Virus record (IMG/VR): IMGVR_UViG_3300025276_000022 | Length of the DNA stretch: 64,000 nt | Origin: a virus | Strand: one strand, 5' to 3' | Shown here: positions 1 through 64,000 of the stretch, one piece after another | Position numbering within the stretch: position 1 is the stretch's first letter | How the letters are laid out: each line of letters opens with the position of its first letter | The notes under the pieces: model-generated | Seen by the model: only the letters and a program-made list of their open reading frames with translations | Databases searched by the model: none | What the model was told of the DNA's origin: nothing | Program-made: the position numbers and the translations under genes

Positions 1-9
1 GACGGTGCG

Positions 10-528
10 ATGCAAAGAAGCTTGGTCTTCAGAGACTTGGGTTCTAATGATACGCTCAAGGAAGTTGCACGACAACTGCTAGATCAGAACGACATAGATA
101 CCTACATCTCTAAGTTTTTCCCTATGGTACCACTCGAAGGGTTTTCGGTGGGGTGGCACCAAGACAATCATTATATCAAGGCCGACCCTAGTCGTCTGAT
201 CAGTTGTGATGTATTTGTTAATGGTGCGGATAAGGAGAATGGTTGCCTACGTATTATACCTAACTCCCATACCGAAGAGTTTGACCATAACCAGAGATCA
301 CACCGTGTGTTTGACTGGATAGATATAGACGAAGAGTGTTCGACTATAGTAGACATAGAGTGTGACACTACATTCGCAGTTTTCTTTCACCCAAACCTAG
401 TACATGGATGTTATAGAAATAGAAGTGATAGATATCGTTATAGTATTGCTTGGGAATATATTCATGAAGGATATGTTCCGAAAACACATAATGGCCATAA
501 TTCTCAGGATAGGTTACCCGTGATATGA
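10..528 (+). CDS. Phytanoyl-CoA dioxygenase-family 2OG-Fe(II) oxygenase (possibly 5'-truncated by the window edge)
   Basis: WHQD (HxD), ENGCLRIIPNSH, distal LVHG and RYS motifs typical of the PhyH family. Confidence 0.85.
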   Translation: MQRSLVFRDLGSNDTLKEVARQLLDQNDIDTYISKFFPMVPLEGFSVGWHQDNHYIKADPSRLISCDVFVNGADKENGCLRIIPNSHTEEFDHNQRSHRVFDWIDIDEECSTIVDIECDTTFAVFFHPNLVHGCYRNRSDRYRYSIAWEYIHEGYVPKTHNGHNSQDRLPVI

Positions 529-1325
529 AAGCAATACAGATTGTAATAAAAGGTGACGAACGATCAGAAGAATATGCACATCTTTCTAGACGTTCTTTCC
601 AACGTGCCATCGACGATGGTTACATCGACTCCATCGAAACCTTCGATGCGATCACCCCCCAATCAGAAGACTTCCAAGAACATGTAGATAAGTACACGTG
701 GGATAAGAGTCTGATGACTCTAGATACACTTTCCGGAAAGGGTAAGGATGATCATTCCCCTACAGAGAAAGCTGGGATGTGTTCTCACTGGGAACTTATG
801 CGTCAACAAGGAGAGTCAGACGAGAAGTTCTGGATCATGGAACACGACACTTGGTTGATAGAAGAACGTTATGAAGCGTTTAAACTTCTCTCGGAGTACT
901 CTGAAAACACCCTCTATGCGAACATTGGACTATTCATGGGCATGTACTGCATGGACAAAGGGTTTGCTCACTGGAGTCAACACATGTTGACCAACAACGA
1001 TTTTCCTATAAACTGCGGCCCATACTGCGTTTTACAACGTCTTTTCAGAACATACACAACTGACTACCTTACTCGCCCAGAAATAAATTATTACGGAATT
1101 CGCAATACCGCCTTGCATCCTTGGTCTGGATGTGATACAATAGGCGTAGGTCGTGACATTGGAGTTTACTTTAATTTATTTGACGAACATAATACTGGTA
1201 TCCCAACACCAACAACTCAGTTGATTTCAAAACGTCTGAGTGTGACTCAAGACCACCATGGCTATAAAGATACGCATATACAAGAACCTTGGACTAGACA
1301 CAAATTCTTTAAGGTAATTGATTGA
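525..1325 (+). CDS. GT25-like glycosyltransferase
   Basis: FDAITP, EKAGMCSHWELM and IMEHD motifs of GT25 (LPS biosynthesis) proteins. Confidence 0.65.
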   Translation: MKAIQIVIKGDERSEEYAHLSRRSFQRAIDDGYIDSIETFDAITPQSEDFQEHVDKYTWDKSLMTLDTLSGKGKDDHSPTEKAGMCSHWELMRQQGESDEKFWIMEHDTWLIEERYEAFKLLSEYSENTLYANIGLFMGMYCMDKGFAHWSQHMLTNNDFPINCGPYCVLQRLFRTYTTDYLTRPEINYYGIRNTALHPWSGCDTIGVGRDIGVYFNLFDEHNTGIPTPTTQLISKRLSVTQDHHGYKDTHIQEPWTRHKFFKVID

Positions 1326-1333
1326 TAAGGGGG

Positions 1334-1362
1334 TTGACAGACAGCGCTAAATAATGTATAAT
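1334..1362 (+). promoter_or_regulatory. Sigma70-type early promoter
   Basis: TTGACA-17nt-TATAAT. Confidence 0.85.
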
Positions 1363-1388
1363 GTATATTAAATCGTGAAAGGTCTTAT

Positions 1389-2537
1389 ATGAATTATCAA
1401 CCATACAATCTCCAAGATGTCTATGACGCGGCATCTCAGAAAAAATTTAAAGTAGTGTCTACGTTCGCTGGCGGTGGTGGTTCATCCACTGGATACCGAC
1501 TGGCAGGTGCTGACATTCTCGCAGTTAACGAGTTCGTCGAAGAAGCACGGGTCACCTATAAAGAGAACTATCCGGACACTCCAATTCTTCCCGACGATAT
1601 CAAACAACTATCTGGTAAAGATTTCCTAGAGCTCACTGGTCTCAAGAAAGGTGAACTGGATATTCTTGACGGATCTCCTCCTTGCTCTGCATTTTCTGTT
1701 GCAGGCAAACTCTCTCATTCATCTGATGGTAAACACTCTGATGGTTGGGGACAGACCAAGTCCTATAGTGACGGTAAGATTGTCGAGAACATCGAAGACT
1801 TGTTCTTTGAGTTCTTACGTGTAGCTAAAGAAATCTCCCCCAAGGTAATCATCGCAGAGAATGTTAAAGGTCTGACCATTGGTGAGGCAAAAGAATACTA
1901 CAACCGCATCCTTAATGAATTCGAGAATATTGGATATGAGGTTGTCTCTGAGGTTATGGATTCTCGTTACTACGGTGTCTCTCAGACTCGTACTCGTGTA
2001 ATCTTCATTGCCGTAAGACAAGATGTTGCCGACGAGGTTGGGTTAAACTTCCTAACTATGAATCACTTGTTCCCTGCACCAAGCCGCACAGCGATCCCTC
2101 TCAAGGATGTTCTGGTTGGTCTGGAGTATGATAACGAAGAAGTCGAGTACCTAACAGAGAAGTTCGAAAGAACTGCGTACTGGAAAGATACTGGATCTCT
2201 GATGCCAACCTTTCCTGATAAAGTTTTGACTGGGGGTGACTATCATCCGAAAGGTCACCACTTCAATCTCAAGAGAGTATCGCTCGAAGTCCCTGCCCCT
2301 ACTCTTACTGCGATGGGTAGCGGAGATACTACTGCTGGTGCATTTCATTGGAGTGATCCAAGAAAGTTGACACTAGGTGAATTAAAGCGTATAATGTCAC
2401 TACCCGATGACTTTAAACTAACGGGCAAGTGGAACCAGAAGGCAGAACGTATTGGTCGTATGGTACCACCATTAATGATGAAACAGATTGCTGAGTCAGT
2501 CTATGATAACGTATTGAAGGTATATAATGAAAGATAG
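1389..2537 (+). CDS. DNA cytosine-C5 methyltransferase, probable carboxymethyltransferase
   Basis: Motifs FAGGGG (I), GSPPC (IV), ENV (VI), QTRTR (VIII); motif X reads GRMVPP instead of GN(A/S)VP. Confidence 0.9.
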   Translation: MNYQPYNLQDVYDAASQKKFKVVSTFAGGGGSSTGYRLAGADILAVNEFVEEARVTYKENYPDTPILPDDIKQLSGKDFLELTGLKKGELDILDGSPPCSAFSVAGKLSHSSDGKHSDGWGQTKSYSDGKIVENIEDLFFEFLRVAKEISPKVIIAENVKGLTIGEAKEYYNRILNEFENIGYEVVSEVMDSRYYGVSQTRTRVIFIAVRQDVADEVGLNFLTMNHLFPAPSRTAIPLKDVLVGLEYDNEEVEYLTEKFERTAYWKDTGSLMPTFPDKVLTGGDYHPKGHHFNLKRVSLEVPAPTLTAMGSGDTTAGAFHWSDPRKLTLGELKRIMSLPDDFKLTGKWNQKAERIGRMVPPLMMKQIAESVYDNVLKVYNER

Positions 2538-3246
2538 AGAAAGCACAACCCATAGAGATTTTACATTCGGTCACCGCGAAGAAGGTTTCGATAATCATAT
2601 CGATGCTTCGATTCGCCACTACTCCTCACTACACGATGACGTAGTAAACTTATCTCGTTACTTTGTAGAGAACGATACTAAGGTTGTAGACATTGGATGT
2701 AGTACAGGTAAGACCATCGAAGCCATGGTCAAACAGAATCATGAAACTGCGCCCAATGCACATTACTGTGGTGTTGAGTATGCCGAAGTGTTTCAAGCAG
2801 AGATGACTGATCGAGAAAAGAGACTTAATGGTGAAGGTCATCATATCTGTTTTCAAAACAAGAACATCATCCACCACAACTTTTCAAACTGTTCTCTTGT
2901 AACTTCTATCTTCACGTTGCAGTTCATGCAACCGCTATGGAGAAAGAAGGTAATGCAAAACATCTATGATGGTCTTAACGAAGGCGGTGCGTTCATCTTT
3001 GCCGAGAAGACTTATTCAGAGAACTCACGTATCCAAGATATGATAACCTCTACGTTCTATGAGTACAAAGCAGAGCACTTCACCTATGAAGATATTATGG
3101 AGAAAGAGAAGACTCTCCGAACTATGTTGAAACCAATGACTTGGAACGAGCTTGTCGCTCTACTAACCTCAGTTGGTTTTGATTCGACAAAGATTCAACC
3201 GTTCTGGATGAATCATTTGTTCGTCGGTGCTATTGCAATAAAGTAA
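2527..3246 (+). CDS. cmoA: CmoA-like carboxy-S-adenosylmethionine synthase
   Basis: DFTF..F..HI..SI..Y, VVDIGCSTG, FTLQF, IYDGLNEGGAFIFAEK align with bacterial CmoA. Confidence 0.85.
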   Translation: MKDRESTTHRDFTFGHREEGFDNHIDASIRHYSSLHDDVVNLSRYFVENDTKVVDIGCSTGKTIEAMVKQNHETAPNAHYCGVEYAEVFQAEMTDREKRLNGEGHHICFQNKNIIHHNFSNCSLVTSIFTLQFMQPLWRKKVMQNIYDGLNEGGAFIFAEKTYSENSRIQDMITSTFYEYKAEHFTYEDIMEKEKTLRTMLKPMTWNELVALLTSVGFDSTKIQPFWMNHLFVGAIAIK

Positions 3247-3265
3247 ATTATTTAGCTATAAGCCC

Positions 3266-3294
3266 TTGACTTTTGTTTCGAAAAGAGGTATAAT
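3266..3294 (+). promoter_or_regulatory. Early promoter of the TTGACTTTTGTTT cassette family
   Basis: TTGACT-17-TATAAT; near-identical to 45817-45845 and shares the GAGTTGAGAGAGA leader. Confidence 0.85.
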
Positions 3295-3332
3295 AGGTAC
3301 TTAGTTAATCGAGTTGAGAGAGAAAATATATT

Positions 3333-4820
3333 ATGATTGCGACGAACTCTACCCACATACATAAAATTGTTTGCGAAGAACTTGTGTCTAAATCTCATGA
3401 GGCGTACACCTACAAGTGGACTATCAAAGACCCTGATAGCAATAAAACCTATTTTTATGGTGGTCGCAGACATAACGAGTATCAGCCTAATGCGTATATG
3501 CATTCAAGTAAGAATGCTAAATTTCTTGACATTCTTAGTAAGAGTAAGGATGTAACATATGAGGTCACTTCTGTAGGTACTCATGAAGAGGCAGCGCTCG
3601 AAGAGGCTCGAATGTTAACAGACTCTAAAGCTAAGAGTTCAGAATATTGGTTTAACTCTACCAATGGTTTAGGTGGTAAAGGTGGTAAAGGTGTTGGTAA
3701 AACATTATTTTTAGACACTCTCACTAGTGAGATGAAACGTCTTATGAACGGTGAAGAAAACCTTAAACCAGACCAAGTCGGGCCTATGGGTATCACCAAG
3801 GGCAACTACTCAAAAGCAGATTTAAGAGATATTGTTGTTATCCGACAACAATTCGTACAAACGCGTTCATACCAATTTAATTCCTCTCACGTATCTACTT
3901 TGGCGGAAGGGTTTGATAAGAAATCTGACCCAAATGAATGGGAACCTATTGTCGTTCTTCTGGATGCTAAGGTAATAGATAACAAAGTAGTATATTGTGA
4001 CAAAGGTGGCGTAGTTGTTATTTCAGGTAATCACCGTTCGCGTGGTTTAGTACGTTCTACTAATGGAGTATCTTTGAATGCCTATAACATTCCCCATAAG
4101 TCTTGGGAAAAATTAGACGACATAGACATGAGAACGTTATCTAATAGATTTAACCCAAACCCTGAAAAACCTGTACTCAAGCAAGACCCTGAAGCGGCCG
4201 CAGCATGGGTCTTGGGTTGGTGTGAAAATAGAGGTCTAACAAAGATTGCTGATGATGGAGTTACAAAGATACCTGATATTAAACACTCCCTCGTTAAAAA
4301 GGAACTTATCGAAGTTAATAACTACACTCAGGGCGATTTCAATAGTGTTATAAAAGAGTGCCAGAAAAAAATCGAGAAACAATTTATAGCTGATGGAGAT
4401 AATATGCTAGATTGGGCAGACGCGGCTATGTCTCTAGACCCTGTCTTAGCTGGTACCCTTGACCATTATAAAACGAGGTTAATAGACGAAGGGCAACATA
4501 CCGATGTTTATAAGATTTCAGGTAAGGTTCTTAACTGGGGTAAACTCTCAGATAGGATTTATGATAAAAAACAATGCGAGATTAAGACCCATCATAACTT
4601 ATTGGTATTAGTGTACCATGCGACTAAGGAAGATATGAAGGAGTGTAAAAAGGGTCTATATAAAAAATGTAAAGTATTCTCAGATGATTTTATTGCGGGT
4701 AAACCAGACCGTAAAATTGAGTATATGCATCTGCCTATCACCAAGTCATACCTTCAATATAAAAGCCCGTTGAAGCTTGACTATGATATTGTTTGCGATA
4801 AACTAGTAGAAGGTTTGTAA
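3333..4820 (+). CDS. Seg-like GIY-YIG domain fused to a ParB/Srx-like domain
   Basis: N-terminal YTY..FYGG..YMHSS..E..WFNSTN pattern; central PIVVL..ISGNHR ParB-like motif. Confidence 0.6.
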   Translation: MIATNSTHIHKIVCEELVSKSHEAYTYKWTIKDPDSNKTYFYGGRRHNEYQPNAYMHSSKNAKFLDILSKSKDVTYEVTSVGTHEEAALEEARMLTDSKAKSSEYWFNSTNGLGGKGGKGVGKTLFLDTLTSEMKRLMNGEENLKPDQVGPMGITKGNYSKADLRDIVVIRQQFVQTRSYQFNSSHVSTLAEGFDKKSDPNEWEPIVVLLDAKVIDNKVVYCDKGGVVVISGNHRSRGLVRSTNGVSLNAYNIPHKSWEKLDDIDMRTLSNRFNPNPEKPVLKQDPEAAAAWVLGWCENRGLTKIADDGVTKIPDIKHSLVKKELIEVNNYTQGDFNSVIKECQKKIEKQFIADGDNMLDWADAAMSLDPVLAGTLDHYKTRLIDEGQHTDVYKISGKVLNWGKLSDRIYDKKQCEIKTHHNLLVLVYHATKEDMKECKKGLYKKCKVFSDDFIAGKPDRKIEYMHLPITKSYLQYKSPLKLDYDIVCDKLVEGL

Positions 4821-5687
4821 TTGATACGAGACTTACTTATCGACCACATAACAGGAAAGGTGCCGCACGATAAGGTTGCGGTACTTCTTTCTGGTGGTGT
4901 TGACAGTATCAGTGTGGCAATCGCTGCACAGGATGCTGGGAAGACTGTACACGCGTATAGTTTCCATCTCGAAGGACAACCATCTTATGACCATGCGAAG
5001 GCAAAAGAAGTCGCAGAAATCATGGGGTGGGAGTTCACCACTATTATCGTCCCTACTGATAACCTAGTTGAAGACTGGCACCGACTAGTCAAACATGGTT
5101 GTCGCAAGAAATCCCACTACGAAGCCGCAGTGTTTCCCTTCCTCTATTGTTATGAAAACATGTTAGAAGAATACTGTATTACTGGATGGGGTGCAGACGC
5201 CTACTTCGGTTGCAGTAAGAAAGCAATGATACGATACTCTTCTTTTAAAAAGAAGCGCAACTACGTCAAGTACTGTAAAGAGAACAACCAGACGAGAGTT
5301 AACTGGAATGAGTTCCGTAATGCCTATCTAGACGGAGACTGTGCAGGACTACAGCAACACACCAATCTTGCAGAGAAGCATGGTAAGGTGCATGTCACTC
5401 CATATCTAGACCCACGCGTACGCGAGTACTTTATGAAGTTTTCGTGGGAAGAACTCAACAAACCAAAACAAAAGAATATAATCCGTGAAGAATTTAATAT
5501 TGAAGATCTGTTTGGGAAAGTCAAGCCCCATATCAATCTTCAGTTGGGTAGTGGTATTGATACACTGTTCGAGACTCTTCTGGATAATCCGGAGGTAAAC
5601 TATAAAAGAAGACAGCGAGTGATGGACATGTGCCGCGACTGGTACACCGATCATACTACTTCTAATCTTTCTGATTTCATGTCTTGA
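4821..5687 (+). CDS. Asparagine synthase-like PP-loop ATP-dependent amide ligase (no glutaminase domain)
   Basis: LLSGGVDS PP-loop, ITGWGADAYFG, TPYLD and KNIIR motifs; TTG start. Confidence 0.8.
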   Translation: MIRDLLIDHITGKVPHDKVAVLLSGGVDSISVAIAAQDAGKTVHAYSFHLEGQPSYDHAKAKEVAEIMGWEFTTIIVPTDNLVEDWHRLVKHGCRKKSHYEAAVFPFLYCYENMLEEYCITGWGADAYFGCSKKAMIRYSSFKKKRNYVKYCKENNQTRVNWNEFRNAYLDGDCAGLQQHTNLAEKHGKVHVTPYLDPRVREYFMKFSWEELNKPKQKNIIREEFNIEDLFGKVKPHINLQLGSGIDTLFETLLDNPEVNYKRRQRVMDMCRDWYTDHTTSNLSDFMS

Positions 5688-5712
5688 CAGACTCTCCTAA
5701 TCAAGGTATAAT
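5684..5712 (+). promoter_or_regulatory. Sigma70-type early promoter for gp43
   Basis: TTGACA-17-TATAAT, 6 nt before the ATG. Confidence 0.85.
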
Positions 5713-5718
5713 AGCCCC

Positions 5719-8196
5719 ATGACAAAATTTTACTCTTCTGCTATCCGTATGGGTAAGCACATTCTATATCGCGGTTACGAGAACGGCCTACAGGTCAAGA
5801 AACGTATTCCATTCCAACCTAAACTATATGTCACCAGTCAGAACGAATCTGATTGGAAGACTCTGGACGGTCTCCCCGTTGCCGAGTGCGTCTTGGACTC
5901 TATGTCTGATGCGACTGACTTCCTCAAGAAGTATGCTGATGTGCATAACTTCAAGGTATATGGTAACAACAATTACGTTGCCCAGTATATCGGTGAACAA
6001 TTTCCCAATAAGATAAACTTCGACCGCGATCTAATCCGGACTGCCAATATCGATATCGAGGTTTATAGTAAGGAAGGTTTCCCTGAGCCAGGCAAGGCTG
6101 CATATCCAGTGACCTCTATTACAATGCGCAAGAATGATGGCACCTACTGGGTGTGGGCATGTGGAGACTATGTCACTACTCGTGAAGAAGTCCTCTATAT
6201 CAAATGCGACAACGAGATGGATCTTCTCCGCAAGTTTATTGAGCACTGGTCTCACTACGCTCCTGACATTCTGACAGGTTGGAACAGTCGGTTCTTCGAT
6301 ATCCCATACATCGTTAACCGTTGCGTTAACCTGTTCGGTGATGACACGTTATTGAAACGACTATCTCCTTGGGGTGCGGTACGTGAACGTAATGTAACTA
6401 TTCAAGGTCGCGCCAATCAGGAATACGTGATTGAAGGTGTCGAGCACCTAGATTACATTGAAATCTTTAAGAAGTTCACACTCAACACTCTGGGTCAACA
6501 AGAATCCTATCGTCTAGACCATATCGCCCACGTTGTCTTGGGTGAACGCAAGTTGTCCTATGAGGAGCACGGAAACCTCCACGCTCTTTATGAAAACGAC
6601 TTCCAAAAGTTTATTGACTATAACATCAAAGACGTGGAGTTGGTTCACAAGATCGATGAGAAACTCGACTTGATTACTCTGGTACTCACCATGGCATATC
6701 GTGGTGGTGTTAACTATGGTGACACACTTGGTACTACTAACATCTGGGACAGCATCATCTACCGTATGCTGAACAAGATGAAGGTCGTAGTTCCTTCCAA
6801 ATCTGAGAAGCCTAAGACTTCATATCCGGGCGGTTATGTTAAAGAACCTCAAGTTGGGTCACACGACTGGGTTACCTCTTTTGATTTGGCGTCTCTATAT
6901 CCCAACATCATTGTTCAATATAACATGTCACCTGAGACTGTGATGGACGGTTTCCATAATGGTGTAAGCGTCGATAAGTTTCTTGATGGATCATACAAGG
7001 TATCTGAGTCTAACGTCTCTATTGCGCCAACTGGAGTCGCTTTCTCACATGATAGAGAGGGGGTCATTCCTACGGTGATTAAACAATACTACACGGAACG
7101 TAGTCTTATCAAGAAGGAGATGTTGAAACTCCAGCAGGAATACCAGAAGAATCCGACTAATGCTTTGGCCTATAGGATATCGTCACTGGACAACCAACAG
7201 ATGGCTATCAAGATTCTTATGAACTCCCTCTATGGTGCGCTCGGTAATCGATACTTCCGTTACTTTGATCAACGTGTTGCAGAGTCAATTACTCTTGCAG
7301 GGCAACTTGCAATCAAATGGGCAGAGAGAGCAGCCAATAATGAGATGCAGAAACTTCTTAAAACAGATGAAGATTATGTTGTAGCAATTGACACGGATTC
7401 TCTATACATTCGTATGTCTGCCCTTGTGGATAAGTTTTCTCCTAAAGACCCTGTAAAGTTTCTTGACAAGATATGTTCCGAGCACTTCGAGAAAGTTCTG
7501 GAAAATTCTTATAATGAGATGGCAGAAGTTACTGGTGCGTACGAGAATCGTATGGTGATGGAACGTGAGGTAATCGCAGACCGTGGTATCTGGATGGCGA
7601 AGAAACGATATATCCTTAATGTGCATAACTCTGAGGGTGTGCAGTACGCAGAACCTAAACTCAAGATGATGGGTATCGAGGCAATCAAGTCATCGACTCC
7701 TTCGGTTGTCCGTGACAAGATGAAAGAAATCTTCCGCGTCATTGTAGAAGGTACCGAGGAAACCACCCAGAGATTTATCCGTGAGTTCAAGACTCTGTTT
7801 AATACATTACCACCCGAAGATGTTTCGTGGCCCCGTGGTATCTCTAATCTCGATAAGTGGAAAGACCGAGAGACTATTTTCAAGAAGGGTACTCCCATAC
7901 ATGTTCGCGGTGCGTTATGTTATAACAATCTAATCAAGGAGAATAATCTTGGTAATAGATATGAACTGGTCAAGCCAGGCGAGAAGGTAAAGTTCGTCTA
8001 TCTAAAAGTACCGAATCGTCTGGGTGAAAACGTTGTGGCATATCCTCAACATCTCCCCGAAGAACTGGGACTGGGTAAGTATATCGATTACGACTTAATG
8101 TTCAGTAAGACTTTCATTGCCCCTCTCGAACCAATTCTTGATGCAGTCGGTTGGGCTTCTGAACCTCGTGCCACATTGGAGGACTTCTTCGGATGA
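5719..8196 (+). CDS. 43: Family B DNA polymerase (T4 gp43-like)
   Basis: DIEV exonuclease motif, [27 protein letters not shown]; C-terminal clamp-binding LEDFF. Confidence 0.97.
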
Positions 8197-8609
8197 TCAC
8201 AGACTTTTGCGTTATATGCGGAACGAAAGAAAATCTTCATAACCATCATATTGTTTGTAAGAAGAGTAAACTGAAACCAATATCTGGCGACATTGATCAT
8301 TATACAAACCTCATAACTCTCTGTGGAGAACATCATGGGTGGATTCATGGTATGAAACCTAATAGATTCAATGACAATAACCGTTTAAGAACGGCTGGAA
8401 TAAAGAAAGCACAGAAAGAAGGAAAGTATCTTGGACGTGTTCCAACTGCGCAAAGAAAGTCTAAAGAGATTCAGAGATTGCATTCAGAAGGAATGAAACC
8501 GGCATTAATTGCAAAGGAACTCAACATAGGAGTCGCGAGTGTCTACCGATATAGAGAAAAAGAAAAAAAACAAAAGCAAATGACAGATCAAGCGCAATTC
8601 TTCGGTTGA
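8193..8609 (+). CDS. HNH endonuclease with C-terminal resolvase-type HTH
   Basis: CVIC..HHI..NLITLC..HH..IH, then [20 protein letters not shown]. Confidence 0.8.
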
Positions 8610-8634
8610 CAGACACCCAACGTTATGGTATAAT
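8606..8634 (+). promoter_or_regulatory. Sigma70-type early promoter
   Basis: TTGACA-17-TATAAT, 6 nt before ATG 8641. Confidence 0.85.
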
Positions 8635-8640
8635 GGCCAC

Positions 8641-9582
8641 ATGAATTACGAATTAACTATATTTAAAAATCAGTTCGATAACAAGACCCATCGTCATATG
8701 GTTCTTGACGATTGGTATAAGTTCGTAAATGTCCTGAAGAACATGTATAAAGAGAAAGGAGAGAAAGGTGGAAATAATTCTAGTCCTCTTGTTAGTCCTG
8801 CTGTTTTCGAAGTGGATACTACGCGTAGTAATAAATCTACTCGCTATTGGGGTGGGTGGTGTTGCGTTGATGTTGATGATCATAATTTCTCTAGCGATGT
8901 TCGAGTCCTTAACCAAGAGTTGCACGAACTCTTTGGCCAGTACGACTACGTTGTGTACAACACTGCATCAAGCAGAGACGACCATCTCAAGTTTAGAATC
9001 GTATTTCGACTAGATGAACATATCGATAATGCTCGGATCAAGGCATTCTGGTATGCACTGAATACTGAACTGGGTGAGATGGGAGATCCACAGACCAAAG
9101 ATCTTGCACGTATGTATTATGTTCCTGCACAGTACCCTAATGCGACTTCGTTCTTCATTACTAATCAAGGGTCTGCTCTAAACACATCTGAGTTGATCGC
9201 AAAACATCCTTACCATGAAAAGACTGGTAATTCTTTCTTAGACAGACTACCTGTAGAGATGCAACAGGCAGTTATACAACATCGTAAGGACAGTCTAAAT
9301 AATACCGACTACAATTGGTCGACATACCGTGACTGTCCGTTCTGGCCCAAACGATTGGGTGTAGAGTACCAAACTATCAATGATGGTGGTTGGTACGCTA
9401 AGATGTATAAGATTATGCTTGCAGTTGCTGGGAATGCATATGCGAAAGGTTACCCTATCACCGCAAGTCAGATCTCAGATATGTGTCGTGATTTTGATCG
9501 TGAGACAGGTAACTGGTATGAAAACCGCCCATTGACCGTAGAGGCTGATAGGGCATTAGAATATATTTACAGGAATAGTTAA
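8641..9582 (+). CDS. AEP-superfamily primase/polymerase-like protein
   Basis: VDVDD, YNTASS..KFRIVF and DPQTKDLARMYY motifs. Confidence 0.65.
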   Translation: MNYELTIFKNQFDNKTHRHMVLDDWYKFVNVLKNMYKEKGEKGGNNSSPLVSPAVFEVDTTRSNKSTRYWGGWCCVDVDDHNFSSDVRVLNQELHELFGQYDYVVYNTASSRDDHLKFRIVFRLDEHIDNARIKAFWYALNTELGEMGDPQTKDLARMYYVPAQYPNATSFFITNQGSALNTSELIAKHPYHEKTGNSFLDRLPVEMQQAVIQHRKDSLNNTDYNWSTYRDCPFWPKRLGVEYQTINDGGWYAKMYKIMLAVAGNAYAKGYPITASQISDMCRDFDRETGNWYENRPLTVEADRALEYIYRNS

Positions 9583-9583
9583 T

Positions 9584-10522
9584 ATGAATAGAGTATTAGT
9601 AACAGGTGCAGCAGGATTTATCGGTTCACAATTATCGGATCGATTACAGAAACGTGGATTGACAGTGAAAGGTATTGATAATTTCAATAACCATCTATAC
9701 ACTCCTGAATTAAAAGTAGATCGTATGAAACACTTCGATCTAGATATCTGGGGATGTGATCTAAAGGATGAGATAAAGCTCGAAGCGTTATTGAGAGACT
9801 TCCGTCCAGACACTATTATTCATCTTGCCGCAATGGCAGGCGTTCGTGATTCTATGGGAAAAGAGAAGTCGTACCACGCAAATAACATAGATGCTACACA
9901 GAACCTTATTGATATCTGTAAACAACATCTACCAGAGACTCGCATTGTATATGCGTCAACGTCTTGTGTATATGCTGGATCCCCGACTCCGTGGACAGAA
10001 GGTGAAGAGACTGGTAAACAATTAAACGCATATGGTTATACCAAGTGGGCGAATGAATGTCAGATGCAATCGTCTGGTCTAAACACAACTGGTCTACGTT
10101 TCTTCACAGTATATGGCCCTTGGGGTCGTCCTGATATGGCTTTGTTTGACTTTACTAAAAATATACTTGACGGAAAGGAAATAACCGTGTATAATTACGG
10201 TAAGATGAAGAGAGACTTCACTTTCGTAGAAGATATCCTAGACGGTATTGAAGTTGTCTTAGACAATGACGATCTATCGGGAGAGATATTTAATATCGGA
10301 CGTGGTGAACAAGTCGAGTTGCTAGACTTCATTGGTGAGATCGAGAAACAAACTGGGAAGAAAGCAATTAAGAATCTTGCTCCCCAACATCCTGCGGATA
10401 CTTTAGAGACTTGGTCTAATACTGCTAAGTTACAAGCACTTGGTTATGACCCGAAGGTAAGTATCGCAGAGGGTGTTGAAAGATTTTACGAATGGTTTAA
10501 AACTTATAATGGAATCGAATAA
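9584..10522 (+). CDS. NAD-dependent epimerase (UDP-glucuronate 4-epimerase-like)
   Basis: TGAAGFIG, HLAAMAGVR, YGYTK, LRFFTVYGPWGRPDMA. Confidence 0.92.
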   Translation: MNRVLVTGAAGFIGSQLSDRLQKRGLTVKGIDNFNNHLYTPELKVDRMKHFDLDIWGCDLKDEIKLEALLRDFRPDTIIHLAAMAGVRDSMGKEKSYHANNIDATQNLIDICKQHLPETRIVYASTSCVYAGSPTPWTEGEETGKQLNAYGYTKWANECQMQSSGLNTTGLRFFTVYGPWGRPDMALFDFTKNILDGKEITVYNYGKMKRDFTFVEDILDGIEVVLDNDDLSGEIFNIGRGEQVELLDFIGEIEKQTGKKAIKNLAPQHPADTLETWSNTAKLQALGYDPKVSIAEGVERFYEWFKTYNGIE

Positions 10523-10857
10523 TGAGCAAGAGTAAATTAAGAAAAGCATATGAAGCACGGCTCGGTGATGCAGATGGCGAGTTGAGACTATATGACGCTA
10601 AAGGTAATGAGATTTATACCGAAACCTCTGACAGTTATTGGGTGAAACGAGAATACGACGCTAAAGGTAATGAGATTTATTGGGAAACCTCTGACGGTTA
10701 TTGGTGTAAACAAGAATACGACGCTAAAGGTAATCAGATTTATTTTGAAACCTCTATGGATGGTGTGGCTTTAGACAAACTAGCTTGTAGCGATAAAGTA
10801 TTTATCGACGAGCAAACTGGTAAGAAGTTTAAAATGGTGGAGGTGAGTGGTGACTAG
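10522..10857 (+). CDS. Small YD-repeat protein
   Basis: Three YDAKGN(E/Q)IYxETS repeats. Confidence 0.75.
   Translation: MSKSKLRKAYEARLGDADGELRLYDAKGNEIYTETSDSYWVKREYDAKGNEIYWETSDGYWCKQEYDAKGNQIYFETSMDGVALDKLACSDKVFIDEQTGKKFKMVEVSGD
10591..10755 (+). repeat. 63-nt tandem repeat, about 2.6 copies
   Basis: TA(T/C)GACGCTAAAGGTAAT(G/C)AGATTTAT-NNN-GAAACCTCT recurs every 63 nt. Confidence 0.9.
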
Positions 10858-11836
10858 AGCAACAGCAGACGATGTTAACACACGATTTCGAATAGGAATC
10901 GTTGGACATGGATTTGTTGGCCAGGCAGTCGAGTATGCGTTTATGCATCCGCTTGTCGACTTCAACTACTATGACCCCAAATATGAAACCACCCTTGATA
11001 CTCTGACAGACGCACCAGCAGATATTCATCCTAAGTGTTTCTTTATATGTGCGCCCACACCATCCGCAGATGACGGTTCGGTAGATTCTTCTATCGTGGA
11101 AGCTTCGGTGCTTAAATGTCTTAACTATACTGATGCTCTTGTCGTAGTTAAATCTACAATCACCCCCGAATCTATTGACCGTCTTTACTCTGGTATGAGT
11201 AGAGAACAGATCGATCGTTTCGTTTATAACCCTGAGTTCTTGACAGAGAAGAATGCTAAGGCAGACTTCGTCGGTGCTAAGTTCCACGTCATTGGTGGTA
11301 TGCCAGTAGCCGCACGAGAACTCATTGACGTGTATGAGATCTTTGGTGCATGTGAGTCTAACGACTATCACCGTATGACCGCATACGAAGCATCCTTTGT
11401 TAAATATACCATTAACTCATACCTGTCTACTAAGATCACATTCTTCAATCAGTTATATGATCTGGTCAACCTGTATGGTTGTAACTACAATACTATTGTT
11501 CGTGCAGTAGGTAAAGACGATAGAGTTGGTGTAGGTCACACCCGTGTGCCTGGCTTTGATGGTAAACGAGGATTCGGTGGTGCATGTCTACCCAAAGATA
11601 CAAGAGCATTCTTAGACTTTTCGACACATGAGTTTGCTGATGGAACTACAACTAGTTTCGATTTGTTAGAGAAAGTACTTGACATCAATAGTACTTATCG
11701 TGTACAATACACCCTTGATGAAAGAGAAAAAGTTAATAACATTACATTCGTAAATTTTGGAGGCAAAAATGTCAATAATGGACAAACTAAAGAAGAACTC
11801 GAAGATCAAAGAGACAGCGATCCTATCGACGAGTAA
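10847..11836 (+). CDS. ugd: UDP-glucose 6-dehydrogenase family (short form)
   Basis: GIVGHGFVG, VKST, NPEFL, KYTINSYL, GFGGACLPKD. Confidence 0.9.
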   Translation: MVTRATADDVNTRFRIGIVGHGFVGQAVEYAFMHPLVDFNYYDPKYETTLDTLTDAPADIHPKCFFICAPTPSADDGSVDSSIVEASVLKCLNYTDALVVVKSTITPESIDRLYSGMSREQIDRFVYNPEFLTEKNAKADFVGAKFHVIGGMPVAARELIDVYEIFGACESNDYHRMTAYEASFVKYTINSYLSTKITFFNQLYDLVNLYGCNYNTIVRAVGKDDRVGVGHTRVPGFDGKRGFGGACLPKDTRAFLDFSTHEFADGTTTSFDLLEKVLDINSTYRVQYTLDEREKVNNITFVNFGGKNVNNGQTKEELEDQRDSDPIDE

Positions 11837-12815
11837 ATTCTTCACTGAAAAAGAGATGGTACCGACTGATGTTCCGATGGTGAACGTCGCGTTATCTGGT
11901 TCTGTAGATGGTGGTATCTCGCCAGGCCTTACAGTTCTTGCAGGGCCATCTAAACACTTTAAGACATCGTTCGCTTTATTGATGGCAGGCGCATACCTTG
12001 AAGCCAAACCCGATGCAGTGATGTTATTTTATGATTCCGAGTTTGGATCACCTCAGTCATACTTCGCACAGTTTGGTATCGATACTAGTAGAGTGTTGCA
12101 TACACCTATAGCAAACGTCGAAGAGTTGAAGTTTGACTTGATCGGTCAACTAGAGAACCTAGACCGCAAAGACGATGTCATTATCGTTATTGATTCTATT
12201 GGTAACCTTGCGTCTAAGAAAGAACTTGACGATGCACTGAACGAGAAAGGTGTTGCCGACATGTCACGTGCGAAGGCACTGAAAGGTCTGTTCCGTATGT
12301 CAACTCCGTATCTGGCGATGAAGAATATTCCGATGCTTGCAATCAATCACACTTATAAAGAGATTGGCTTGTTTCCGAAAGATGTAGTTAGTGGTGGTAC
12401 TGGTATCTATTACTCTGCCGACAATATCTGGATTATCGGTCGTCGACAGAATAAGACGGGTACCGAAGTGACTGGTTATGATTTTGTTATCAAGGTCGAG
12501 AAGTCTCGGTTTGTGAAAGAGCAGTCCAAGATTCCAATCTCTGTATCTTGGGATGGTGGTGTTGAGAAGAACTCTGGTCTCCTCGAAGTTGCATTGGCTG
12601 GTGGGTATGTTATCAAACCAAGTAATGGTTGGTACTCTCGTTGTCACGGTACTGAAGCAGAAGATAAGAAGTTCCGCACCAAAGATACTTTGACCAATGA
12701 GTTCTGGGCACCTATTTTCGAAACGAGTGACTTTGCTACATTCCTACAGAAGACTTATCAGATAGGATATAAAAGCGAGATCAACCCTGAATTGATTCTA
12801 GAGGAAATAGTATAA
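11769..12815 (+). CDS. uvsX: UvsX RecA-like recombinase
   Basis: AGPSKHFKT, FYDSEFG, DSIGNLASKKE, SGGTG; GGAGG ribosome-binding site. Confidence 0.95.
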   Translation: MSIMDKLKKNSKIKETAILSTSKFFTEKEMVPTDVPMVNVALSGSVDGGISPGLTVLAGPSKHFKTSFALLMAGAYLEAKPDAVMLFYDSEFGSPQSYFAQFGIDTSRVLHTPIANVEELKFDLIGQLENLDRKDDVIIVIDSIGNLASKKELDDALNEKGVADMSRAKALKGLFRMSTPYLAMKNIPMLAINHTYKEIGLFPKDVVSGGTGIYYSADNIWIIGRRQNKTGTEVTGYDFVIKVEKSRFVKEQSKIPISVSWDGGVEKNSGLLEVALAGGYVIKPSNGWYSRCHGTEAEDKKFRTKDTLTNEFWAPIFETSDFATFLQKTYQIGYKSEINPELILEEIV

Positions 12816-13177
12816 TGAAACCCTTAGATCTAGATAAACCTTCGGAGAACATCGACTACAAATTAGTACCTACTGTAGTCGATGGTAAGGACGCATGGAA
12901 TGTTGATCTTCTTCGCTCTCCTTTTGGTGATGTAACGATTCGTTTTGAAAATGTACGAATTAATGGTGAAGAGCAAAATATAAGTTTTAGCTTCGAAGTG
13001 GTTGACACAGACGACACAAGTGTGTATAATAGTGATCATGTTGCATTGCAAGAGTTCGCCAGTGAAGTGTTAGGGGACATCCTAGACGCAGCGATAGACA
13101 CTGGCTCATTATATAAAAAGGATACACATGACGGACATCAACCTACAGCAGACGATTCTACGGAATCTACTGACTAA
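12815..13177 (+). CDS. Hypothetical protein in the T4 gp40 position
   Basis: Acidic 120-aa ORF between uvsX and gp41 (synteny only). Confidence 0.5.
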   Translation: MKPLDLDKPSENIDYKLVPTVVDGKDAWNVDLLRSPFGDVTIRFENVRINGEEQNISFSFEVVDTDDTSVYNSDHVALQEFASEVLGDILDAAIDTGSLYKKDTHDGHQPTADDSTESTD

Positions 13178-14528
13178 CGATTCGTATATGAGGAAGGTCG
13201 CCCCCTTCCTCTCCCCCGAATACTTTGAGGGTACTTACAAAAGTATCTTCAAAGAGTTCACTACCTATATTGCCAAGTACAATAACCTCCCCTCTAAAGA
13301 AGCTCTCAAGATTGAGATTGATTCGGAAGGTAGAATGTCCGATGAACACTATCGTCACACTATGGACATTCTACCGGACATCTTTAATTTCGTTGAGGAA
13401 GACTTGACGTGGTTGGTAGAGCGTACTGAGAAGTGGTGTCAGGATCGCGCAGTATTCAATGCAGTGATGGAGTCTATCTCTATCATCGATGGTAAACACC
13501 AAGAACTTTCCAAGAATGCTATTCCCGAAGTACTGTCCAAAGCACTGTCAGTGTCCTTTGATACTAACATTGGTCATGACTATCTCGAAAGTGTAGATTC
13601 TCGTTGGGACTATTACCATACTGATGAAGAGAGAATGCCTTGGGATTTGGATTACTTCAATCGTATTACGAAAGGTGGATTGCCTAAGAAGACTCTTAAC
13701 ATCGCACTCGCTGGTACTGGTGTTGGTAAATCGTTGTTTATGTGTCATGCCGCAGCTGCAGCATTAAGTCAAAATAAGAACGTTCTCTATATTACTATGG
13801 AGATGTCCGAAGAACGTATCGCAGAAAGAATCGATGCTAACTTACTGAACGTCCCTATGGATCAACTTGAACATCTTAGTAAGGATATGTTTTCAAGTCG
13901 TGTTAAGAGTATCGCAGATAAAACCACGGGCAAACTTATTATTAAAGAATACCCGACTGGTAGTGCACACTCAAACCACTTCCGTGCACTTCTAAACGAG
14001 TTAAAGTTGAAGAAGAAGTTCTTACCCGATATCATCTTTATTGATTACCTGAACATATGCTCGTCGTCTAGGATGAAGGCTATGGGTGGTTCTATCAATT
14101 CATATACATATATAAAGTCTATTGCAGAAGAGCTGCGAGGTCTTGCTGTCGAGTTTGATGTTCCGGTAGTGTCTGCAACTCAGACTACACGGTCTGGTTA
14201 TAGTAATGACGACGTAGGACTAGAGGATACTTCTGAGTCGTTTGGATTGCCTGCTACTGCGGATCTGATGTTTGCCTTGATTAGTAATGATGAACTGAAT
14301 GCGCAGGGTCAGATAATGGTCAAGCAGTTAAAGAATAGATATAATGATATTGGTCAGAATCAAAGATTTGTATTAGGTATTGACCGTAGTAAGATGAGGT
14401 TGTTTGATGTGGATCAAAACGATTCACCACTAAATAAAGAAGTAGATCATGGCCCAGTTTTTGATAACTCTAACTCAGGCCAACGAATTTCTTCTGAGAG
14501 GATGAACTTTGACGGTTTCAAACTATAA
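13128..14528 (+). CDS. 41: Replicative DNA helicase (T4 gp41)
   Basis: LAGTGVGKS, ITMEM, IDYLNIC, SATQTTR, QLKNRY; promoter at about 13002-13030. Confidence 0.96.
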   Translation: MTDINLQQTILRNLLTNDSYMRKVAPFLSPEYFEGTYKSIFKEFTTYIAKYNNLPSKEALKIEIDSEGRMSDEHYRHTMDILPDIFNFVEEDLTWLVERTEKWCQDRAVFNAVMESISIIDGKHQELSKNAIPEVLSKALSVSFDTNIGHDYLESVDSRWDYYHTDEERMPWDLDYFNRITKGGLPKKTLNIALAGTGVGKSLFMCHAAAAALSQNKNVLYITMEMSEERIAERIDANLLNVPMDQLEHLSKDMFSSRVKSIADKTTGKLIIKEYPTGSAHSNHFRALLNELKLKKKFLPDIIFIDYLNICSSSRMKAMGGSINSYTYIKSIAEELRGLAVEFDVPVVSATQTTRSGYSNDDVGLEDTSESFGLPATADLMFALISNDELNAQGQIMVKQLKNRYNDIGQNQRFVLGIDRSKMRLFDVDQNDSPLNKEVDHGPVFDNSNSGQRISSERMNFDGFKL

Positions 14529-14538
14529 GGAGTCCAAC

Positions 14539-14736
14539 ATGGATCCAGTTACGCAAACTATTCTTACACTAGTGCTAATGTTTATTGCCAATATGGTAGG
14601 TAAACGAATTGGTAGAAATGAAGGTATATCCGCAGCTGTTACGTATATGATAGATATGGGTGCCTGCACAGAAAAAGACTTAACTAAAGCAAACGAAAAG
14701 TTTATGGATGATATGTCAGAAGAGGATGATTATTAA
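14539..14736 (+). CDS. Small membrane protein
   Basis: AAGGAG ribosome-binding site; N-terminal hydrophobic helix. Confidence 0.6.
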   Translation: MDPVTQTILTLVLMFIANMVGKRIGRNEGISAAVTYMIDMGACTEKDLTKANEKFMDDMSEEDDY

Positions 14737-14738
14737 AT

Positions 14739-15416
14739 ATGAGTGAAGTTGTAATTCGTAATAAAGAAATGTTGGATGTCCTGAATGGATTCTCTGATGA
14801 GTTGTTGTCTAAACCATCTTATAACGATGAGAAATACTGGACGTATCATGAGCGCAGTGATATCACTAAAGGCGACTACTACACTTCTCGTTTATACTTA
14901 GACGATTGTCTCTCTAGATATCCTGAACTAGTAGGGCCGCCTGACAGATACTTTGCACAACCTATATCTAAAATGGTTCGTGCGGATAAGGAAATGTGGG
15001 GTGCGTTTATGCAGAAGGTCAAATACGACTTCGCTGCAGAAATTGGTGCACATACATCCGCATTACTTTCATACTATCCGCCAGGCGGTTTTGTTGGTTG
15101 GCATAACAATTATGATGCGAGTGCGTATCAAGTATTGTTTACGTGGTCAGAAACCGGAGAAGGGTATTTCGAATACTATGATAAGAAGACTGATCAAATT
15201 ACTCGTATCCACGATGTGCCTGGCTGGCAATGCAGACACTATTACTTTGGTTCGAGAGAAGAAGAAGATTTACATTTTTGGCATGCTGCTTATGCAGGGT
15301 GTCAGAGAATCACACTAGCCTACAAGTTTGTTAATGGTGGCAATGTGAACAACCCCGAAGATGCGCAAGCGAGAGCAATGCGTGATATGTTAATTGATGA
15401 TATAGAGAGTGAATAA
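14739..15416 (+). CDS. 2OG-Fe(II) oxygenase/cupin-like protein
   Basis: YPPGGFVGWHNN, WHAA and RITLAY motifs. Confidence 0.65.
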   Translation: MSEVVIRNKEMLDVLNGFSDELLSKPSYNDEKYWTYHERSDITKGDYYTSRLYLDDCLSRYPELVGPPDRYFAQPISKMVRADKEMWGAFMQKVKYDFAAEIGAHTSALLSYYPPGGFVGWHNNYDASAYQVLFTWSETGEGYFEYYDKKTDQITRIHDVPGWQCRHYYFGSREEEDLHFWHAAYAGCQRITLAYKFVNGGNVNNPEDAQARAMRDMLIDDIESE

Positions 15417-15697
15417 TGAAGACTAATGATGTAGTAACAGTAGTGACAGTGAGCGGTGAGTATGTTGGGAGGTTAGATAACTTTAGTGCCGATGGTACTG
15501 TAACTCTAAAAGACCCACGTATGTTGATTACTGGTGAACAGGGTATTGGTTTTGCTCGTGGTGTATGTATGACCAGTGAAGAAAATCCCGATACGGTTTT
15601 GTTTCAGCAGTATGTATTATGTACGGCAACAAACAAAGACTTCGCTGCCGCATGGACTAAAGCAACCAGTGGAATAGACTTGGTCGTGCCGACATGA
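15416..15697 (+). CDS. Sm-like fold protein
   Basis: VVTV..SGEYVGRL..VTLKDPR beta pattern. Confidence 0.5.
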   Translation: MKTNDVVTVVTVSGEYVGRLDNFSADGTVTLKDPRMLITGEQGIGFARGVCMTSEENPDTVLFQQYVLCTATNKDFAAAWTKATSGIDLVVPT

Positions 15698-15933
15698 TCG
15701 GCCCTGATAAAGAAAAAGTCGCAGCTGCGGTACGAGAGATGTCAGATAGCATGTTACGTATCGACGCAGAGAAAGAACTGATGAAAGACATCGTCGATGT
15801 CACTGCCGAGAAGTACGAGATTGATAAAAAACAATTCCGTAAGATCGCTAACATATTTCATAAACGAAACCTAGAAGAGGCTCGCACTGAGACGAACGAG
15901 GTTTTTGAACTTTACGAGGAGTTGTTTAAATAA
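15694..15933 (+). CDS. T4 DsbA-like dsDNA-binding protein
   Basis: EMSDSMLRIDAEKELMKDI..KKQFRKIA..HK..YEELF. Confidence 0.7.
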   Translation: MIGPDKEKVAAAVREMSDSMLRIDAEKELMKDIVDVTAEKYEIDKKQFRKIANIFHKRNLEEARTETNEVFELYEELFK

Positions 15934-16733
15934 TGCTATTAACTGCTGGATGTAGTTTTGTATGGGGGGATGAGTTAAAAGGATTTGATCAAGATCCCCC
16001 TGCTCACTGGGGACGCACTTTCACTTCAATACTTGCTAGGAAACTAGGTATTGACTATGTTAACCGTGGTGTGTGTGGTGCTTGTAACGATAAGATCTTT
16101 AGGGAAGTCACCGACTTCCTTCATAATGATGACAATCGAGGTAAGGTGACTCATCTAGTAGTTATGTGGTCTGCATGGCAACGTGCAGAAATCGTAGAGT
16201 ATATGCCACCGGATCGTGAAGTTAAGATTGGTAGACAGAACGATGTTACACAGTACTCAGAATTGCGCACAGATTTAATATACTGTAAGAAAAAAAGAGC
16301 TAGTATGAAAAAGTGGTATGGTACTGCATACGATTCTAAGACAGATATCATGCACACTCTCAGTATGATGAAGGCACTTGAGGTCATATGTGATGCAGCT
16401 GGGATAAAATTAATCCAAGGTGTTTTCCATAAAAGGAACTGGTCTAACATTATGTCTATCTTGACAGATGCGCCCGGATTTCAAGATAGTGCTCCATATT
16501 TAGAGGAAGAACGTATAGCCTCTATACCATATTATAGTAAATGGTTAAAAGATTCTATTGGTAGTTTAAAAGATACTAGTCGAATTGGAATGGGTAAGGG
16601 TATAGATCTATACAGTCTTTGTGTAGAATTGGATGATATGAGACCCCACGGACATCCGGGCGAAAAGACTCAAGTAGTATTTGCGAACGAATTACTTGAG
16701 TCTTTCATTAAGTTAAGTGAAGAAAACGTATAA
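15933..16733 (+). CDS. SGNH hydrolase-like protein
   Basis: GCSFVWG, N.GVCGACND, GHP motifs. Confidence 0.7.
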   Translation: MLLTAGCSFVWGDELKGFDQDPPAHWGRTFTSILARKLGIDYVNRGVCGACNDKIFREVTDFLHNDDNRGKVTHLVVMWSAWQRAEIVEYMPPDREVKIGRQNDVTQYSELRTDLIYCKKKRASMKKWYGTAYDSKTDIMHTLSMMKALEVICDAAGIKLIQGVFHKRNWSNIMSILTDAPGFQDSAPYLEEERIASIPYYSKWLKDSIGSLKDTSRIGMGKGIDLYSLCVELDDMRPHGHPGEKTQVVFANELLESFIKLSEENV

Positions 16734-16736
16734 ATA
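16729..16736 (+). promoter_or_regulatory. T4-type late promoter
   Basis: TATAAATA. Confidence 0.7.
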
Positions 16737-16768
16737 TAACCAGTATAATATAACTTTGGAGTAATGTA

Positions 16769-17086
16769 ATGAGCGATAATGTAATTTTAGTAGGTATCAT
16801 TTTAGTCATAGTAGGATTTATTGTTATGAGTAAAAAATCTAGCACTGGGTCAACTGGTAAAGGTACTACCCCAGTAAAGCCATCAACGCCTGTGGTAGAT
16901 CGCCATGCTGAAAGCATTGCTGTACAAAGAGACATGTTTTCTAAAATGACTGTTACTCAATTAAAAGTATATGTTAAAGAAAACAAATCTAAATTGGGAG
17001 AATCGACGGGTCGTATGCCAACTAAGAAGGCCGAACTCATTGAAGCTGCTATGCAAATATTCCAATCTTGGACTGAAGAAAAATGA
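16769..17086 (+). CDS. Membrane-anchored protein with Rho-N/HeH-like C-terminus
   Basis: N-terminal TM helix; KMTVTQLK..KKAELI. Confidence 0.55.
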   Translation: MSDNVILVGIILVIVGFIVMSKKSSTGSTGKGTTPVKPSTPVVDRHAESIAVQRDMFSKMTVTQLKVYVKENKSKLGESTGRMPTKKAELIEAAMQIFQSWTEEK

Positions 17087-17760
17087 AAACCTTTAAAACC
17101 TTCTTGAACGAAGGAGTCAATGATCCAGCAATCTTCAAAGCAGTCTTTCTTGCAGGCGGGCCTGGATCAGGTAAGTCTTTCATAGTCGGTAAGACTGGAC
17201 TAACCTCTATGGGTTATAGAGTAAGTAATTCTGACGATGCGTTCGAAGCAGGCCTAAAGAAAGCAGGACTAGAAATGAGTCCTGAGAATATCTTTTCTGT
17301 TAAAGGTCAAGAACTTCGAGGTAAGGCTACTGCAATAACTAAAACTAGACAGACTATGTATATCAAAGGTCGGTTAGGATTAGTCATCGACGGTACTGGT
17401 AAGAATCTTGAAAAGATGAAGACCCAAGCAAAAGACCTTAAAAAGATTGGATATGATGTTGCGATGATATTTGTCAACACTGACCTAGAAACTGCTATGG
17501 CTAGAAATCGCGCAAGAGCGAGAAAACTACCTGATGATATGGTCAAAGAATATTGGCAAGAGATCCAAAACAATATAGGTGCGTTTCAAAGTTTGTTCGG
17601 TAAGAAGAACTTTCTAGTTGTCGATAACTCAGATGGTAAAGACTGGACTTCCGAAACTCTTCGTGCATACAAAGACGTAACAAGATTCACTGAGGCACCT
17701 GTGGAGAATGCCAAATCTAAGAAGTGGATTGCCGCAGAAAAGAAAAAGAAAACTCGCTAA
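17083..17760 (+). CDS. Zeta-toxin/AAA_33-like P-loop kinase with capsid-targeting-like N-terminus
   Basis: MKTFKTFLNE; GGPGSGKS; VIDGTG; RNRARAR lid. Confidence 0.8.
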   Translation: MKTFKTFLNEGVNDPAIFKAVFLAGGPGSGKSFIVGKTGLTSMGYRVSNSDDAFEAGLKKAGLEMSPENIFSVKGQELRGKATAITKTRQTMYIKGRLGLVIDGTGKNLEKMKTQAKDLKKIGYDVAMIFVNTDLETAMARNRARARKLPDDMVKEYWQEIQNNIGAFQSLFGKKNFLVVDNSDGKDWTSETLRAYKDVTRFTEAPVENAKSKKWIAAEKKKKTR

Positions 17761-17767
17761 GAAATGA

Positions 17768-17828
17768 TTGACAAGGGAAGTTCATTGTAGTATAATGACA
17801 CTCTAACACAGAGGAACTACAATGAACT
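17768..17828 (+). promoter_or_regulatory. Early promoter embedded in a 13-bp inverted repeat covering the next start codon
   Basis: TTGACA 17768, TATAAT 17791; AGTTCATTGTAGT (17779-91) / ACTACAATGAACT (17816-28). Confidence 0.8.
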
Positions 17829-17947
17829 ACCAGTCGAATCTCGCTAAAGAATATGCTCTCCTACTATCTAAGGTAGGGGACAGCCCCACCCCCAAACAAC
17901 AAAAGAAATTAGATAAACTTCTAAAACTTTTGCGAAAAACTGTTTGA
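17822..17947 (+). CDS. 41-aa hypothetical protein (not in the ORF track)
   Basis: GAGG ribosome-binding site and own promoter; MNYQSNLAKEYALLL... Confidence 0.6.
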   Translation: MNYQSNLAKEYALLLSKVGDSPTPKQQKKLDKLLKLLRKTV

Positions 17948-18000
17948 CATCTTCCCCCAATAAGTGTATAATAGCTTCTTAATCTTAGGAGAACTTTATA

Positions 18001-18543
18001 GTGCGTATATATATCTTGATTTCTATTCTTGTCTTTATTGGCAACAGTCTTGCCTTTGTAGGTTACATTAATTTTGTTCATGCAGAAACACCTGATATAC
18101 AAGACGAAAGAGAACTTGAATGTCTCGCAATGAATATATACCATGAGGCAAGAAGCGAAAGTCTTGCTGGACAATATGCAGTCGCAGACGTTACCCTAAA
18201 TAGAATGCAGGATAGACGATACCCATCAACGATATGTGGTGTTGTCGAACAAGCTGTATTGAGTCAGTGGGGTCTCGATAGAGGTCTAGAAATACCAAAG
18301 AAGAATATGTGTCAGTTCAGTTGGTATTGTGACGGTCTTTCGGACGAACCACTAGAAACATACTCTTGGTTACGTGCAAAAGATATTGCACATGATATGA
18401 TGTACTATAGCAAGCATAATGGTTTAACAGAAGGATCTACGCATTACCATGCTAACTATGTAAATCCGACGTGGAGTTACCACGAGAAGATGAGACTTAT
18501 AGGTAGGATTGGTGATCACATTTTCTATAAAGAGGAATACTAA
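18001..18543 (+). CDS. SleB/CwlJ-like cell wall hydrolase
   Basis: CLAMNIYHEARSE, VTLNR, CQFSWYCDG, HYHA, IGDHIFY; promoter 17944-17972. Confidence 0.92.
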   Translation: MRIYILISILVFIGNSLAFVGYINFVHAETPDIQDERELECLAMNIYHEARSESLAGQYAVADVTLNRMQDRRYPSTICGVVEQAVLSQWGLDRGLEIPKKNMCQFSWYCDGLSDEPLETYSWLRAKDIAHDMMYYSKHNGLTEGSTHYHANYVNPTWSYHEKMRLIGRIGDHIFYKEEY

Positions 18544-18800
18544 TGACAATCGATTATGCATCACTTCCAACAGGTTTATTCTCGGAAGACACGGACGTAG
18601 ATAATGCATATATATTATACGATCACACAGGCGGATTAATCTGTGTGTACGGTGACGCAGAACGGGCAATAGATCGTGCCGCAGAAGAGATCACCAAAGA
18701 TTACCAGTATGATACTGTACATGTTGATGTGTTCGATTGGGCAATCATGGTACGAAGTTCTATTGGAGAAATTACCATTTTAGTAGAAAAGATCTATTGA
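18543..18800 (+). CDS. Hypothetical protein
   Basis: GAGG ribosome-binding site; coupled to the upstream stop. Confidence 0.6.
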   Translation: MTIDYASLPTGLFSEDTDVDNAYILYDHTGGLICVYGDAERAIDRAAEEITKDYQYDTVHVDVFDWAIMVRSSIGEITILVEKIY

Positions 18801-18836
18801 CAGACCAGATCCTTTTTGTTATAATAGCCGAACAAT

Positions 18837-18912
18837 GTCCCGTTCGTCTAGAGGCCTAGGACACCGCCCTTTCACGGCGGTAACAGGGGTTCGACTCCCC
18901 TACGGGATGCCA
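18837..18912 (+). tRNA. tRNA-Glu (UUC)
   Basis: Cloverleaf, CCGCC-CTTTCAC-GGCGG, encoded CCA; promoter 18797-18825. Confidence 0.97.
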
Positions 18913-18938
18913 TATTATTAATCAAGAGAGTTATTGTT

Positions 18939-19142
18939 ATGCCTATAAAGTACAAAGAAGATTCAGAAGTTAAAGACCGCACAACCGGAAAGGTTAAGGT
19001 CACAAGATATTATATTCACGCCCTTCCTACTCCTAGTCTTTTAGAAGAGTTTGGAAGATGTAGTATCCCCAAGATTAAAGTTAAATTTCGTAATGAACTA
19101 GTGAAGCGTGGGTTTTCAAATCAAGACATATTATCTCTATAG
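18939..19142 (+). CDS. Hypothetical protein
   Basis: ORF with GAGAG leader between tRNA genes. Confidence 0.6.
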   Translation: MPIKYKEDSEVKDRTTGKVKVTRYYIHALPTPSLLEEFGRCSIPKIKVKFRNELVKRGFSNQDILSL

Positions 19143-19194
19143 GCCTCTTGACAGACCAAGAAGTTTATAGTATAATAGAGTCTTAGTAAGTAAT

Positions 19195-19269
19195 TCCGAA
19201 GTAGCTCAGCGGTAGAGCAGTTGACTGTTAATCAATTGGTCGTTGGTTCGATCCCAACCTTCGGAGCCA
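19195..19269 (+). tRNA. tRNA-Asn (GUU)
   Basis: TCCGAAG/CTTCGGA acceptor stem, CTGTTAA loop, CCA; promoter 19148-19176. Confidence 0.97.
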
Positions 19270-19273
19270 GAAT

Positions 19274-19358
19274 GCGAGTGTGGCGAAATTGGTAGACGCG
19301 CAAGATTTAGGTTCTTGTTGAGAAATCAGTGGAGGTTCAAGTCCTCTCACTCGTACCA
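19274..19358 (+). tRNA. tRNA-Leu (UAG)
   Basis: CAAGA-TTTAGGT-TCTTG, long variable arm, CCA. Confidence 0.95.
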
Positions 19359-19378
19359 ATAAATGAAATGGATATATT

Positions 19379-19633
19379 ATGAAACCTGATACTAAATGGT
19401 ACCCCGACAATCTTGACTGGTACGTTAAATGGGCTGCGACTGTTTGCATCCTCACTGCTGTAATGTTTCGACAAGCAGGGCCCGATTGGAGATTGTACGA
19501 TCTTGCTGTGGGATTTGTCGGTACAGGACTTTGGGCGTGGGTGTCAGTGATGTGGGAAGACCGCGCACTGATTATACTAAACTCAGTTATGATGGTAATG
19601 CTGGGATCAGCACTTATGAGGGAATTTTTATGA
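19379..19633 (+). CDS. Three-TM membrane protein
   Basis: DWYVKW..W.DRALIILN pattern with hydrophobic helices. Confidence 0.7.
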   Translation: MKPDTKWYPDNLDWYVKWAATVCILTAVMFRQAGPDWRLYDLAVGFVGTGLWAWVSVMWEDRALIILNSVMMVMLGSALMREFL

Positions 19634-20010
19634 GTCAGTTAATGTACGCACACACTCCACCTTACACCAATGAGACTGTAGAGTTCGAAAGGTATTCTGA
19701 TGGGGTCTCTATGAGATCTGCCGCAGATATAGGTACCATCGATTACAAATTTAACGAAGGTAAACTCATAGAAGAGTTTAAGGATTACATCGACTCTACA
19801 TATAACGCACACTATTGCACTTCTGGTATTCAATCCAGTGAAGTCATTATTGATCGCGGGCATGGTATGGGTTTCTTTCTAGGTAATGTGGATAAGTATA
19901 ATGCACGTTATGGAAACAAGGGTGATGTATCGGATCACCGAAAGGATCTTGTGAAGGTTTTGCATTATGCTCTATTAGCATTACACACCCATGATTTGGA
20001 GAATACGTAA
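19630..20010 (+). CDS. DUF3310-like protein (T7 gp1.7 nucleotide kinase-like)
   Basis: HY..GFFLGNVDKY..RYG.KG..DLVKVLHY. Confidence 0.7.
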   Translation: MSQLMYAHTPPYTNETVEFERYSDGVSMRSAADIGTIDYKFNEGKLIEEFKDYIDSTYNAHYCTSGIQSSEVIIDRGHGMGFFLGNVDKYNARYGNKGDVSDHRKDLVKVLHYALLALHTHDLENT

Positions 20011-20013
20011 AGA

Positions 20014-20213
20014 ACGAGTCTGGTAACTCGGACTAGTAGTATGTTGTTCCTTCTACGATGAGAATGAGGATTAGTTACCTCAAATAGGAACACGACACCA
20101 AGTAGGTCGGTAGCTGGTACCGTTAGTCAGAAGCGCTGGAGACCGTGCGAGGTAATAGTTATAAAGATAGGCTATCTTTAGCTAAGGTCAAAGAAGGGGT
20201 TTGTGGCACCAGA
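20014..20213 (+). ncRNA. Putative structured ncRNA(s) in the tRNA cluster
   Basis: No long ORF; several helices; CCA ends at 20100 and 20211. Confidence 0.5.
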
Positions 20214-20221
20214 TAAATTAA

Positions 20222-20298
20222 GGACTGGTAGTTCAGTTGGTTAGAATGCCGGCCTGTCACGCCGGAGGTCGCGAGTTCGAGTCTCGTTCAGTCCGCCA
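20222..20298 (+). tRNA. tRNA-Asp (GUC)
   Basis: CCGGC-CTGTCAC-GCCGG, CCA. Confidence 0.97.
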
Positions 20299-20354
20299 AA
20301 TCTACATTTAAGCTGGAACTATATATAGCTCCTCCCACCAACTTAAAGGAAGAT

Positions 20355-20435
20355 ATGGAACTTTTAGATATCTTGATCGTTGGAGCGGTTACTTTGCTTA
20401 TTATATATTTCGCTCTATTTCATGAAGAAGATTAG
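20355..20435 (+). CDS. 26-aa single-TM miniprotein
   Basis: AAAGGA ribosome-binding site; MELLDILIVGAVTLLIIYFALFHEED. Confidence 0.5.
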   Translation: MELLDILIVGAVTLLIIYFALFHEED

Positions 20436-20520
20436 ATAAATCATAGTCTCGGAATGACTTAAAACTTGCACTGGTCGTTACGCCCGTCACCTAAGTATGT
20501 GAAAAACTGCTTAATAATTA

Positions 20521-20597
20521 CGGAGATTAGCACAGTTTGGTAGTGCGCTGCATTTGGGGTGCAGAGGTCGTAGGTTCGAATCCTCCATCTCCGACCA
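20521..20597 (+). tRNA. tRNA-Pro (UGG)
   Basis: CGGAGAT/ATCTCCG acceptor stem, TTTGGGG loop, CCA; one T-stem mismatch. Confidence 0.93.
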
Positions 20598-20614
20598 CTT
20601 ATTTTGGAAACAAT

Positions 20615-20980
20615 ATGAAAAATATCTTACTCGTTATAATGATCGCTCTGATCGTAGCATCTTTTGCATCTGCACAGAGTTTTAAATTCGCCAAGGATGA
20701 TCATAAATTCTTAGTAAAGGAAATTGAAAACCTAACACCGGCCGTTGAATTCATCCTATTAAAAACTGATGAAGAGTATGATGCAGCACGTAAAGAGTTC
20801 ATAGGCAGTGGTTGGAACAACGTAAGTGCATTCACTCGATGGAATGAAACCGAAGGTACGTGTAAGATATATGTTAAAGATCCATTGTGGAAGTACGAAC
20901 CAGAACTTATAGGGCATGAAGTTGCTCATTGTATATGGGGACGGTTCCATCGTGGTAAGAAAGGAGTGAGAACTAATTAA
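20615..20980 (+). CDS. Secreted HEXXH zincin-like protein
   Basis: Signal peptide ending ASA; GHEVAHC..G.FH. Confidence 0.65.
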   Translation: MKNILLVIMIALIVASFASAQSFKFAKDDHKFLVKEIENLTPAVEFILLKTDEEYDAARKEFIGSGWNNVSAFTRWNETEGTCKIYVKDPLWKYEPELIGHEVAHCIWGRFHRGKKGVRTN

Positions 20981-21074
20981 GGGTCTGATTCCCCTTTTGA
21001 AATAACTGAATCAGTGGTGCACCCTTTGCCAGAGAGTCTTGTTTCTCTCTTTAATCAACAAGCAAGTGGTACCA
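20979..21074 (+). ncRNA. Two tandem H-type pseudoknots
   Basis: AAGGG-T-CTGATTC-CCCTT..GAATCAG-TGGT and AGAGAG-T-CTTGTTT-CTCTCT..AAGCAAG-TGGT. Confidence 0.65.
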
Positions 21075-21091
21075 GTGGTAAGAGGTAATGT

Positions 21092-21166
21092 TGGGGTGTC
21101 GCCAAGTGGTTAAGGCCTCGGGTTTTGATCCCGATATCGGAGGTTCGAATCCTCCCACCCCAGCCA
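21092..21166 (+). tRNA. tRNA-Gln (UUG)
   Basis: TCGGG-TTTTGAT-CCCGA, CCA. Confidence 0.96.
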
Positions 21167-21226
21167 ATATAATTTTCAAAAGACTTGACAGACGTATAAG
21201 TAAGTGTTACAATAGCTGTATTAAAT

Positions 21227-21314
21227 GGAGAGTTGGCAGAGTGGTCGAATGCACCTGACTTGAAATCAGACGAACCGCAAGGTTCCGTAGGTTCGAATCC
21301 TACACTCTCCGCCA
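21227..21314 (+). tRNA. tRNA-Ser (UGA anticodon)
   Basis: CTTGAAA loop, long variable arm, GCCA end; promoter 21185-21213. Confidence 0.95.
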
Positions 21315-21344
21315 TTTACATAATACATTGACGAGTTCTATATT

Positions 21345-22760
21345 ATGAAGTATAAAGTACTACTATTATCATCATCTATTTTCCTAGCATCGTGTGGTGG
21401 AGGATCTACTAGTTCCCCTGAACCGATTGCTGTTATTCCCCCAGCACCTACTCCTCTTGAGATATCTATTGGTGAGTTAAGGGATATAATGAACGTGACC
21501 TCTCCTACAGGTTCGTACGAAGGATACATTCTCCCAGAAAGTGATGACTTCTTCAACATCCCCCAAGATCCTAGCAACCCTGTTACTTCTGAGAAAGTAG
21601 AGTTAGGTAAGTTGCTTTATCATGAAACTGGTATGACCTCGTCTGAGACTAGCAAGACCGATATGGTCGACACGTGGTCTTGTGCATCATGTCACAATGG
21701 CCAGAACGGATTCAAGTCTGGTATTCGCCAAGGTATTGGTGAAGGTGGTGTCGGTTTTGATCACCGTACTTTCGCAGAAGGTATGGAAGAACTTGCAGAC
21801 ATACAACCACTAACATCTCCTACTGTATTGAATAGTGCATATCAAGAAGTGATGTTATGGAACGGTCAGTTCGGTAATGTGATGGGCGGTATAGTGAATG
21901 TGGGTATTGACCCTGAACGTCACTTCACCGAAGGTACCCCGAAGGAAGCAAACCTACGACAGTTGTCTGGTCTTGAAACACAAGCAGTTGCCGGTCTAGG
22001 TGTTCACCGAATGGATGTTACTAGTGATGAATCCATCCTTAGTAACAACGAAACCTATCAGATGATGTTTGAGGCTGCATACGGAACTTCACGACCGACC
22101 GATATGTTAGAGGCAGCATCCTTTGCGATTGCCGCATACGAAAGAACTATCCTTGCAAACCGTGCACCATTCCAAACGTTCCTACGTGGAGATGAGACTG
22201 CACTGTCTATAGAGGAAGTAGAAGGTGCAAAAGTATTCTTCGGTAAAGGTAACTGTGCTGGTTGCCACAACGGCCCTGCACTATCATCACCTGTAGGATC
22301 TATGGCGCAAGAAGTGTTTATGACTCTTGGTTTCCATGACTTGGATATGTGGGAAGATACTGTCGGTGAAGTTGGCCAAGCGGTAAAAGAAGGTCGTGCT
22401 GGATTTACTGGTGACAGTATGGAAAAGTTCGCGTTCAAAGTACCGCCACTTTACAATCTTATAGATACTACTGTATTCGGTCATGGTGGTTCATTCACCA
22501 GTGTTGAAGATGTGGTAAGATATAAAGTTGCCGCAGTTCCACAACATCCACAAGTTGAAACGACTGATGTGGACTACCGTTTTGTTCCATTAGATTTGAG
22601 TGAAGAAGATATCTCAAACTTGATTGCATTCTTAGAGCAGAGTTTGTATGATCCAGATTTGATGAGATATGTACCAGACACATTGCCTAGTGGTAACTGT
22701 GTAACCAACAATGACCAGCAGTCACAAGACGACTTAGGATGTACTGACAATGGATTATAA
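21345..22760 (+). CDS. Di-heme cytochrome c peroxidase/MauG-family lipoprotein
   Basis: Lipobox LASC; NP..EKVELGKLL; CASCH and CAGCH heme motifs; FKVPPLYN; GHGG. Confidence 0.9.
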   Translation: MKYKVLLLSSSIFLASCGGGSTSSPEPIAVIPPAPTPLEISIGELRDIMNVTSPTGSYEGYILPESDDFFNIPQDPSNPVTSEKVELGKLLYHETGMTSSETSKTDMVDTWSCASCHNGQNGFKSGIRQGIGEGGVGFDHRTFAEGMEELADIQPLTSPTVLNSAYQEVMLWNGQFGNVMGGIVNVGIDPERHFTEGTPKEANLRQLSGLETQAVAGLGVHRMDVTSDESILSNNETYQMMFEAAYGTSRPTDMLEAASFAIAAYERTILANRAPFQTFLRGDETALSIEEVEGAKVFFGKGNCAGCHNGPALSSPVGSMAQEVFMTLGFHDLDMWEDTVGEVGQAVKEGRAGFTGDSMEKFAFKVPPLYNLIDTTVFGHGGSFTSVEDVVRYKVAAVPQHPQVETTDVDYRFVPLDLSEEDISNLIAFLEQSLYDPDLMRYVPDTLPSGNCVTNNDQQSQDDLGCTDNGL

Positions 22761-22971
22761 TACTAAAAATATTGAAGTGATGACGAGTACCAAGCAGGGT
22801 ATGATTGACCGACTAAGACGTAAGAATTCTAGGAGAGTTGAGTATATCGACGTTCGAATAGAACAGCTGACTATAGAACGAGACAATCCAAATAATTCGG
22901 AAGCAGATTCTAAGTGGTATAACAGATGCATCCAAGAACTCAATTGGGTAAAGCAGCAAACACAGGTGTAA
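22750..22971 (+). CDS. Hypothetical protein
   Basis: ORF ending WYNRCIQELNWV. Confidence 0.6.
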   Translation: MDYNTKNIEVMTSTKQGMIDRLRRKNSRRVEYIDVRIEQLTIERDNPNNSEADSKWYNRCIQELNWVKQQTQV

Positions 22972-22973
22972 CG

Positions 22974-23159
22974 ATGGTAACAAAAAACGATATTACTGGA
23001 GATGCTATACGCTCCAAGTCGTTATCAAAACAAGGACGTGATAACTGGGACGACATCTTCGGGAAGAAGAACACGGAAGAAGCGCCTACAGAAGTAAAGA
23101 TAAACACGGTTATAAATAAAGATACTCTGATACTAACACGAGAAGATTTTATAGAGTAA
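22974..23159 (+). CDS. Hypothetical protein
   Basis: KNDITGD.I.SK..NWDDIF motif. Confidence 0.6.
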   Translation: MVTKNDITGDAIRSKSLSKQGRDNWDDIFGKKNTEEAPTEVKINTVINKDTLILTREDFIE

Positions 23160-23160
23160 T
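23109..23160 (+). repeat. 52-bp direct repeat, copy 1 (contains late promoter TATAAATA)
   Basis: One mismatch to 24059-24110. Confidence 0.95.
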
Positions 23161-23165
23161 TCCTA

Positions 23166-24065
23166 ATGTTTTATGTTTTGTCTAGCCACAATATTTATGC
23201 ACTAAGACGACAATTTAACACACTGTCAAAAAATAATACTACGGTAATTATAAATACATTAAGCGATACGTTTCGAGAACAAGCAGAATCTTATTGTAAG
23301 GAAGAAGATCTTCGATACTTTATAACAGAGAGTGATGGAACTGCCGCTACTGGTAAGAACAGTTTCCTAGACCAGTTTGATAAAGACGGTGTGCCACATG
23401 CAGTATTGATTGATGGAGATGACTATCTAACACCAAGAGGTGTCCACTGTTATAAAAGAATGATGGGGAAGAAAGATAGTCCAGATGCTTTGATACTGTT
23501 TAATCAGGTATCCCTTATGTCACCTGATGATCAAAACACAGAAAGAACGCAATGTGAAAAAAGGCCACATGAAGATATAACCCATATGCCCAGGCATTAC
23601 ACCCAAGGTTCTGCTGTAGTAGATTGGGATTCCCTCGCACAAGGTGATTTGATAGTAGACAATGTCCCAGATGCAACCGAAGCTGATGTTGATATGTTTA
23701 GAAAATATATAACTTTACTTGGAAGTGGAATGGGGATAGATGAGTTGAGCACTCGACTAGTTTTTATGTCGAGGAAGGTAATACCTTACAGATTTAAAGA
23801 TTTAGTTGTTGGAGAGGACACCCTTCAATACTTAGAAGTAAAAGATGCCTTTGACCGCGGCGAACTAGTGATGGTCGCTCATGAAGAGTCTAAAGCACCT
23901 ACCTACATATACGATATACGAATATCAGGTATTGCAGTAAAGGAAAGTGGTCGAGCTCGAGGAAGAGGGGGTTTAACTTGGATGGCAAGACTACTAAAAG
24001 AATTAGAAAATTTACATGGGAAGAACAAGTTACATAACACAAGAGTTCCCATAACGGAGTTATAA
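23166..24065 (+). CDS. GT-A fold glycosyltransferase-like protein (paralog of 37992-38948)
   Basis: ITESDGT..TGKNS, IDGDD, VGEDT. Confidence 0.6.
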   Translation: MFYVLSSHNIYALRRQFNTLSKNNTTVIINTLSDTFREQAESYCKEEDLRYFITESDGTAATGKNSFLDQFDKDGVPHAVLIDGDDYLTPRGVHCYKRMMGKKDSPDALILFNQVSLMSPDDQNTERTQCEKRPHEDITHMPRHYTQGSAVVDWDSLAQGDLIVDNVPDATEADVDMFRKYITLLGSGMGIDELSTRLVFMSRKVIPYRFKDLVVGEDTLQYLEVKDAFDRGELVMVAHEESKAPTYIYDIRISGIAVKESGRARGRGGLTWMARLLKELENLHGKNKLHNTRVPITEL

Positions 24066-24110
24066 ATAAAGATACTCTGATACTAACACGAGAAGATTTC
24101 ATAGAGTAAT
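24059..24110 (+). repeat. 52-bp direct repeat, copy 2
   Basis: GTTATAAATAAAGATACTCTGATACTAACACGAGAAGATTT(C/T)ATAGAGTAAT. Confidence 0.95.
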
Positions 24111-24119
24111 AGCATTATT

Positions 24120-24193
24120 GGGGGAATAGTATAACGGGATTACTGCGCCCTTGCACGGCGTCGATCGGGGTTCGATTCCCCGTTCCTCCACCA
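24120..24193 (+). tRNA. tRNA-Ala (UGC)
   Basis: G3:U70 in GGGGGAA/TTCCTCC, CTTGCAC loop, CCA. Confidence 0.95.
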
Positions 24194-24194
24194 A

Positions 24195-24384
24195 TTTCCC
24201 CACTGTACGGGGCTCGGTACTACAGAGATGAACGTTGCGCTTTTAATAGCGCACTAACTTGGTAACTGCGATCTCTCAAACGTGCGTGTTATTAATACCA
24301 CGGCAGTCGGGAAACCACAATCCCAACAAGTTAAGGTTCACCAATCATAAAGTACCATTAAGAGCCCCGTACTCGTGGGGATCC
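24195..24384 (+). ncRNA. About 185-nt structured ncRNA
   Basis: Closing stem CCCCAC/GTGGGG + GTACGGGGCTC/GAGCCCCGTAC + GGTACT/AGTACC, with nested inner helices. Confidence 0.7.
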
Positions 24385-24482
24385 TTACGTGACTAATAAA
24401 GTGAAATGAGTCACCCATCGCCCTTGACAAATCTGTCCAAATCCTTTATAATGTAGTATATTAAATTGAATTGGATTATATT

Positions 24483-25202
24483 ATGTTTAAACATGTTCCC
24501 GTAGAACTGACTGAGATGACTGCTGTTACTACTGACACTGGTCGTCAATACGAAACCCCCGAAGGTATAACCTTACCTTCTATCACCACTGTTCTTTCTA
24601 TTCTCTCTCGCGACTCCATTGCTAAATGGCGTGCTCGTGTTGGTGAGAAAGAAGCTAACCGTGTCTCCTATCGCGCATCTACGCGTGGTACTGCGGTTCA
24701 CGAAATCTGTGAACAGTATGTCAATAACGATCCCGACTATGAAAAGTACATGGCCATCAATCCTGACAATGGTGAGATGAAGATGACTAAACGTACTCCC
24801 GATCTAATCGATTCCTTCCTAAAGATTAAACCAATCCTTGACGAACGTCTTACCCTTGTCCATGCACAAGAAGCACCTCTGTACTCTACCCATCTGGGTG
24901 TGGCAGGTCGTGTGGATTGCGTCGGTGTCTTCGACGGTAAGTTGTCGATCATTGACTACAAGACTTCTATGAAGCCTAAACGCCTTGACTGGATTAAGAA
25001 TTACTTCATGCAAGAGTCTGCATATGCAATTATGTGGGAAGAACGCACTGGAATGCCTATCACTCAGTTAGTGACCGTCATCTCTGTCGACAATCACGAA
25101 CCTCAAGTATTTGTTGAACACCGTGATAACTGGGTGCGTCCACTCCGTGATACTATTGCTCAATATAAAGAAGAAAATAGTGCTAATGCTCTTGACATAT
25201 AA
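24483..25202 (+). CDS. PD-(D/E)XK exonuclease (Cas4/RecB-like)
   Basis: PSITTVL, RGTAVH, AGRVD, IIDYKTS, Q.SAYA; promoter 24424-24452. Confidence 0.9.
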   Translation: MFKHVPVELTEMTAVTTDTGRQYETPEGITLPSITTVLSILSRDSIAKWRARVGEKEANRVSYRASTRGTAVHEICEQYVNNDPDYEKYMAINPDNGEMKMTKRTPDLIDSFLKIKPILDERLTLVHAQEAPLYSTHLGVAGRVDCVGVFDGKLSIIDYKTSMKPKRLDWIKNYFMQESAYAIMWEERTGMPITQLVTVISVDNHEPQVFVEHRDNWVRPLRDTIAQYKEENSANALDI

Positions 25203-25258
25203 ATAGTATCTGTTATACTCTATAAACAAACTTGAGTTAAATAACGTAGGAATTTTTT

Positions 25259-26413
25259 ATGGCAGCTTTATCTTACAAAGAAATTACCAAGGAGAACAAG
25301 GAGTATCGTTCTGAGCTTCTTGTCGAAAAGGTTTTTTCTAGAAACGGAAAGTCTAATAATTTTGTTATTGAAGGAGAAGGTGTTCTGGTCGCAGAATATA
25401 TTAAGATAAACGACAAGAAGATCTCTTCTGGAGATACCCATGATATAGTAGGTATGATATTTGCTCTGAAACTTTTACCCGTTTCCCAAAGAAAGATTTT
25501 AGTATGCGGTAAATTTCAAGGACAGTCTGCGAATAAATCGTTTCTTATATCTAAATTAGAGAAGACCGAAGAATTTGGTGGTCAACCTGCCGGCGGTACC
25601 AGAGTAAACAAAGGTATCCAATTCGAACACGACTTCGTTGATGTTCTAAACGAACAACTTTCGGGTACTATGAGTAGTAAGACGTATTCGAAAGAAGTCG
25701 ACTACATTCTCAAAGCTTGTGCTAAAAAGGAAAGATCTCCGGTAGTAAAGATATTGGCGGAAGGTGGACAGAACCAAAGTCGTCCTATCGCAGTACAGGG
25801 CGGTAAGTTATATATTGCCCCTAATGACCATAAAGCACATGGCGAGAAGTTGACTGATATTACTCTAGTTCACGCCAACAACAAAAAATCATATCTATCT
25901 TTGAAGTTCTCAAGTACTCTCACTTTCATGAATGCTGGTGTTGGAATGATCTTCACTCAGAGAGACATGTTAAATAATGAAGTCACTACTCCAATCGGTA
26001 AGCAGATAATAGAGACGTTTGGGTTGGACGAAACTATGTTTTGTGAGGTGTTCACGCAGTATGGAAAACAAAAGTTTCCTTCTGTAAAAACCTCTATGAA
26101 CAATACCAAGTTAAAGAATTTCCTTCAAACATGTATCGGCTCTGGTTATTGGATGGTTCATGGTATGGAAGGTGGAAAGGTTTACTTCTGGGAAATGTCT
26201 TCTGCGAAAAATCCGCAGTATTCTACTATCACGGGTGATGTTGAGATTCAATACGGTGGTTCTTCAGGTAAAGGTAAACGTATTGATATCGTGTTCAGCA
26301 ATCAATATTTTGACTTTAAGATAAACATTAGAAATAAACAGGGGGGTTTGTATCCTTCACACATAATGTGTGACTATAAGAGCAAACCAGCAACAGGAAA
26401 AGTGTTACTATGA
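25259..26413 (+). CDS. Hypothetical protein, PD-(D/E)XK restriction endonuclease-like
   Basis: GIQFE..LTDITL..YLSLK; TATAAATA at 25198. Confidence 0.5.
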   Translation: MAALSYKEITKENKEYRSELLVEKVFSRNGKSNNFVIEGEGVLVAEYIKINDKKISSGDTHDIVGMIFALKLLPVSQRKILVCGKFQGQSANKSFLISKLEKTEEFGGQPAGGTRVNKGIQFEHDFVDVLNEQLSGTMSSKTYSKEVDYILKACAKKERSPVVKILAEGGQNQSRPIAVQGGKLYIAPNDHKAHGEKLTDITLVHANNKKSYLSLKFSSTLTFMNAGVGMIFTQRDMLNNEVTTPIGKQIIETFGLDETMFCEVFTQYGKQKFPSVKTSMNNTKLKNFLQTCIGSGYWMVHGMEGGKVYFWEMSSAKNPQYSTITGDVEIQYGGSSGKGKRIDIVFSNQYFDFKINIRNKQGGLYPSHIMCDYKSKPATGKVLL

Positions 26414-27630
26414 ATACGTTTCAGCAGTTCATCACAGAGAACAAAAATACACACATGACTCATATTGAGGACAAGGTTCTCTATGGTGGTGTTGATGGTA
26501 CGCGTCAGGCTATTAATGCTCTGCGTGGTCTACGAGATCTACTTGCTGGACATGGTGCCGGTAAGGTCTCTGTCAAGTGGGACGGTGCTCCTGCTGTATT
26601 CTGTGGAACAGATCCAAGTGACGATAAGTTCTTTGTTGCTAAGAAAGGTATCTTCAATAAGAATCCAATGGTATACAAGACTAATGCTGACATCGATGCT
26701 GATACATCTGGTGACCTAAATGCGAAGTTAAAGGAAGCATTACTATATCTTCCGGAGTTAGGAATCGTGGGTGTTATTCAGGGAGACTTCCTTTTCGGTA
26801 AAGGTGATGTATCTACCAAGGTTATCGAAGGACAGAAGTATACTGCATTCCACCCAAACACTATTGCATATGCAGTACCATATGATCAAGCAAAATCTGT
26901 ACGAGATGCTAAGATCGGTATCGTGTGGCACACTACGTATAAAGGTGCTACTTTCGAATCTATGACAGCGTCATACGGAGTAGATGTTTCTAAACTAACG
27001 AAGTCTAAGAACGTATGGTCTCAAGACGCGATGTTGCGAGATGCTACTAAAGCGACAATGTCAGACAAGGACACCGTTGAAGTTAATGCACGTTTGACTG
27101 AGATCGGTCGTCTATTCAAGCAGACCTCTGCAAAAACTCTAAAGACCTTAGAGGCCTCTCCGAAGTTAGCACAGGCGATAGAAACCTACAACAATTCGTT
27201 CGTTCGTGCCGGTGCATTGTTGCCTGACTCAAAAAGACATGTTAGCGGATTGATAAGTAATAGACAAGCTTACTATAAAAAGGAGATAGACAGTAAGAAG
27301 TCTGAACGTGGTAAGGAGACGTGGAGACAGAAATATGCAGACGAAATGGAGTTTTTCTCTGCAAAAAACCGTGCTAACCTAGTTAAAATGTTCGAATTAC
27401 AGAAATTGATAGTTTTGGTCAAATTAAAACTTATAAATAGTTTAGACAAACTAAAGACAATTGATACTTTCGTTAAAACTTCTAAAGGTTACAAAGTAAC
27501 TGGTGAAGAAGGTTATGTAGCAATTGACACACTTGGTGGTGATGCGGTGAAACTTGTTGATCGTATGGAATTCTCATACAACAACTTTTCATCCGATATA
27601 TTAAAGGGCTGGGATTCAGCTCGTAAATAA
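26410..27630 (+). CDS. ATP-dependent ligase-like nucleotidyltransferase with capsid-targeting-like N-terminus
   Basis: MNTFQQFITE; KWDG (I), QGDFLF (III), EGYV (IV), VKLVDR (V). Confidence 0.65.
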   Translation: MNTFQQFITENKNTHMTHIEDKVLYGGVDGTRQAINALRGLRDLLAGHGAGKVSVKWDGAPAVFCGTDPSDDKFFVAKKGIFNKNPMVYKTNADIDADTSGDLNAKLKEALLYLPELGIVGVIQGDFLFGKGDVSTKVIEGQKYTAFHPNTIAYAVPYDQAKSVRDAKIGIVWHTTYKGATFESMTASYGVDVSKLTKSKNVWSQDAMLRDATKATMSDKDTVEVNARLTEIGRLFKQTSAKTLKTLEASPKLAQAIETYNNSFVRAGALLPDSKRHVSGLISNRQAYYKKEIDSKKSERGKETWRQKYADEMEFFSAKNRANLVKMFELQKLIVLVKLKLINSLDKLKTIDTFVKTSKGYKVTGEEGYVAIDTLGGDAVKLVDRMEFSYNNFSSDILKGWDSARK

Positions 27631-27654
27631 TGGGATAAACCAAAAAAGGAATAG

Positions 27655-28029
27655 ATGACTATGATGTCATTTAAAGATATGGTAAATGAAGTACTCGACG
27701 TAGCACAACGTCGAAAACTTGCACAGCGAATGAAAAGAAATAAATCCAGAATTGCAATCGCACGTAAACGTAGCGAAAAGAAAATTGCTAACATGGATAC
27801 CCTCAAGAAACGTGCACGTCGTCAAGCACGTAATGCAATGGTCGCTAAGATCACTAAGGGTAAAGGTAAAGCGGATATGTCTATCGCTCGTAAGAAAGAC
27901 ATAGAAAAAAGGATGGAACGTCCTGCCGTACAATCACGTATAGATCGCCAGGCTAAGAAACTTGTAAAGGTTGTTCGTAAGCAAGAAATCGAACGCAAAA
28001 GAAATAGGTCTAAAGGCGATAACAAGTGA
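27655..28029 (+). CDS. Highly basic protein
   Basis: MMSFKDMVNE start; very Lys/Arg-rich. Confidence 0.7.
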   Translation: MTMMSFKDMVNEVLDVAQRRKLAQRMKRNKSRIAIARKRSEKKIANMDTLKKRARRQARNAMVAKITKGKGKADMSIARKKDIEKRMERPAVQSRIDRQAKKLVKVVRKQEIERKRNRSKGDNK

Positions 28030-29705
28030 TTAAGAATTTTAGTCAATACCTTGTCGAAGAAGAACGAGAAGTTTACTTTACGTTTGGTCGTATGAATCCT
28101 CCTACGATTGGCCATGGCAAGGTGATGGATGCGTTAGCAATAAAGTCTGGGAAATCAGACTATAAGGTATTTGTGTCACAGTCACAAGACGCGAAGAAGA
28201 ATCCTTTAGCATACGCAGATAAAATCAAGCACACAAGAAAAATGTTTCCGAAACACGCACGGAATATCATGGTGGATAAGTCTGTTAAAACAGCTATCAA
28301 CGCCATGGTCGTACTATATGACCAAGGTTACAAATCCGTAACACTGGTTGTTGGAGACGACAGAATTACAGAATTCGATGTACTATTAAATAAGTATAAT
28401 GGTACTAAAGCAAGACATGGTTTTTATAATTTTAAAAATATCAAGATAGTATCTGCCGGTAAGAGAGATCCAGATTCTACTGGTGTCGAAGGCATGTCTG
28501 CTTCCAAACAAAGAGAGAACGCGTCTAGTGATGATTTCGTTTCTTTCTCGCAAGGTGTTCCTAAGTCAATGTCAGATCCAGACACACGTAAGTTATTTAA
28601 CGACGTGCGTAAGGGTATGGGGCTAAAAGAAGCAAATGGATTCCGTAATCACCTAGAACTAGAAACAGTATCCGAAACACGAGAGAAATTCGTGCAAGGA
28701 GAATTGTTCGAGGTAGGCGATATAGTAGTAATCAAAGAAAGTGAAGAGGTTGCTACTATATCCGTCCTAGGTGCAAACTACGTCATCGTTGAAACTAGCG
28801 ATGGTAAGAAGATGCGTAAATGGTTAGAGTCTGTGGAGTTGATCTCCGAAGACGTTGACCAGAAGCAACTTAATGATTTAGAGAAGTTCGGTGACCGTCT
28901 ATTGAAGAAGTTCAATATCGACATCGAGTTTACTCGACACTTCGCAGACCGTATGAACGATACACGTAATAGTCCTGCTATTAAGGTAACGGAACTTCAA
29001 CGTCTGTTTAAGAAGATTGCAAAGAATAAGGGCAAAGGCATAAAAAAGCATGGGGATGCTGAGGCAGTATTGAAAGATATGCAGTCAGACCTAAATTTAC
29101 CTGTCGTTGTAAACTATAAGGACGGTGAGTTCGAAATGGTTAACAAGACTATTATGCGTAAGAAGAACTTCAAAACTACTAGTCCGGTCGTGCAATACGA
29201 AGGACAGGATCCAGATATCAAGGATCGTGAAGGGACTCAACCATCACGTTATCACAAAGGTCTAGAGAAATCTACCAAGGTAAAACGTGACGCACACTTC
29301 AAAGCAAAGAAAGATGGCCCAGCGCCAGGCGATGCAACTGCCAAGACCAAACCTTCCAAGTACACCAAGTCATTCAAGGACATGTACGACGAAGATTGTT
29401 GGGACGGTTACAAGCAAGTCGGTATGAAAAAGAAAGGTGGTAAGACAGTCCCTAATTGTGTTGCAGAAGATAATAGTCAAGGTATTAACGAAGGGTTCAT
29501 GGACACAGTAAAGTCTAAGACCATCAATAAAAAAGAATATCAACATGCTTTGTCTACTTTAAAGAAGCTTCTGACTCGTAAGAGTGATGAGAATAAAGGT
29601 AAACTAACTCATAGTACAGAGTATTATGCACAGAAGGTTGCCAAATCATATTCGGGTATGAGCACTAAAACACTGCATAGTATGTTAGGGAAATGGAAAC
29701 CATGA
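28026..29705 (+). CDS. Cytidyltransferase-like (HxGH) multidomain protein
   Basis: FGRMNPPTIGH, VVGDDR, MSASK, followed by several small modules. Confidence 0.8.
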   Translation: MIKNFSQYLVEEEREVYFTFGRMNPPTIGHGKVMDALAIKSGKSDYKVFVSQSQDAKKNPLAYADKIKHTRKMFPKHARNIMVDKSVKTAINAMVVLYDQGYKSVTLVVGDDRITEFDVLLNKYNGTKARHGFYNFKNIKIVSAGKRDPDSTGVEGMSASKQRENASSDDFVSFSQGVPKSMSDPDTRKLFNDVRKGMGLKEANGFRNHLELETVSETREKFVQGELFEVGDIVVIKESEEVATISVLGANYVIVETSDGKKMRKWLESVELISEDVDQKQLNDLEKFGDRLLKKFNIDIEFTRHFADRMNDTRNSPAIKVTELQRLFKKIAKNKGKGIKKHGDAEAVLKDMQSDLNLPVVVNYKDGEFEMVNKTIMRKKNFKTTSPVVQYEGQDPDIKDREGTQPSRYHKGLEKSTKVKRDAHFKAKKDGPAPGDATAKTKPSKYTKSFKDMYDEDCWDGYKQVGMKKKGGKTVPNCVAEDNSQGINEGFMDTVKSKTINKKEYQHALSTLKKLLTRKSDENKGKLTHSTEYYAQKVAKSYSGMSTKTLHSMLGKWKP

Positions 29706-29974
29706 TTAATTTTAAGAAATACCTTGACGAAAAGAGATATGCCATGTATGATACAGTTGACTTGGACGAAAGTCCGGACGGTATCTCTGCAAAGGCAAAG
29801 AAGTCAGGTATCTCTACAGAGACACTAAATACTGTGTATCGACGTGGAGTTGCAGCATGGAAGACGGGTCACCGTCCCGGCACAACACCACAGCAATGGG
29901 GAATGGCGAGAGTCAATGCCTTTATAGTAAAGAAAAAGAAAGGTGGTCTCAACCACGACAAGGATTTAGCATAA
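29702..29974 (+). CDS. Conserved viral protein (DUF5824-like)
   Basis: MINFKKYLDE; VYRRGVAAWKTGHRPG..QQWGMARVN. Confidence 0.65.
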   Translation: MINFKKYLDEKRYAMYDTVDLDESPDGISAKAKKSGISTETLNTVYRRGVAAWKTGHRPGTTPQQWGMARVNAFIVKKKKGGLNHDKDLA

Positions 29975-30035
29975 TCCGAAATACCTAAATAGCAATACAA
30001 ATTTTAACTACTATTTTCAAAGGACGACATAACAA

Positions 30036-33000
30036 ATGGGTATCAAATTACAAGCTGGAAGCAAATTTAGTGCGGGCATGAAACTCTCCACCGCAAACGC
30101 TGGTTGGAGCATGATAGTGGGCGCCGATTTTTCTGACGGAGCAAGCGGAGAAAGCAATGGTGGTGCAGTATATCTGGTTAAAGAGAACGGAGAACAGGTA
30201 GATCTTGTTCCCTCGGATCAAAATATTGGCAGTTATGGTATGTTGGGTAAAGCAGTAGCTACTAATGGAGACGTTATTGTTATCGGTCATGGCCATAATG
30301 ATTTGCAAGAAAACAACGCTGGAGCTGTGTTTGTTTTCGATTCTAGTGGTCAAGAGTTATACGCACATTATGATGTTACTCCGGTTTCTGGTGAGGGGTT
30401 TGGCGATGCTATTGCACTTAGTCAAGACGGAACCAGAATGGCTGTACGTAAGAGTCTTCCTAATTACGCTGGTGTTGTGGTCTTAATGGACATTGATGGT
30501 TCCAACAAAGTTGAAATAACCTATGGCACTGACTTTTTTGGAGGACTTGGTTATCGATTTGGATTTACCGCTAATAAGTTTGTCATTGCCGATACAGAAC
30601 ATCCGGCGGCACGTGCTGGTGAAGTTTATATCTATAACTTAGACGGTTCTCTATCAAGTGTAGTTTCTTCTCCTGCATCAGGCGATGCTCGCTTTGGTGA
30701 AAACCTAGCGGTTGATCACTCCGGATCTAAATTTGTGGTAAGTGCTCCATATGCTAACGGCGAAGCGGGCGCAATGTATGTGTACGAAGAAGATGGTACT
30801 TTGCTTCATACAATAACAACGTCTGGTTCGAACAGACTTGGTCAACATGTCGCATATGGTTCGGGTAAGATAGTAACACTAGATAAGAAAACTAATTTCT
30901 CGCTTAAACTTCGCATATTTGACGAAGATGGGTCTAATGAAATTGTTAAAACTAGCACGACCGAACAGTATCACTTTGAGATCACCCATTGGACTGGTGC
31001 TCTTTCAATATTTGGAAACGTTATTGCCGCTGGCGCGAGTGGGTATACCCAACGCGGCCCCCACAGCAATGCCAATTATACTATGGCCAACAATCCGAAC
31101 CCAGGCCCGGATGTTAATGGTATCGTATTCTTATACGATCTAGACGGTACTAATGAAAGAAGGATTGTTCCTACTGATCCAAATATAACTAATCCAAACT
31201 CGTTCTACATGCCACAGTTTGGAGTAGGCATAGCAGGATATCAACAAGCAGCGCCTGTGATGCCATATGTTGCTCCAGTATATGATTGGACTTCAGCAAC
31301 ACAGCCACTTAATCTATCGAATGGTGGTGGCGATTCAACAGGTGCCGTGGCAAGTAACAGCACTGGGTTTGCTCAAGGGCATATGTCCTCGCCCAGCGAA
31401 GTAGTTGTATATGATACTTCTGGTAATGTTGTTCATACTATATCTGGGCCAGTCGGTGCCAGTTCTTTCGGGGGATATAGAATGCTGCTTATGAACGAAA
31501 CCCATATATTAATAGCATCCTATAACTACGCGACTGATGGATTAAATGTTGGTAAAGCTTGGTTACATGATGTAACAACTGGTACATTATTACATTCATT
31601 CCTCCCTGCTGGTTATGCTCAAAACACTGGGGTCGACCTTGCATTCGGTTCCTGTATTGGATTGTCTGAAAAGTATGCCGCAATTGGTATAAATGCATAC
31701 GCCGACCAGCCAAAGATTCATCAATATGATGTTTCTACAGGATTACTAGTACGAGAAATTACACCACATGCGCCAGTAGGAACAAACCAACGTTGGGGAC
31801 ACGGTGTTGCTATATCGGACTCTTATGTCGCGGCTGGTGTGCCGAGCGGATCAAACCACGGGTACGTAGAAATATTTGACGCCTCAAACGGACAGTTCTT
31901 GAGAACTTTAAATAATCCACAACCAAGCAGCTTGGATTATTTCGGCACCACAGTGAGGATTTCTGGTGACTATATTTGCATTTCTACTCCTAACGAAGAT
32001 AGTCCTACCTTTGGATATGACACTGGTGTAGTATACGTATTTAATATAACCGATGGTTCTTTACTACAAACTATTACTCCAACTATCGCCACAGGCAGCT
32101 TCGGTATGGATATTTCTGTTTCAGGCAAATATCTTGCTATTAGTGACTACGCCCACGTCCCCGGCCGGACAACAGACTACCCCGGCCGTGCCTTTGTTTA
32201 TGATATGACAGATGGTTCATTGTTATATACTGCAAATAATCCAACTCCAGTTGATTATGATTTCATGGGACAGTCTGTCTCGATTTCGGGCGGATCATTA
32301 ATTACTGTTGCGAGGAATGATGGACAGAACCAAGCACATGTGTGGAAAGCACCGTTAGGCTCTACTCAACTTCCATATGTTGCTCCGCCTAGTGCACCTA
32401 GTGCACCTAGTGCACCTACACCAAATAAAATCTTAATGTACTCGCCAGACAATTTGTACAACAGCGCGATCAATAATATCCGTGGTGGTTTGGTGATGTC
32501 GGATTTTGACGGTAGTAACTCTATCACTTTACAAACACTAACACCACAGTCTAGTGCCGGTGGTGATGGTAAAGTTGTAAGTATCACACGGTCAAATAGT
32601 CAAATTAGAATTTATGACCAAACTACTGGTCAGTTAGAACAGACCTTTAACGATGCGACAGTAGATTCCGCTATGGCAGCCCAAATTAATGAGTCCGCTA
32701 TGTCTATCGCTATTGGAGCAGGAAAAATATTCATTAACGCTGCTGAATATTATCCAAATGGCCTTGGTGCGATTATCGTCGTAGATTTACTGGATCGTAA
32801 TGTTCCTACATACCTTATTACTCCTGTAGTGTCAGGTACATACTCTCGAATCGGCACGTCCGGTTACGGCGGACTTAGATTCATTGAGGGTAGAATTTAT
32901 GCCGGTTCAGCACCGTGGGATGCCACTGCTAGAGGAATACATGGTTTTGATGTAGATGGATCCAATCCTACGTTTATCCCCACCAGTTACGGGACACATA

Positions 33001-33455
33001 GTTTTGTTAAATACGGTGACAACTGGGCAGCGAGTAATGGAGATGACGGAGTAGAGATACTATCTTCAACTGGACAAGTCCTACACTCTGTGAAGGTTTC
33101 TCCACAATTTGGGTATCACTTAGAAACTACTTTATCCGGAAAGTTGGTTGTTGTCGACCATACTCAGTTTAACAGCAAAGTTTATATATATGATGAAGGA
33201 CTTACTAATGAGGTTGTTATTAGTGGTGATCAACAAGCGAACGATGATTTATGGGGTGATGGTAGTGTCACCAATCGTGCTGGTGTGGCAGTCTTCGGTA
33301 ATGATATACTAGTATCGGCGAAAAATGCAGATGCTAACGGTCTAACTAACTGTGGAGCAGTATATCGTTACAACGACTCTGGAGTTCTACAGGATATATT
33401 CTACGGAACTGTCAACCAGCAAATGTTAGGTCAACGTATCGAAGTAGCTTACTAA
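30036..33455 (+). CDS. Large FG-GAP/beta-propeller repeat protein, probable virion adhesin
   Basis: Recurring FG..VA, GA and GAVYVF blades; PYVAP and PSA linkers. Confidence 0.8.
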   Translation: MGIKLQAGSKFSAGMKLSTANAGWSMIVGADFSDGASGESNGGAVYLVKENGEQVDLVPSDQNIGSYGMLGKAVATNGDVIVIGHGHNDLQENNAGAVFVFDSSGQELYAHYDVTPVSGEGFGDAIALSQDGTRMAVRKSLPNYAGVVVLMDIDGSNKVEITYGTDFFGGLGYRFGFTANKFVIADTEHPAARAGEVYIYNLDGSLSSVVSSPASGDARFGENLAVDHSGSKFVVSAPYANGEAGAMYVYEEDGTLLHTITTSGSNRLGQHVAYGSGKIVTLDKKTNFSLKLRIFDEDGSNEIVKTSTTEQYHFEITHWTGALSIFGNVIAAGASGYTQRGPHSNANYTMANNPNPGPDVNGIVFLYDLDGTNERRIVPTDPNITNPNSFYMPQFGVGIAGYQQAAPVMPYVAPVYDWTSATQPLNLSNGGGDSTGAVASNSTGFAQGHMSSPSEVVVYDTSGNVVHTISGPVGASSFGGYRMLLMNETHILIASYNYATDGLNVGKAWLHDVTTGTLLHSFLPAGYAQNTGVDLAFGSCIGLSEKYAAIGINAYADQPKIHQYDVSTGLLVREITPHAPVGTNQRWGHGVAISDSYVAAGVPSGSNHGYVEIFDASNGQFLRTLNNPQPSSLDYFGTTVRISGDYICISTPNEDSPTFGYDTGVVYVFNITDGSLLQTITPTIATGSFGMDISVSGKYLAISDYAHVPGRTTDYPGRAFVYDMTDGSLLYTANNPTPVDYDFMGQSVSISGGSLITVARNDGQNQAHVWKAPLGSTQLPYVAPPSAPSAPSAPTPNKILMYSPDNLYNSAINNIRGGLVMSDFDGSNSITLQTLTPQSSAGGDGKVVSITRSNSQIRIYDQTTGQLEQTFNDATVDSAMAAQINESAMSIAIGAGKIFINAAEYYPNGLGAIIVVDLLDRNVPTYLITPVVSGTYSRIGTSGYGGLRFIEGRIYAGSAPWDATARGIHGFDVDGSNPTFIPTSYGTHSFVKYGDNWAASNGDDGVEILSSTGQVLHSVKVSPQFGYHLETTLSGKLVVVDHTQFNSKVYIYDEGLTNEVVISGDQQANDDLWGDGSVTNRAGVAVFGNDILVSAKNADANGLTNCGAVYRYNDSGVLQDIFYGTVNQQMLGQRIEVAY

Positions 33456-33473
33456 AAATAAATAGGATACCTT

Positions 33474-33656
33474 ATGAGCAAAACTAAGAAACCTCGTAAC
33501 AAAAAGATGTCACAAGCCAAGAAGGAAAAGTTACAGTCTACTAGTTTTGAAAACAACCAATTTAGCACAATGGGGTCGCAAGGCCCCAAACTAAAGGCAA
33601 CCAATATTAATACAACCGCAACGAAAATGATTCGGGGCGCATCAAGAGGAAGTTAA
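33474..33656 (+). CDS. Small basic protein
   Basis: AGGA ribosome-binding site; Lys-rich. Confidence 0.6.
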   Translation: MSKTKKPRNKKMSQAKKEKLQSTSFENNQFSTMGSQGPKLKATNINTTATKMIRGASRGS

Positions 33657-33658
33657 AG

Positions 33659-35719
33659 GTGAAGAAATTTAGTGAGATAAGAACTCATACTCAAGAGGCA
33701 AAAGAACATACGTACACTGTGGTTCATGCTAAGAAAGGTAAAGTAGTAGTTACTGCACCCACTTCATATGATGCGGCAAAGAAAGCGGCAAAGCAATGGA
33801 AACTAAAGTCTACTGGCGGTGTTGATGCTCACATTATGGAAGCAAAACAAGCTATAGTGTGGAAAGTTAAACCACCAAAGGGTCAGAAGAATATTCATCC
33901 TGATTCCAAATGGCCAGGAATAAAGCCAGGCGATATCCAAAAGATGAATGAGTCTGTCGAACTTGACGAACTTTGCGAAGCGCAAGGCAAGTTAAATGCC
34001 AAAGGCGAGATCGAGATGACTGCGAAGAACTACGCCAAGATTCACAAGGACTTTAAGACCAAGATCAAAGGAACACCTTTTGCTATGCAGATACATCCTA
34101 AGACTGGCGGTTCTGCACTGTTCCCTGTTACGTTCATCAAAGAGTCTACCGACCTCACGGAAGGTAAGAACCTCATTCCTCAGTTCCAAGATATCGTCAA
34201 GAACAAACAAGCGAAAAAGATCGGTGGTACTATGATAGATATGTACACCGCAAGCACCATTACCCATGTATATGATAAAGTATCTGATGCCAATAAGAAG
34301 AAGATGGAAACATCAAACATTAATGTGCTTATCGGACTTTCACGTAAAATCATGGGTGCTGGCCAAAAGGAATCAGTAGAGGTTGTAGAGGGAGACGAAT
34401 ATAAGAATATCTCCAAGACAATAACCCAAACTCCTAAGCATAAACGAGACAAGAAAGCAACCGCTGCAAAACCTGCCAAGACTAATGCTAGAGAAGTTGC
34501 TCGTCGTAAAGCGATTGAGAAACATCAAGCAAAGAACGCTGCTAAGAAAGAAAAAGGATACTGGGACGAGAGTGCCAAAGGTATGGTAGGCGGTTTCTCA
34601 GTAGAGATACCAAAACAAACTATCTCTGGTAAGACTATCGGTGGTGGTAAGAACGGAATCTTTGTTAAAGCTAAGACTGCTCGTCAAGCAATCAGCATGG
34701 CAGCAAAACGTCTGGGTGTTGATTTCAAGATGCTTAAAGTCGGTAAGGTATTGAAAGAAGGTGTTGAATCAATAAATGAAGCAAAAGTAGAAACAGAAAG
34801 ACACTTTGGTAAAAAAGGTATTATCATTATGATTCGTGATGGAAACAAAATGATATCTGCAATATTCAAAGATAAAAAGAACGCTGATGAATTTAATAGA
34901 AACAAACCAGCTGATGTTAAAAAACTTATACAACTTGCTAAGGAAACAAAATATCCAAAAGCAATTGATGAATCGGTAAACCTTGAAGAAGGAAAAATGA
35001 AAGAGTTTCATGACTATATTGATCAAGGTAAATCTGCACAGTGGATTGCTAAGAAGATGGGTCTGGACATGAAGACTGTAAAAGAATTGATGGCAGACAT
35101 GAAAGAGTCTGTCGAAGAAGGTAAGACTGGTGCAGCACGATTGACCAACCGACTAAAGAAGTCCGGTGTTGATCTTGACAAACGTGCCAAGGATCGTGCC
35201 GCAAGTCATGCAGAACTAAAGAAGAAGTATGCTACTGAGTCTGTCGAACTGGACGAAGCATATCAGCAGTTCTTGGATAAGACTCCTAACTGGGGTGAAG
35301 ACAAGGCAATCTCTTATGGACGCAAGAAGGGTTACAAAGAGATCGGTGTATGTGGTCACGGTAAGATAGATGGTATTGTATTGTTCGGTATGGATGCTGG
35401 CGACAAAGCATATGTCGGTAAGGAAGCAAAGATTAAGACTGGTCAAACAGTATTCCGTTATGCTACTAGCCGCACTGTCGCAGGCGATATCTTTCCTTTA
35501 GTTAAGATTGATGTTAAGAAAGGTCTTCTATATAACCTATCTCAGAAGTCTAGTGAAGGTGAGATCGAACACGCAGAGTTTGAAACTAAGAGTTCTAAGC
35601 TAAGATATCTTCGTCTTCTATCTACTGCGAACCTCCGTGATATTGTTGGATTCGATGCAGAGGTTAAAGAATCTACTGCACCTAAAACTCTTAGCGATAT
35701 TAGAGCGAAAAGATTTTAA
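33659..35719 (+). CDS. Modular putative internal head polyprotein
   Basis: MKKFSEI start; basic modules separated by ES(V/T)xxxE linkers. Confidence 0.7.
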   Translation: MKKFSEIRTHTQEAKEHTYTVVHAKKGKVVVTAPTSYDAAKKAAKQWKLKSTGGVDAHIMEAKQAIVWKVKPPKGQKNIHPDSKWPGIKPGDIQKMNESVELDELCEAQGKLNAKGEIEMTAKNYAKIHKDFKTKIKGTPFAMQIHPKTGGSALFPVTFIKESTDLTEGKNLIPQFQDIVKNKQAKKIGGTMIDMYTASTITHVYDKVSDANKKKMETSNINVLIGLSRKIMGAGQKESVEVVEGDEYKNISKTITQTPKHKRDKKATAAKPAKTNAREVARRKAIEKHQAKNAAKKEKGYWDESAKGMVGGFSVEIPKQTISGKTIGGGKNGIFVKAKTARQAISMAAKRLGVDFKMLKVGKVLKEGVESINEAKVETERHFGKKGIIIMIRDGNKMISAIFKDKKNADEFNRNKPADVKKLIQLAKETKYPKAIDESVNLEEGKMKEFHDYIDQGKSAQWIAKKMGLDMKTVKELMADMKESVEEGKTGAARLTNRLKKSGVDLDKRAKDRAASHAELKKKYATESVELDEAYQQFLDKTPNWGEDKAISYGRKKGYKEIGVCGHGKIDGIVLFGMDAGDKAYVGKEAKIKTGQTVFRYATSRTVAGDIFPLVKIDVKKGLLYNLSQKSSEGEIEHAEFETKSSKLRYLRLLSTANLRDIVGFDAEVKESTAPKTLSDIRAKRF

Positions 35720-36396
35720 TGAAAAGTTTTCGTTCATTTATAACAGACAGTGTTGATGCCGAGAAAGAATATGGTAAGTCATTTGTCGCGTCTGCCAAGT
35801 CAGTTGGTGTGCAACGTAAGTTGACCAAAGAACTTGGTGTTAAACTCAAAGAGGTAGAGAAGTCTTTGGGACACGGTGGTGGTGGTAATGGACTTACACC
35901 GGATGATGTGAAGTCGAACCCTAAGTGGAAAGCGGCAAAGAAAGCATTGGATGTTGCATTCAAGAAAGAACAGCAAATGAACCAAGCGATGTCAAAGGCG
36001 TTTGGTAAGCAGATGAAAGACTTCCGTAACAAAGACCGTAGAGGTTATATGTCTTTGTTTATCGGAGAGTCTACAGAAGCTTGTTGTGAAGACTGCGTAG
36101 AAGAACTCATCATTGAAGACGGTGTATTCATCAACGAAGATGGTAAGAAAGATAACGTGAAACTTAACAATCCTACCCGTGGTGGTAGTAAGAAGTTTTA
36201 CGTATATGTAAAGAATGAGAAGGGTAACGTGGTTAAGGTTTCTTTCGGAGATCCCAATATGGAGATCAAAAGAGATGATCCAGCACGTCGTAAAAGTTTC
36301 AGGGCGAGGCACAACTGTGCAGATCCTGGCCCGAAGTGGAAAGCACGGTACTGGTCATGTTATCAATGGCGAGCCGGTGCAAAAGTAGATAATTGA
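35719..36396 (+). CDS. Putative internal head protein with conserved C-terminal domain (DUF6321-like)
   Basis: MKSFRSFITD; KKFYVYV..VSFGD..RRKSFRARHNC..ARYWSC. Confidence 0.7.
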   Translation: MKSFRSFITDSVDAEKEYGKSFVASAKSVGVQRKLTKELGVKLKEVEKSLGHGGGGNGLTPDDVKSNPKWKAAKKALDVAFKKEQQMNQAMSKAFGKQMKDFRNKDRRGYMSLFIGESTEACCEDCVEELIIEDGVFINEDGKKDNVKLNNPTRGGSKKFYVYVKNEKGNVVKVSFGDPNMEIKRDDPARRKSFRARHNCADPGPKWKARYWSCYQWRAGAKVDN

Positions 36397-36401
36397 TACG
36401 T

Positions 36402-36409
36402 TATAAATA
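36402..36409 (+). promoter_or_regulatory. Late promoter
   Basis: TATAAATA. Confidence 0.7.
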
Positions 36410-36531
36410 CACTTAACCTTAACTAATAAGTCAACTAATTACATTAATAAACATTTTATTATACATTAATATAAACTTTATTACTAATTTATTTAAGACT
36501 TATATCATTTAGACTAATGGGCTGATCGAAA

Positions 36532-36843
36532 ATGGCAGATAATAACACCGCATTAATAGACCATGTGCAACGTGAGGAATCTCGACTCGCAAGAATTGAG
36601 GACAAGATAGATAAACTTTCAGACGCAATGATCGATCTCGCTCGTGCTGAAGAAAAACTTATAAACATAGAAAAATCAAGCTCCCAACATTTTGAACGTA
36701 TGAATCGTTTCTCCATGAGAATGGATGATATGGAAGATACCGTTCAGGAACAGGGAAAGACAGTAAAGGTCATGCAGTATATCATTACGTTATCTGCAAC
36801 CGTCTTTGCTGGTTTGGTCGTCAAAGTATTCTTTGACGCTTAA
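36532..36843 (+). CDS. Coiled-coil protein with C-terminal TM helix
   Basis: RLARIEDKIDKL heptads; hydrophobic C-terminus. Confidence 0.7.
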   Translation: MADNNTALIDHVQREESRLARIEDKIDKLSDAMIDLARAEEKLINIEKSSSQHFERMNRFSMRMDDMEDTVQEQGKTVKVMQYIITLSATVFAGLVVKVFFDA

Positions 36844-36862
36844 TATTTAACCGGAGACTAAA

Positions 36863-37726
36863 GTGATGTCAAACATCAATAATATAATGGAGGCTTATTT
36901 GTCAATGAAGGTCTCCGAGCAAGAAGCACTTGCCGAAGCTAAAAAGTTGGATGCAGTAGACGATAAGGCGAACGATAAGAAGTTCACTGATCGTAAAGAT
37001 AAAGATATAGATAACGACGGTGACGTAGATTCATCTGATGAGTTCTTACATAAGAAGCGTAAGGCAATCGACAACGAGATTGACGGTGGAGAGAAACCTG
37101 CTGACAATGCTAAACCTAAGAAGGGTGTTAATCCTTTCAAGAAGGAAGAAGTTGAGATTGACGAAGCACGTCAAATGAAAGATCCTAAGAAAGACACTAT
37201 GGTCACTAAGGGTGGTAAGACTATCGTAATCGACAAGTCTAAGGAAGCAGAATACCTCAAGAAGGGTTGGACACTATCTGAAGAAAAAGACGAAGAAGAA
37301 GATGATGTCGAGACTGATAAGAAACCTTTCCCACCTAAGAAGAAGAAGCCTGCAGATGTAGATGGTGATGTTGAAGAACCAGAAGCTGACGGAGATTCCG
37401 AAATTAAAAAGAATCCCAAGACTGCGGATAAGAAAGCTGAGATCTCTAAGATCGAGAGTGTAGACACTCGTTCTGCGTTTGAAAAAATGTGGTCAGAGAT
37501 TGTTGAAGCAACTGCGCCTAAGAAAGATGGCGAGAAGTACGATGATAACTCATCCCAGCACGATAAGGACGTTATCAAAAATCATAAGAAGTCTGATAAG
37601 AAGATTGAAGATGGTGTAGAAGATAGTCACGCCAAGACCTTTAAAGCTGGTGGTAAGGATCAAAAACAAGCCCCTGCTCGAAGCGGTGCTGACAATCTGA
37701 AAAATGGTGACAAATCACCTAAGTAA
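36863..37726 (+). CDS. Charged low-complexity protein (prohead core/internal protein-like)
   Basis: DKDIDNDGDVDSSDEFLH motif; EEVEIDE linker. Confidence 0.65.
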   Translation: MMSNINNIMEAYLSMKVSEQEALAEAKKLDAVDDKANDKKFTDRKDKDIDNDGDVDSSDEFLHKKRKAIDNEIDGGEKPADNAKPKKGVNPFKKEEVEIDEARQMKDPKKDTMVTKGGKTIVIDKSKEAEYLKKGWTLSEEKDEEEDDVETDKKPFPPKKKKPADVDGDVEEPEADGDSEIKKNPKTADKKAEISKIESVDTRSAFEKMWSEIVEATAPKKDGEKYDDNSSQHDKDVIKNHKKSDKKIEDGVEDSHAKTFKAGGKDQKQAPARSGADNLKNGDKSPK

Positions 37727-37754
37727 TTCATTGTTATTGATAAGGTATTAAATC

Positions 37755-37988
37755 ATGTTAGAACCTATGCTTCGGTATATTGTAGAGCTATTTCGTCAAG
37801 ATCCACCGACAGAAGTTGTTACAGTTAAGGGGACTAGTGATGAAAACGTTCCTACTATACCGATAGAGGATATGACTAAGGGTCAAATAGACGAACTTGG
37901 AAAGGCGAATGGTGTAAGATTAGACTGTCGCCGTAGAAAAGGAATTCTAGTTGCGAAGATGAAGGAAGCAGGAATCCACCACGGATAG
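37755..37988 (+). CDS. HeH-like small protein
   Basis: MTKGQIDELG..GVRLD.RRRK. Confidence 0.55.
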   Translation: MLEPMLRYIVELFRQDPPTEVVTVKGTSDENVPTIPIEDMTKGQIDELGKANGVRLDCRRRKGILVAKMKEAGIHHG

Positions 37989-37991
37989 TCC

Positions 37992-38948
37992 ATGTCTTTC
38001 AAATACTATGTGCTTACTAGTAGTAACATCCGGACATTAGAACGTCAATTTGCTACCCTCAAACCTAATGAGACCGTGGTTATCATAAACTCTCTGGATC
38101 CAGAGTACGTTATTGAGGCCACGGGATTTTGTACGAATAATGATATTCAATATCACATAACCGAATCAGACGGCACACCTTCAACTGGTAAGAACTCATT
38201 GCTCGATAAATTCTTAGAGAGCGATAACGAGTATATGGTACAGGTTGACGGTGATGATGTAATCACCCCCTACGGTAGAAACCTCTACCGAACAGTTGCT
38301 CACTGCGACTCTCCCCCAGACATGATATGTTTAGCGAATCAACTGTCGATCAAAACTCCTCGAGCAGACTTCTTCTCTTTGTTTCAAAAGCAAGTAGACA
38401 GTAGATCCGTTAGCAAGAAGCACTTCTATATCCCAATGAAACATTCTCATCATTGGACACATGATTTAAAAACAAGAAACACTCGTGGGGTTTATGTTCC
38501 TAAAGTCAGCGAACCGGACATAGAAAAACTTATTAGAGTTGGTATTGAGCCAACTGTCGCTAGACAATGGATGGAGAACCGAAAGGTAGCAGAAGATTAT
38601 AGTGTGGATTATGGTGACATGATGAACACTCTCAACCGGCTTGTATTCTACTCACGTAAGGCAGCAGAGTATACTAGGTTCGATACTGAGCATAGAATAG
38701 GTGAAGATGCTCTACAATACTATCAATTGAAAAAACTATCGCATGAAGGTAAATTGGATATGCGAGTAAGGAATGAAAATCCTAAGTACTCTTATCTGTA
38801 CATGCAGGATTTTGATAGTACTACTCGACATGGAGTTCCAGAACTTAGTTGGATATTGCCTCTTATTACAAAACTAAATAGTATGGATATGTATCCAAAG
38901 GGGTACAGACTACCGGAGTTTGAAGACCCATACTATGAAGTTGACTAA
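37992..38948 (+). CDS. GT-A fold glycosyltransferase-like protein (paralog of 23166-24065)
   Basis: ITESDGTPSTGKNS, VDGDD, IGED. Confidence 0.6.
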   Translation: MSFKYYVLTSSNIRTLERQFATLKPNETVVIINSLDPEYVIEATGFCTNNDIQYHITESDGTPSTGKNSLLDKFLESDNEYMVQVDGDDVITPYGRNLYRTVAHCDSPPDMICLANQLSIKTPRADFFSLFQKQVDSRSVSKKHFYIPMKHSHHWTHDLKTRNTRGVYVPKVSEPDIEKLIRVGIEPTVARQWMENRKVAEDYSVDYGDMMNTLNRLVFYSRKAAEYTRFDTEHRIGEDALQYYQLKKLSHEGKLDMRVRNENPKYSYLYMQDFDSTTRHGVPELSWILPLITKLNSMDMYPKGYRLPEFEDPYYEVD

Positions 38949-39303
38949 GAATAATCTTGTAGTCTATGCTGCAAAGCATTACTACAACCCCACCTTTATC
39001 GACGGTGAGGAATTTAATGATGATATCAAGAGATTTAAGTATGTGAAGAGACTGGTGAATCGGTATCATCAGCATGGCGACCTTGCCGAAAGACTGATAT
39101 TGAATCATCTAATAGTGATCTTTAATGTCTTTGGTTATGAGGCTGGAGTTGAGATGTTAGCATTAAAACTCCCTCTAGAACAGTGGCCAACAATCAAACC
39201 ATTTCTCATTTTTCTGAATGCTATAAAAAATGATGATATTACAGGTATCGAAATGGATAAATACGTTATAGAAAAGTTGAGAGAAATAAGATGGGCATCC
39301 TAA
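38935..39303 (+). CDS. Conserved T4-like hypothetical protein
   Basis: YAAKHYYNP..KRFKYVKRL..ERLILNH. Confidence 0.75.
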   Translation: MKLTKNNLVVYAAKHYYNPTFIDGEEFNDDIKRFKYVKRLVNRYHQHGDLAERLILNHLIVIFNVFGYEAGVEMLALKLPLEQWPTIKPFLIFLNAIKNDDITGIEMDKYVIEKLREIRWAS

Positions 39304-39884
39304 AGTCAGCCGCAGACATAGTCTACACAATTAGATTTTTAAAACTACTCGTTACTAAGTTCGAGGACACAGGTGCGTTCAAAGCAGGCATCATTGATAA
39401 GGACGGTAAAAAGAACCCAGACTTCTCTATGGATAAGATGGATGACCGTGAGGCATATCGTGATCATTATACCTCCTTCCATCGTCTTGTTTATAACCTA
39501 AAGAAAATTATGGCAAAGGCTCCTGGCGGTTCTTCGGTAGTCGCTCGGTATGGTGCTGCGCTTGCATTGATTAAAGAACATGGTGAACTATCTAACTCTA
39601 ATCTACAAAAGATACATGAGAAGACTGGTATTGATATCTTGGACATTCTAATGGAAAGTTCTCAGTGGTATGTCCTAGAGAATGGATGCGTTGGACAAGG
39701 TGTCTATCGTATGCGTAATAACTCTATGATTGATACTGGAGAAGAATTAGTCCGGAAGGGAGATCAAGTACGTATCTCCGAAGATAATCTATGTCATAAC
39801 ATCCTAGGTATACCCGTATACGAAGGAACCCACTTACGAACAGGTAAACGTATTCTGTTCTCCGCTAACGAGATAATGAAATGA
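39291..39884 (+). CDS. Conserved T4-like hypothetical protein
   Basis: YTIRFLKLL..AFKAGIID..YT.FHRLV.NLKK. Confidence 0.75.
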   Translation: MGILKSAADIVYTIRFLKLLVTKFEDTGAFKAGIIDKDGKKNPDFSMDKMDDREAYRDHYTSFHRLVYNLKKIMAKAPGGSSVVARYGAALALIKEHGELSNSNLQKIHEKTGIDILDILMESSQWYVLENGCVGQGVYRMRNNSMIDTGEELVRKGDQVRISEDNLCHNILGIPVYEGTHLRTGKRILFSANEIMK

Positions 39885-40072
39885 AAACATATAAAGAATT
39901 CATGCAATCATTCGAAGAAGAGATTGCTAACAATACTTCAGGCGTTTCTGGTGCTGGTGAAAACCCAGACCAAACCGTAGTTATACGCAAGAAGCACGAT
40001 CGCAAAAATTCGCGTAAGAATGCAGCTGCACTACTCAGAAGAGTTTTTCCAGAAAGATTTGAAAATAAGTAG
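39881..40072 (+). CDS. Small protein with capsid-targeting-like N-terminus
   Basis: MKTYKEFMQSFEE. Confidence 0.65.
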   Translation: MKTYKEFMQSFEEEIANNTSGVSGAGENPDQTVVIRKKHDRKNSRKNAAALLRRVFPERFENK

Positions 40073-40137
40073 TAACTGTCCCTTGACAAACTAACCAAAG
40101 TACTATATAATTCTATATTAAATCGAAGAGTTATAGC

Positions 40138-40473
40138 ATGAAAATTATTGAACGCCCCGACTACAAGATCGTCATTCTTGAAACTAATGACGATAGCCTC
40201 GGTGACCTATTAGAAACCAATGATATGGATAAACTCATATTCGTTGCTATGCAAGGTTACCACGCAGGCGACCTCCCTATAGAAAGATTCCTAGTTAAAA
40301 ATCGCACTGCCCCATTTAAAAATCATTTAATGTGGGAAGGCTTCTTTGACCCTAAAGAAGAGGACGCATACATAGTTAACCGTTGTAATTTGTTCTGGGA
40401 ATCTGGTAAAGGGATGCTCATCGAAGAGTATGAGTATCAAAGTGATGAACCATTCTACGACTACAGCAAATAG
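40138..40473 (+). CDS. Hypothetical protein
   Basis: Downstream of promoter 40083-40111. Confidence 0.65.
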   Translation: MKIIERPDYKIVILETNDDSLGDLLETNDMDKLIFVAMQGYHAGDLPIERFLVKNRTAPFKNHLMWEGFFDPKEEDAYIVNRCNLFWESGKGMLIEEYEYQSDEPFYDYSK

Positions 40474-40479
40474 GTTATT

Positions 40480-40833
40480 ATGTCCGGTATACTGAACCAT
40501 CTAAAGGGGTATGAATCTTTGTATAGAATCATATCCGGTATTGACAAAAACCTATTTAAAGTGTATAATATCCCGTATTGCACACATCAAAGCAATGAAG
40601 TATTTCTCGTAGTAATGTCAGATGATGTGCATATACCTACCGAGATACGTGAAGCATGGTCAGTTGCACAAGGCCATTGTCTAGATAACGGGGTGACTCT
40701 AAACCTTATTATCATGAAGGTAGAAGAATATAAGAATTGGGTGAACACTGAATTGCCCTATATAAATGATGTCGAGTGCTCTTCGACACCTAAATTACTT
40801 GAAAGTGGTTACTTCTCTATAGATGGAAAGTGA
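40480..40833 (+). CDS. Hypothetical protein
   Basis: ORF only; contains an internal TTGACA/TATAAT promoter. Confidence 0.5.
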   Translation: MSGILNHLKGYESLYRIISGIDKNLFKVYNIPYCTHQSNEVFLVVMSDDVHIPTEIREAWSVAQGHCLDNGVTLNLIIMKVEEYKNWVNTELPYINDVECSSTPKLLESGYFSIDGK

Positions 40834-40855
40834 TCCAACTAATGGAATAATAATA

Positions 40856-42853
40856 ATGACAGTCGATGTGAAATATGATAGGGACGAGTTACTTACAGAC
40901 TATGCTGTAGGAATGCTAAAAGATTTTTATATGATAGATGGAGAAGATTCTCCGCAAGACGCATATGCAAGAGCAGCGACTGCATGGTCAATGTATAAGG
41001 GGCAGATGGATGAAGTCCTAGCACGACGATTATATGAATATGTTTCCAAGAAATGGTTTATGTTTGCTTCACCAGTCCTCTCAAACGCACCAGATGGTGA
41101 CAAGAAGTCAAAGGGACTTCCTATCTCATGTTTCCTCACATATGTACCGGACACGTTAGAGGGACTAATTGACCACACCTCAGAGTTACGCTGGTTGTCC
41201 GTTATGGGAGGTGGAGTTGGTGGTCACTGGAGTGATGTACGTACGGTGTCTGACATAGCGCCCGGGCCCATACCTTTCATGCATACTGTAGACGCAGATA
41301 TGATTGCCTACCGACAGGGTAAGACGCGTAAGGGTTCTTATGCAGCATACCTAGATGTTGGTCATCCAGACATTATTGAATTCCTAAATATACGGATACC
41401 CACAGGTGATGTTCAACGTAAAGCTCTGAACATTCACAATGCTATAAATATTAGCGATGAGTTTATGACTGCGGTTATAGACAACACAAATTTTAACTTA
41501 CGTGATCCTAAAGATGGTACAGTAAAAGAAGCCATCAATGCACGTAAGTTATGGGAGCGAATCCTTGAGGTTCGATTCCGTACGGGTGAACCGTACTTAA
41601 ACTTTATTGATACTGCGAATCGAGATCTACCCCAACCTCTAAAGGATTTGGGATTGAAGATTCACGGATCAAACTTATGCAATGAAATTCACTTACCAAC
41701 ATCAGCAGATAGAACTGCGGTATGTTGTCTGTCTTCCCTCAACTTAGAGTACTATGACGAGTGGAAGGATACCAACATTATACGAGACATCGTCCGTATG
41801 TTGGATAACGTTCTTGAGTACTTTATTGAGAACGCACCGGACAACATCTCCAGAGCAAGATACTCTGCGGAACGTGAACGATCAATTGGTTTGGGTGCAA
41901 TGGGATTCCATTCACTCTTACAAAAGCACTCTGTCCCTTGGGAATCTGATAAAGCCCGAGAGATAAATAAGGTTGTCTTTGAGAACATCCAAAGACAAGC
42001 TGTAGAAGAGTCACGGCTCCTAGCGAAAGAGCGAGGCGAATACTCAGACGGTATATCGTCAGGAATGCGTAATTCGCATCTAATAGCAATCGCGCCTAAC
42101 GCATCGTCAGGAGTCATTTTATCTACATCACCATCTATCGAACCACTGAAGGCATGTGCTTATACGCATAGAACTCGTGCTGGTTCGTTCTTAGTGAAGA
42201 ACGTTTATCTGACCCGACTTCTAAAAGAGAAGGGTCATGATAACGAATCTACGTGGACAAGCATTATCACCAAGAAAGGGTCGGTGCAACACCTACCTTT
42301 TCTGAATGAAGGTGAGAAGGCAATCTATAAGACTGCGCAGGAACTTGATCAAAACTGGGTGGTGACCCACGCGGCAGACCGGCAACCATTTATTTGTCAG
42401 GGTCAGTCAGTCAATCTATTTTTCCCATCGGGTGCACCTAAGGCATATGTCAATAAGGTACACTTCAGCGCATGGAAGAAAGGGTTGAAAGGTCTATACT
42501 ATCTACGCACCGAAGCTACATCACGTGCAGAGACGGTATCGGACAAAGTCGAACGAGTCGCATTGATGGACGACCACCGAACGATAATCTATGGGAAATC
42601 TAACTGCCCATGGTGTGTTAAGGCAATAGAAGAGTTACAACTCCGTGGAGTTGACTTCGACTATATCGACCTTGAAGAAATAAAGAAGTCTGCGGCAGAA
42701 GTAACTGGTCGTAAAGATGTCAAAACGGTTCCACAGATTTATATCGAAGGAAGATATATCGGTGGTTATGAAGACCTTATGCTCCAATTAGAAACTGATA
42801 TAGACCTTGGGCCTATTGATGACGGAGATGAATGTCGAGCATGCGAAGGATAA
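40856..42853 (+). CDS. nrdA: Class I ribonucleotide reductase alpha subunit with inserted glutaredoxin domain
   Basis: ISCF, GSNLCNE, APNASS, LYYLR; CPWC..TVPQI..IGGY; terminal CRAC. Confidence 0.95.
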   Translation: MTVDVKYDRDELLTDYAVGMLKDFYMIDGEDSPQDAYARAATAWSMYKGQMDEVLARRLYEYVSKKWFMFASPVLSNAPDGDKKSKGLPISCFLTYVPDTLEGLIDHTSELRWLSVMGGGVGGHWSDVRTVSDIAPGPIPFMHTVDADMIAYRQGKTRKGSYAAYLDVGHPDIIEFLNIRIPTGDVQRKALNIHNAINISDEFMTAVIDNTNFNLRDPKDGTVKEAINARKLWERILEVRFRTGEPYLNFIDTANRDLPQPLKDLGLKIHGSNLCNEIHLPTSADRTAVCCLSSLNLEYYDEWKDTNIIRDIVRMLDNVLEYFIENAPDNISRARYSAERERSIGLGAMGFHSLLQKHSVPWESDKAREINKVVFENIQRQAVEESRLLAKERGEYSDGISSGMRNSHLIAIAPNASSGVILSTSPSIEPLKACAYTHRTRAGSFLVKNVYLTRLLKEKGHDNESTWTSIITKKGSVQHLPFLNEGEKAIYKTAQELDQNWVVTHAADRQPFICQGQSVNLFFPSGAPKAYVNKVHFSAWKKGLKGLYYLRTEATSRAETVSDKVERVALMDDHRTIIYGKSNCPWCVKAIEELQLRGVDFDYIDLEEIKKSAAEVTGRKDVKTVPQIYIEGRYIGGYEDLMLQLETDIDLGPIDDGDECRACEG

Positions 42854-42880
42854 CAATAATTTAAAAGGTCTAATACTAAT

Positions 42881-43861
42881 ATGTCACTATTAAAATTTTC
42901 TACATCATACAAACCTTTCCTCTACCCTTGGGCAGTGGAATTGACTAAGAAACATGAAGAGATCCATTGGATCGAAGATGAAGCAGAACTATCCGAAGAC
43001 GTGCAGGATTGGAAAACAAAATTGACTGAGGAAGAGAAAACCTTCATCACTCATGTGCTACGATTGTTCACACAGTCGGATGTACAGGTAGGAGAGAACT
43101 ACCACGAACTTCTAATACCGAAGTTTAAAAATAACGAAGTACGTAACATGCTAGGATCTTTCGCAAACCGCGAAGGTGTGCATCAACGTGCATACGCTCT
43201 ATTGAATGATACTCTTGGCCTACCAGACGAAGACTATCACGCATTCTTAGAGTATACCGAAATGGCGGATAAGATCGACTTCATGAAGAGTGGTAACATA
43301 TCTACTCACATGGGACTCGCACTTGCGTTGGCACAGTCAGTGTTCAATGAAGGTATGTCTGTATTCGCATCATTTGTTATGCTACTTAACTTCCAACGTT
43401 TTGGAAAGATGAAGGGTATGGCAACAATTGTCGAGTGGTCTATTCGAGACGAGACTATTCATGTACAAGGTAATGCGAAGTTGTTCCGTGAGTTCACTAA
43501 TGAACACTCACGTATTGTGAACGACGAACTAAAGTCTAAGATCTACGAGATGGCAGAGAATGCTGTTAAACTGGAAGACAAGTTCATTCAACTCGCATTT
43601 AAAGGAAATCATGTTCAAGGGTTAACTAAGAAAGAAGTTCGCGACTATGTGCGTCACATTGCTGACCGTCGTCTACTCCAGTTAGGAATGAAGCCCATGT
43701 TCAAACAAAAGACAAATCCACTCCCTTGGTTAGACTGGGTACTGAACGGAGCATCACACGACAACTTCTTTGAGAAACGTGTGACCGAATACTCGGTTGC
43801 TGGTATGGACGGCGAAGACTTCGGTTGGGAAGAGTTGGAGTCAGAGACAAAATATGGATAA
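42881..43861 (+). CDS. nrdB: Ribonucleotide reductase beta subunit
   Basis: FTQSD, EGVH..AY, EG, RDETIH, NFFEKRVTEY. Confidence 0.95.
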   Translation: MSLLKFSTSYKPFLYPWAVELTKKHEEIHWIEDEAELSEDVQDWKTKLTEEEKTFITHVLRLFTQSDVQVGENYHELLIPKFKNNEVRNMLGSFANREGVHQRAYALLNDTLGLPDEDYHAFLEYTEMADKIDFMKSGNISTHMGLALALAQSVFNEGMSVFASFVMLLNFQRFGKMKGMATIVEWSIRDETIHVQGNAKLFREFTNEHSRIVNDELKSKIYEMAENAVKLEDKFIQLAFKGNHVQGLTKKEVRDYVRHIADRRLLQLGMKPMFKQKTNPLPWLDWVLNGASHDNFFEKRVTEYSVAGMDGEDFGWEELESETKYG

Positions 43862-44000
43862 GCAATACGGTATAGAATGCCCTATCTGCGATATCGAAAC
43901 TGTTATTGGGGTGCCGTACGATGATGATCTTCCTCGGCATTGCCCCATGTGCGGTTCGGACGCAGACGCTGAGGAAATAGAACCAGAAGAGTTTGATTGA
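43854..44000 (+). CDS. Zinc-ribbon miniprotein
   Basis: CPIC..CPMCG. Confidence 0.7.
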   Translation: MDKQYGIECPICDIETVIGVPYDDDLPRHCPMCGSDADAEEIEPEEFD

Positions 44001-44033
44001 TCCTACACCTTTAATGCTTATATAAGTAGGTGT

Positions 44034-44450
44034 ATGGAATGGACATTTGAAGACAAAGCTTTCGACCCCGAAGAATCTTTTCTAGAAGATTATCAGGGAT
44101 TCGTGTACATAGTGACTGAACTCAGTACTGGGAAGAAGTACCTAGGTAAAAAGTTTTTCTGGAAACCCAAAACCCTGCCAGTAACAAAGAAGCGAAAGCG
44201 TAAAATAAAAACGCGAGTACAGTCTGACTGGAAGAAATATTTTGGGTCAAGTCTAGAAGTAAAAGCTTTGGTAGAACAGAAAGGTGCAGAGAGTTTCAAG
44301 AGAGAAGTTTTAAAACTCTGCCGCACCAAAGGGGAATGCTCCTACTACGAAGCAAAACTACAGTTCCAATATGATGTCCTACTCAGTGACGAATTCTATA
44401 ACGCCTTCATCGGCTGTAAGATACACGCGAAACATTTACCAAAAGATTAA
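44034..44450 (+). CDS. GIY-YIG family protein
   Basis: GFVY..KKYLGKK..YFGSS..FKRE..FYN. Confidence 0.8.
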   Translation: MEWTFEDKAFDPEESFLEDYQGFVYIVTELSTGKKYLGKKFFWKPKTLPVTKKRKRKIKTRVQSDWKKYFGSSLEVKALVEQKGAESFKREVLKLCRTKGECSYYEAKLQFQYDVLLSDEFYNAFIGCKIHAKHLPKD

Positions 44451-44453
44451 TCT

Positions 44454-44777
44454 ATGAGTATTACCATGACTCCTGCTGCGGAACATCATGTACTCACACA
44501 TCTACAGCATCGTGCTAAGGGTGTGGGTGTGCGATTGGGTGTCCGTACTACTGGGTGTTCTGGTTTATCATATGTGCTAGAGTTTGTCGACGACACTCAC
44601 GAAGAAGATATTGTCACGCAATGTGGCGAGGTCAAATTAGTTGTAGACCCTAAGAGTCTAATGTACCTAGACGGTACTGAATTGGATTATGTTAGGGAAG
44701 GTCTTAACGAGGGATTCGAATTTAAGAATCCCAACGTATCAGACGAATGTGGTTGTGGAGAAAGTTTCCACGTCTAA
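44454..44777 (+). CDS. iscA: A-type Fe-S cluster carrier IscA
   Basis: [28 protein letters not shown]. Confidence 0.95.
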
Positions 44778-44950
44778 AGAGTAGGGACGATATTAGCGTA
44801 ACTGATCACTTGATCACCACTGTTAAAGTTCCTTGGCGTAATGACAAGTCCATACTGATTCATCATCTTAACAATACCTACCCTTATAGTGTCGCTGCTG
44901 TGTTTATACTGGACAACATCGCCTATATTAATTTTAACTCTCATAACCAT
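44774..44950 (-). CDS. Small KOW/SH3-like early protein (not in the ORF track)
   Basis: GGAG ribosome-binding site; [16 protein letters not shown]... Confidence 0.5.
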
Positions 44951-44955
44951 TCTCC

Positions 44956-45123
44956 TTAAAACCGTGCGACATACGCTTCATCAGAAGACATCCGAGAGCG
45001 GTTACAAGGCACTTGCAAGTTAATCTTCTCTGCATACTCATGAGCAGCCATCGCACTAGAGAACACCTTAGCACATAGGGGGCGATCAGTCTTGATACAC
45101 AATAGACGGTAGTAATAAAACAT
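44956..45123 (-). CDS. Hypothetical early protein
   Basis: Coupled to the upstream stop. Confidence 0.55.
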   Translation of the reverse strand: MFYYYRLLCIKTDRPLCAKVFSSAMAAHEYAEKINLQVPCNRSRMSSDEAYVARF

Positions 45124-45440
45124 TAGTTCACTTCCTTGAAGCCGCACATCGCGACCTTGTAAGTTTTGTTGTCAAGCAACATGTAGTCTCCCATCGAGGT
45201 AGACCGCAAACCATACGTCACACCATCATGGACTGGCAAATCTACCAACACGGTCACATCTTCTGAGTAGTCTGGATTGAACTCTTTGGTAAAGTCTTTA
45301 CGACTCCAAGAACCTTGGATGTTCTGAGTACGAACATATGCATACTCAAGAGCGATGTCGCCAGTGCGATCACCGACGTTTACTTTAGCAACGATTGACG
45401 GAGTCTTCTCAAATGCTTGGTGGGTTACTGTAATAATCAT
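45123..45440 (-). CDS. YodL-like hypothetical protein
   Basis: LRSTSMGD motif. Confidence 0.65.
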   Translation of the reverse strand: MIITVTHQAFEKTPSIVAKVNVGDRTGDIALEYAYVRTQNIQGSWSRKDFTKEFNPDYSEDVTVLVDLPVHDGVTYGLRSTSMGDYMLLDNKTYKVAMCGFKEVN

Positions 45441-45451
45441 AATAATATTCC

Positions 45452-45670
45452 TTAAGCTAGGTCAATGGATAGTTTGGCATTGTACCAGAAATCTGATACA
45501 TCTGAATAGAGCACGACACACTGGTCGTGTTCGTAGTACTTACGTAGATTAAGTACAAAGTTGGTTAGTGAAGAACACCACACTTGGGTGATGTCATTCC
45601 CATGATGCCACCGCATAAAGGCAGACTCAATGTAAGACATGGGTAACGCAGAAGGTGATTGGTTTTTCAT
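45452..45670 (-). CDS. Hypothetical early protein
   Basis: Behind minus-strand promoter and GAGAGA leader. Confidence 0.6.
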   Translation of the reverse strand: MKNQSPSALPMSYIESAFMRWHHGNDITQVWCSSLTNFVLNLRKYYEHDQCVVLYSDVSDFWYNAKLSIDLA

Positions 45671-45701
45671 AATTTTCTCTCTTAACTCAATTTGTACAGC
45701 T

Positions 45702-45845
45702 ATTATATCATACTCGTTTTGAAAACGCAAGGCAATACAGCATTTTCTTTAGAACTTTTTGGCATATAGGGGTGGGCAACTATGCTTTATTGGTATAAAA
45801 ATAATAGTATAATGCCTTGACTTTTGTTTCGAAAACGAGTATAAT
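45702..45845. promoter_or_regulatory. Divergent early promoter pair
   Basis: Minus strand TTGCGT-17-TATAAT (45730-45702); plus strand TTGACT-17-TATAAT (45817-45845). Confidence 0.8.
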
Positions 45846-46176
45846 AGCTACATAAAGTCGAGTTGAGAGAGAGAATTGTTATGATGAAATTTGTATTGCG
45901 AAATGTTGTTAATGACCAGTTGATTGTTAATATGATGTTCGATACCGAAGCAGGTGCTATAGAGTACCGTGAATTGTTCACTGAGAAAGGAACTGCTTGG
46001 ATTGATTACTGTAAGGTTAGTTGGGAAAAATAATAGCTATATAAACTTGAGACGAGAGAGAATATTATGAGTGTAGAGAAAACTGTAACAACCACCACCC
46101 CCCAGCGGCAACTCACAAGCGCAGAGGCGATTGCGGTGTTCCGCAAAGCCCGCGCGGCCGCGAAGGAGAGAGCAGC

Positions 46177-46680
46177 ATGAAAATTGTTATTCAGACACAA
46201 CTACGCGAGAACTATGGTGCCCATACGTGGGACGGTGAAGGTAGATGTCCCCAACGCTGGAAGTTTAAGGGGGGTAACACCTACTTCGTCGACTGCACCT
46301 TAGCAGAGTCGCAAGACCCAGGCTACTGGTGTGAGTTAGCGTCTCTCATTAATGTACGTGACGAGTACTTTGATGAGTACATCACTAGTGAAGAGTTAGT
46401 GGATGCGATTGATTTCGATCCTGCTAACTACCACGAACATTGGGAGAACCCAATCTATTTGGAGAGAACCAATGGGGTTAATTGGGATGCTCAACAGATC
46501 TTTGAGTACAGTGAATACTTCCCTGCTCATGGGATTCTGAAACAGAAGGTGACTTCTTGGATGATGTTCCCAGATGGGATTGTAGAACACCACTCAGTTC
46601 TAGTCGAGACATGTGAAGGTGACGTGATGAGCTGGAAAGACGCGAACGAATATTACTCTGAAATGAAAGGAACTGTATAA
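46177..46680 (+). CDS. Hypothetical early protein
   Basis: TQLRENYGAH.WDG.G.CPQ.WKFKGG motif. Confidence 0.75.
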   Translation: MKIVIQTQLRENYGAHTWDGEGRCPQRWKFKGGNTYFVDCTLAESQDPGYWCELASLINVRDEYFDEYITSEELVDAIDFDPANYHEHWENPIYLERTNGVNWDAQQIFEYSEYFPAHGILKQKVTSWMMFPDGIVEHHSVLVETCEGDVMSWKDANEYYSEMKGTV

Positions 46681-46919
46681 TGAATATGGCATATTGCGAT
46701 TACATCGCACACACAATATTGAGACCAGCGCTACAAAATGACGGCAAGGATCAGGGCCCACTTAACCGCCCAGAACTTGATAAAGGAGTTATAAGAGAGG
46801 TCGGTCACGTGAAGATGGATTTGGATCCTGTAGAGGGTTATATGGTATCCACCGCCAAGAGAATCGACGTGGTAGATATGAATGGTACGAAATACCGTAT
46901 CACGGTTGAAGAAATTTAA
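46680..46919 (+). CDS. Hypothetical protein
   Basis: AAAGGA ribosome-binding site; coupled. Confidence 0.65.
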   Translation: MNMAYCDYIAHTILRPALQNDGKDQGPLNRPELDKGVIREVGHVKMDLDPVEGYMVSTAKRIDVVDMNGTKYRITVEEI

Positions 46920-46995
46920 TTAGCGAAATGCCTTGACTTTTGTTTTGATTACATGTATAATAGCTACATAAACTGATAAAGAGAGAGATTTGAAT

Positions 46996-47268
46996 ATGCC
47001 TACTAACTACTTTGGTCTAAGAAAAAACCCTGAGTTCACTAAGTTCCGCAACTATGTTCTGTCGTTCTATGCGTACGACGGTCTTTACCCTGTAGAGGGC
47101 CTCAACGTTGAAGTTGTTGAACGTGCTATCGTTAAGTACATCGAAATATGTTCTAGTCCTGCTCGTCAAGAGTCTTGGGGTCACGGTGACTCTGTTGACC
47201 GCGAGAGAGTTCGGGATTTAATAATTGACACAACTTCTAGTAAACTTAAAGTCAAGGAGACTGTATAA
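46996..47268 (+). CDS. Hypothetical early protein
   Basis: Promoter 46933-46961; GDSVDRERVRD motif. Confidence 0.7.
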   Translation: MPTNYFGLRKNPEFTKFRNYVLSFYAYDGLYPVEGLNVEVVERAIVKYIEICSSPARQESWGHGDSVDRERVRDLIIDTTSSKLKVKETV

Positions 47269-47540
47269 TGGATAATCAAATCGTGTATATATCTGACCCT
47301 TCACACTCTTACTTGAGAGTGCCAGTTCGTAAGGTAGAGAACCTAGGTTTCATGAACGAAATCTCTGAGTACTCTTTTTTCAACAACCATTACGTATGGT
47401 TAGAGTGCGACTGTGATGCTCAGTTGTTCTTTGATGCGTTAGATGACCGTGGTCTGGCAGAACCGACTATCTACATGGAAACTCTTAATGAACAGGCACC
47501 GTTTAGATTGTATCCACGGTTCTCTGCGAAGGCTGCTTAG
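47268..47540 (+). CDS. Hypothetical protein
   Basis: DPSH..LRVP..IS.YS..WLE.DCDA. Confidence 0.7.
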   Translation: MDNQIVYISDPSHSYLRVPVRKVENLGFMNEISEYSFFNNHYVWLECDCDAQLFFDALDDRGLAEPTIYMETLNEQAPFRLYPRFSAKAA

Positions 47541-47697
47541 TGACTTACGCAATGGTAATGTGTGTCGAGTGGTATGACGAAAATGATGACCGCCAAATAC
47601 AGTGGAATGTTCGTGACCCTGAACAGTTAAAACGTGAACTAATCGCGCAGAACATTCCGGAAGATAAGATTGAAATATACGAGAAAGATGTATCCTA

Positions 47698-48204
47698 ATG
47701 AAGACAGAGACCATTTTAGAAGAAGCAATACCGTTCGCCACACAGATGCACGAGGGGCAATTACGAAAGTATACTCATGAACCCTATATCGAACATCCTT
47801 TGGCTGTCGCAGATTTAGTTGAAGAGTACATGGACGCTCGTAGATGCGTTTACGACGATGATGCTATTATGACCGCAATGACTATTGCAGTTCTCCATGA
47901 TGTTGTCGAAGATACCGAAGCAACTATGGAAGACATCGTTGAACTGTTCGGAGAAGAAGTTGCTACCGGAGTTTGGTTCTTAACTAAATGTCCAGACTAC
48001 GTAGGTAACCGTGCTACTCGAAAAAAGATATGTGAAGATCGACTTGCCAGTGCACCGGAGATCGTCAAGATTATTAAGGCGTTTGATATGCAGCATAACA
48101 GTCTTACTCTAGAACGAGACGACCCTGCTTTCTATAAAGTATTTGTACGAGAGGCCGAGAGTTTATTGGCCGCGATGAAGTTAGAACACATCTTGCCAAA
48201 ATAA
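47698..48204 (+). CDS. HD-domain RelA/SpoT-type small alarmone hydrolase-like protein
   Basis: HEGQLRK..EPYIEHP..VA; LHDVVEDT. Confidence 0.85.
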   Translation: MKTETILEEAIPFATQMHEGQLRKYTHEPYIEHPLAVADLVEEYMDARRCVYDDDAIMTAMTIAVLHDVVEDTEATMEDIVELFGEEVATGVWFLTKCPDYVGNRATRKKICEDRLASAPEIVKIIKAFDMQHNSLTLERDDPAFYKVFVREAESLLAAMKLEHILPK

Positions 48205-48290
48205 ATCACTTATTTTCATAATAAGTCTTGACACGTAATGAAAATAAGTGTATAATAGCTGTATAAATTAATGAAAAGAGAAACTATATT

Positions 48291-49247
48291 ATGTCTACTA
48301 TGAACGATGTGCTTCAAATTGAAACTTCCGCGACAGTTGGTAAATGCCCTTGGGGTATCGGTACCGAAGTCTCTAACGATTTAACTCCTATCCAGATGAT
48401 GCAGAAAGCAGGCGTCGATTGGTCAGTTGAGAAGATCCCTACTTACGCTCGACACAACAATGTTGAAGTACCTACAGGTATGGAAGCACTTGTGCGTTCT
48501 ACTGACAGTAAGATCCTCACCCAAGTGGGTGGTAACTGGAACCCAGTTCAAAACGAAACCGCATTCGAATTCTTCAACGATTACTGCTCTGCCGGTGATA
48601 TGGAAATGAGTTCTGCTGGTTCTTTGAAAGATGGTAAGATGGTCTACGCAATGGCTAAGGTCAAAGAGTCATTCGATATATTGAAGGGTGATCAGGTTGA
48701 TTCATATCTTTTATTCTCTAACCCACATGAGTACGGTAAGTCAATCGACGTTCGATTCACTCCGGTTCGTGTAACTTGTATGAACAGTCTGTCACTTGCT
48801 CTACGTGGAACTGCGGTTAACTCAACTAAGATTAACCACCGTAAGGCATTCGATCCAGAACAGGTTAAAATCACTATGGGTCTTGCCCACGAGAAGTTTG
48901 ACCAATACAAAGAGATGGCAGAGTTGTTATCAAAACGACAGTTCACTGCTGATACTCTTATCCAATACTACAACTCTCTTTTCCCTTCACAGGCACCGAA
49001 GGAAGAAGTTCGAGTTTACAACGACCTCGCACCGAATGCCAAGAAGGCATACGAGTTGTTAGAGACCCAGCCAGGCGCTGAGTACGGTCGTGGAACATGG
49101 TGGCAGGCGTTTAACTCAGTTACGTATCTAACTGACCACCGATTAGGTCGTACCGCTGACAGTCGAATGACTTCTGCATGGTACGGTGCAAACCAAGTCA
49201 AGAAGAAGCGTGCAGCTGAACTTGCAGTAGAAATGGCGGTAGCATAA
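48291..49247 (+). CDS. DUF932 phage/plasmid protein
   Basis: PVQN..AF, AGSL..GK, TPVRVTCMN, GTWW.AFN.VT; promoter 48228-48256. Confidence 0.85.
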   Translation: MSTMNDVLQIETSATVGKCPWGIGTEVSNDLTPIQMMQKAGVDWSVEKIPTYARHNNVEVPTGMEALVRSTDSKILTQVGGNWNPVQNETAFEFFNDYCSAGDMEMSSAGSLKDGKMVYAMAKVKESFDILKGDQVDSYLLFSNPHEYGKSIDVRFTPVRVTCMNSLSLALRGTAVNSTKINHRKAFDPEQVKITMGLAHEKFDQYKEMAELLSKRQFTADTLIQYYNSLFPSQAPKEEVRVYNDLAPNAKKAYELLETQPGAEYGRGTWWQAFNSVTYLTDHRLGRTADSRMTSAWYGANQVKKKRAAELAVEMAVA

Positions 49248-49516
49248 TGTATACTAGTAATCGAGAATACAAAAATAGGTATGGGGACAAATATGAGTTC
49301 GTTGGAACGGACTCTCCATCTAGATTCATTCTGGAGGGTAATCTTAAATACTGTAGGATGGGTGGTAAGGAAGGCGTGGAGAGAATCGACCAATTAGATT
49401 TGGGTATGATAGATCCTAGTGGTGGCCCTTACATAGATCTAGGTACCTTGATAGACAATAAAAAAATAACTAAAATTTCTGTATACTCAGAAGTAATCAT
49501 GTTGGAGACAGAATAG
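49247..49516 (+). CDS. Hypothetical protein
   Basis: NRYGD..DPSGGPYI motif. Confidence 0.7.
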   Translation: MYTSNREYKNRYGDKYEFVGTDSPSRFILEGNLKYCRMGGKEGVERIDQLDLGMIDPSGGPYIDLGTLIDNKKITKISVYSEVIMLETE

Positions 49517-49731
49517 TGGAGATTGAAATAACAGATGAATCGCTTGAACGTATTATGGTAACCCAACTCACTCAGAGTCTGGAGTGGGCTCGTAAAGACT
49601 TGTCTACGTATGATGTTGGTTTAAATGCAAACGCAAACGTGGTAGGTGTCCCCGAAGCAGACAAAGAAGAACTGCGCAAGGACATTGAAGCTTACGAAAG
49701 AATTCTCAATTATTGGACGGTACAATTATAA
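49516..49731 (+). CDS. Hypothetical protein
   Basis: GGAG ribosome-binding site, GTG start. Confidence 0.6.
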   Translation: MEIEITDESLERIMVTQLTQSLEWARKDLSTYDVGLNANANVVGVPEADKEELRKDIEAYERILNYWTVQL

Positions 49732-50150
49732 TGAAAAATCGATTCGACCTAGAACAAGAAATCATGGACTGTTGGAAAGTTACCGATGAGATCAATATGG
49801 TGACTAAACACTTCATCGATAGTCCACAATGGGAAGGTATGAGTGCTGAACTGGCCGATGCCTTGATGAACAAATACTTTGCGATTGCGGAACTTTATGA
49901 ACTCAAGTTTACAAATCTATTCGAGACCTTTGTCGATTGTATACCTGACTTGAAAGATTCTATCGAAAATAATTTAGGAGAGTATGTTTTTTCTGAAGCA
50001 GAACGACGTTTCATCACTGACGATACCGTTGATTTTTCCTCGCCTTGGGATGTAGAAGCTCCCAGTCCTCAAATGGATTTACGTCTAAATGATGTCACGC
50101 CCGAAGGTTGGGACAACCCTAGGGCGTGGGATAAAACTACTAGAGGTTAA
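49731..50150 (+). CDS. Hypothetical protein
   Basis: RFDLEQEIMDCW..LYELKF. Confidence 0.65.
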   Translation: MKNRFDLEQEIMDCWKVTDEINMVTKHFIDSPQWEGMSAELADALMNKYFAIAELYELKFTNLFETFVDCIPDLKDSIENNLGEYVFSEAERRFITDDTVDFSSPWDVEAPSPQMDLRLNDVTPEGWDNPRAWDKTTRG

Positions 50151-50209
50151 ATATCTCTCTCGTTAGACCCCTTTGTTCTATAAATAGAAATAGACAAGGG
50201 GAGCGTCTA

Positions 50210-50479
50210 ATGAAAACTTTTCATATAGCAGTACGAACTGCATTGCTGTGTTCTTTACTTTGGATTGGTGGTACAGCACTTTTAATTAATGAATATATAA
50301 AGGTAGTGCAAACAAAAGATTTTCAGATTATGATGTTGAAGTCTGACGTTAGCAAGAATAAACAATTAACTACAGTATATGATACAACATTAAAAGATTT
50401 TCTTTGGAGAATTCAAAACCGCGAAGAGATTCGTCTTGCCAAGAAAACCTTTATGTGTTACAAAATTGATAAGGTATAA
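50210..50479 (+). CDS. TM plus coiled-coil late protein
   Basis: TATAAATA at 50179; N-terminal TM helix. Confidence 0.6.
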   Translation: MKTFHIAVRTALLCSLLWIGGTALLINEYIKVVQTKDFQIMMLKSDVSKNKQLTTVYDTTLKDFLWRIQNREEIRLAKKTFMCYKIDKV

Positions 50480-50481
50480 TA

Positions 50482-50913
50482 ATGATTAAGTTTAATAAAG
50501 AAGTCTTTGAAGTTTTCGAGGAATATAAGAAAGCAGATTCCAGAGAATCCCGATTAGATGTATTGAAAAAATATGAAGACAACTGGGCGTTCAAAGATAT
50601 TCTTCGTGGATCCTTCGACGAGTCTTTGGAATTTCTACTTCCTTCTGGACGCCCACCATTCACTCCCAATAAAGCGGAGTCGGTTCCCTCTACCCTACTG
50701 AAGCAGCACAAGCAATTTGGTAACTTTATTAAGGGTGGTACCGGAGAGCAAACCCCAGCGTTTAAACGCGAGAATCAATTCGTCCAGCTTCTAGAATCCG
50801 TTCATCCGGAGGATGCTGAGTACGTTCTGAAAATGGTGGCGAAGAAGCCACCGTGTCGTTACATAACCAAGAAACTAGTACAGGAGGCATTTCCGACCCT
50901 GATACACGAGTAA
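50482..50913 (+). CDS. Conserved T4-like hypothetical protein
   Basis: LP.GRPPF..KRE..FVQLLE.VHP. Confidence 0.75.
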   Translation: MIKFNKEVFEVFEEYKKADSRESRLDVLKKYEDNWAFKDILRGSFDESLEFLLPSGRPPFTPNKAESVPSTLLKQHKQFGNFIKGGTGEQTPAFKRENQFVQLLESVHPEDAEYVLKMVAKKPPCRYITKKLVQEAFPTLIHE

Positions 50914-51119
50914 TCTTTTCGACTAACTAACTTCCAAGGAGATCCATATGTCGAGTGATGTACAACAGTTGAACCAAGTAATAGTAACAAAAACCCAGTA
51001 TTGTAGTTCACTGGATACCTATACTAAACAACTTTCTCGTTAGGAGGTGATCATCTCTTCAGGAGCGTACAGTGAGTCTCTTGTCGTAGTGATTGAATAT
51101 AATTTGGAATGGATATATA

Positions 51120-51362
51120 ATGCCACAGTATGATTTTAGAAACAAAGAAACCGGAGAGGTCACGGAAGTGCTTCTCCGTATTTCTGAATACGACCAATGG
51201 TTAAGTGACAACCCAGAATGGACACGTTACTTCCCTGCGGATTCAGCACCCAAGATAGTATCGGGGGTTAAGTCTACTATGAGATTAGCAGGTTCTCAGT
51301 GGAATGAACATCTTACAAATATTAAGAAAGGTTCGGACAAAAACAATACTATAAAGGTTTAG
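51120..51362 (+). CDS. FmdB-like protein
   Basis: MPQYDF..ETGE..NP. Confidence 0.65.
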   Translation: MPQYDFRNKETGEVTEVLLRISEYDQWLSDNPEWTRYFPADSAPKIVSGVKSTMRLAGSQWNEHLTNIKKGSDKNNTIKV

Positions 51363-51366
51363 AGCT

Positions 51367-51567
51367 ATGAAGTTTTTAAATTGGCTCCGACTTGGGCCGA
51401 CGAATGGTAAGAAGGTAGAAGACGGAACTCCAGATCCCGAAGATTTATCTGTAGCAAACGCATACAAAACTAGGTGGGTATGGTATCACACTATACTTGC
51501 TATTGAAATTTTAATGACCAATGTACTGTTGGCGTGTATCTTGGTAGTTCTTGCTATCAAGTTATAA
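51367..51567 (+). CDS. Membrane protein
   Basis: AYKTRWVWYHTIL plus TM helix. Confidence 0.7.
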   Translation: MKFLNWLRLGPTNGKKVEDGTPDPEDLSVANAYKTRWVWYHTILAIEILMTNVLLACILVVLAIKL

Positions 51568-51575
51568 GGAATATA

Positions 51576-51875
51576 ATGTTAATTAATGAATTGATTGAGA
51601 AGACTATAGAATGGCATCGAGCTCGTAACCTAATTGATGGTGCGAACGACAAAGACCAATTTATGAAACTCATCCAAGAGTGCGGTGAGTTGTCAGATAA
51701 CATCTGTAAACAACAAGACATCCGAGACGACATTGGCGACATCATGGTCGTACTGATTAATATTGCCGAGAGAAATGGAGTTACCCTTGAAGATTGTTTG
51801 GCCGTGGCCTACGACGACATTAAAGACCGTAAAGGCAAAATGGTCGATGGTGTCTTCATTAAAGAAGAGAAGTAA
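51576..51875 (+). CDS. MazG-like NTP pyrophosphohydrolase
   Basis: KLIQECGEL..DDIGD..AYDDIKDRKG. Confidence 0.88.
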   Translation: MLINELIEKTIEWHRARNLIDGANDKDQFMKLIQECGELSDNICKQQDIRDDIGDIMVVLINIAERNGVTLEDCLAVAYDDIKDRKGKMVDGVFIKEEK

Positions 51876-51879
51876 TACA

Positions 51880-52323
51880 ATGAACCGCGAAGCAGTATAC
51901 AACCAACTCAAGGTCGATGAAGGAGTCGTTTATGAGATTTACCTCGACCACCTTAACTACCCCACGTTTGGTGTTGGACACCTAGTTAAAGAAAGTGACG
52001 GAGAGTTCGGGTTTGCGGTCGGAACGAAGATATCCCCCGAAAGAGTTAGCGAGGCATTCCAACAAGACCTCGACACCTCAATCGATGAATGTTGTGTACT
52101 ATACGGAGAACGGTTCAATAGTTTCCCAGATGAGGTTCAGCAAGTCTTGGTCAATATGATGTTTAACCTAGGTAGACCAAGACTAAGTAAGTTCAAGAAC
52201 ATGTATGCCGCGGTACTCGAAAGTGATTGGACGACAGCTGCTATTGAGGGACGCGATTCAAAATGGTATCGTCAAGTAGGACTTAGGTCTGAACGACTAA
52301 TGAGAAGGTTAGAGAATGTCTAA
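51880..52323 (+). CDS. T4 lysozyme-like endolysin (GH24)
   Basis: DEG..YLDHL..TFGVGH; NMMFNLG; DSKWYRQV. Confidence 0.9.
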   Translation: MNREAVYNQLKVDEGVVYEIYLDHLNYPTFGVGHLVKESDGEFGFAVGTKISPERVSEAFQQDLDTSIDECCVLYGERFNSFPDEVQQVLVNMMFNLGRPRLSKFKNMYAAVLESDWTTAAIEGRDSKWYRQVGLRSERLMRRLENV

Positions 52324-53170
52324 TAATGTAATATTCCAATACATGATCGTGAGTAAAGAAGTAGATGCTCGTGGTGATATTAAAGGGTGGGACGGTACAC
52401 GTTCTTCCTTGTACAAAGAAGTAGCACATATCTCTCGTACCTCATTCGAAGAGTATGCAGAAAAGATTGGAGCGTCGCACATATACTCTGACGAGCGTGT
52501 TGCGACAAAAGGGCATGGATGTTCAACCTCCCTATTGCACGAGTGTGCACGTGTCTGGCTAGACCCTATGTTCGACCAGTACGACAACCTACTATTCGTA
52601 GACACAGACATCGTGGTCAACACCGAAGAGAACATCTTTGATCAGATGGAATCTGGTGCTGATGTATACGGTGTACTAGAGTCCGACTTCGTTACTGCTA
52701 ATGGGGGTGGGTACAACTCGTGGGATAGTAACGAAGAGAACTACAGAAGTTTCTGTCGTAAGTTCGATATGCATGACTGTCCTATCGTACCTGTAATGCC
52801 ACCTAATCGTCCATCCAAACTAACCATCATGAACACCGGAGTTGTACTCTGGTCTAAGGAAGCACGTCTACGTGCACGTGAACTATTCATGGCATGGGAT
52901 GATTGGTGTTACGCTGGTGACTTCCATATGTCTATCCTTAATGATCAGCCGTACATCTCTGCACAGTTGATGAAGCATGAGTTCGACGTAGAGACTATCG
53001 ATACTACTTGGAACGACAGTCCACACTATGCCACAGAGCAAGAGTTCTTTGATAACGCAAAGTTCTGTCACTACACTGGTGGTGAATGGAAAGTCGACAT
53101 GGTAAACCACTGGAGAGAACATCGTTTTAAAACTACGCCTTGGGAACGTAATATACATTCGCTACCATAG
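52316..53170 (+). CDS. GT-A glycosyltransferase
   Basis: FVDTD, NTGV, DQPY, WN, HY motifs. Confidence 0.8.
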   Translation: MSNNVIFQYMIVSKEVDARGDIKGWDGTRSSLYKEVAHISRTSFEEYAEKIGASHIYSDERVATKGHGCSTSLLHECARVWLDPMFDQYDNLLFVDTDIVVNTEENIFDQMESGADVYGVLESDFVTANGGGYNSWDSNEENYRSFCRKFDMHDCPIVPVMPPNRPSKLTIMNTGVVLWSKEARLRARELFMAWDDWCYAGDFHMSILNDQPYISAQLMKHEFDVETIDTTWNDSPHYATEQEFFDNAKFCHYTGGEWKVDMVNHWREHRFKTTPWERNIHSLP

Positions 53171-53247
53171 AATATATTTTCAAAACAAGCCCTTGACAAA
53201 CCTCTCCTTTACATGTATAATGTATATCTAACTGGAGAGGTTTTTTT

Positions 53248-53412
53248 ATGAAGTACGATAAAGCTGGTGTTGCTCACGCAATACAGAAACACATATATGA
53301 TGCAGCGAACCCTGATTGGAGTTCCCTCGAATCGGAGTTATTAAGAATTGGGTACATGGATATTGAAGTGTTTTATATAATGAACAATGTGAGAGAAGAG
53401 GGTGTGGCGTGA
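53248..53412 (+). CDS. 54-aa hypothetical protein (not in the ORF track)
   Basis: Promoter 53193-53221; GGAGAGG ribosome-binding site. Confidence 0.6.
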   Translation: MKYDKAGVAHAIQKHIYDAANPDWSSLESELLRIGYMDIEVFYIMNNVREEGVA

Positions 53413-53984
53413 AAGATAAAGTAATTTTAGTAGACTGTGATGGTGTGATCCTAGATTGGCAGTATGCCTTTCAACGATGGATGAGTCGTCATGGATATAC
53501 GGTAGTCAAGCCTGATGTATATGACATCGGTGAGATGTATGGGTTGATGTGGTCAACCGAAAAGAAGCAGTTGTGTCGTATGTTCAATGAGTCTGCCGCG
53601 ATTAGAAAGATTCCACCTCTACGTGATGCGATCAAGTACATCAAGAAGTTGCACGAAGAGCACGGTTATGTGTTCCATGCAATCACTTCTTTAAGTGACG
53701 ACGAGTACTCACAGCACTTACGTACCAAGAACCTATGTGAACTCTTCGGTAAGACTGTTTTCGAAACGTATGTGTACCTAGACACTGGTGCTGACAAAGA
53801 CGAGGCGTTAGAAGCCTATCGTGATACCGGATGTTTGTGGGTAGAAGACAAGGTAGAGAACGCAATCGCTGGTGCGAAGGTCGGACTTGAACCTGTAGTC
53901 ATGAGACACGTCTATAACCAAGACACCGACTTCCCTCTAATGAACAACTGGAAAGATGTGTACGAACACGTAACAGGAAAATAA
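53409..53984 (+). CDS. HAD 5'(3')-deoxyribonucleotidase-like protein (T4 gp30.2-like)
   Basis: DCDGV, ITS, K, WVEDK. Confidence 0.85.
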   Translation: MKDKVILVDCDGVILDWQYAFQRWMSRHGYTVVKPDVYDIGEMYGLMWSTEKKQLCRMFNESAAIRKIPPLRDAIKYIKKLHEEHGYVFHAITSLSDDEYSQHLRTKNLCELFGKTVFETYVYLDTGADKDEALEAYRDTGCLWVEDKVENAIAGAKVGLEPVVMRHVYNQDTDFPLMNNWKDVYEHVTGK

Positions 53985-54004
53985 TCATCTCTGTGATCCA
54001 TTCG

Positions 54005-54027
54005 GGAGTCTTCGGACTCCTTTTTTT
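54005..54027 (+). terminator. Rho-independent terminator with UUCG loop
   Basis: GGAGTC-TTCG-GACTCC-T7. Confidence 0.9.
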
Positions 54028-54071
54028 ATGTATAAATAACTGCATTACAACAATACTATTATAGGTGAATA

Positions 54072-55538
54072 ATGAGATACGTGGGTTACAGTGAATTTTA
54101 TCATGATTCAGGTCTAGCTATTATTAGCGAAGATGGTGTTGTGGACTTTGCCACACACGGAGAGCGATACTCCAAGAAGAAGAACGACCCTAATATTCCG
54201 GATGTGTTGTGGGACATGATCAATAAGGATGACCACGTATCATTCTATGAAGATCACAAGATCAAGTTCGACATGCGCGGAGGGTTCGATGGTCTTGCAA
54301 CACTAGCATACCCTAAAGACGCTGAGTACGATACCTTCCATATGCACCACGAATCTCATTGTGCGGCTGCGTTCTACACACGTCCGTGGGAATCGAAGGA
54401 TGACACTGTACTTGTATCTATCGATGGGGTAGGTGAACTACAGACTGCGGTCATCATGGATGCAGACTTCAACCTAATCAAAGAGTGGCACTACCCTAAG
54501 TCGGTAGGTCTAGTCTATACCCTTACTACTAAGTTCCTTGGTCTACGTCCACTCGAAGATGAGTACGTGGTCATGGGTCTCTCTGCGTACCACGATACAT
54601 GCCCGAAGTCTAAGGCAATAACCGATTGGTTGATCCGGTGGTATGATAACCTAGAAGACATCGCACCAGAAGTTGCAATGGGTATTGAGGTAGGGGGTGA
54701 AAATTCTCAACGTGAAGTAGCTCGGGTACGATTTAGATCAGAGTTCGAACGTCGAATCCTATCCGTAGAAGATAAGGTAGCGGCACGTGCTACCCAAGAC
54801 TTCGCAGACTATGCAATCATGAAGATCATGACCGAAGCATCCAAGTACGGTAAGAAACTATGTTACTCCGGTGGTTGCGCACAGAACGTGGTGATCAACT
54901 CTAGGTTGTTCGAACTGTTCGATGAGGTACATATCGCATGTTCACCTACAGACGCTGGTTCCGGTCTGGGTACCGCTGCACGTTCATGGGCCAAGGCGAC
55001 AGGTAAAGATAAGTTGATCTGGTCTCCATACTGTGGGTACGATATCGAACGTCCGGTCGACCCTAGTGAGATCGTAGATCATCTACTCAGTCATAAGGTA
55101 TGCGGTATCGCGAACGGTAAGGCAGAGTTCGGGCCTCGTGCGTTAGGTAACAGATCCCTGATTGCAGACGTACGCTATGACGTACAGGATACAGTGAACG
55201 GAATCAAACGTAGACAGAAGTACCGTCCGTTTGCTCCTGCCATACTAGAAGAGTACGCAGAAGAATATTTCAGTGGCCCTATGAATGACCATATGCAATT
55301 CACTTCAACTGCATTACATGATTACGCACCTGTAACCCACGTAGATGGGACAGCACGTGTACAGATCGTGAAGAAAGACTGTGAGTCGATCTTCCGAAAG
55401 GTAATTGAGGAGTACCATGATAGAACTGGTGTTCCAATGTTACTAAATACTAGTCTCAACATTCGCGGCCGACCAATGGTTAATGACGAACATGACGCCG
55501 AGATGTGGGAACAAAAGTATGATGTGAGGGTGTTCTGA
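54072..55538 (+). CDS. NodU/CmcH carbamoyltransferase
   Basis: HDS, ERYSKKKND, HHESH, DGVGE, GGCAQN, EFGPRALGNRS, LLNTSLN; TATAAATA at 54031. Confidence 0.93.
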   Translation: MRYVGYSEFYHDSGLAIISEDGVVDFATHGERYSKKKNDPNIPDVLWDMINKDDHVSFYEDHKIKFDMRGGFDGLATLAYPKDAEYDTFHMHHESHCAAAFYTRPWESKDDTVLVSIDGVGELQTAVIMDADFNLIKEWHYPKSVGLVYTLTTKFLGLRPLEDEYVVMGLSAYHDTCPKSKAITDWLIRWYDNLEDIAPEVAMGIEVGGENSQREVARVRFRSEFERRILSVEDKVAARATQDFADYAIMKIMTEASKYGKKLCYSGGCAQNVVINSRLFELFDEVHIACSPTDAGSGLGTAARSWAKATGKDKLIWSPYCGYDIERPVDPSEIVDHLLSHKVCGIANGKAEFGPRALGNRSLIADVRYDVQDTVNGIKRRQKYRPFAPAILEEYAEEYFSGPMNDHMQFTSTALHDYAPVTHVDGTARVQIVKKDCESIFRKVIEEYHDRTGVPMLLNTSLNIRGRPMVNDEHDAEMWEQKYDVRVF

Positions 55539-55539
55539 T

Positions 55540-55704
55540 ATGGGACACTTACGGGAAATAGGTCTGTCCTATATAGAACATCTATACAGAGCGTGGACAC
55601 TCGCGTTTGTCTGTATAGTACACGGCCTATTTCCTTTTATATGGGAACATAAAGCAAAAGAGATTATTAACAGCGACCCCCACGATTTTAAGGTGAAAAA
55701 ATGA
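55540..55704 (+). CDS. Small DUF6356-like protein
   Basis: HL..IG.SY.EH..IVHG.FPF. Confidence 0.55.
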   Translation: MGHLREIGLSYIEHLYRAWTLAFVCIVHGLFPFIWEHKAKEIINSDPHDFKVKK

Positions 55705-56060
55705 TGAGCTACGGAAGCTTGGAAGGACACGAAGAATCTATTGCAAAACCAATCAAACAAAAGATTGAACTTGAGGTAGAGTTTGATACTACACAGAAAG
55801 AAGTAACTCCGACTAAGTTCAGTACCTTGCTACAGTTCGCGGATGTAATCGATGCGTATCGACTTTTCCCACGAGCATTCATAGGGTCATACCTGTACCT
55901 ATTACTCGAAACCACCCAATGGTTCATGACGATACCTGAACCCAATGCATCACAGGCAGGTCTTATATCTGTAGTGGTAGGTGCTGGTGCCGCATGGTTC
56001 GGACTGTACACGTCTACAGGTTCCGGCCGGCAGATAAAAAGTATTAAGACTGGCAAATGA
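55701..56060 (+). CDS. Two-TM membrane protein (holin-like)
   Basis: D.YRLFPR..WFM..QAGLISVVVGAG. Confidence 0.65.
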   Translation: MMSYGSLEGHEESIAKPIKQKIELEVEFDTTQKEVTPTKFSTLLQFADVIDAYRLFPRAFIGSYLYLLLETTQWFMTIPEPNASQAGLISVVVGAGAAWFGLYTSTGSGRQIKSIKTGK

Positions 56061-56941
56061 AACCATCTGAATTAGTCACTTGGCGAGGAACGCCAGGCGT
56101 AGGTGATTTCATGTGGGCATTGAATTGCTGTCACAAGTATGCCGCGGATCATGATGTATCAAAGATTAATTTGGAACTTCACTGGGAACACGGTGAAGAC
56201 CATAACCATCACTTCGAAGATCCAGAAACGATCATCGAACGATGTAACTACATACACAACTTCTACCATCAACAAGAAAGGGTAGAGATACATCACATAT
56301 TCAATGCTGATGGTAGGTACAAGCATTGGAAGTTTAATGATGATGTTGTTTTGGAAACAAACGGTGATCGTAGGATAGCAGCAATAGACAACCACGGATT
56401 CAAAGCAAGGTTCTTTTTTGAGTCAGGTTACTATGATGATACTCCGGGCTCCGATGCACCGGACAACGATTGGATATTCCGAGAGGATTCCTTCCGAGAC
56501 TATAATCCTAATCGTATTGTGTTCTGGAGACCTACATGGAATGCAGAGAGACCTCGTACATGGAAGCGGATCTTTAACGACTCCGACTGGGATCATCTGA
56601 TAACACACTTCCGTCGTCTAGGGTTCGATATGCATGAACTATCGTATCGTACCCCAGTATCCGAGGCCATGCATTTAATCGCTACCTCACGTATGGTCAT
56701 ATGCTACGATGGTATCTGGCATTACGTCGCAAAGAACTTTGCTCGACCTCTCGCAGTAATCAGTGGTGAGGGTGTGACTAAATACCATACATCGAATGCT
56801 TTAAGACTCAACCCAGAACTACCAAGCGAAGAGATGGGAGCATGGTGGTGGATAGAACATATAGAAGATCTATTAGAACAAACTAAACGTAAATCAGTAG
56901 ACTACGAAGACAGGATGAAGACTTATTATGGAAATGACTAG
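56057..56941 (+). CDS. GT9-like glycosyltransferase
   Basis: GVGD, WKR, YDG..HYVA..PL.VI. Confidence 0.55.
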   Translation: MKPSELVTWRGTPGVGDFMWALNCCHKYAADHDVSKINLELHWEHGEDHNHHFEDPETIIERCNYIHNFYHQQERVEIHHIFNADGRYKHWKFNDDVVLETNGDRRIAAIDNHGFKARFFFESGYYDDTPGSDAPDNDWIFREDSFRDYNPNRIVFWRPTWNAERPRTWKRIFNDSDWDHLITHFRRLGFDMHELSYRTPVSEAMHLIATSRMVICYDGIWHYVAKNFARPLAVISGEGVTKYHTSNALRLNPELPSEEMGAWWWIEHIEDLLEQTKRKSVDYEDRMKTYYGND

Positions 56942-57917
56942 AGAAACATTTCAGATCGACCGAGCAGTAATCGAGGTCGCGGGCGGATGTAACTATTCAT
57001 GCTCTATGTGTCCCCAAGACCTACGTGAAGGTGGTCGACATAAAGGGTTCCGTCGTATCATGAAGCTCGCTGAGTTCGAGAAGTATGTAGCAGACTGTGC
57101 GCAGTACGGACTGAACGTTGTCAACCTAGATGGTTCGGGTGAAGCAACCATGGCGAAGAACCTACCTGAATATATCAAGGTAGTAAAGAAGTATGGTGCC
57201 AAGGCATTCATCTTCTCTAACGGATTCAAGATGACTGGTAAGTACATGAGAGATTGTGTTGATGCCGGACTTGACTTCTATCGATTCTCATTCATCGGTT
57301 CGGACGAACAAGACTACAGTAAGTGGATGCACAATGCAGTAGGCGGACACTACGCTCAGATTAGACGTAACATCGAAGAGATGGTTGCGTACGTCAAAGA
57401 GACTGGTTCAGAGTGTGTCGTATCTACCTACCACCTAATCACCGACAACGATAAGATCGACGAAGAACTAGAGAAGTACAAGACCTTGGTTGATGAACTA
57501 GGCGTCAAGACTGAGATATGGAAGATGCATAACTGGTCTGGTGTTCAGGACATATCGGAGTCAGGCGTACGTGAAGGTAAGAAGAAGACATGTGGACGAC
57601 CGTTCTCTCCGGACGTAGTGATACGTGCTGGTGGTCTAGACAAAAAGACTGGTGCAGTACACCCATGTTGTCAGGTACTTGGACGTGACGAAGAAGCAGT
57701 ATTAGGTCACGCCTCAGAAGATAACATACTTGACATCTTCTTTGGTGAAGAGTACGAGACGCTACGTGAACAGCACCGCACCGAACAATACCCAGACTTC
57801 TGTAAGAGCTGTGACTTCTTAGTTGAAGATCCAGAGGTACTAGTCTACACCAACCACGAACGTGATCTAATGAAGATGCACGGAACTAATTTCACACTTA
57901 ACGACTACAGGGATTAA
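56928..57917 (+). CDS. Radical SAM/SPASM protein
   Basis: CNYSCSMC; C.RPF..PCC..CKSCD. Confidence 0.9.
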   Translation: MEMTRETFQIDRAVIEVAGGCNYSCSMCPQDLREGGRHKGFRRIMKLAEFEKYVADCAQYGLNVVNLDGSGEATMAKNLPEYIKVVKKYGAKAFIFSNGFKMTGKYMRDCVDAGLDFYRFSFIGSDEQDYSKWMHNAVGGHYAQIRRNIEEMVAYVKETGSECVVSTYHLITDNDKIDEELEKYKTLVDELGVKTEIWKMHNWSGVQDISESGVREGKKKTCGRPFSPDVVIRAGGLDKKTGAVHPCCQVLGRDEEAVLGHASEDNILDIFFGEEYETLREQHRTEQYPDFCKSCDFLVEDPEVLVYTNHERDLMKMHGTNFTLNDYRD

Positions 57918-57919
57918 AC

Positions 57920-58123
57920 ATGTTTAATTTAGAAAAACTTTCTTTTTATGGTATGCTGGCAAAGACTTGGATCGCAGCAAGACTAGAAGAACGTACAACA
58001 TACGACGGCGTAGTGATTGTCGCAATCTGCGGTAGTTATCTCATCTTTGACGGACTGATCGTCATGGGTGCATACGCTGGTATTCTATATGGTCTATGGA
58101 CTATGTGGCAACAACAAAAATAA
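57920..58123 (+). CDS. Small membrane protein
   Basis: WI.ARLEERT.YDG plus TM helices. Confidence 0.65.
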   Translation: MFNLEKLSFYGMLAKTWIAARLEERTTYDGVVIVAICGSYLIFDGLIVMGAYAGILYGLWTMWQQQK

Positions 58124-58262
58124 TTACCATAAATCACCTCAGCAAGATTTATGTTATTATAAATAATAGGACTTATACCGCAATTGACTGGCCAGTCCAG
58201 CGATTTTTATTTCGCACCGTACGGTGTAAGAAACTCTTTAAAGAATACTACGAGGAATACCA

Positions 58263-58982
58263 ATGACAGACCAACACAGCACGGTAACACTTAACGACCA
58301 CTTTATGGTTGGTAGTGCTACATCCGGCCACGATTTTGTTATGAACATGTATGGAATGTACATTCGGTTCGAACAACTATTACAGACCGAAGACACTAAT
58401 TTGCAGTTATCTAACTCTGCTTTCGAACACCTATACAAACCTCTCGTTGCTACCTCTCTAGGTCATCAACCAGTAGGCGATACCGCTACTGCCGAAATCA
58501 TAATTGAAGGTATGGATCGTGGTGTAGTCGCAACTGATCAGTTGTTGAAGATCACTCGCGACTATAAAGATGTCTTAGTACATCTGTGGAAAGGGTTTGA
58601 GTCAGATTCAACTTGGGAAGAATTCCGTGACGGCCCATTAGGGTTTGAACTGATCACTTCTTATGAAGAAGACGCAGCCAAGTTCGTATATGATATGGAA
58701 ATCGAATTTGAAGAACTGGTATCTTCACCACAACGTGTGTTAACTTCTTTAGTAAACCACTTACTACCACGTCAAGACAATCCGGAACTAGATTCATTCG
58801 GACAACCAAAACGAGAAATCAGCATCAGCTGTATCGATCGAGTGGTCGATAGTTGTTCGGTACGTGAGTTACGTGAAGGAAATGGAAATTCCATAGGACT
58901 ACTCGACAGTGTGGGTATACACAAACAGTTCTTATCCTCAGCACAAATCGATGAGATAGAAGAGTTTATAGGAAACCTATAG
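58263..58982 (+). CDS. Degenerate sulfotransferase-like protein
   Basis: RDYKDVLV, FEELV..P, VG.HK..LS..Q; TATAAATA at 58158. Confidence 0.45.
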   Translation: MTDQHSTVTLNDHFMVGSATSGHDFVMNMYGMYIRFEQLLQTEDTNLQLSNSAFEHLYKPLVATSLGHQPVGDTATAEIIIEGMDRGVVATDQLLKITRDYKDVLVHLWKGFESDSTWEEFRDGPLGFELITSYEEDAAKFVYDMEIEFEELVSSPQRVLTSLVNHLLPRQDNPELDSFGQPKREISISCIDRVVDSCSVRELREGNGNSIGLLDSVGIHKQFLSSAQIDEIEEFIGNL

Positions 58983-59008
58983 CACTCATTTAGTTCAAAG
59001 ATATATAA

Positions 59009-59041
59009 AGACGGGTTAGGAAACTTTCCCGTCTTTTTTTT
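59009..59041 (+). terminator. Rho-independent terminator
   Basis: AGACGGG/CCCGTCT stem plus T-tract. Confidence 0.7.
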
Positions 59042-59056
59042 GGTTATGGAAATGTT

Positions 59057-59737
59057 ATGACTACAGTATGCTGCGTTCTTTGGGGAGATAAGTTCTCTAC
59101 CGATTATGTACATCATCTGAAGGCCGGTGTAGAGAGAAACTCTACGGTCGACTATGAGTTCGTATGTTACAGTGACAGACAGATTGAAGGTGTTAAGACA
59201 GTCATTCTCAATGAAGGGATGGTTGGTTGGTGGAACAAGTTACAGCTCTTTGACGGCAGAATCGATGGGCGTGTCGTCTACCTAGACCTAGACACCTTAA
59301 TCACTGACAACATCGATTGGTTGTTAACGTATGATGGAGAGTTTGCTGGTATCGAAGACCTAGGTGTTATCAATGAACATCAACCACACTTGAAAGGTAA
59401 ACTTCAGAGTGGTGTCATGGCATGGAACTCAGCCGACATGACTTGGGTATACAACGAATTCGTATTCTCGCGAGCGAACATAATGTCTACCTTTAGAGGA
59501 GATGGTGAGTATCTGGATAGTGTGATAAGTAAGTTCAAAAGAGTTTTTATACAGCACGAGTATCCTAACCAGATAAAATCTTATAAGTATCAAGTGTACC
59601 CTAATAATATTAAAGGTACATCTATAGTATGTTTCCACGGTAGACCCAGTATCATTCAGTCTATGAGTGAAACAATACAGACACCGATAATGACTTACTC
59701 CCCCCAAGAATGGGTGCGTGAGTACTGGAGAATATAA
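59057..59737 (+). CDS. GT-A glycosyltransferase
   Basis: WGDKF, GWWNKL.LF, YLDLD, GDGEY, FHGRP. Confidence 0.85.
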   Translation: MTTVCCVLWGDKFSTDYVHHLKAGVERNSTVDYEFVCYSDRQIEGVKTVILNEGMVGWWNKLQLFDGRIDGRVVYLDLDTLITDNIDWLLTYDGEFAGIEDLGVINEHQPHLKGKLQSGVMAWNSADMTWVYNEFVFSRANIMSTFRGDGEYLDSVISKFKRVFIQHEYPNQIKSYKYQVYPNNIKGTSIVCFHGRPSIIQSMSETIQTPIMTYSPQEWVREYWRI

Positions 59738-59738
59738 T

Positions 59739-60212
59739 ATGTTAAGTGGACTATTAGGTTCGTTACTTGGTTTTGGTGGTTCGGTTGTACCTGCTCTCAC
59801 CGATCATTTCAAGTCAAAGGCTAATCAAGAATTCGAACTAAAGAAAATGGAAAAGATGGCAGAACTAACTGCCGCAGGATACGACCAAGAGATTAAAAAA
59901 TTCCAAGAGATGGGATTGGCAGAAGAGCAGAAGGCATTGCTCGCACACGATACTGCAATATCAACGGGTACAGGATTCATGTCCGGACTCCAGAAGTCTG
60001 TACGTCCTGTAATAACATACTGTTTCTTTGCGCTATTCACAGTGATAGAATATAATCTATTACAAGAAGCGTTACGTACTGGTACCCCAATGACAGAAGC
60101 ATTAGACATTTTGTGGGACGAAGATACCAAAGCGATATTCGCTGCGATCATATCGTTCTGGTTCGGATCACGTGCAATAGAGAAAGCACGCGATCACCAT
60201 TCTATTAAATAA
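59739..60212 (+). CDS. 3TM holin-like protein
   Basis: SVRPVITY..IISFWFGSR. Confidence 0.75.
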   Translation: MLSGLLGSLLGFGGSVVPALTDHFKSKANQEFELKKMEKMAELTAAGYDQEIKKFQEMGLAEEQKALLAHDTAISTGTGFMSGLQKSVRPVITYCFFALFTVIEYNLLQEALRTGTPMTEALDILWDEDTKAIFAAIISFWFGSRAIEKARDHHSIK

Positions 60213-60220
60213 GGTTAGGT

Positions 60221-60571
60221 ATGTACAAATATGAAGCAACAATCCGTAGGTGGGTCGATGGGGATACTGTCGACGTGGATATTGATCTTGGGTTCGGTCT
60301 TGTTTATAGCAATCAGCGCTTGCGTCTATACGGCATTGATGCTTATGAATCACGCACACGAAACCTTGACGAAAAGAAAAAGGGTCTGGAAGCAACTGAG
60401 TACGTCAACCAGATCGCTCCCGAAGGATCTACTGTAAGCATCATCACTCATAAGACAGGTAAGTACGGTAGGATACTCGCAGAAGTATTCGTCGAGACCC
60501 AGTACAATGAATGGCAGTGTATAAACAATCTCTTAGTAGAGGAAGGTCATGCGTCGATATACACTGCATAA
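60221..60571 (+). CDS. Thermonuclease (SNase-like)
   Basis: VDGDT, RLYGIDAYE, GKYGRIL, LVEEGHA. Confidence 0.92.
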   Translation: MYKYEATIRRWVDGDTVDVDIDLGFGLVYSNQRLRLYGIDAYESRTRNLDEKKKGLEATEYVNQIAPEGSTVSIITHKTGKYGRILAEVFVETQYNEWQCINNLLVEEGHASIYTA

Positions 60572-60911
60572 AATACTAGGGATTGCTGTGTTAGTATTTC
60601 TTATGGTATCATGTGAACCAGCCCCAAGTAAAAAGATATCAGGTACGCAAGACTATAGTGCTACCCAGTTTCCTATTACGGTTCACACATACGACACTAA
60701 GTCGGAACTAAATAAAGCGGTAAGAAATAAAACACAGCATGGTCAAAACGTCGAAGGATTAGCTTTGTGGTTTCTAGGAAAAGAAACTTCCAAAATGAAA
60801 AGATGTGAGATTCATGTAGTAACACCCAAAGGAGTCGAAGACGATTATATGACTACTTGGGGACATGAACTAGCACACTGTGTGTTTGGTACCTACCACA
60901 AAGAACCATAA
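60549..60911 (+). CDS. HEXXH zincin-like lipoprotein
   Basis: Lipobox MVSC; GHELAHC.FG.YH. Confidence 0.65.
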   Translation: MRRYTLHKILGIAVLVFLMVSCEPAPSKKISGTQDYSATQFPITVHTYDTKSELNKAVRNKTQHGQNVEGLALWFLGKETSKMKRCEIHVVTPKGVEDDYMTTWGHELAHCVFGTYHKEP

Positions 60912-60920
60912 GGAATTGGA

Positions 60921-61553
60921 ATGACACGTATTAATGTGATGGGCAATGGAGATGGTGCCTGCCTGTTTGAAAACGGTACTGACGGAGAGTTACTTGTATG
61001 TAACATGCCTCCTGTAGAACTCAGTAAGAGTGAGGTTTACGCTTCATTCATGGTAGACTTCAAGATGATGTTGGCCCTAGAAGAGGGTAAGGTTAATCTT
61101 GGAGAGTATGACTGGATTCTGGGCACACGCCCACGTAGATGGATGGAGATGAAACCATCGTTCTATCTGAAGTACTCCCAGAACATTAGAGGGTTCCATA
61201 CCTATGTACCTCCGTACGCTCAGTTGCCTGGACACAAATTGGCCGAAGCAGCAACTAACTATAGTTGTGGACATATGGCAGTAGACTATGCATGTCGTAT
61301 TATGAAAGCGACCGAGGTGCACTTGTACGGGTTCGATTCGATGTTTGACATGAATCTAAACAGTCACACAGATAAGTTCTTAAAGAGTGATAGAAGCGCA
61401 TTAAACATACATCGTATGGCAAGTAACTGGCGGCCTATCTGGTCTGGATTCTTCCGAGAATTTAGTGAGGTCACCTTCATTATTCATCACACACATTCTG
61501 ATATTAAATTAAATATACCATCGAATGTTACTATAGAAACGGGAGAGTTATAG
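60921..61553 (+). CDS. GT29/MptE-like protein
   Basis: VMGNG, CN, SCGHMA..A..VHLYGFD. Confidence 0.55.
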   Translation: MTRINVMGNGDGACLFENGTDGELLVCNMPPVELSKSEVYASFMVDFKMMLALEEGKVNLGEYDWILGTRPRRWMEMKPSFYLKYSQNIRGFHTYVPPYAQLPGHKLAEAATNYSCGHMAVDYACRIMKATEVHLYGFDSMFDMNLNSHTDKFLKSDRSALNIHRMASNWRPIWSGFFREFSEVTFIIHHTHSDIKLNIPSNVTIETGEL

Positions 61554-61684
61554 TGAAAAGAACAATTGAAGTGATATGGGAATTCATATCCGATACTGCA
61601 TGGGATTTTGAAGCAGTATGGAAGTATAGATCTAACGTACTTATATGGTGCGCAATAGCAGGGTTCATACTTTACTGGTTATAA

Positions 61685-61713
61685 AAAAAGGGGATCGCAA
61701 TGATCCCCTTTTT
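61685..61713. terminator. Bidirectional terminator between convergent genes
   Basis: AAAAAGGGGATC-GCAAT-GATCCCCTTTTT. Confidence 0.9.
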
Positions 61714-61738
61714 CGTTTCTTACTGTCGGGTAAGTTCC

Positions 61739-62584
61739 TTAGAATACTTTGATCATGTTCTTCATGATATCGCATTCTTCCGGACGGCCGTTTGAAATCG
61801 CAGAGTCCCACTGCCCTCTAACTGAAAATGCTGTGTCGACCATACTCTTACTATCTTTCTCTTCACCGTTAAACCATTTAACTGCGGAAGGTGCACCGTA
61901 GTAAATGTCGACCATATCAAATTCTGGGGTGCACATAGGTGCAAATATCTCACGGACTTGATCTTCTTCAAAACCGATTTCTTGGTCTTGCATAGGAACA
62001 CCTAAGAATACAACTGCATCAAACTTCTCATGCTCTCCTTCGATTGTCCAAGATGATTGTCCATGTTTGTATTGTTGCGAACTAAAAACAGAATTCTCTA
62101 CTAAATTTAACTCTTCGTAAACTTTATGCATAACACCTTTATGCTTACTCTCAGGTGGACGTTGAATAGAAAAGTTTACATCGTATCCGTACTGTTTCAT
62201 CAAAGCAGGTATGAATTGAGCAACGATGTTCATGTCTGGGAATGAAGACATCTCTTCACGCTCTGGGGGCATTATATCAATCATACGACCAGCGAACTGA
62301 TCTAACATCCAATGTGTCTGACCTTCATTGAAATGACCAACGAATAGGATGTTCTTATATCCTTTACTCGTCAATGCATTACAGAACATTGGTGCACGAG
62401 ACACAGCCTCTTCTGACATGTTGATCTCAAAAGATTTGTGACGTAGATATTTTCCCTTACGGATAGTTAAAGAATCTAATAGATCGTTAAGTCCACGAAC
62501 CATAGATTCTTTAGATTGTGATTCTACAAATTTTTGTGTCTGACCATCAACTAAGATGGCTTCTTCTTTAGTACTAAAAAACAT
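61739..62584 (-). CDS. Hypothetical protein
   Basis: 281-aa ORF with AAGGA ribosome-binding site. Confidence 0.75.
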   Translation of the reverse strand: MFFSTKEEAILVDGQTQKFVESQSKESMVRGLNDLLDSLTIRKGKYLRHKSFEINMSEEAVSRAPMFCNALTSKGYKNILFVGHFNEGQTHWMLDQFAGRMIDIMPPEREEMSSFPDMNIVAQFIPALMKQYGYDVNFSIQRPPESKHKGVMHKVYEELNLVENSVFSSQQYKHGQSSWTIEGEHEKFDAVVFLGVPMQDQEIGFEEDQVREIFAPMCTPEFDMVDIYYGAPSAVKWFNGEEKDSKSMVDTAFSVRGQWDSAISNGRPEECDIMKNMIKVF

Positions 62585-62587
62585 TGG

Positions 62588-62842
62588 TTAGGATCCCTTA
62601 TAGATGTTTTGTATGTGTGTTTCGAATTGCTCGATCTTGTCCAATCGATTTGGCCATAAGATGTATTCCTTTTCAGGATTCGCCTTTAGATTCGTCAATA
62701 AAGGTTGAATCGCGTTGAACAAGTTATCAAGACGGGTATGGTAATCATCAGCATCAGAAGACACGGACTCTAACTGTTGGACAGCTTCGAGTTCAGACTC
62801 GTCTACTACTGTGAAACCGAAATCAAATAATTCTGTTTTCAT
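62588..62842 (-). CDS. Conserved T4-like hypothetical protein
   Basis: FDFGFT.VDE.EL..NPEKEYI.WPNR; TATAAATA 5 nt upstream of the ATG. Confidence 0.75.
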   Translation of the reverse strand: MKTELFDFGFTVVDESELEAVQQLESVSSDADDYHTRLDNLFNAIQPLLTNLKANPEKEYILWPNRLDKIEQFETHIQNIYKGS

Positions 62843-62931
62843 AGGGTTATTTATACTTTTTTTTGCTGTCGCTGTTGACATTGTGTTATTTTTCTGTTAT
62901 AATATGCTTCTATTACCGAGAGGGACAATAC

Positions 62932-63489
62932 ATGAATATTTTTAGACTTGACAATGATCCAGTAACTTCTGCACAGATGATGTGTGACAAGCACGTAGTT
63001 AAAATGGTGACCGAATATGGTCAACTACTTTCTACTGCTCACCGTGTACTAATGGGTACACCAGAGAAACGTCCATCCAAATCAGGAAAACGTATGGTAG
63101 ACCATTATTTAGTCAAAGGCGAAGCCAAGGAAAGATTGTTATATAAGGTCGCCCATAAGAATCATCCGTCTGCTATCTGGGCCCGAGAGAATAACGAAAA
63201 CTACCGATGGTTATACAAACACTTCAAAGCAACTGCGAAGGAATACGAACATCGTTATGGACGTGTGCATATGACATACGAGAAGTTAGGGTCTATGTTA
63301 TGGATCTCACCTATCCCACCAGACGGTACCGATTACCGATGGGCCCGTGAGACAGAGATGCCTCAATGCATGCCTGATCATTGTAAGAGAGATGATGTAG
63401 TTGAAGCATATAGAACGTACTACCGCGAAGAGAAGAGAAGCTTCGCAAAATGGACTAAGAGAGAAGTGCCACACTGGTTTTCAAAATAA
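62932..63489 (+). CDS. Pyrimidine-dimer glycosylase/DenV-related protein
   Basis: MNIF.LD..CDKHVVKM..E..QLLSTAH; HPSAIW; AYRTYY; promoter 62875-62903. Confidence 0.8.
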   Translation: MNIFRLDNDPVTSAQMMCDKHVVKMVTEYGQLLSTAHRVLMGTPEKRPSKSGKRMVDHYLVKGEAKERLLYKVAHKNHPSAIWARENNENYRWLYKHFKATAKEYEHRYGRVHMTYEKLGSMLWISPIPPDGTDYRWARETEMPQCMPDHCKRDDVVEAYRTYYREEKRSFAKWTKREVPHWFSK

Positions 63490-63558
63490 GTTGACAGGTG
63501 CACTTTAGTATGTTACAATACAATTCAATTAACAATAAGACTATAGGAATATATCTTA

Positions 63559-63765
63559 ATGGATGAAATAAGATTTGTTGAGATGATCAACGAAGACGTT
63601 CAGGCGTTGACTCTTGAGATGAGTGACTGCGCAGGACATATGGTAGCAGTGAAAGGGCTTCAGATCAGTTCGCTTCAGTCACTAAGGAATAGAGTGATGG
63701 AAGAAGCTTCTAGAGGTTTCTTTCGCACTTTTCCGACGCACCTGAATGACGAGGACTTTAAGTGA
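63559..63765 (+). CDS. Hypothetical protein
   Basis: Promoter 63491-63519; AGGA ribosome-binding site. Confidence 0.55.
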   Translation: MDEIRFVEMINEDVQALTLEMSDCAGHMVAVKGLQISSLQSLRNRVMEEASRGFFRTFPTHLNDEDFK

Positions 63766-64000
63766 ACATGAATTTATGGGTGGGACGTATTCTACTAATA
63801 TTGTGGTTGAGTTTCGCTCAGAAGGCAGACGATGATTTGTATGGTGTACTCACTAGCATTCGACGATTTAATGAATGTAGAAGAGTCGTACACTTGACAA
63901 CCCCCTAGAACGTTTCTTATAATGTACAATGTATATTTTATGAAACAAATTGAGGATTTATTATGATGCACGGTTCAATGCGACATACAACGACTGGTCG

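Follow-up and report, generated by a model that had tools for sequence, protein, structure and literature searches.

What does a phage make with a DNA cytosine C5-methyltransferase (C5-MTase) that carries an arginine in motif X and whose gene overlaps a homologue of the carboxy-SAM synthase gene cmoA? We addressed this question in a 64,000-nucleotide stretch of viral DNA (IMG/VR record IMGVR_UViG_3300025276_000022; hereafter the window), in which positions 1389–5687 hold cmoX, cmoA, a gene for a predicted GIY-YIG/ParB-fold fusion and cmoY, in that order, between a backbone gene (525–1325) and the DNA polymerase gene polB. We consider it very probable (about 0.82) that this segment forms a cassette for post-replicative hypermodification of cytosine, of the published CmoA-CmoX-CmoY type, carried by a T4-like marine phage.

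The precedent is the CmoA-CmoX-CmoY system of Synechococcus phage S-B43 (Yang et al., Nat Commun 2025, PMC12783734), which is the cyanophage pathway that an earlier interpretation made from the letters of the window (the sequence-only reading) had correctly pointed to. In S-B43, SpCmoA produces carboxy-SAM (Cx-SAM), CmoX (PDB 8YF3) forms 5-carboxymethylcytosine (5cxmC) at GC and SpCmoY ligates glycine, and the glycine amide 5gcxmC, with no 5cxmC, was detected in virion DNA (PMC12783734). Wild-type SpCmoX accepts Cx-SAM as its sole cofactor and rejects SAM; its residue R350 touches the carboxymethyl group in 8YF3, and the R350N mutant is inactive (PMC12783734). The survey in that study comprised 5,615 candidate CmoX sequences, IMG/VR included, and very likely covers the present lineage. 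Since the chemistry was also already published, the present instance is confirmatory, and the window cassette is a close relative and a further member of this system, not a system of its own.

The first gene, cmoX (1389–2537, + strand, 382 aa), encodes a homologue of the DNA cytosine C5-carboxymethyltransferase, covering the full PF00145 profile (E = 1.8e-52) and matching TIGR00675 dcm (E = 7.8e-44), with residues 5–377 aligning to 8YF3 at 4e-154 (phmmer) and 64% identity to SpCmoX. Its motif X reads ERIGRMVPPLMM, with Arg357 in GRMVPP (codon 2457–2459) aligned to R350 of SpCmoX, whereas canonical phage enzymes have GN(A/S)V at this position; the intact C5-MTase with a motif X arginine described in the sequence-only reading was thus borne out. 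The catalytic Cys99 lies in GSPPC, aligned to S95–C98 of SpCmoX, the ENV motif is present (IIAENVKG), and SPPC, ENV and GRMVPPLMM are identical between the window and S-B43 enzymes. Among IMG/VR relatives, the arginine was kept in 79 of 79 and the catalytic cysteine in 80 of 80. By analogy with SpCmoX, GC dinucleotides are the most likely target; the target-recognition region is the least conserved part of the protein relative to SpCmoX, and GC specificity is therefore a prediction.

The second gene, cmoA (2527–3246, + strand, 239 aa), overlaps cmoX by 11 nt and encodes a carboxy-SAM synthase homologue, in agreement with the overlapping pair noted earlier. It aligned along its whole length with two solved structures of CmoA, 1im8 and 4gek (~1e-16), and was 52% identical over 231 residues to the biochemically validated SpCmoA (E = 1e-79). 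The best NCBIfam match was CmoA, TIGR00740 (E = 9e-30), at 104 bits, which lies below the 193-bit equivalog cut-off (TIGR00740/NF011995); validated SpCmoA also falls below it, at 115.6 bits, which indicates a cut-off set for the bacterial enzymes of the tRNA pathway. The sequence-only reading had further worried that the KRSML segment of E. coli CmoA reads KEKTLR in the window (residues 193–198). This caveat is moot, since SpCmoA has KEKELR and K-E-x-x-L-R-x-M-x-K was invariant in 76 of 76 phage CmoAs. In place of the Q-K-R-S-M-L of E. coli, the phage CmoA clade has K-E-x-x-L-R.

The score under the curated cut-off, together with Pfam recognizing generic methyltransferase domains alone in the CmoA homologue, would suit an ordinary SAM-dependent 5mC methyltransferase that happens to neighbor an unrelated small-molecule or RNA methyltransferase, and the restriction-site footprint described below cannot tell 5mC from 5cxmC. 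We nevertheless regard such a pairing as highly improbable, given that Arg357 occupies the position of the canonical asparagine, that wild-type SpCmoX with the identical motif rejects SAM (PMC12783734), that the CmoA homologue shares its 52% identity with an enzyme shown to make Cx-SAM, and that the arginine tracks cmoA. A CmoA was encoded in the same record for five of five Arg-type phage MTases (those of S-B43, S-CRM01 and Streptomyces, Erwinia and Yersinia phages) and for none of nine Met- or Asn-type enzymes (Fisher p = 1/2002, yet with only ~3 independent Arg lineages), the co-occurrence that the earlier reading had suggested checking across phages. Moreover, cmoA follows cmoX in ~78 of 80 IMG/VR relatives, essentially every relative with room for it. 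The independent negative-side check is one of the points that we add to the published system: motif X Arg predicts cmoA, which neither Asn nor Met does. Both the Arg-cmoA linkage and the identities of the genes are observed directly.

The last gene of the cassette, cmoY (4821–5687, + strand, 288 aa, TTG start), encodes a putative ATP-dependent amide ligase with a PP-loop (SGGVDS) and without a glutaminase domain. It matched PF00733 Asn_synthase (2.3e-16) and was 46% identical to SpCmoY from residue 1 over the full length (E = 5e-78), and carries a basic insert of 15 residues compared to SpCmoY. In many relatives cmoY adjoins cmoX and cmoA on either side, and we assign the predicted ligase to the cmoX-cmoA cassette. 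The end product in the window is probably an amide, with 5cxmC as an intermediate, because virion DNA of S-B43 contained only 5gcxmC and no 5cxmC. The earlier proposal that the phage carboxymethylates its cytosines as anti-restriction armor is supported in its core by homology to the characterized S-B43 enzymes, but it missed the CmoY-like ligase, and 5cxmC is probably not the end product.

By analogy with the S-B43 enzymes, from which the chemistry, target sequence and amine are inferred, CmoA would convert SAM and host prephenate to carboxy-SAM, Cys99 of CmoX would attack cytosine C6, and CmoX would move the cofactor's carboxymethyl group onto C5 while Arg357 holds the extra carboxylate of carboxy-SAM. 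The resulting 5cxmC, most likely at GC dinucleotides, would then be adenylated at its carboxylate and joined to an amine by the CmoY-like PP-loop ligase; virion DNA would carry an amide such as 5-glycylcarboxymethylcytosine, and the modified DNA would be shielded from restriction. The GIY-YIG/ParB fusion encoded mid-cassette would be a swappable accessory.

Two departures from this end product were weighed. Several close relatives (e.g. L028, L031 and L040) have cmoX-cmoA and no cmoY in the locus, which indicates that cmoX-cmoA alone is a viable unit, and the window cassette could likewise stop at 5cxmC if the Asn-synthetase-like gene were inactive or acted on a non-DNA substrate. This is quite unlikely in our view, as the window ligase is intact, keeps its PP-loop, aligns at 46% identity with SpCmoY over its full length and is encoded in the same block, and the S-B43 ligase converts all detectable 5cxmC (PMC12783734). 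Alternatively, the ligase may attach an amine other than glycine and yield a cytosine amide not yet described, a possibility that we doubt and still take into account. Clusters of ligases that differ in their pocket residues and whose amines are unknown have been reported (PMC12783734), near-identical CmoX proteins (93–95%) are paired with CmoY proteins only 35–65% identical to that of the window, and the basic 15-residue insert also sets the window ligase apart from SpCmoY. Against this, the E value of 5e-78 to SpCmoY is well beyond the 1e-56 clustering threshold of PMC12783734, which would place the window ligase in the SpCmoY cluster, said there to keep the glycine-carboxylate-binding residues.

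Between cmoA and cmoY lies a gene (3333–4820, + strand) for a 495-aa protein, new here, in a slot of the cassette whose content varies. A first fold with 6 sequences was unusable (pLDDT 57); the AF2 model used here had a pLDDT of 92.7 and a pTM of 0.80. In this model, the N-terminal part (~residues 7–114) is predicted to adopt a GIY-YIG nuclease fold, matching I-TevI (Z 6.3, 81/92 residues), T4 EndoII (Z 4.1) and UvrC (Z 4.0; VIA-align), and the central part (~residues 120–350) a ParB/sulfiredoxin fold with an SGNHRSRG box, matching sulfiredoxin (Z 7.2), pNOB8 ParB-N (Z 7.1), PadC (Z 6.5) and KorB (Z 6.3; VIA-align). Foldseek supported ParB/Noc/KorB with probabilities of 0.97–1.0, though with E above 1e-3, and the C-terminal domain had no match. 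Residues Y25, Y27, Y42, G44, R45, H47, E85/86, N108 and SGNHRSRG were invariant among close homologues. At the level of sequence profiles, just 3 of the 59 members of the family had a GIY-YIG match in Pfam, the ParB N-terminal domain PF02195 was not matched in the 495-aa protein, and a family profile found nothing among PDB sequences. The family is rare (6 clusters, 67 representatives), and among 158 related loci the fusion was found again in only one. Relatives carry different slot proteins; as a lead only, ParB_N was found in 12% of one Atlas cluster.

Downstream of the cassette, polB (5719–8196) encodes a gp43-type family B DNA polymerase, as the sequence-only reading had noted near the pair. 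Its nearest relative is that of Phage C48C1 (Kyanoviridae, 73%), a phage of which we found no mention in the literature, followed by those of Synechococcus myoviruses (~46%), and the earlier attribution to a proteobacterial phage found no support. C48C1 encodes neither cmoA nor a C5-MTase, and a gene 84% identical to 525–1325 directly precedes its polB, an arrangement that supports insertion of the cassette between backbone gene and polB. The 266-aa product of 525–1325 was consequently rejected as a part of the system, all the more so as the gene stays with polB where cmoX is located elsewhere (L027 and L035). A PhyH dioxygenase (1–528), considered as a tailoring enzyme for e.g. side-chain or glycyl hydroxylation, was rejected for want of linkage to the cassette: the gene stands ahead of the backbone gene in 4 of 30 CmoX loci compared to 6 of 29 loci that have neither module, the homologues closest to it (75–76%) are in cassette-less loci, and cmoY was present in none of the relatives having both PhyH and CmoX.

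The window resembles S-B43 in encoding all three enzymes (CmoX 64%, CmoA 52% and CmoY 46% identity), in its T4-like marine myovirus background and in the putative ParB-type gene accompanying the cassette, as reported for 1,660 contigs (PMC12783734). It differs in gene order (cmoA-cmoY-cmoX in S-B43), in the position of the cassette directly upstream of polB, in the predicted fusion of the ParB-fold protein to a GIY-YIG nuclease domain and in the 15-residue insert of CmoY. With the E. coli CmoA/CmoB pathway to tRNA cmo5U it would share the formation of carboxy-SAM from SAM and prephenate and the fold of 4gek and 1im8, whereas the window has no CmoB and the acceptor would be DNA cytosine C5, via a Dcm-type enzyme. 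Work by Burke et al. (PNAS, 2021) reportedly describes hypermodification at GpC by 5mC-MTase/TET clusters of phages, in which a phage C5 enzyme likewise puts a handle on GpC cytosines for later elaboration; that handle is a methyl group oxidized by TET, while the handle in the window would be a carboxymethyl group amidated by a PP-loop ligase. M.MpeI N374K, as cited in PMC12783734 and PMC13288465, is an engineered Lys-variant carboxymethyltransferase for CG sites from the Kohli laboratory; according to these citations, it can use carboxy-SAM because a basic residue takes the place of the motif X Asn, a principle that the window enzyme would share, and it differs from CmoX, which has a natural Arg, probably targets GC and is accompanied by its own cofactor synthase.

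We assessed which sites such a modification would defend by an unbiased palindrome scan, in which GGWCC, CCNGG, GGNCC and CCWGG were the four most avoided sites of the window (z −8.5 to −5.7). All 30 CCNGG sites had a 5′ G or a 3′ C (expected share ~27%), such that unflanked CCNGG was absent (54–70 expected) and GCCNGGC was enriched 6–8-fold. Similarly, GGWCC was absent (50–72 expected), whereas for GGSCC, in which a GpC is always present, we counted 36 sites (23–31 expected); a GpC was contained in or overlapped all 30 CCNGG and 36 GGNCC sites. CmoX-bearing relatives (665 kb) had 13 unflanked CCNGG compared to ~480–600 expected, and no other DNA MTase was detected among the window ORFs scanned. 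However, a 151-kb contig (G001, 91% complete) in which we found no C5-MTase, CmoA or N4/N6 MTase also had zero unflanked CCNGG and zero GGWCC, and C48C1, with neither module, showed a partial site bias. The footprint is therefore not uniquely attributable to CmoX: this GpC-conditional pattern is consistent with CmoX and not exclusive to it. As controls, S-B43 and S-CRM01 showed no CCNGG/GGWCC pattern; restriction in their hosts is presumably of another kind, and the two phages count neither for nor against the footprint.

The footprint suggests that GC-directed modification defends CCNGG and GGNCC sites in nature and would be a cheap in-silico target inference for uncultured CmoX phages, with the warning that the same footprint arises without CmoX and points to an unrecognized alternative, DruA-like module in the same slot. 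Such a DruA-like pair occupies it in G001, and a DruA-domain protein and its partner fill the slot in relatives without a C5, N4 or N6 MTase; in relative L121 the pair is encoded at 7603–8766 and 8881–9912. The gap between backbone gene and polB might be a hot spot of interchangeable GC-directed protection modules, the DruA-domain protein and its partner a new, MTase-unrelated system conferring the same GpC-conditional CCNGG/GGNCC immunity, and the GIY-YIG/ParB fusion not a homing endonuclease but a nuclease able to tell modified DNA from unmodified, as T4 EndoII does, a joint scenario that we think rather unlikely.

Finally, perfect sigma70-type promoter sequences (TTGACA-17-TATAAT) were predicted ahead of cmoX (1334–1362, + strand, 12/12 consensus match) and inside cmoX ~130 nt upstream of cmoA (2367–2395, + strand), though the consensus scan as a whole showed no enrichment over shuffles, and the one ahead of cmoX is suggestive only. 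The slot gene has its own putative promoter and leader (3262–3332, + strand), ~88% identical to 45813–45884, with a 20-mer core present in three copies in the window compared to zero expected. This shared element is real, but represents a promoter class, and was rejected as proof of mobility. Homology to the closest relative (L003) stops right after the −35 box of the slot-gene promoter.

The CmoA-CmoX-CmoY system has already been published from Synechococcus phage S-B43 (Yang et al., Nat Commun 2025, PMC12783734), which bears out the suspicion in the sequence-only reading that the pathway had been described earlier from a cyanophage. In S-B43, SpCmoA converts SAM and prephenate to carboxy-SAM (Cx-SAM), SpCmoX (PDB 8YF3) uses this cofactor to carboxymethylate cytosine at C5 in GC sites, and SpCmoY, an asparagine synthetase-like ligase, joins glycine to the new carboxylate (PMC12783734). 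SpCmoX R350 contacts the carboxymethyl group of the cofactor; the wild-type enzyme accepts Cx-SAM as its sole cofactor, R350N is dead, and in virion DNA the glycine amide is present but free 5-carboxymethylcytosine (5cxmC) is not (PMC12783734).

We found close homologues of all three enzymes in the window. The product of cmoX (1389-2537, 382 aa) matched the whole PF00145 profile (E = 1.8e-52) and TIGR00675, carries the catalytic GSPPC (Cys99) and ENV motifs, and is 64% identical to SpCmoX (phmmer against 8yf3, 4e-154); its motif X reads ERIGRMVPPLMM, with Arg357 encoded at 2457-2459, confirming the intact C5-methyltransferase with an arginine in motif X that had been proposed. Overlapping it, as also proposed, by 11 nt, cmoA (2527-3246) had the carboxy-SAM synthase family TIGR00740 as its best NCBIfam match (9e-30), and its product aligned end to end with solved CmoA structures (1im8, 4gek) and was 52% identical to SpCmoA. 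The KEKTLR segment, earlier held as a caveat against E. coli CmoA, can be set aside, since validated SpCmoA reads KEKELR; K-E-x-x-L-R-x-M-x-K was invariant in 76 of 76 alignable phage CmoAs. Downstream, ORF 4821-5687, which the sequence-only finding did not name, encodes a CmoY-like ligase in which the PP-loop is intact and a glutaminase domain is absent; it aligns with SpCmoY from residue 1 at 46% identity (E = 5e-78). Judged by these homologies, the cassette is an intact, bona fide representative of the published DNA hypermodification system, and it almost certainly falls inside the sequence space surveyed there, in which 5,615 candidate CmoX shared contigs with 4,257 CmoA, 2,251 ligases and 1,660 ParBc proteins (PMC12783734). 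Cytosine carboxymethylation, as first suggested, is thus supported by close homologues of the S-B43 enzymes, but 5cxmC itself is probably not the end product, since a CmoY-like ligase is present; by analogy with S-B43, this would more likely be an amide of 5cxmC. The core finding is therefore not new, and interest lies in a GIY-YIG/ParB fusion, a restriction-site footprint and an unexplained DruA-like alternative.

Arginine at motif X was tightly associated with cmoA. Among 80 IMG/VR loci fetched with the window CmoX as query, the arginine was present in all 79 that covered the position and the catalytic cysteine in all 80, with cmoA directly 3' of cmoX wherever the contig had room. Across lineages, we sampled isolated-phage C5-methyltransferases down the similarity ranking, read motif X and searched whole records for CmoA. 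CmoA occurred in 5/5 records with Arg-type enzymes (S-B43, S-CRM01, Streptomyces phage TurkishDelight, Erwinia phage pEa_SNUABM_3 and Yersinia phage fHe-Yen9-02; E of 1e-26 or better) and in 0/9 with non-Arg enzymes (three Met-type, six Asn-type; Fisher p = 1/2002), the Arg set representing roughly three independent lineages; the predicted co-occurrence thus held. At 28-34% identity, the nearest CmoX relatives that lack the Arg, from Flavobacterium phage FpV9, Cellulophaga phage phi18:3 and MT835576, have Met in motif X (GMSVPP or GMCVPP) rather than Asn, and CmoA was not found in their records. TurkishDelight has the order ParB-like nuclease, Arg-type CmoX-like methyltransferase, ligase with a glutamine amidotransferase domain, and CmoA; its ligase exemplifies, in an isolated phage, the second ligase cluster of PMC12783734, a predicted primary-amide maker. 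In relative loci L007-L011, CmoX was 93-95% identical to that of the window, yet CmoA only 55-59% and CmoY 35-65%, a mismatch that is a sign of modular recombination where cmoX meets cmoA. Two further loci encode a class I SAM methyltransferase (PF13578, CmcI-like) directly 3' of cmoA (L030:3229-4014, L037:9858-10661), which, speculatively, could methyl-esterify the carboxymethyl group, as in CmoM/mcmo5U.

In an unbiased scan of palindromic sites, the four strongest avoidances across the window were those of GGWCC, CCNGG, GGNCC and CCWGG (z from -8.5 to -5.7). All 30 CCNGG sites had a 5' G or a 3' C, placing the outer cytosine in GpC (expected share about 27%); unflanked CCNGG was absent (54-70 expected), and doubly flanked GCCNGGC was 6-8 times enriched. 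GGWCC, whose cytosines are never in GpC, was likewise absent (50-72 expected), and GGSCC, which contains GpC, was not avoided (36 vs. 23-31 expected). One rule covers CCNGG and GGNCC: a site is tolerated only when it includes a GpC cytosine, the expected outcome of a GC-specific protective modification and in agreement with SpCmoX specificity. CmoX-bearing relatives (665 kb) had 13 unflanked CCNGG against about 480-600 expected. Phage C48C1 shares the backbone and lacks the cassette, yet retains 11 unflanked CCWGG and 48 GGWCC, so codon usage does not account for their absence from the window. Also strongly avoided in the 64-kb window were CTTAAG (1 vs. 20 expected), ACCGGT (0 vs. 13) and GACGTC (0 vs. 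11); GCNGC was over-represented (112 vs. 66), and GpC had an observed/expected ratio of 0.79.

The exclusivity of the footprint was assessed with polB-anchored loci and whole-record searches. In one relative's contig (G001, 151 kb, 91% complete), whole-record searches found no C5-methyltransferase, CmoA or N4/N6 methyltransferase, and the same pattern appeared: 0 unflanked CCNGG (21.7 expected) with 14 flanked, and 0 GGWCC (29 expected) with 18 GGSCC. The footprint therefore fits GC-directed modification by CmoX without proving it. In G001 and its kin, the slot that the cassette fills in the window, just before polB, is taken by a DruA-domain protein (PF14236, about 1e-10) together with an uncharacterised partner (L121:7603-8766 and 8881-9912; also L113:6753-7916 and L124:7309-8445, all lacking cmoX and cmoA). 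Among 158 loci, 89 had CmoX, 17 the DruA-like gene and none both. Either the DruA-like pair provides GC-directed protection as an alternative to CmoX, or flanked sites are exempt for some other reason.

Between cmoA and cmoY, ORF 3333-4820 (u495) has its own promoter and leader and encodes a 495-aa protein with few relatives and no Pfam match. Its structure model was confident (pLDDT 92.7, 59-sequence alignment) and suggests a GIY-YIG-like N-terminal domain (I-TevI Z 6.3; T4 EndoII and UvrC Z about 4) and a central ParB/sulfiredoxin fold (Z 7.2, 7.1 and 6.5), for which Foldseek gave ParB, Noc and KorB at probability about 1 but E above 1e-3; structure comparison gave no clear match for the C-terminal domain. 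These Z values are middling but mutually consistent, and motif residues are invariant among close homologues. Possible roles for the fusion are homing, as a Seg-like endonuclease, or EndoII-like cleavage that spares modified DNA. Among the sequences examined, it is confined to this small protein family. The closest relative (L003; cmoX 99% and cmoA 100% identical) is identical to the window up to the -35 box of u495, beyond which another gene, of 330 aa, takes the place of u495; other relatives hold yet other genes in the slot, including a class I methyltransferase. Annotated ParB-like genes adjoin CmoX-like genes in Streptomyces and Yersinia phages, and a ParB-type companion of CmoX was recorded without explanation in PMC12783734. 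A ParB-type accessory thus appears to recur beside CmoX while being exchangeable.

A family B gp43-type DNA polymerase gene (polB, 5719-8196) lies 3' of the cassette, in line with the gp43 proximity noted earlier. In C48C1 (Kyanoviridae), the gene directly 5' of polB is 84% identical to the 266-aa gene at 525-1325, and neither a C5-methyltransferase nor CmoA was found anywhere in the genome; the cmoX-cmoA-u495-cmoY block has therefore inserted into a replication module that is conserved. By gene content (UvsX, DnaB-like helicase, primase, RNR, eight tRNAs), the window is from a T4-like phage. Nothing supported the proposed proteobacterial phage; polB was nearest to that of C48C1 (73%), with Synechococcus myoviruses next at about 46%. 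A PhyH-family 2OG/Fe(II) dioxygenase gene (1-528, cut by the window start), a sporadic accessory upstream of the 266-aa backbone gene, showed no linkage to the cassette and was rejected as part of it. Directly 3' of polB, a 138-aa HNH + HTH_7 protein (8193-8609), probably a homing endonuclease, occupies the position of a Dam-like N6-adenine methyltransferase (PF02086) in C48C1. Unusual cargo elsewhere in the window includes a di-haem cytochrome c peroxidase/MauG-family protein (21345-22760), a carbamoyltransferase (54072-55538) and a radical SAM/SPASM protein (56928-57917).

Follow-up and report, generated by a model that had tools for sequence, protein, structure and literature searches.

A predicted CmoY-type amide ligase in the carboxymethylcytosine gene cassette of an uncultured marine cyanophage

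An uncultured marine T4-like cyanophage carries, at 4821..5687 (+ strand), a gene predicted to encode an ATP-dependent amide ligase of the CmoY type, with phage DNA as its substrate and glycine as its most likely amine. The probability of this reading as a whole is put at roughly 0.6. The window analyzed is a 64,000-nucleotide stretch of the IMG/VR virus record IMGVR_UViG_3300025276_000022. Taken part by part, it is very probable that the protein is an amide ligase for DNA containing 5-carboxymethylcytosine (5cxmC), and slightly better than an even bet that the amine is glycine; another amine is possible but considered unlikely. For this ligase, the observations are its homology, its domain architecture, the conservation of catalytic motifs, its synteny, and fusions of related genes; its activity, DNA substrate, and amine, as well as any role of the insert described below, are inferred.

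The underlying chemistry is known from the pathway that Yang et al. (Nat Commun 2025;17:281; PMC12783734) described in Synechococcus phage S-B43. In this phage, CmoA produces carboxy-SAM, and CmoX puts 5cxmC at GC sites of double-stranded DNA (PMC12783734). The ligase SpCmoY, a 271-aa asparagine-synthetase homologue without a glutaminase domain, uses ATP to join glycine to 5cxmC both in E. coli and in vitro. Co-expression of CmoX and SpCmoY converts 5cxmdC (m/z 286.1) to 5-glycylcarboxymethyl-dC (m/z 343.1), purified SpCmoY requires ATP and glycine, and 5-glycylcarboxymethylcytosine is found in S-B43 virion DNA (PMC12783734). The same authors surveyed 2,251 ligases adjoining CmoX genes. SpCmoY falls in the largest ligase cluster, for which residues that bind the carboxylate of glycine are predicted. 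In a second cluster the ligase is joined to a glutaminase domain, and further clusters differ in their pocket residues and use amines yet to be identified (PMC12783734). The threshold that Yang et al. set for the glycine-type cluster is 1e-56. In the literature, no paper besides theirs names CmoY.

An earlier note on this DNA had deduced that the gene encodes an ATP-dependent ligase joining an amine or amino acid to carboxymethylated cytosine in DNA. The same chemistry is proven for the homologue SpCmoY, and clear orthologues of CmoX and CmoA are encoded in the vicinity of the gene. Because the ligase is a clear relative of CmoY, whose activity was shown in 2025, this deduction was correct but had already been published; the gene is a further example of a known system and not a discovery. 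What the window adds to the newly described carboxymethylcytosine-amide hypermodification is a further lineage of T4-like cyanophages, marine and uncultured, with good representation in the Tara, ENA, and JGI metagenomes. With the core chemistry published, the residual novelty is the possible use of another amine by the subclade to which the ligase belongs.

The ligase gene and its cassette

The ligase is encoded by a single open frame of 288 codons plus a stop, and the reverse strand of 4821-5687 is closed by many stops. Translation is predicted to begin at a TTG that directly follows the TAA of the upstream ORF. This start is supported because the closest homologues have ATG at the same aligned codon (MIREIL... 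versus [TTG]IRDLL...) and because GAAGG lies 8 nt upstream. The protein has 271 near-length homologues; cluster representatives number 602. Two motifs stand out in the translation, as the earlier note had recognized in calling it a stand-alone PP-loop synthetase domain. The PP-loop SGGVDS, an ATP pyrophosphatase motif (residues 24-29; 4890..4907, + strand), lies within LLSGGVDS (residues 22-29; nt 4884-4907) and aligns to SGGLDS of E. coli AsnB. The second motif, TGWGAD (residues 121-126; 5181..5198, + strand), lies within ITGWGAD (residues 120-126; nt 5178-5198) and aligns to S346-G-E348-G-S-D351 of AsnB. The Asn_synthase-type domain is far beyond a chance match (Pfam Asn_synthase, 2.3e-16, 60.8 bits against a cutoff of 21, residues 18-139), and nearly the whole protein matches phrog_26038, a PHROG of unknown function (2.5e-27, residues 2-268).

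Relatedness to SpCmoY (UniProt A0A514ABJ0) extends over the full length of the protein. In a BLASTP comparison, the two ligases share 46% identity over 279 aa (226 bits, 5e-78), and both consist of a stand-alone AsnB-type synthetase domain (288 aa in the window, 271 aa in S-B43) with the PP-loop and the family-wide conserved residues in common. Each comes from a T4-like cyanophage that also encodes CmoA and CmoX. A tblastn search of 50,697 phage records with the ligase gave S-B43 and two near-identical relatives as the best matches (4e-65). Marine data sets hold many close metagenomic relatives of the ligase, from 92% identity downward. When the cassette was compared with the phage records by megablast, only the DNA polymerase region matched (73.6% to Phage C48C1), which argues that the phage has no close cultured relative.

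Genes upstream of the ligase are predicted to supply the two preceding steps of the S-B43 pathway. The cmoX orthologue (1389..2537, + strand) encodes a predicted DNA cytosine C5-carboxymethyltransferase that matches PDB 8YF3, the structure of S-B43 SpCmoX, at 4e-154 and is 64% identical to it. It retains the SPPC cysteine, Cys99, and the motif X arginine, Arg357, which corresponds to the SpCmoX Arg350 that binds the carboxylate of carboxy-SAM. The cmoA orthologue (2527..3246, + strand) encodes a predicted carboxy-SAM synthase (TIGR00740, 9e-30; 52% identity to SpCmoA). The earlier note placed the ligase gene between cmoA and gp43. The family-B DNA polymerase gene gp43 (5719-8196, + strand) is indeed the next gene downstream, but a 495-codon ORF, here ORF495 (3333..4820, + strand), separates the ligase gene from cmoA. 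Every neighbor listed around the ligase gene lies on the + strand.

This arrangement is shared with other loci. The order cmoX-cmoA-(one ORF)-cmoY-polB is found in L002-L004 and in part in L005-L008, while L009 has the order ORF478-cmoY-cmoX. The window order, cmoX-cmoA-ORF495-cmoY, differs from that of S-B43, which is cmoA-cmoY-cmoX. Furthermore, the ligase and the methylase occur as natural fusions of about 610-700 aa, in the order CmoY-CmoX in P0165, P0167, and P0225 and in the order CmoX-CmoY in P0192 and P0200. Such fusions to C5 DNA methylase domains connect the ligase family with C5 chemistry on DNA cytosines without recourse to the published work (PMC12783734), and in both orders they are Rosetta-stone evidence for joint action on DNA. 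They also serve, together with the recurrent GIY-YIG/ParB-like neighbor considered below, as leads on how the pathway is organized and possibly policed.

A promoter-like sequence was noted between the ligase gene and gp43 (5684-5721, + strand). TTGACA at 5684-5689 overlaps the ligase stop codon and is followed, after a 17-nt spacer, by TATAAT at 5707-5712. The gp43 ATG at 5719 lies just 6 nt past this -10 box, so that the polymerase mRNA may be leaderless or nearly so.

Fold, active site, and proposed reaction

An AlphaFold2 model of the ligase built from 57 sequences is of high confidence, with a pLDDT of 92.9 and a pTM of 0.89. Foldseek matched the model to beta-lactam synthetase (1MC1, E 1.7e-11), carbapenam synthetase (1Q19), human ASNS, and E. 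coli AsnB (1CT9), in each case through the C-terminal synthetase domain (TMq 0.64-0.68, E 1e-9 to 1e-11). A sequence search of the PDB with the ligase gave nothing at E <= 0.01, and the solved structures are linked to it by fold comparison only. With AsnB and the beta-lactam and carbapenam synthetases, the window ligase shares the synthetase-domain fold, the PP-loop, and, by prediction, the chemistry of carboxylate adenylation. It differs from them in having no N-terminal domain, in its substitutions at the AsnB Glu348 and Glu352 positions, and in the predicted location of the carboxylate on a DNA base.

The earlier note's description of the protein as glutaminase-less holds. A family profile of about 120 members aligned to E. 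coli AsnB covers AsnB 210-449 only, which is the synthetase domain. Family scans gave no GATase match in the 288-aa protein, and no glutaminase gene was found near it. In this respect the ligase differs from the glutaminase-fused members of the CmoY clusters, such as A0A7T0Q3R0, which make up the second-largest cluster of the survey (PMC12783734). Those proteins are AMP-forming ligases too and are likewise linked to CmoX and CmoA, but they have an Ntn glutaminase domain, and ammonia from glutamine is their predicted substrate.

Residues conserved across the family and present in the window ligase include S24, G26, D28, and S29 of the PP-loop as well as F48, D57, K97, E101, G122, A125, D126, R166, N213, and K218. 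By contrast with AsnB, the position of Glu348 is occupied by Trp123 (Ile in SpCmoY and Leu in the ligase of Dickeya phage AD1), and that of Glu352 by Ala127; Asp351 is kept as D126. In human ASNS, the corresponding residues Glu364, Asp367, and Glu368 bind the alpha-amino group of aspartate, and Glu364 is needed for catalysis (PMC6748925). The ligase thus appears to combine an adenylating core with a remodeled acceptor site, as is expected for a CmoY.

These residues bear on whether the gene could instead encode an ammonia-dependent asparagine synthetase, or another adenylating enzyme for a small molecule or tRNA, and so be an auxiliary metabolic gene that has nothing to do with DNA. The Pfam Asn_synthase match would fit such an enzyme, as would source names of homologues such as 'asparagine synthetase B'. 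However, the score against the curated asparagine synthetase model TIGR01536 is 49.3 bits, far below its cutoff of 267.1; the protein has no glutaminase domain; and the gene is tightly linked to C5 DNA methylases, to which it is fused in relatives. Moreover, the acidic pocket that accepts aspartate in AsnB is lost, including a glutamate required for catalysis (PMC6748925), which argues that the ligase is not an asparagine synthetase. With the curated cutoff missed and the active-site Glu missing, this candidate was rejected and is regarded as very improbable.

A role as a QueC-like 7-cyano-7-deazaguanine synthase in a deazapurine DNA modification pathway is more improbable still, to the point of being negligible. 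It is suggested by weak matches to Pfam QueC (3.5e-06), TIGR00364 (8.9e-06), and phrog_1550; the weaker Pfam matches of the ligase, to QueC, NAD_synthase, and tRNA_Me_trans, involve the PP-loop region only. The QueC-type matches are limited to about the first 60 residues (residues 21-77 for TIGR00364); over its full length, the protein matches CmoY. The ORFs scanned at 1-10,522 include no other gene of the queuosine or Dpd type. This candidate was rejected on the curated TIGR00364 cutoff, which the ligase misses with 25.4 bits against 150.3.

For the preferred CmoY-type ligase, a course of reaction can be proposed. CmoA would convert SAM and prephenate to carboxy-SAM, and CmoX would move the carboxymethyl group onto cytosine C5, at GC sites in the case of S-B43. 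The ligase would act next, once the phage's own double-stranded DNA has been replicated, and its PP-loop SGGVDS would adenylate the 5cxmC carboxylate. Attack of the amine on the acyl-adenylate would release AMP and leave an amide. With glycine as the amine, the product would be 5-glycylcarboxymethylcytosine, which may shield the DNA from host restriction.

A subclade with a basic insert and the identity of the amine

The ligase belongs to a subclade of CmoY that is marked out by a basic insert and by altered active-site positions. The earlier note had pointed to a basic insert, and comparison with SpCmoY bears this out and delimits it. The segment SSFKKKRNYVKY spans residues 140-151 (nt 5238-5273), and the insertion relative to SpCmoY comprises the 16 residues KRNYVKYCKENNQTRV at 145-160 (5253..5300, + strand), which form a helix plus a loop in the model (pLDDT about 89-95). 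By profile alignment, the insertion falls between the AsnB HKAPNAKE segment and the following helix. It is missing from SpCmoY, from the AD1 ligase, and from all representatives of about 120 clusters at 50% identity but two. Those two clusters make up the insert-bearing marine subclade, to which every one of the 57 sequences in alignment A1 belongs. Across these 57 members, the segment at residues 140-165 has a mean net charge of +4.4, with K144, Y148, K153, and R159 well conserved. DNA binding by the insert, which the earlier note had raised, is plausible but hypothetical.

Three further residues are near-invariant in the subclade and differ from SpCmoY: W123 (Ile in SpCmoY), R138 (His), and H180 (Ile). 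W123 is at the position of AsnB Glu348, beside the nucleophile site. H180 is placed near the Asp384/Arg387 region of AsnB by a profile alignment that is approximate and possibly off by 1-2 residues. In AsnB, the positions of two of the three subclade residues, W123 and H180, line the active site. Together, the insert and these three residues suggest that the amine pocket may differ from that of SpCmoY.

This raises the alternative that the subclade, although of the same enzyme class and acting on the same DNA substrate, ligates another amine (an amino acid, a polyamine, or ammonia) to 5cxmC and so makes an undescribed base. The insert and the near-invariant W123, R138, and H180, all specific to the subclade, speak for it, as does the existence of several ligase clusters with distinct pockets and unidentified amines (PMC12783734). 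The ligase is also the least conserved of the three enzymes relative to S-B43, at 46% identity compared with 52% for CmoA and 64% for CmoX. On the other side, the pairwise score between the window ligase and SpCmoY is well inside the 1e-56 threshold of the glycine type, and K97, E101, R166, and K218, polar residues shared by the whole family, are retained without exception. Family scans detected no amine-biosynthesis gene in the cassette. Furthermore, since family members have L, I, W, V, or M at position 123, this residue may not determine specificity.

On balance, another amine is a tentative alternative, and glycine is kept as the default on the strength of overall similarity, the retained polar core, and a cassette without an amine-biosynthesis gene. 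The earlier note's suggestion of a new hypermodified base is not supported as it was put: the base is already known if the amine is glycine, and a different amine, which is possible, would be compatible with a new one. A broader proposal, in which the insert-bearing subclade attaches a non-glycine amine to 5-carboxymethylcytosine or its product is processed further by the PhyH-type 2OG oxygenase or the GT25-like ORF266 described below, is rather doubtful. If it were true, abundant uncultured ocean phages would bear an undescribed cytosine adduct.

Phylogenetic placement was derived from a quick maximum-likelihood search. In this tree, the window ligase groups with nine other insert-bearing sequences, and that group is nested in a 24-row clade that also contains SpCmoY (SH-aLRT 92, unstarred). 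The ligases of Erwinia and Dickeya jumbo phages (Alexandravirus, e.g., AD1_018) are full-length relatives at 37-39% identity that adjoin a CmoA-like methyltransferase. Unlike the window ligase, they lie beside a DUF1611 protein, have no insert, and form a separate clade in the same quick tree. In these jumbo phages, as represented by Dickeya phage AD1 (L010; MH460463, 12233-14932), the CmoY-like ligase is preceded by a methyltransferase and a DUF1611 protein instead of a C5 methylase. Their cassette is a variant that may make a different adduct.

ORF495 and other accessory genes

ORF495, which lies between cmoA and cmoY, combines a GIY-YIG-like N-terminal domain with a central ParB-like region (GNHRSRG), both recognized through weak matches, and is considered accessory. 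A family scan of ORF495 gave no match. Its relatives number only six, at 37-100% identity, and those with visible context are all encoded immediately upstream of cmoY (cmoA-ORF-cmoY in L006-L008; ORF-cmoY-cmoX in L009). Invariant residues Y25, Y27, Y42, G44, R45, H47, E85, E86, and N108 fit a GIY-YIG nuclease. The AlphaFold model of ORF495 is poor (pLDDT 55.5). In this poor model, the N-terminal domain matches the I-TevI catalytic domain weakly (Z 5.4, 81 residues) and also the GIY-YIG 5hmC-specific endonuclease PD-T4-3 (Z 4.9). The central invariant SGNHRSRG gave a sub-threshold match to ddrB-ParB (E 0.071), and ESM Atlas leads include ParB, DndB, and GmrSD_N; the ParB-like part is treated as a lead.

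ORF495 could be a homing enzyme of the Seg type, or else a nuclease that leaves modified DNA uncut, as does T4 EndoII. In the closest relatives of the window, whose CmoY is 92% identical, the ORF495 slot is occupied by an unrelated 299-aa ORF. A BLASTP comparison of the two ORFs found nothing, hhalign gave a homology probability of 0.2, and PDB profile searches with each were empty.

ORF495 and the ligase gene are in the same frame, with a single TAA between them. A read-through fusion of the two was considered and rejected, since the corresponding genes of relatives are 35 nt apart and in different frames (L006). The shared frame in the window is therefore coincidental.

Upstream of cmoX, the window begins with a gene for a PhyH-type 2OG oxygenase that is cut at the window edge (1-528, + strand), followed by ORF266 (525-1325, + strand), which has no family match. 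Both are present in L002, ORF266 alone in L007, and neither in L003. Their variable presence argues that they are not core to the pathway, and they are possibly variable accessories unrelated to DNA modification. The sole lead on ORF266 comes from its ESM Atlas neighbors, 28% of which have Glyco_transf_25. [quoted passage not shown] It has weak HNH nuclease matches and a resolvase-type HTH_7 match (3.6e-07) and may be a small homing-endonuclease-like gene.

Follow-up and report, generated by a model that had tools for sequence, protein, structure and literature searches.

A conserved module predicted to fold as an H-type pseudoknot in the tRNA cluster of marine T4-like phages

The DNA analyzed here is a 64,000-nt stretch of an IMG/VR virus record (IMGVR_UViG_3300025276_000022), referred to as the window. 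Its source is a T4-like phage; the window encodes a gp43-type DNA polymerase, a gp41-type helicase, and a ribonucleotide reductase. In GenBank, the phage closest to it is "Phage C48C1," of the uncultured type, which shares 73% polymerase identity, compared to approximately 46% for cyanomyoviruses. Eight tRNA genes are located at 18.8 to 24.2 kb on the + strand of the window, and two pseudoknot-like units lie among them, between an ORF and tRNA-Gln(UUG) (Table 1). Unit 1 reads AAGGG-T-CTGATTC-CCCTT-(11 nt)-GAATCAG, followed by TGGTGCA. Unit 2 reads AGAGAG-T-CTTGTTT-CTCTCT-(9 nt)-AAGCAAG, followed by TGGTACC, and its second stem (S2) includes one G-U pair. An earlier note on this DNA had given these positions and this architecture, and both proved exact when checked against the sequence. 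The TAA stop codon of the upstream ORF (20978 to 20980) overlaps the first two bases of the 5' strand of stem 1 (S1a) in unit 1. A CGAG...CTCG element at 20014, previously thought to be related to the units, is a plain hairpin that the family covariance model does not match. It occupies the same post-stop position as the pseudoknot and is not a family member.

Table 1. Features of the pseudoknot locus and its surroundings in the window
Feature	Position	Strand	Basis or remark
Hairpin CGAGT-CTGGTA-ACTCG	20015-20030		5 nt past the stop of the DUF3310 ORF (19429-20010)
Upstream ORF, 121 aa	20615..20980	+	Without Pfam or PHROG family
Unit 1 pseudoknot core, 36 nt	20979..21014	+	Sequence, descriptor, covariance model R1 (63.6 bits), covariation
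Unit 1 parts, 5' portion	S1a 20979-83; loop 1 U 20984; S2a 20985-91; S1b 20992-96	+	
Unit 1 parts, 3' portion	Loop 3 20997-21007 (11 nt); S2b 21008-14	+	
Unit 1 tail UGGUGCACCC	21015..21024	+	Includes the family-constant UGGU
Unit 2 pseudoknot core, 36 nt	21031..21066	+	Sequence, descriptor, covariance model R1 (46.8 bits)
Unit 2 parts, 5' portion	S1a 21031-36; loop 1 U 21037; S2a 21038-44; S1b 21045-50	+	
Unit 2 parts, 3' portion	Loop 3 21051-59 (9 nt); S2b 21060-66	+	
Unit 2 tail UGGUACCA	21067..21074	+	Perfect 8-nt palindrome
tRNA-Gln(UUG)	21092..21166	+	Starts 25 nt past S2b of unit 2

Several other elements of the cluster were recorded. Promoters that match the sigma-70 consensus perfectly are found at 18797-18825, 19148-19176, and 24424-24452 (12/12), and a near-perfect one at 21185-21213 (11/12); promoters directly precede tRNA-Glu, tRNA-Asn, and tRNA-Ser, and another lies after the tRNA-Ala region. 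Given these perfect or near-perfect promoters, the cluster seems to be divided into a number of strong early units. Upstream of tRNA-Pro, the non-coding leader (20447-20520) shares homology with the sequence found behind the pseudoknot in three other loci (L109, L266, and L272). This leader may be a further structured RNA, as it holds a conserved AAGNA...UGCUU segment that resembles a hairpin. Finally, an intact di-haem cytochrome c peroxidase gene of the MauG family, with a lipoprotein-like start, occupies 21345-22760 (Pfam CCP_MauG, 83.5 bits) and is unusual cargo for a phage.

A strict descriptor (S1 of 5 to 6 bp, loop 1 of 1 nt, S2 of 7 bp, no junction base, and loop 3 of 8 to 12 nt) matched only the two units in the 128 kb that make up both strands of the window. 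First-order Markov shuffles yielded 0.75 matches per window, so a single match alone is not significant. Two adjacent matches sharing the TGGT tail are significant, and the decisive evidence comes from the comparison with relatives. Nested folding gave z = 0.03 for this region, a value that is uninformative because pseudoknots are absent from that model. Covariance model R1, run on the window, detected the two units only and nothing at 20014.

Relatives were gathered through loci encoding homologues of the upstream ORF and by an exact 18-mer search, which together returned dozens of IMG/VR contigs with the same module and obvious compensating changes. In an alignment of 62 distinct units (A2), 97.5% of the cells pair, and both sides change in 10 of the 13 pairs, including 6/6 pairs of S1 and 4/7 pairs of S2. 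The covariation score of this alignment equals 0.408, in contrast to 0.129 for shuffled alignments (0/500 reach 0.408) and at most 0.104 for slid partners. Both stems of both units thus covary in A2, and the selection on structure proposed in the earlier note is borne out. Among the relatives, S1 occurs as AAGGG/CCCTT, TAGGG/CCCTA, AAGGA/TCCTT, and TAGAG/CTCTA, and S2 as CTGATTC/GAATCAG and CTCATTC/GAATGAG. The S2 of unit 2 is CTCGTTC/GAACGAG in relatives versus CTTGTTT/AAGCAAG in the window, with two pairs compensated. In the tandem loci L271 and L318, the second unit (TTGGG-T-TTCATTC...GAATGAA) compensates the otherwise constant C9-G38 pair.

Non-Watson-Crick core pairs in A2 are all G-U on the + strand and never A-C, which indicates an RNA read from the tRNA strand. 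Of the former suggestion that the units are co-transcribed with the tRNAs, the shared strand is confirmed by these mispairs, and a joint precursor we infer. The invariant core of the alignment comprises the loop 1 U and, in S2a, U10, U13, and U14, with the partners A37 and A33. Among unpaired bases, A24, A25, A28, and A29 of the A-rich loop 3 and the UGGU that follows S2b are invariant in A2.

The compact H-type pseudoknot with CPK-1 geometry that we predict for each copy is well supported by these comparisons. The CPK-1 class combines a loop 1 of 1 to 2 nt spanning a stem 2 of 6 to 7 bp with stems stacked without a junction base (PMC11262651). All 62 units have an S2 of 7 bp and a single U as loop 1, and S2a abuts S1b in every unit (junction loop of 0 nt). 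S1 measures 5 to 7 bp, with loop 3 shortening from 11 to 9 nt as S1 lengthens, so that their sum is constant. The lone U of loop 1 spans the deep groove of S2, and S2 is stacked straight onto S1. The module therefore agrees with the class in its stem lengths, the size of loop 1, the absence of a nucleotide between the stems, and the covariation of both stems. The likeness to the T-even gene 32 pseudoknot seen at the outset also holds, as that knot belongs to the same CPK-1 class (PMC11262651; T2 gene 32 knot, PMC3014915).

The single helices are predicted to be modestly stable, at -2.4 to -6.8 kcal/mol each, and a nested alternative for unit 1, AAGGGT/ACCCTT, reaches -11.2 kcal/mol in the window. 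This helix was rejected as the family fold: it is present only in the subgroup to which the window belongs and is uncompensated in L002, where the change from AAGGG/CCCTT to AAGGA/TCCTT keeps S1 of the knot and breaks the alternative. Separately, the unit at L039:4552-4599 joins the 5' half of an AAAGGG variant to the 3' half of an ATAGGG variant, leaving an S1 of only 4 bp, and resembles a recombinant of the two.

Pattern searches extended the family. A pattern applied to viral contigs fixed parts of S2 and the tail only, and although S1 pairing was not imposed, S1 and S2 were both perfect in 25 of 33 distinct matches. When bacterial and archaeal genomes were scanned in the same way, 0 of the 118 matches listed were perfect. 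For metagenomes, the pattern placed no constraint on S1, on the central S2 pair, or on the sequence beyond TGGT. At least four contiguous S1 pairs were found in 57/57 distinct matches, including the new S1 variants GTAGG/CCTAC, CAGGA/TCCTG, CCAATG/CATTGG, and CGAGGG/CCCTCG, and the free S2 pair was G-C in 34, C-G in 18, U-A in 3, and U-G in 2 matches. In total, the module was found in approximately 100 distinct contexts from IMG/VR and marine metagenomes; a lack of structural homologs was among the refuting findings named in the earlier note. Among GenBank phages, the module is present in C48C1 only. A scan of Rfam 15 to E = 10 gave no + strand match at 20979-21074, and no paper describing the motif was found in the literature; a 2023 catalogue of 10,006 unnamed IMG/VR candidates (PMC10690425) could contain it. 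The module is a small RNA of approximately 45 nt that is uncatalogued.

The range of the module is a single clade of uncultured marine T4-like phages. Covariance model R1 detected one locus, of one or two units, in C48C1 and in each of four genomes that are 83 to 93% complete, and in near-complete phage genomes the locus always lies inside the tRNA cluster. The 99 distinct contexts comprise 77 single units and 22 tandems. Downstream of the module are tRNA-Gln (36), tRNA-Arg (15), an intrinsic terminator (26), or other sequence (22, including some ORF starts), with tRNA-Gln or tRNA-Arg at a distance of 25 nt in 51/99 contexts. Upstream, a tRNA lies 4 to 16 nt away in 24 contexts (Pro, 14; Leu, 6; Asp, 2; Trp, 2), and the rest are mostly preceded by ORFs, which belong to three different families. 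In 32 of 82 distinct contexts, a long ORF ends within S1a, its stop codon and the stem sharing bases in the form UAA-GGG or UAG-GG. One further arrangement was seen at L028:4170-4340, where a 47-codon ORF between tRNA-Pro and the pseudoknot ends at a UGA inside S2a, so that its translation must unfold the knot.

The sequence of the module is kept while its neighbors change: the 18-mer from S1a to S1b is identical among phages whose neighboring protein is only 50 to 66% identical. Tandem duplication has produced at least two different types of second unit. The tandem units have diverged in both stems and repeat with a period of 52 to 53 nt.

Right after each knot comes a constant, single-stranded tail, UGGU(R)CC. 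UGGU is present in all units found, including loci fetched without a tail constraint; as most search patterns fixed TGGT, this invariance is partly a matter of ascertainment. The NCCA end that the earlier note had assigned to both units is confined to the window's own subgroup, with tails elsewhere reading TGGTGCCCAG and TGGTACCGG. Unit 1 carries UGGUGCCCAG in most relatives and GGUGCACC, a perfect 8-nt palindrome, in the window subgroup. Unit 2 carries UGGUACCG in most relatives and UGGUACCA in that subgroup. The tails of the family are quasi-palindromic (GGUGCC, GGUACC), with predicted self-duplexes of -9.7 to -16.1 kcal/mol. Across five phage genomes, no conserved site that would mark a phage-encoded target matches the reverse complement of the tail; four of the five contain the element's own complement only, and C48C1 has one extra exact match. 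Behind a normal unit at L308:1097-1160 stands a diverged second knot, AGACG-GT-CTTGTTC-A-CGTCT-(16 nt)-GAGCAAG, with the tail UGGGGG, from which the family is probably wider than TGGT-anchored searches show.

The reading that we favor, tentatively and with somewhat less than even confidence, is a small stable RNA cut from the tRNA transcript, in which a nuclease-resistant knot presents a conserved docking tail. The module would be transcribed inside a polycistronic tRNA/ORF precursor, and RNase P, by cutting at the tRNA that lies 25 nt further on, would define where the pseudoknot-bearing RNA ends on its 3' side. In other phages, the terminator that replaces the tRNA would end the transcript instead. 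The product would be either a stable RNA of short length or a structure that closes the upstream RNA at its 3' terminus. Within it, loop 3 would lie in the minor groove of S1, bracing the knot as a rigid, nuclease-resistant scaffold. The invariant bases of the loop and tail may then form a docking site for a specific partner; the candidates are a protein and the tRNA 3' terminus ACCA, to which UGGU is complementary. Release as a free RNA is predicted from the rules of tRNA processing. In contexts with an upstream ORF, nothing marks a 5' cut, and there the knot may simply remain the 3' end of the mRNA.

The main rival to a gene-like RNA gives the knot a purely cis-acting role, as an end protector or insulator that serves as a spacer or as the untranslated 3' end of the ORF before it and has no function in trans. 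We regard this as unlikely but as a serious contender, and the nuclease block raised in the earlier note stays live with it. The knot would stop 3'-to-5' exonucleases, or RNase J heading 5' to 3' toward the tRNA, after RNase P or RNase E has cut the tRNA operon transcript. Such a role would suit the stop codons of three unrelated ORF families, which fall within the first 10 nt of the knot, and the RNase P site or terminator that usually follows within approximately 25 to 45 nt; the plain hairpin behind the DUF3310 ORF sits in the same post-stop position. However, there is one locus per genome only, although the tRNA cluster has several ORFs. In the 24 contexts where the module stands 4 to 16 nt behind a tRNA there is no message to protect, and in 26 contexts a terminator hairpin already follows. 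In addition, a steric block leaves the conserved unpaired bases, the tail, and the repeated duplication unexplained. A gene-like RNA with a specific partner is favored over a generic structural stop because the unpaired bases are conserved at tRNA grade, and because the module occupies one locus per genome, is independent of its neighbors, and has been duplicated repeatedly.

A more specific function in trans, to which we assign a small probability, is that the module binds tRNA 3' ends or, alternatively, that GGURCC tails join knots into dimers. In the former case, UGGU would pair with the ACCA-3' of uncharged tRNAs that have discriminator A, which would let A76 stack below loop 1 on the C9-G38 pair. 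T-box discriminators and RNase P L15 use this geometry: the UGGN bulge of the former and the GGU of the latter bind tRNA 3' ends, and the UGGU that adjoins the helix end here could likewise pair with ACCA-3'. Unlike the T-box and RNase P, the module has no Stem I, specifier, antiterminator, or catalytic core. Whether a tail reads UGGUGC or UGGUAC does not correlate with the end, GCACCA or GUACCA, of the tRNA-Leu in the phages. If true, binding of tRNA ends would let the phage sense, shield, or sequester them, for example against host toxins that attack CCA.

It is improbable that the module is instead a processing signal for RNase P or RNase Z, in which the stacked helix of 12 to 13 bp would pass for a tRNA acceptor/T arm and a cut in loop 1 or after U39 would separate the upstream mRNA from the tRNA. 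S2 (7 bp) and S1 (5 bp) do add up to a 12-bp tRNA minihelix, and loop 1 is an invariant U, the N-1 base with which RNase P cleaved H-type pseudoknot substrates most rapidly (PMC12710915). Cleavage of those substrates depends on an RCCA directly 3' of the helix (PMC12710915), but this position reads UGGU in all units, and the ACCA and GCCA of the window lie 4 to 13 nt further on and are not conserved. The module therefore shares the single-stranded loop 1 and the favorable N-1 base with RNase P pseudoknot substrates and lacks their adjacent RCCA. The tRNA-like decoy once suggested for these units finds no support either: there is no cloverleaf, neither ARAGORN nor the tRNA and TLS models of Rfam match here, and most relatives are without NCCA.

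We see only a slim chance that the module acts as an anti-defense decoy, either a mimic of type III antitoxins of the ToxI, CptI, and TenpI class or a sponge for a host RNA-targeting defense protein. Similar to the module, type III antitoxins are small RNAs that contain a pseudoknot (PMC4627078; PMC5772629). Single-stranded tails and the occurrence of tandem copies are further features common to the module and ToxI, CptI, and TenpI. A ToxI unit is 36 nt long and thus equals the 36-nt core found here. The independent duplication of units is expected if more inhibitor is selected, and the module is confined to phages. However, those antitoxins are near-identical repeat arrays beside a toxin gene, whereas the module is a single unit in 77/99 contexts, its tandem units have diverged, and a toxin gene is absent nearby. 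The Rfam families of type III antitoxins are unmatched to E = 10, and the analogy with ToxI drawn in the earlier note fails on these counts. Strong conservation across the entire phage clade is also unlike escape-type acquisitions.

A translation-linked role, as a frameshift, readthrough, or termination signal of the upstream ORF or as a ligand-sensing knot of the preQ1-I kind, is very improbable: the overlap of stop codons with S1a and an A-rich loop 3 resembling that of recoding and preQ1-I knots speak for it, but about a quarter of the contexts follow a tRNA rather than an ORF, an Rfam riboswitch match is absent, and a fully paired S2 with no junction loop leaves no ligand pocket. Frameshifting was rejected because the knot begins at the stop codon, without a 5- to 9-nt spacer or a conserved slippery heptamer, and a Shine-Dalgarno-like S1a is ruled out by variants such as CCAATG and GGTCGG.

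Two known RNAs of T4-like phages invite comparison. Species 1 and 2 stable RNAs of T4 (rnaC and rnaD) are non-tRNA RNAs in a T4-like tRNA cluster and are co-processed with tRNAs. They differ from the 45-nt knot in length (139 and 119 nt), and rnaC has a tRNA-like T arm. By-eye comparison with the 71-kb region of T4 revealed no motif common to rnaC or rnaD and the module; the setting alone is shared. The T2/T4 gene 32 operator pseudoknot, the prototype of the CPK-1 class (PMC3014915; class, PMC11262651), likewise belongs to a T4-like phage and is an H-type knot with a very short loop 1 and coaxial stems without a junction base. However, its sequence is unrelated, and the module lies elsewhere than in front of gene 32 and lacks the A/U-rich zone for gp32 loading. 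The module instead resides in a tRNA cluster, often at an ORF 3' end, and carries the constant UGGU(R)CC tail. With a position between the 121-aa ORF and tRNA-Gln in the window, and usually tRNAs or terminators downstream in relatives, it does not behave as a translational operator of the gene 32 type.

Ever since T4 RNA C and D were described, the roles of the additional small RNAs in phage tRNA clusters have been a standing question. The module described here is tractable, with approximately 45 nt, a covariation-supported fold, a conserved tail, one locus per genome, and a clear phylogenetic range, and it merits a new RNA family model. It offers a well-defined case in which to ask why tRNA operons of phages include RNAs other than tRNAs, a question to which end protection, processing control, tRNA-end binding, and counter-defense are candidate answers.

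Follow-up and report, generated by a model that had tools for sequence, protein, structure and literature searches.

A conserved structured RNA behind the last tRNA gene of marine T4-like phages, with a possible late role against early messages

The DNA that was analysed, from here on the window, is a stretch of 64,000 nucleotides from IMG/VR virus record IMGVR_UViG_3300025276_000022. Its source is an uncultured T4-like myovirus, belonging to a lineage of uncultured marine T4-like phages. The DNA polymerase encoded in the window is 73% identical to that of Phage C48C1 (Kyanoviridae, OQ984149.1) and 46% identical to those of cyanomyoviruses. In a DNA-level BLAST search of the window against GenBank phages the tRNAs were the sole match, and the nearest GenBank record, that of C48C1, was reached via proteins. 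Nothing pertinent was found in the literature on C48C1.

ARAGORN finds eight tRNA genes at 18.8-24.2 kb of the window, of which tRNA-Ala(TGC) is the last. The genes for tRNA-Glu, tRNA-Asn with tRNA-Leu, and tRNA-Ser (18797-18912, 19148-19269 and 21185-21314) stand directly behind sigma70-type early promoters, and within the island a T4-type late promoter motif is found at tRNA-Ala only. Because the late motif is restricted to tRNA-Ala while sigma70-type promoters precede the others, the data suggest that the phage tRNAs are expressed at different times. For the same reason tRNA-Ala and the RNA gene that follows it look like a separate late unit. In the window the exact motif TATAAATA occurs 12 times, against 4.4 expected, and 11 of the copies lie on the gene strand, mostly just ahead of genes. 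The exact motif is also present upstream of the tRNA in 24 of the 28 family members described below, in most of them about 17 nt away.

A gene for a structured RNA follows tRNA-Ala, and next to it lie a second hairpin, a perfect sigma70-type promoter and an exonuclease gene (Table 1). An earlier, sequence-only reading had proposed a highly paired noncoding RNA of about 185 nt at this place, behind a putative late promoter at 24061. The exact late motif is indeed there, and the RNA is confirmed by its folding energy, by the family models and by covariation. The fold of 24197-24381 (about 185 nt) has a minimum free energy of -82.3 kcal/mol, compared with -51.4 +/- 4.5 kcal/mol in 200 shuffled sequences (z -6.88). 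The many G-U pairs, together with far weaker scores on the minus strand, assign the RNA to the plus strand, that of the tRNA.

Table 1. Features of the RNA locus, in positions of the window; R1 and R2 are the covariance models described in the text.
Feature	Position	Strand	Details
T4-type late promoter motif TATAAATA	24061-24068	+	exact motif, 52 nt upstream of tRNA-Ala; putative promoter
tRNA-Ala	24120-24193	+	anticodon TGC, encoded CCA, G3:U70 pair; ARAGORN; Rfam tRNA 59 bits
Structured RNA gene	24195-24387	+	full match: R1 206.6 bits, E 8e-50; R2 167.2 bits
Closing rod, 5' strand	24197-24221	+	partner 24351-24381; 20/24 pairs changed on both sides
P1	24197-24203/24375-24381		7 bp
P2	24205-24215/24362-24372		11 bp
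P3	24216-24221/24351-24356		6 bp; P1, P2 and P3 form the closing stem of about 23-24 bp
P4, TGAAC/GTTCA	24229-24233/24336-24340	+	4/5 pairs covary
P5 hairpin, TGCGC/GCGCA	24236-24240/24249-24253	+	2/5 pairs covary
P6, TAACTTG/CAAGTTA	24255-24261/24327-24333	+	7/7 pairs covary
P7, CTGC/GCAG	24266-24269/24303-24306	+	4/4 pairs covary; closes the distal domain
Invariant loop GAUCUCUCAA	24270-24279	+	predicted single-stranded, closed by P7; candidate functional site
P8 hairpin	24281-24302	+	near-invariant flanks CG-GCAU ... AUGCC; from the alignment
P9 hairpin, GGGA/UCCC	24309-24312/24321-24324	+	optional, in 10/20 sequences; 3/4 pairs covary
Second hairpin (palindrome)	24389-24414	+	core TGAC...GTCA; few bases upstream of the -35 box; no U-run after it
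Sigma70-type promoter	24424-24452	+	TTGACA-17-TATAAT, perfect 12/12; predicted to drive the exonuclease gene
Exonuclease gene	24483-25202		matches PHROG 298 and the PD-(D/E)XK family

In general the RNA consists of a long closing rod and a branched interior. The rod is interrupted by a small internal loop and by a 3' bulge, which measures 4-6 nt across members and 5 nt in the window (24357-24361). It is followed by an internal loop, by P4 and by a three-way junction with P5 and P6, and then by P7. The domain beyond P7 holds the invariant loop, P8 and the optional P9. All the helices that the sequence-only reading had named are present in the sequence. The largest internal loop, of about 7 x 10 nt, is variable in sequence. 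In the window and in one homologue (L021), P8 is a variant with an extra outer CGUG/CACG stem.

Homologues were sought with the downstream PD-(D/E)XK exonuclease as anchor, and 80 related IMG/VR loci were fetched. About half of these have a tRNA 200-400 nt ahead of the exonuclease, with a spacer of the same fold but different sequences in the closing stem. A covariance model built from six close sequences (R1) matches 38 of 81 loci, C48C1 among them, over the full length and on a single strand, with E-values from 1e-55 to 1e-5. A broader model (R2) adds a variant behind tRNA-Asp. This variant (L013:2754-2925), with tRNA-Asp in place of tRNA-Ala, has no P5, and part of its 5' end is repeated ahead of it. 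A pattern on the invariant core matched 97 viral stretches, and 40 of the 80 returned as loci are true members. In all, homologues are found in about 40 IMG/VR contigs and in Phage C48C1. The same pattern gave no true member among the 80 matches listed in bacterial genomes, all of which are chance matches, and this speaks against a bacterial origin; among the matches listed in metagenome contigs, 78 of 80 are due to chance and two are true.

Across the family the RNA is 150-197 nt long. In every member it starts 1-12 nt past the last tRNA (21 nt in L013), on the same strand, and that tRNA is tRNA-Ala with the single exception of L013.

In the 28 distinct homologues the fold is kept through many compensatory changes. 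The fraction of paired cells is 95.4%, compared with 82.8% in shuffled sequences and about 32-53% when the partners are slid, and 37 of the 54 pairs are altered on both sides. RNAalifold, which was not given the structure of the model, returns the same architecture with 34 of 45 pairs compensatory; the alignment used there was fitted to the model, which favours the model's structure, but the covariation of the closing stem is plain in the raw sequences. Covariation backs all helices but one. The exception is the hairpin P8, where all pairs are invariant: its sequence is conserved, and covariation gives no proof of its pairing.

The loop next to P8 is invariant as well, UCUCUC being identical in 29 of 29 aligned members. 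Opening this loop is predicted to cost 0.06-2.6 kcal/mol in all 29. A pseudoknot that would otherwise occupy it, AGAGAT (24224) with ATCTCT (24271), had been suggested as possible from the sequence alone. Both strands do exist, but the 3' strand never varies and shows no compensatory change. The AGAGA/UCUCU pairing is 85% paired, and nine sequences lack one of its pairs. Further, G24227 covaries with C24341 instead (GC 18, UA 7, CG 2), extending P4. Covariation thus contradicts the pseudoknot.

A search of 23900-24600 against Rfam, at gathering score and E<=10, returned tRNAs and noise only, and with ARAGORN it agrees with the earlier observation that tmRNA, SRP and RNase P signatures are missing. 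The RNA is a new structured family that no described RNA family matches. That it is a real RNA, late and linked to a tRNA, is very probable.

An alternative is that the region codes for protein. A frame of 45 codons starting with TTG (24259-24396) was considered and ruled out, because homologues differ there by 1-2 nt indels and by the optional hairpin. In OQ984149.1 (L081:3755-3998) two small hypothetical CDSs are annotated between tRNA-Ala and the exonuclease gene; the first of them overlies the RNA gene, and the RNA itself has no annotation. In several clades (L062:2831-3000, L064:2826-3000, L068, L081:3828-3997) a short ORF lies between the RNA and the exonuclease gene. It encodes a hydrophobic, membrane-like peptide and has its own sigma70 promoter.

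The sigma70-type promoter after the RNA is an arrangement common to all homologous loci. Most clades have a GC-rich rod base with a U-run behind it, and only 8-45 nt later comes the next -35 box. In the subclade of the window there is no U-run behind the rod and no terminator is predicted there. The palindrome listed in Table 1 is found in this subclade only, in place of the U-run found elsewhere, and could be an operator or a weak terminator. At two loci, L001:2525-3000 (IMGVR_UViG_3300025874_000006) and L007, there are two copies of a segment made up of the RNA's 3' half, the promoter and the leader. The roughly 150 nt between the copies contain a promoter-like site of their own and a strong terminator hairpin, and may be a separate small RNA.

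The RNA goes together with the tRNA island. Genomes that carry it have 8-12 tRNAs, while in a 144-kb relative whose genome is complete there is one tRNA, and neither R1 nor R2 matches. The RNA-lacking relatives have ordinary genes upstream of the exonuclease, and no hidden copy was found elsewhere in them (one complete and three partial genomes searched). In another relative without the RNA the genes at about 17.8-24.4 kb of the window have no close counterpart, apart from a weak match of 30% identity and a DUF3310 homologue that is placed elsewhere. The RNA is thus part of a mobile tRNA island that is missing from related phages. Among the island genes without close counterpart in the otherwise syntenic G002 and G005 are a cell-wall hydrolase, small ORFs, a di-haem cytochrome c peroxidase/MauG-like gene, a 299-aa gene and the RNA. 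The peroxidase occurs in RNA-carrying genomes only. A protein partner was also sought through gene co-occurrence; the genes restricted to RNA-carrying genomes, a comparison confounded by relatedness, are mostly small unknowns and clade-specific structural genes, and no RNA-binding domain was found among them.

What could such an RNA do? A class of early phage genes has ribosome-binding sites of the UGAGAGA type, and the loop A-UCUCUC-A is complementary to these. With the common leader GAGUUGAGAGAG it is predicted to form duplexes of 7-11 bp at -10 to -15 kcal/mol. In the RNA-carrying genomes TTGAGAGA ranks 7th of all 8-mers between -25 and -3 of ORF starts, and a sigma70-like promoter is found at 21 of 51 TGAGAG starts compared with 104 of 3413 (odds ratio 22, p 4e-18). 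Only one of the 51 is tied to the late motif. In the window, leaders of the TGAGAG type stand for example behind the promoters at 3266 and 45817.

These leaders are found in recurrent early-gene cassettes (3266-3335, 45817-45876 and 46933-46992 in the window, also in G007-G010 and G002-G005), which consist of a near-consensus sigma70 promoter and a conserved leader ending in a GAGAG-rich ribosome-binding site. The cassettes often have AAUUGUUAUG at the start codon. We take this sequence to resemble the selection/target consensus of T4 RegA, which fits leaders under translational control. RegA (PF01818) is encoded in five of the five related genomes tested.

The match of the loop to a purine-rich ribosome-binding site is only modestly surprising given the base composition of the loop, at a few percent by a rough estimate. 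The leader target was sought after the loop had been seen. The enrichment of the loop complement is positional only, its counts in the window overall being at chance. Further, the leader motif is equally common in related phages without the RNA, so it does not depend on the RNA and may be a mere Shine-Dalgarno variant. Among early leaders the motif is found in 21 of 125 in RNA-carrying genomes and in 3 of 55 in RNA-lacking ones (p 0.055), a difference confounded by relatedness. Within genomes no co-variation was seen between the 3' extension of the loop and the leader variants, and some members pair over 7 bp only.

The reading that we put forward is as follows. Late in infection a precursor of tRNA-Ala and the RNA would be transcribed, and the cut that frees the 3' end of the tRNA, in the A/U-rich spacer of 1-12 nt, would also make the 5' end of the RNA. 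The rod would shield the RNA and, in most clades, end transcription just before the next early promoter. The working part would be the distal domain with its invariant, predicted-open A-UCUCUC-A(A) loop. This loop might pair with the UGAGAGA-type ribosome-binding sites of the recurrent early-promoter leader cassettes, and the pairing would help to shut off the translation of early messages late in infection, as an RNA counterpart of T4 RegA and RegB, the proteins that silence early messages in T4 (PMC3014915). We give the statement as a whole, a stable RNA of about 185 nt from a new family acting as a late riboregulator of early messages, a probability of about 0.3. The pairing of loop and leader taken alone is a tentative proposal with the odds against it, because the motif is present in RNA-lacking relatives, the difference between the two groups of genomes has a p-value of 0.055, loop and leaders do not co-vary, the overall counts are at chance and the target was sought post hoc. 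A T4-like phage would here have its first trans-acting regulatory RNA, a late transcript cut free from a tRNA precursor, which would silence the translation of early genes alongside RegA; we consider this doubtful.

The same invariant elements could serve a protein. In that case the loop and the bulged P8 would bind a protein of the host or the phage, such as ribosomal protein S1, Hfq, RegA, an RNase or RNA polymerase, which the RNA would titrate or recruit late in infection. It is in keeping with this that the invariant bases cluster in a single distal domain, and that P8 is kept in sequence rather than by covariation, as is often seen at sites contacted by proteins; the length, the closing rod and the late timing also loosely recall 6S RNA. 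On the other hand, no 6S, Y RNA, pRNA or other family with a protein partner is found at E<=10, the interior is branched, and its largest internal loop is variable. The RNA-carrying genomes searched encode neither TROVE/Ro60 nor ribosomal protein S21, and no RNA-binding domain was found among the proteins specific to the island. A distribution of RegA complementary to that of the RNA was considered and rejected, RegA being found both with and without the RNA, which also counts against it as the partner. We regard a protein decoy or scaffold as unlikely, and its special case, a 6S-like decoy of RNA polymerase, as having very little chance of being right. The idea that the internal loop mimics a late promoter with its 3' strand was dropped as well, because this strand is too variable. 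A function in cis only would need no partner in trans: the rod would end the late tRNA-Ala transcript, insulate the early promoter and protect the 3' side of the precursor, and the interior would be kept for recognition by a nuclease (RNase III or RNase E). The constant position at the boundary of late and early transcription speaks for such a processing and termination module, as do the GC-rich stem base and U-run of most clades, so close ahead of the next -35 box. But a terminator requires neither a conserved branched interior of about 110 nt nor an invariant open loop, and the subclade of the window has lost the U-run yet keeps the whole fold. This makes a cis-only module improbable in our view.

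Invariant unpaired bases framed by covarying helices are also what many ribozyme and aptamer cores look like, and the RNA begins where the tRNA must be cut free. The RNA might then have a compact tertiary fold, as a self-cleaving or other ribozyme or as a ligand-binding RNA, with the loop and P8 as its core. However, the RNA matches none of the known families of ribozymes or riboswitches, the length of the spacer that separates it from the tRNA varies between 1 and 12 nt, and the sole candidate tertiary pairing is the pseudoknot contradicted above. Since the exonuclease gene has its own promoter, there is also no downstream gene placed for control by the RNA. Such a fold is quite improbable. 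Still less credit goes to kinship with the T4 RNAs: the RNA could be homologous to T4 RNA C or RNA D, though diverged, and share their function, as it has the same place behind the last tRNA on the same strand, and as T4 RNAC and RNAD are late (PMC9697503) and a late motif precedes the unit here. Against this, the R1 model run with filters off on the T4 tRNA region gives at best 7.5 bits (E 0.1). Further, RNA C has a tRNA-like T arm, which the new RNA lacks, and RNA D folds no better than its shuffles.

If the late riboregulator reading holds and the loop acts on early leaders, T4-like phages, which abound in the sea, would have an RNA layer added to their early-to-late switch. A trans-acting RNA of this kind would also be a testable lead on what phage RNAs linked to tRNAs do, T4 RNAs C and D among them. 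With its strong constraint, its well-defined fold and one exposed element that never varies, the family offers a concrete handle that can be mutated in experiments. Even if the loop is inactive on leaders, the family merits an Rfam entry, which would improve annotation, for instance of OQ984149.1.

Among known RNAs, 6S RNA (RF00013 and related) is alike in length, in having its ends paired in a long interrupted stem, and in its proposed action at a switch of transcription programme. The likeness in size and ends had been noted from the sequence together with the reservation that the branched interior differs, and a decoy of sigma70 had been called conceivable. The reservation was right. 6S RNA is a rod without branches, in which conserved pairs flank a single large bubble at the centre, while the new RNA has two covarying junctions and no large central bubble. 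The decoy finds no support in the comparison, as no 6S covariance model matches 23900-24600 at gathering score or E<=10, and the conservation of the new RNA sits in the distal loop and P8 instead of around a central bubble.

Also comparable is the pRNA of phage phi29, which measures about 170 nt, pairs its 5' and 3' ends in a long helix and contains a three-way junction. There is no Rfam match to pRNA, and T4-type terminases are not known to need an RNA for packaging DNA. For Y RNA and YrlA no Rfam match was obtained either, and no TROVE domain was found in the four RNA-carrying phage genomes searched, in a search where control genomes gave matches; a Ro60 might still be supplied by the host. 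A tmRNA was rejected as well: ARAGORN finds none, and the permuted-tmRNA model scores 17 bits against a cut-off of 47, the match falling mainly on the T arm and 3' end of tRNA-Ala itself.

Bacterial and phage small RNAs that mask ribosome-binding sites by base pairing do so with an accessible, conserved seed that matches these sites in a class of genes. The new RNA has a candidate for such a seed, and it further resembles them in the terminator-like 3' end of most members. In these RNAs the seed lies at a free 5' end, whereas here the candidate seed lies in an internal loop of a large structured RNA.

The closest comparison is with phage T4. Its RNA C (species 1) and RNA D (species 2), encoded by rnaC and rnaD, are small stable RNAs behind the tRNA cluster that have been known for decades and have no function assigned (PMC3014915), and both are late RNAs (PMC9697503). 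In T4, RNA D and RNA C lie directly behind tRNA-Arg, the last of the cluster. The new RNA thus shares their placement, directly behind the last tRNA and on the same strand, and, with the late motif of its unit, probably their timing. The RNAs themselves show no homology in sequence or structure: those of T4 measure 139 and 119 nt, while the new one measures 150-197 nt and is built from a rod of about 24 bp and two junctions, with an invariant loop of pyrimidines. We see it as analogous to T4 RNAs C and D, with which no homology can be detected, and as a second, unrelated family in their genomic and probably temporal niche.
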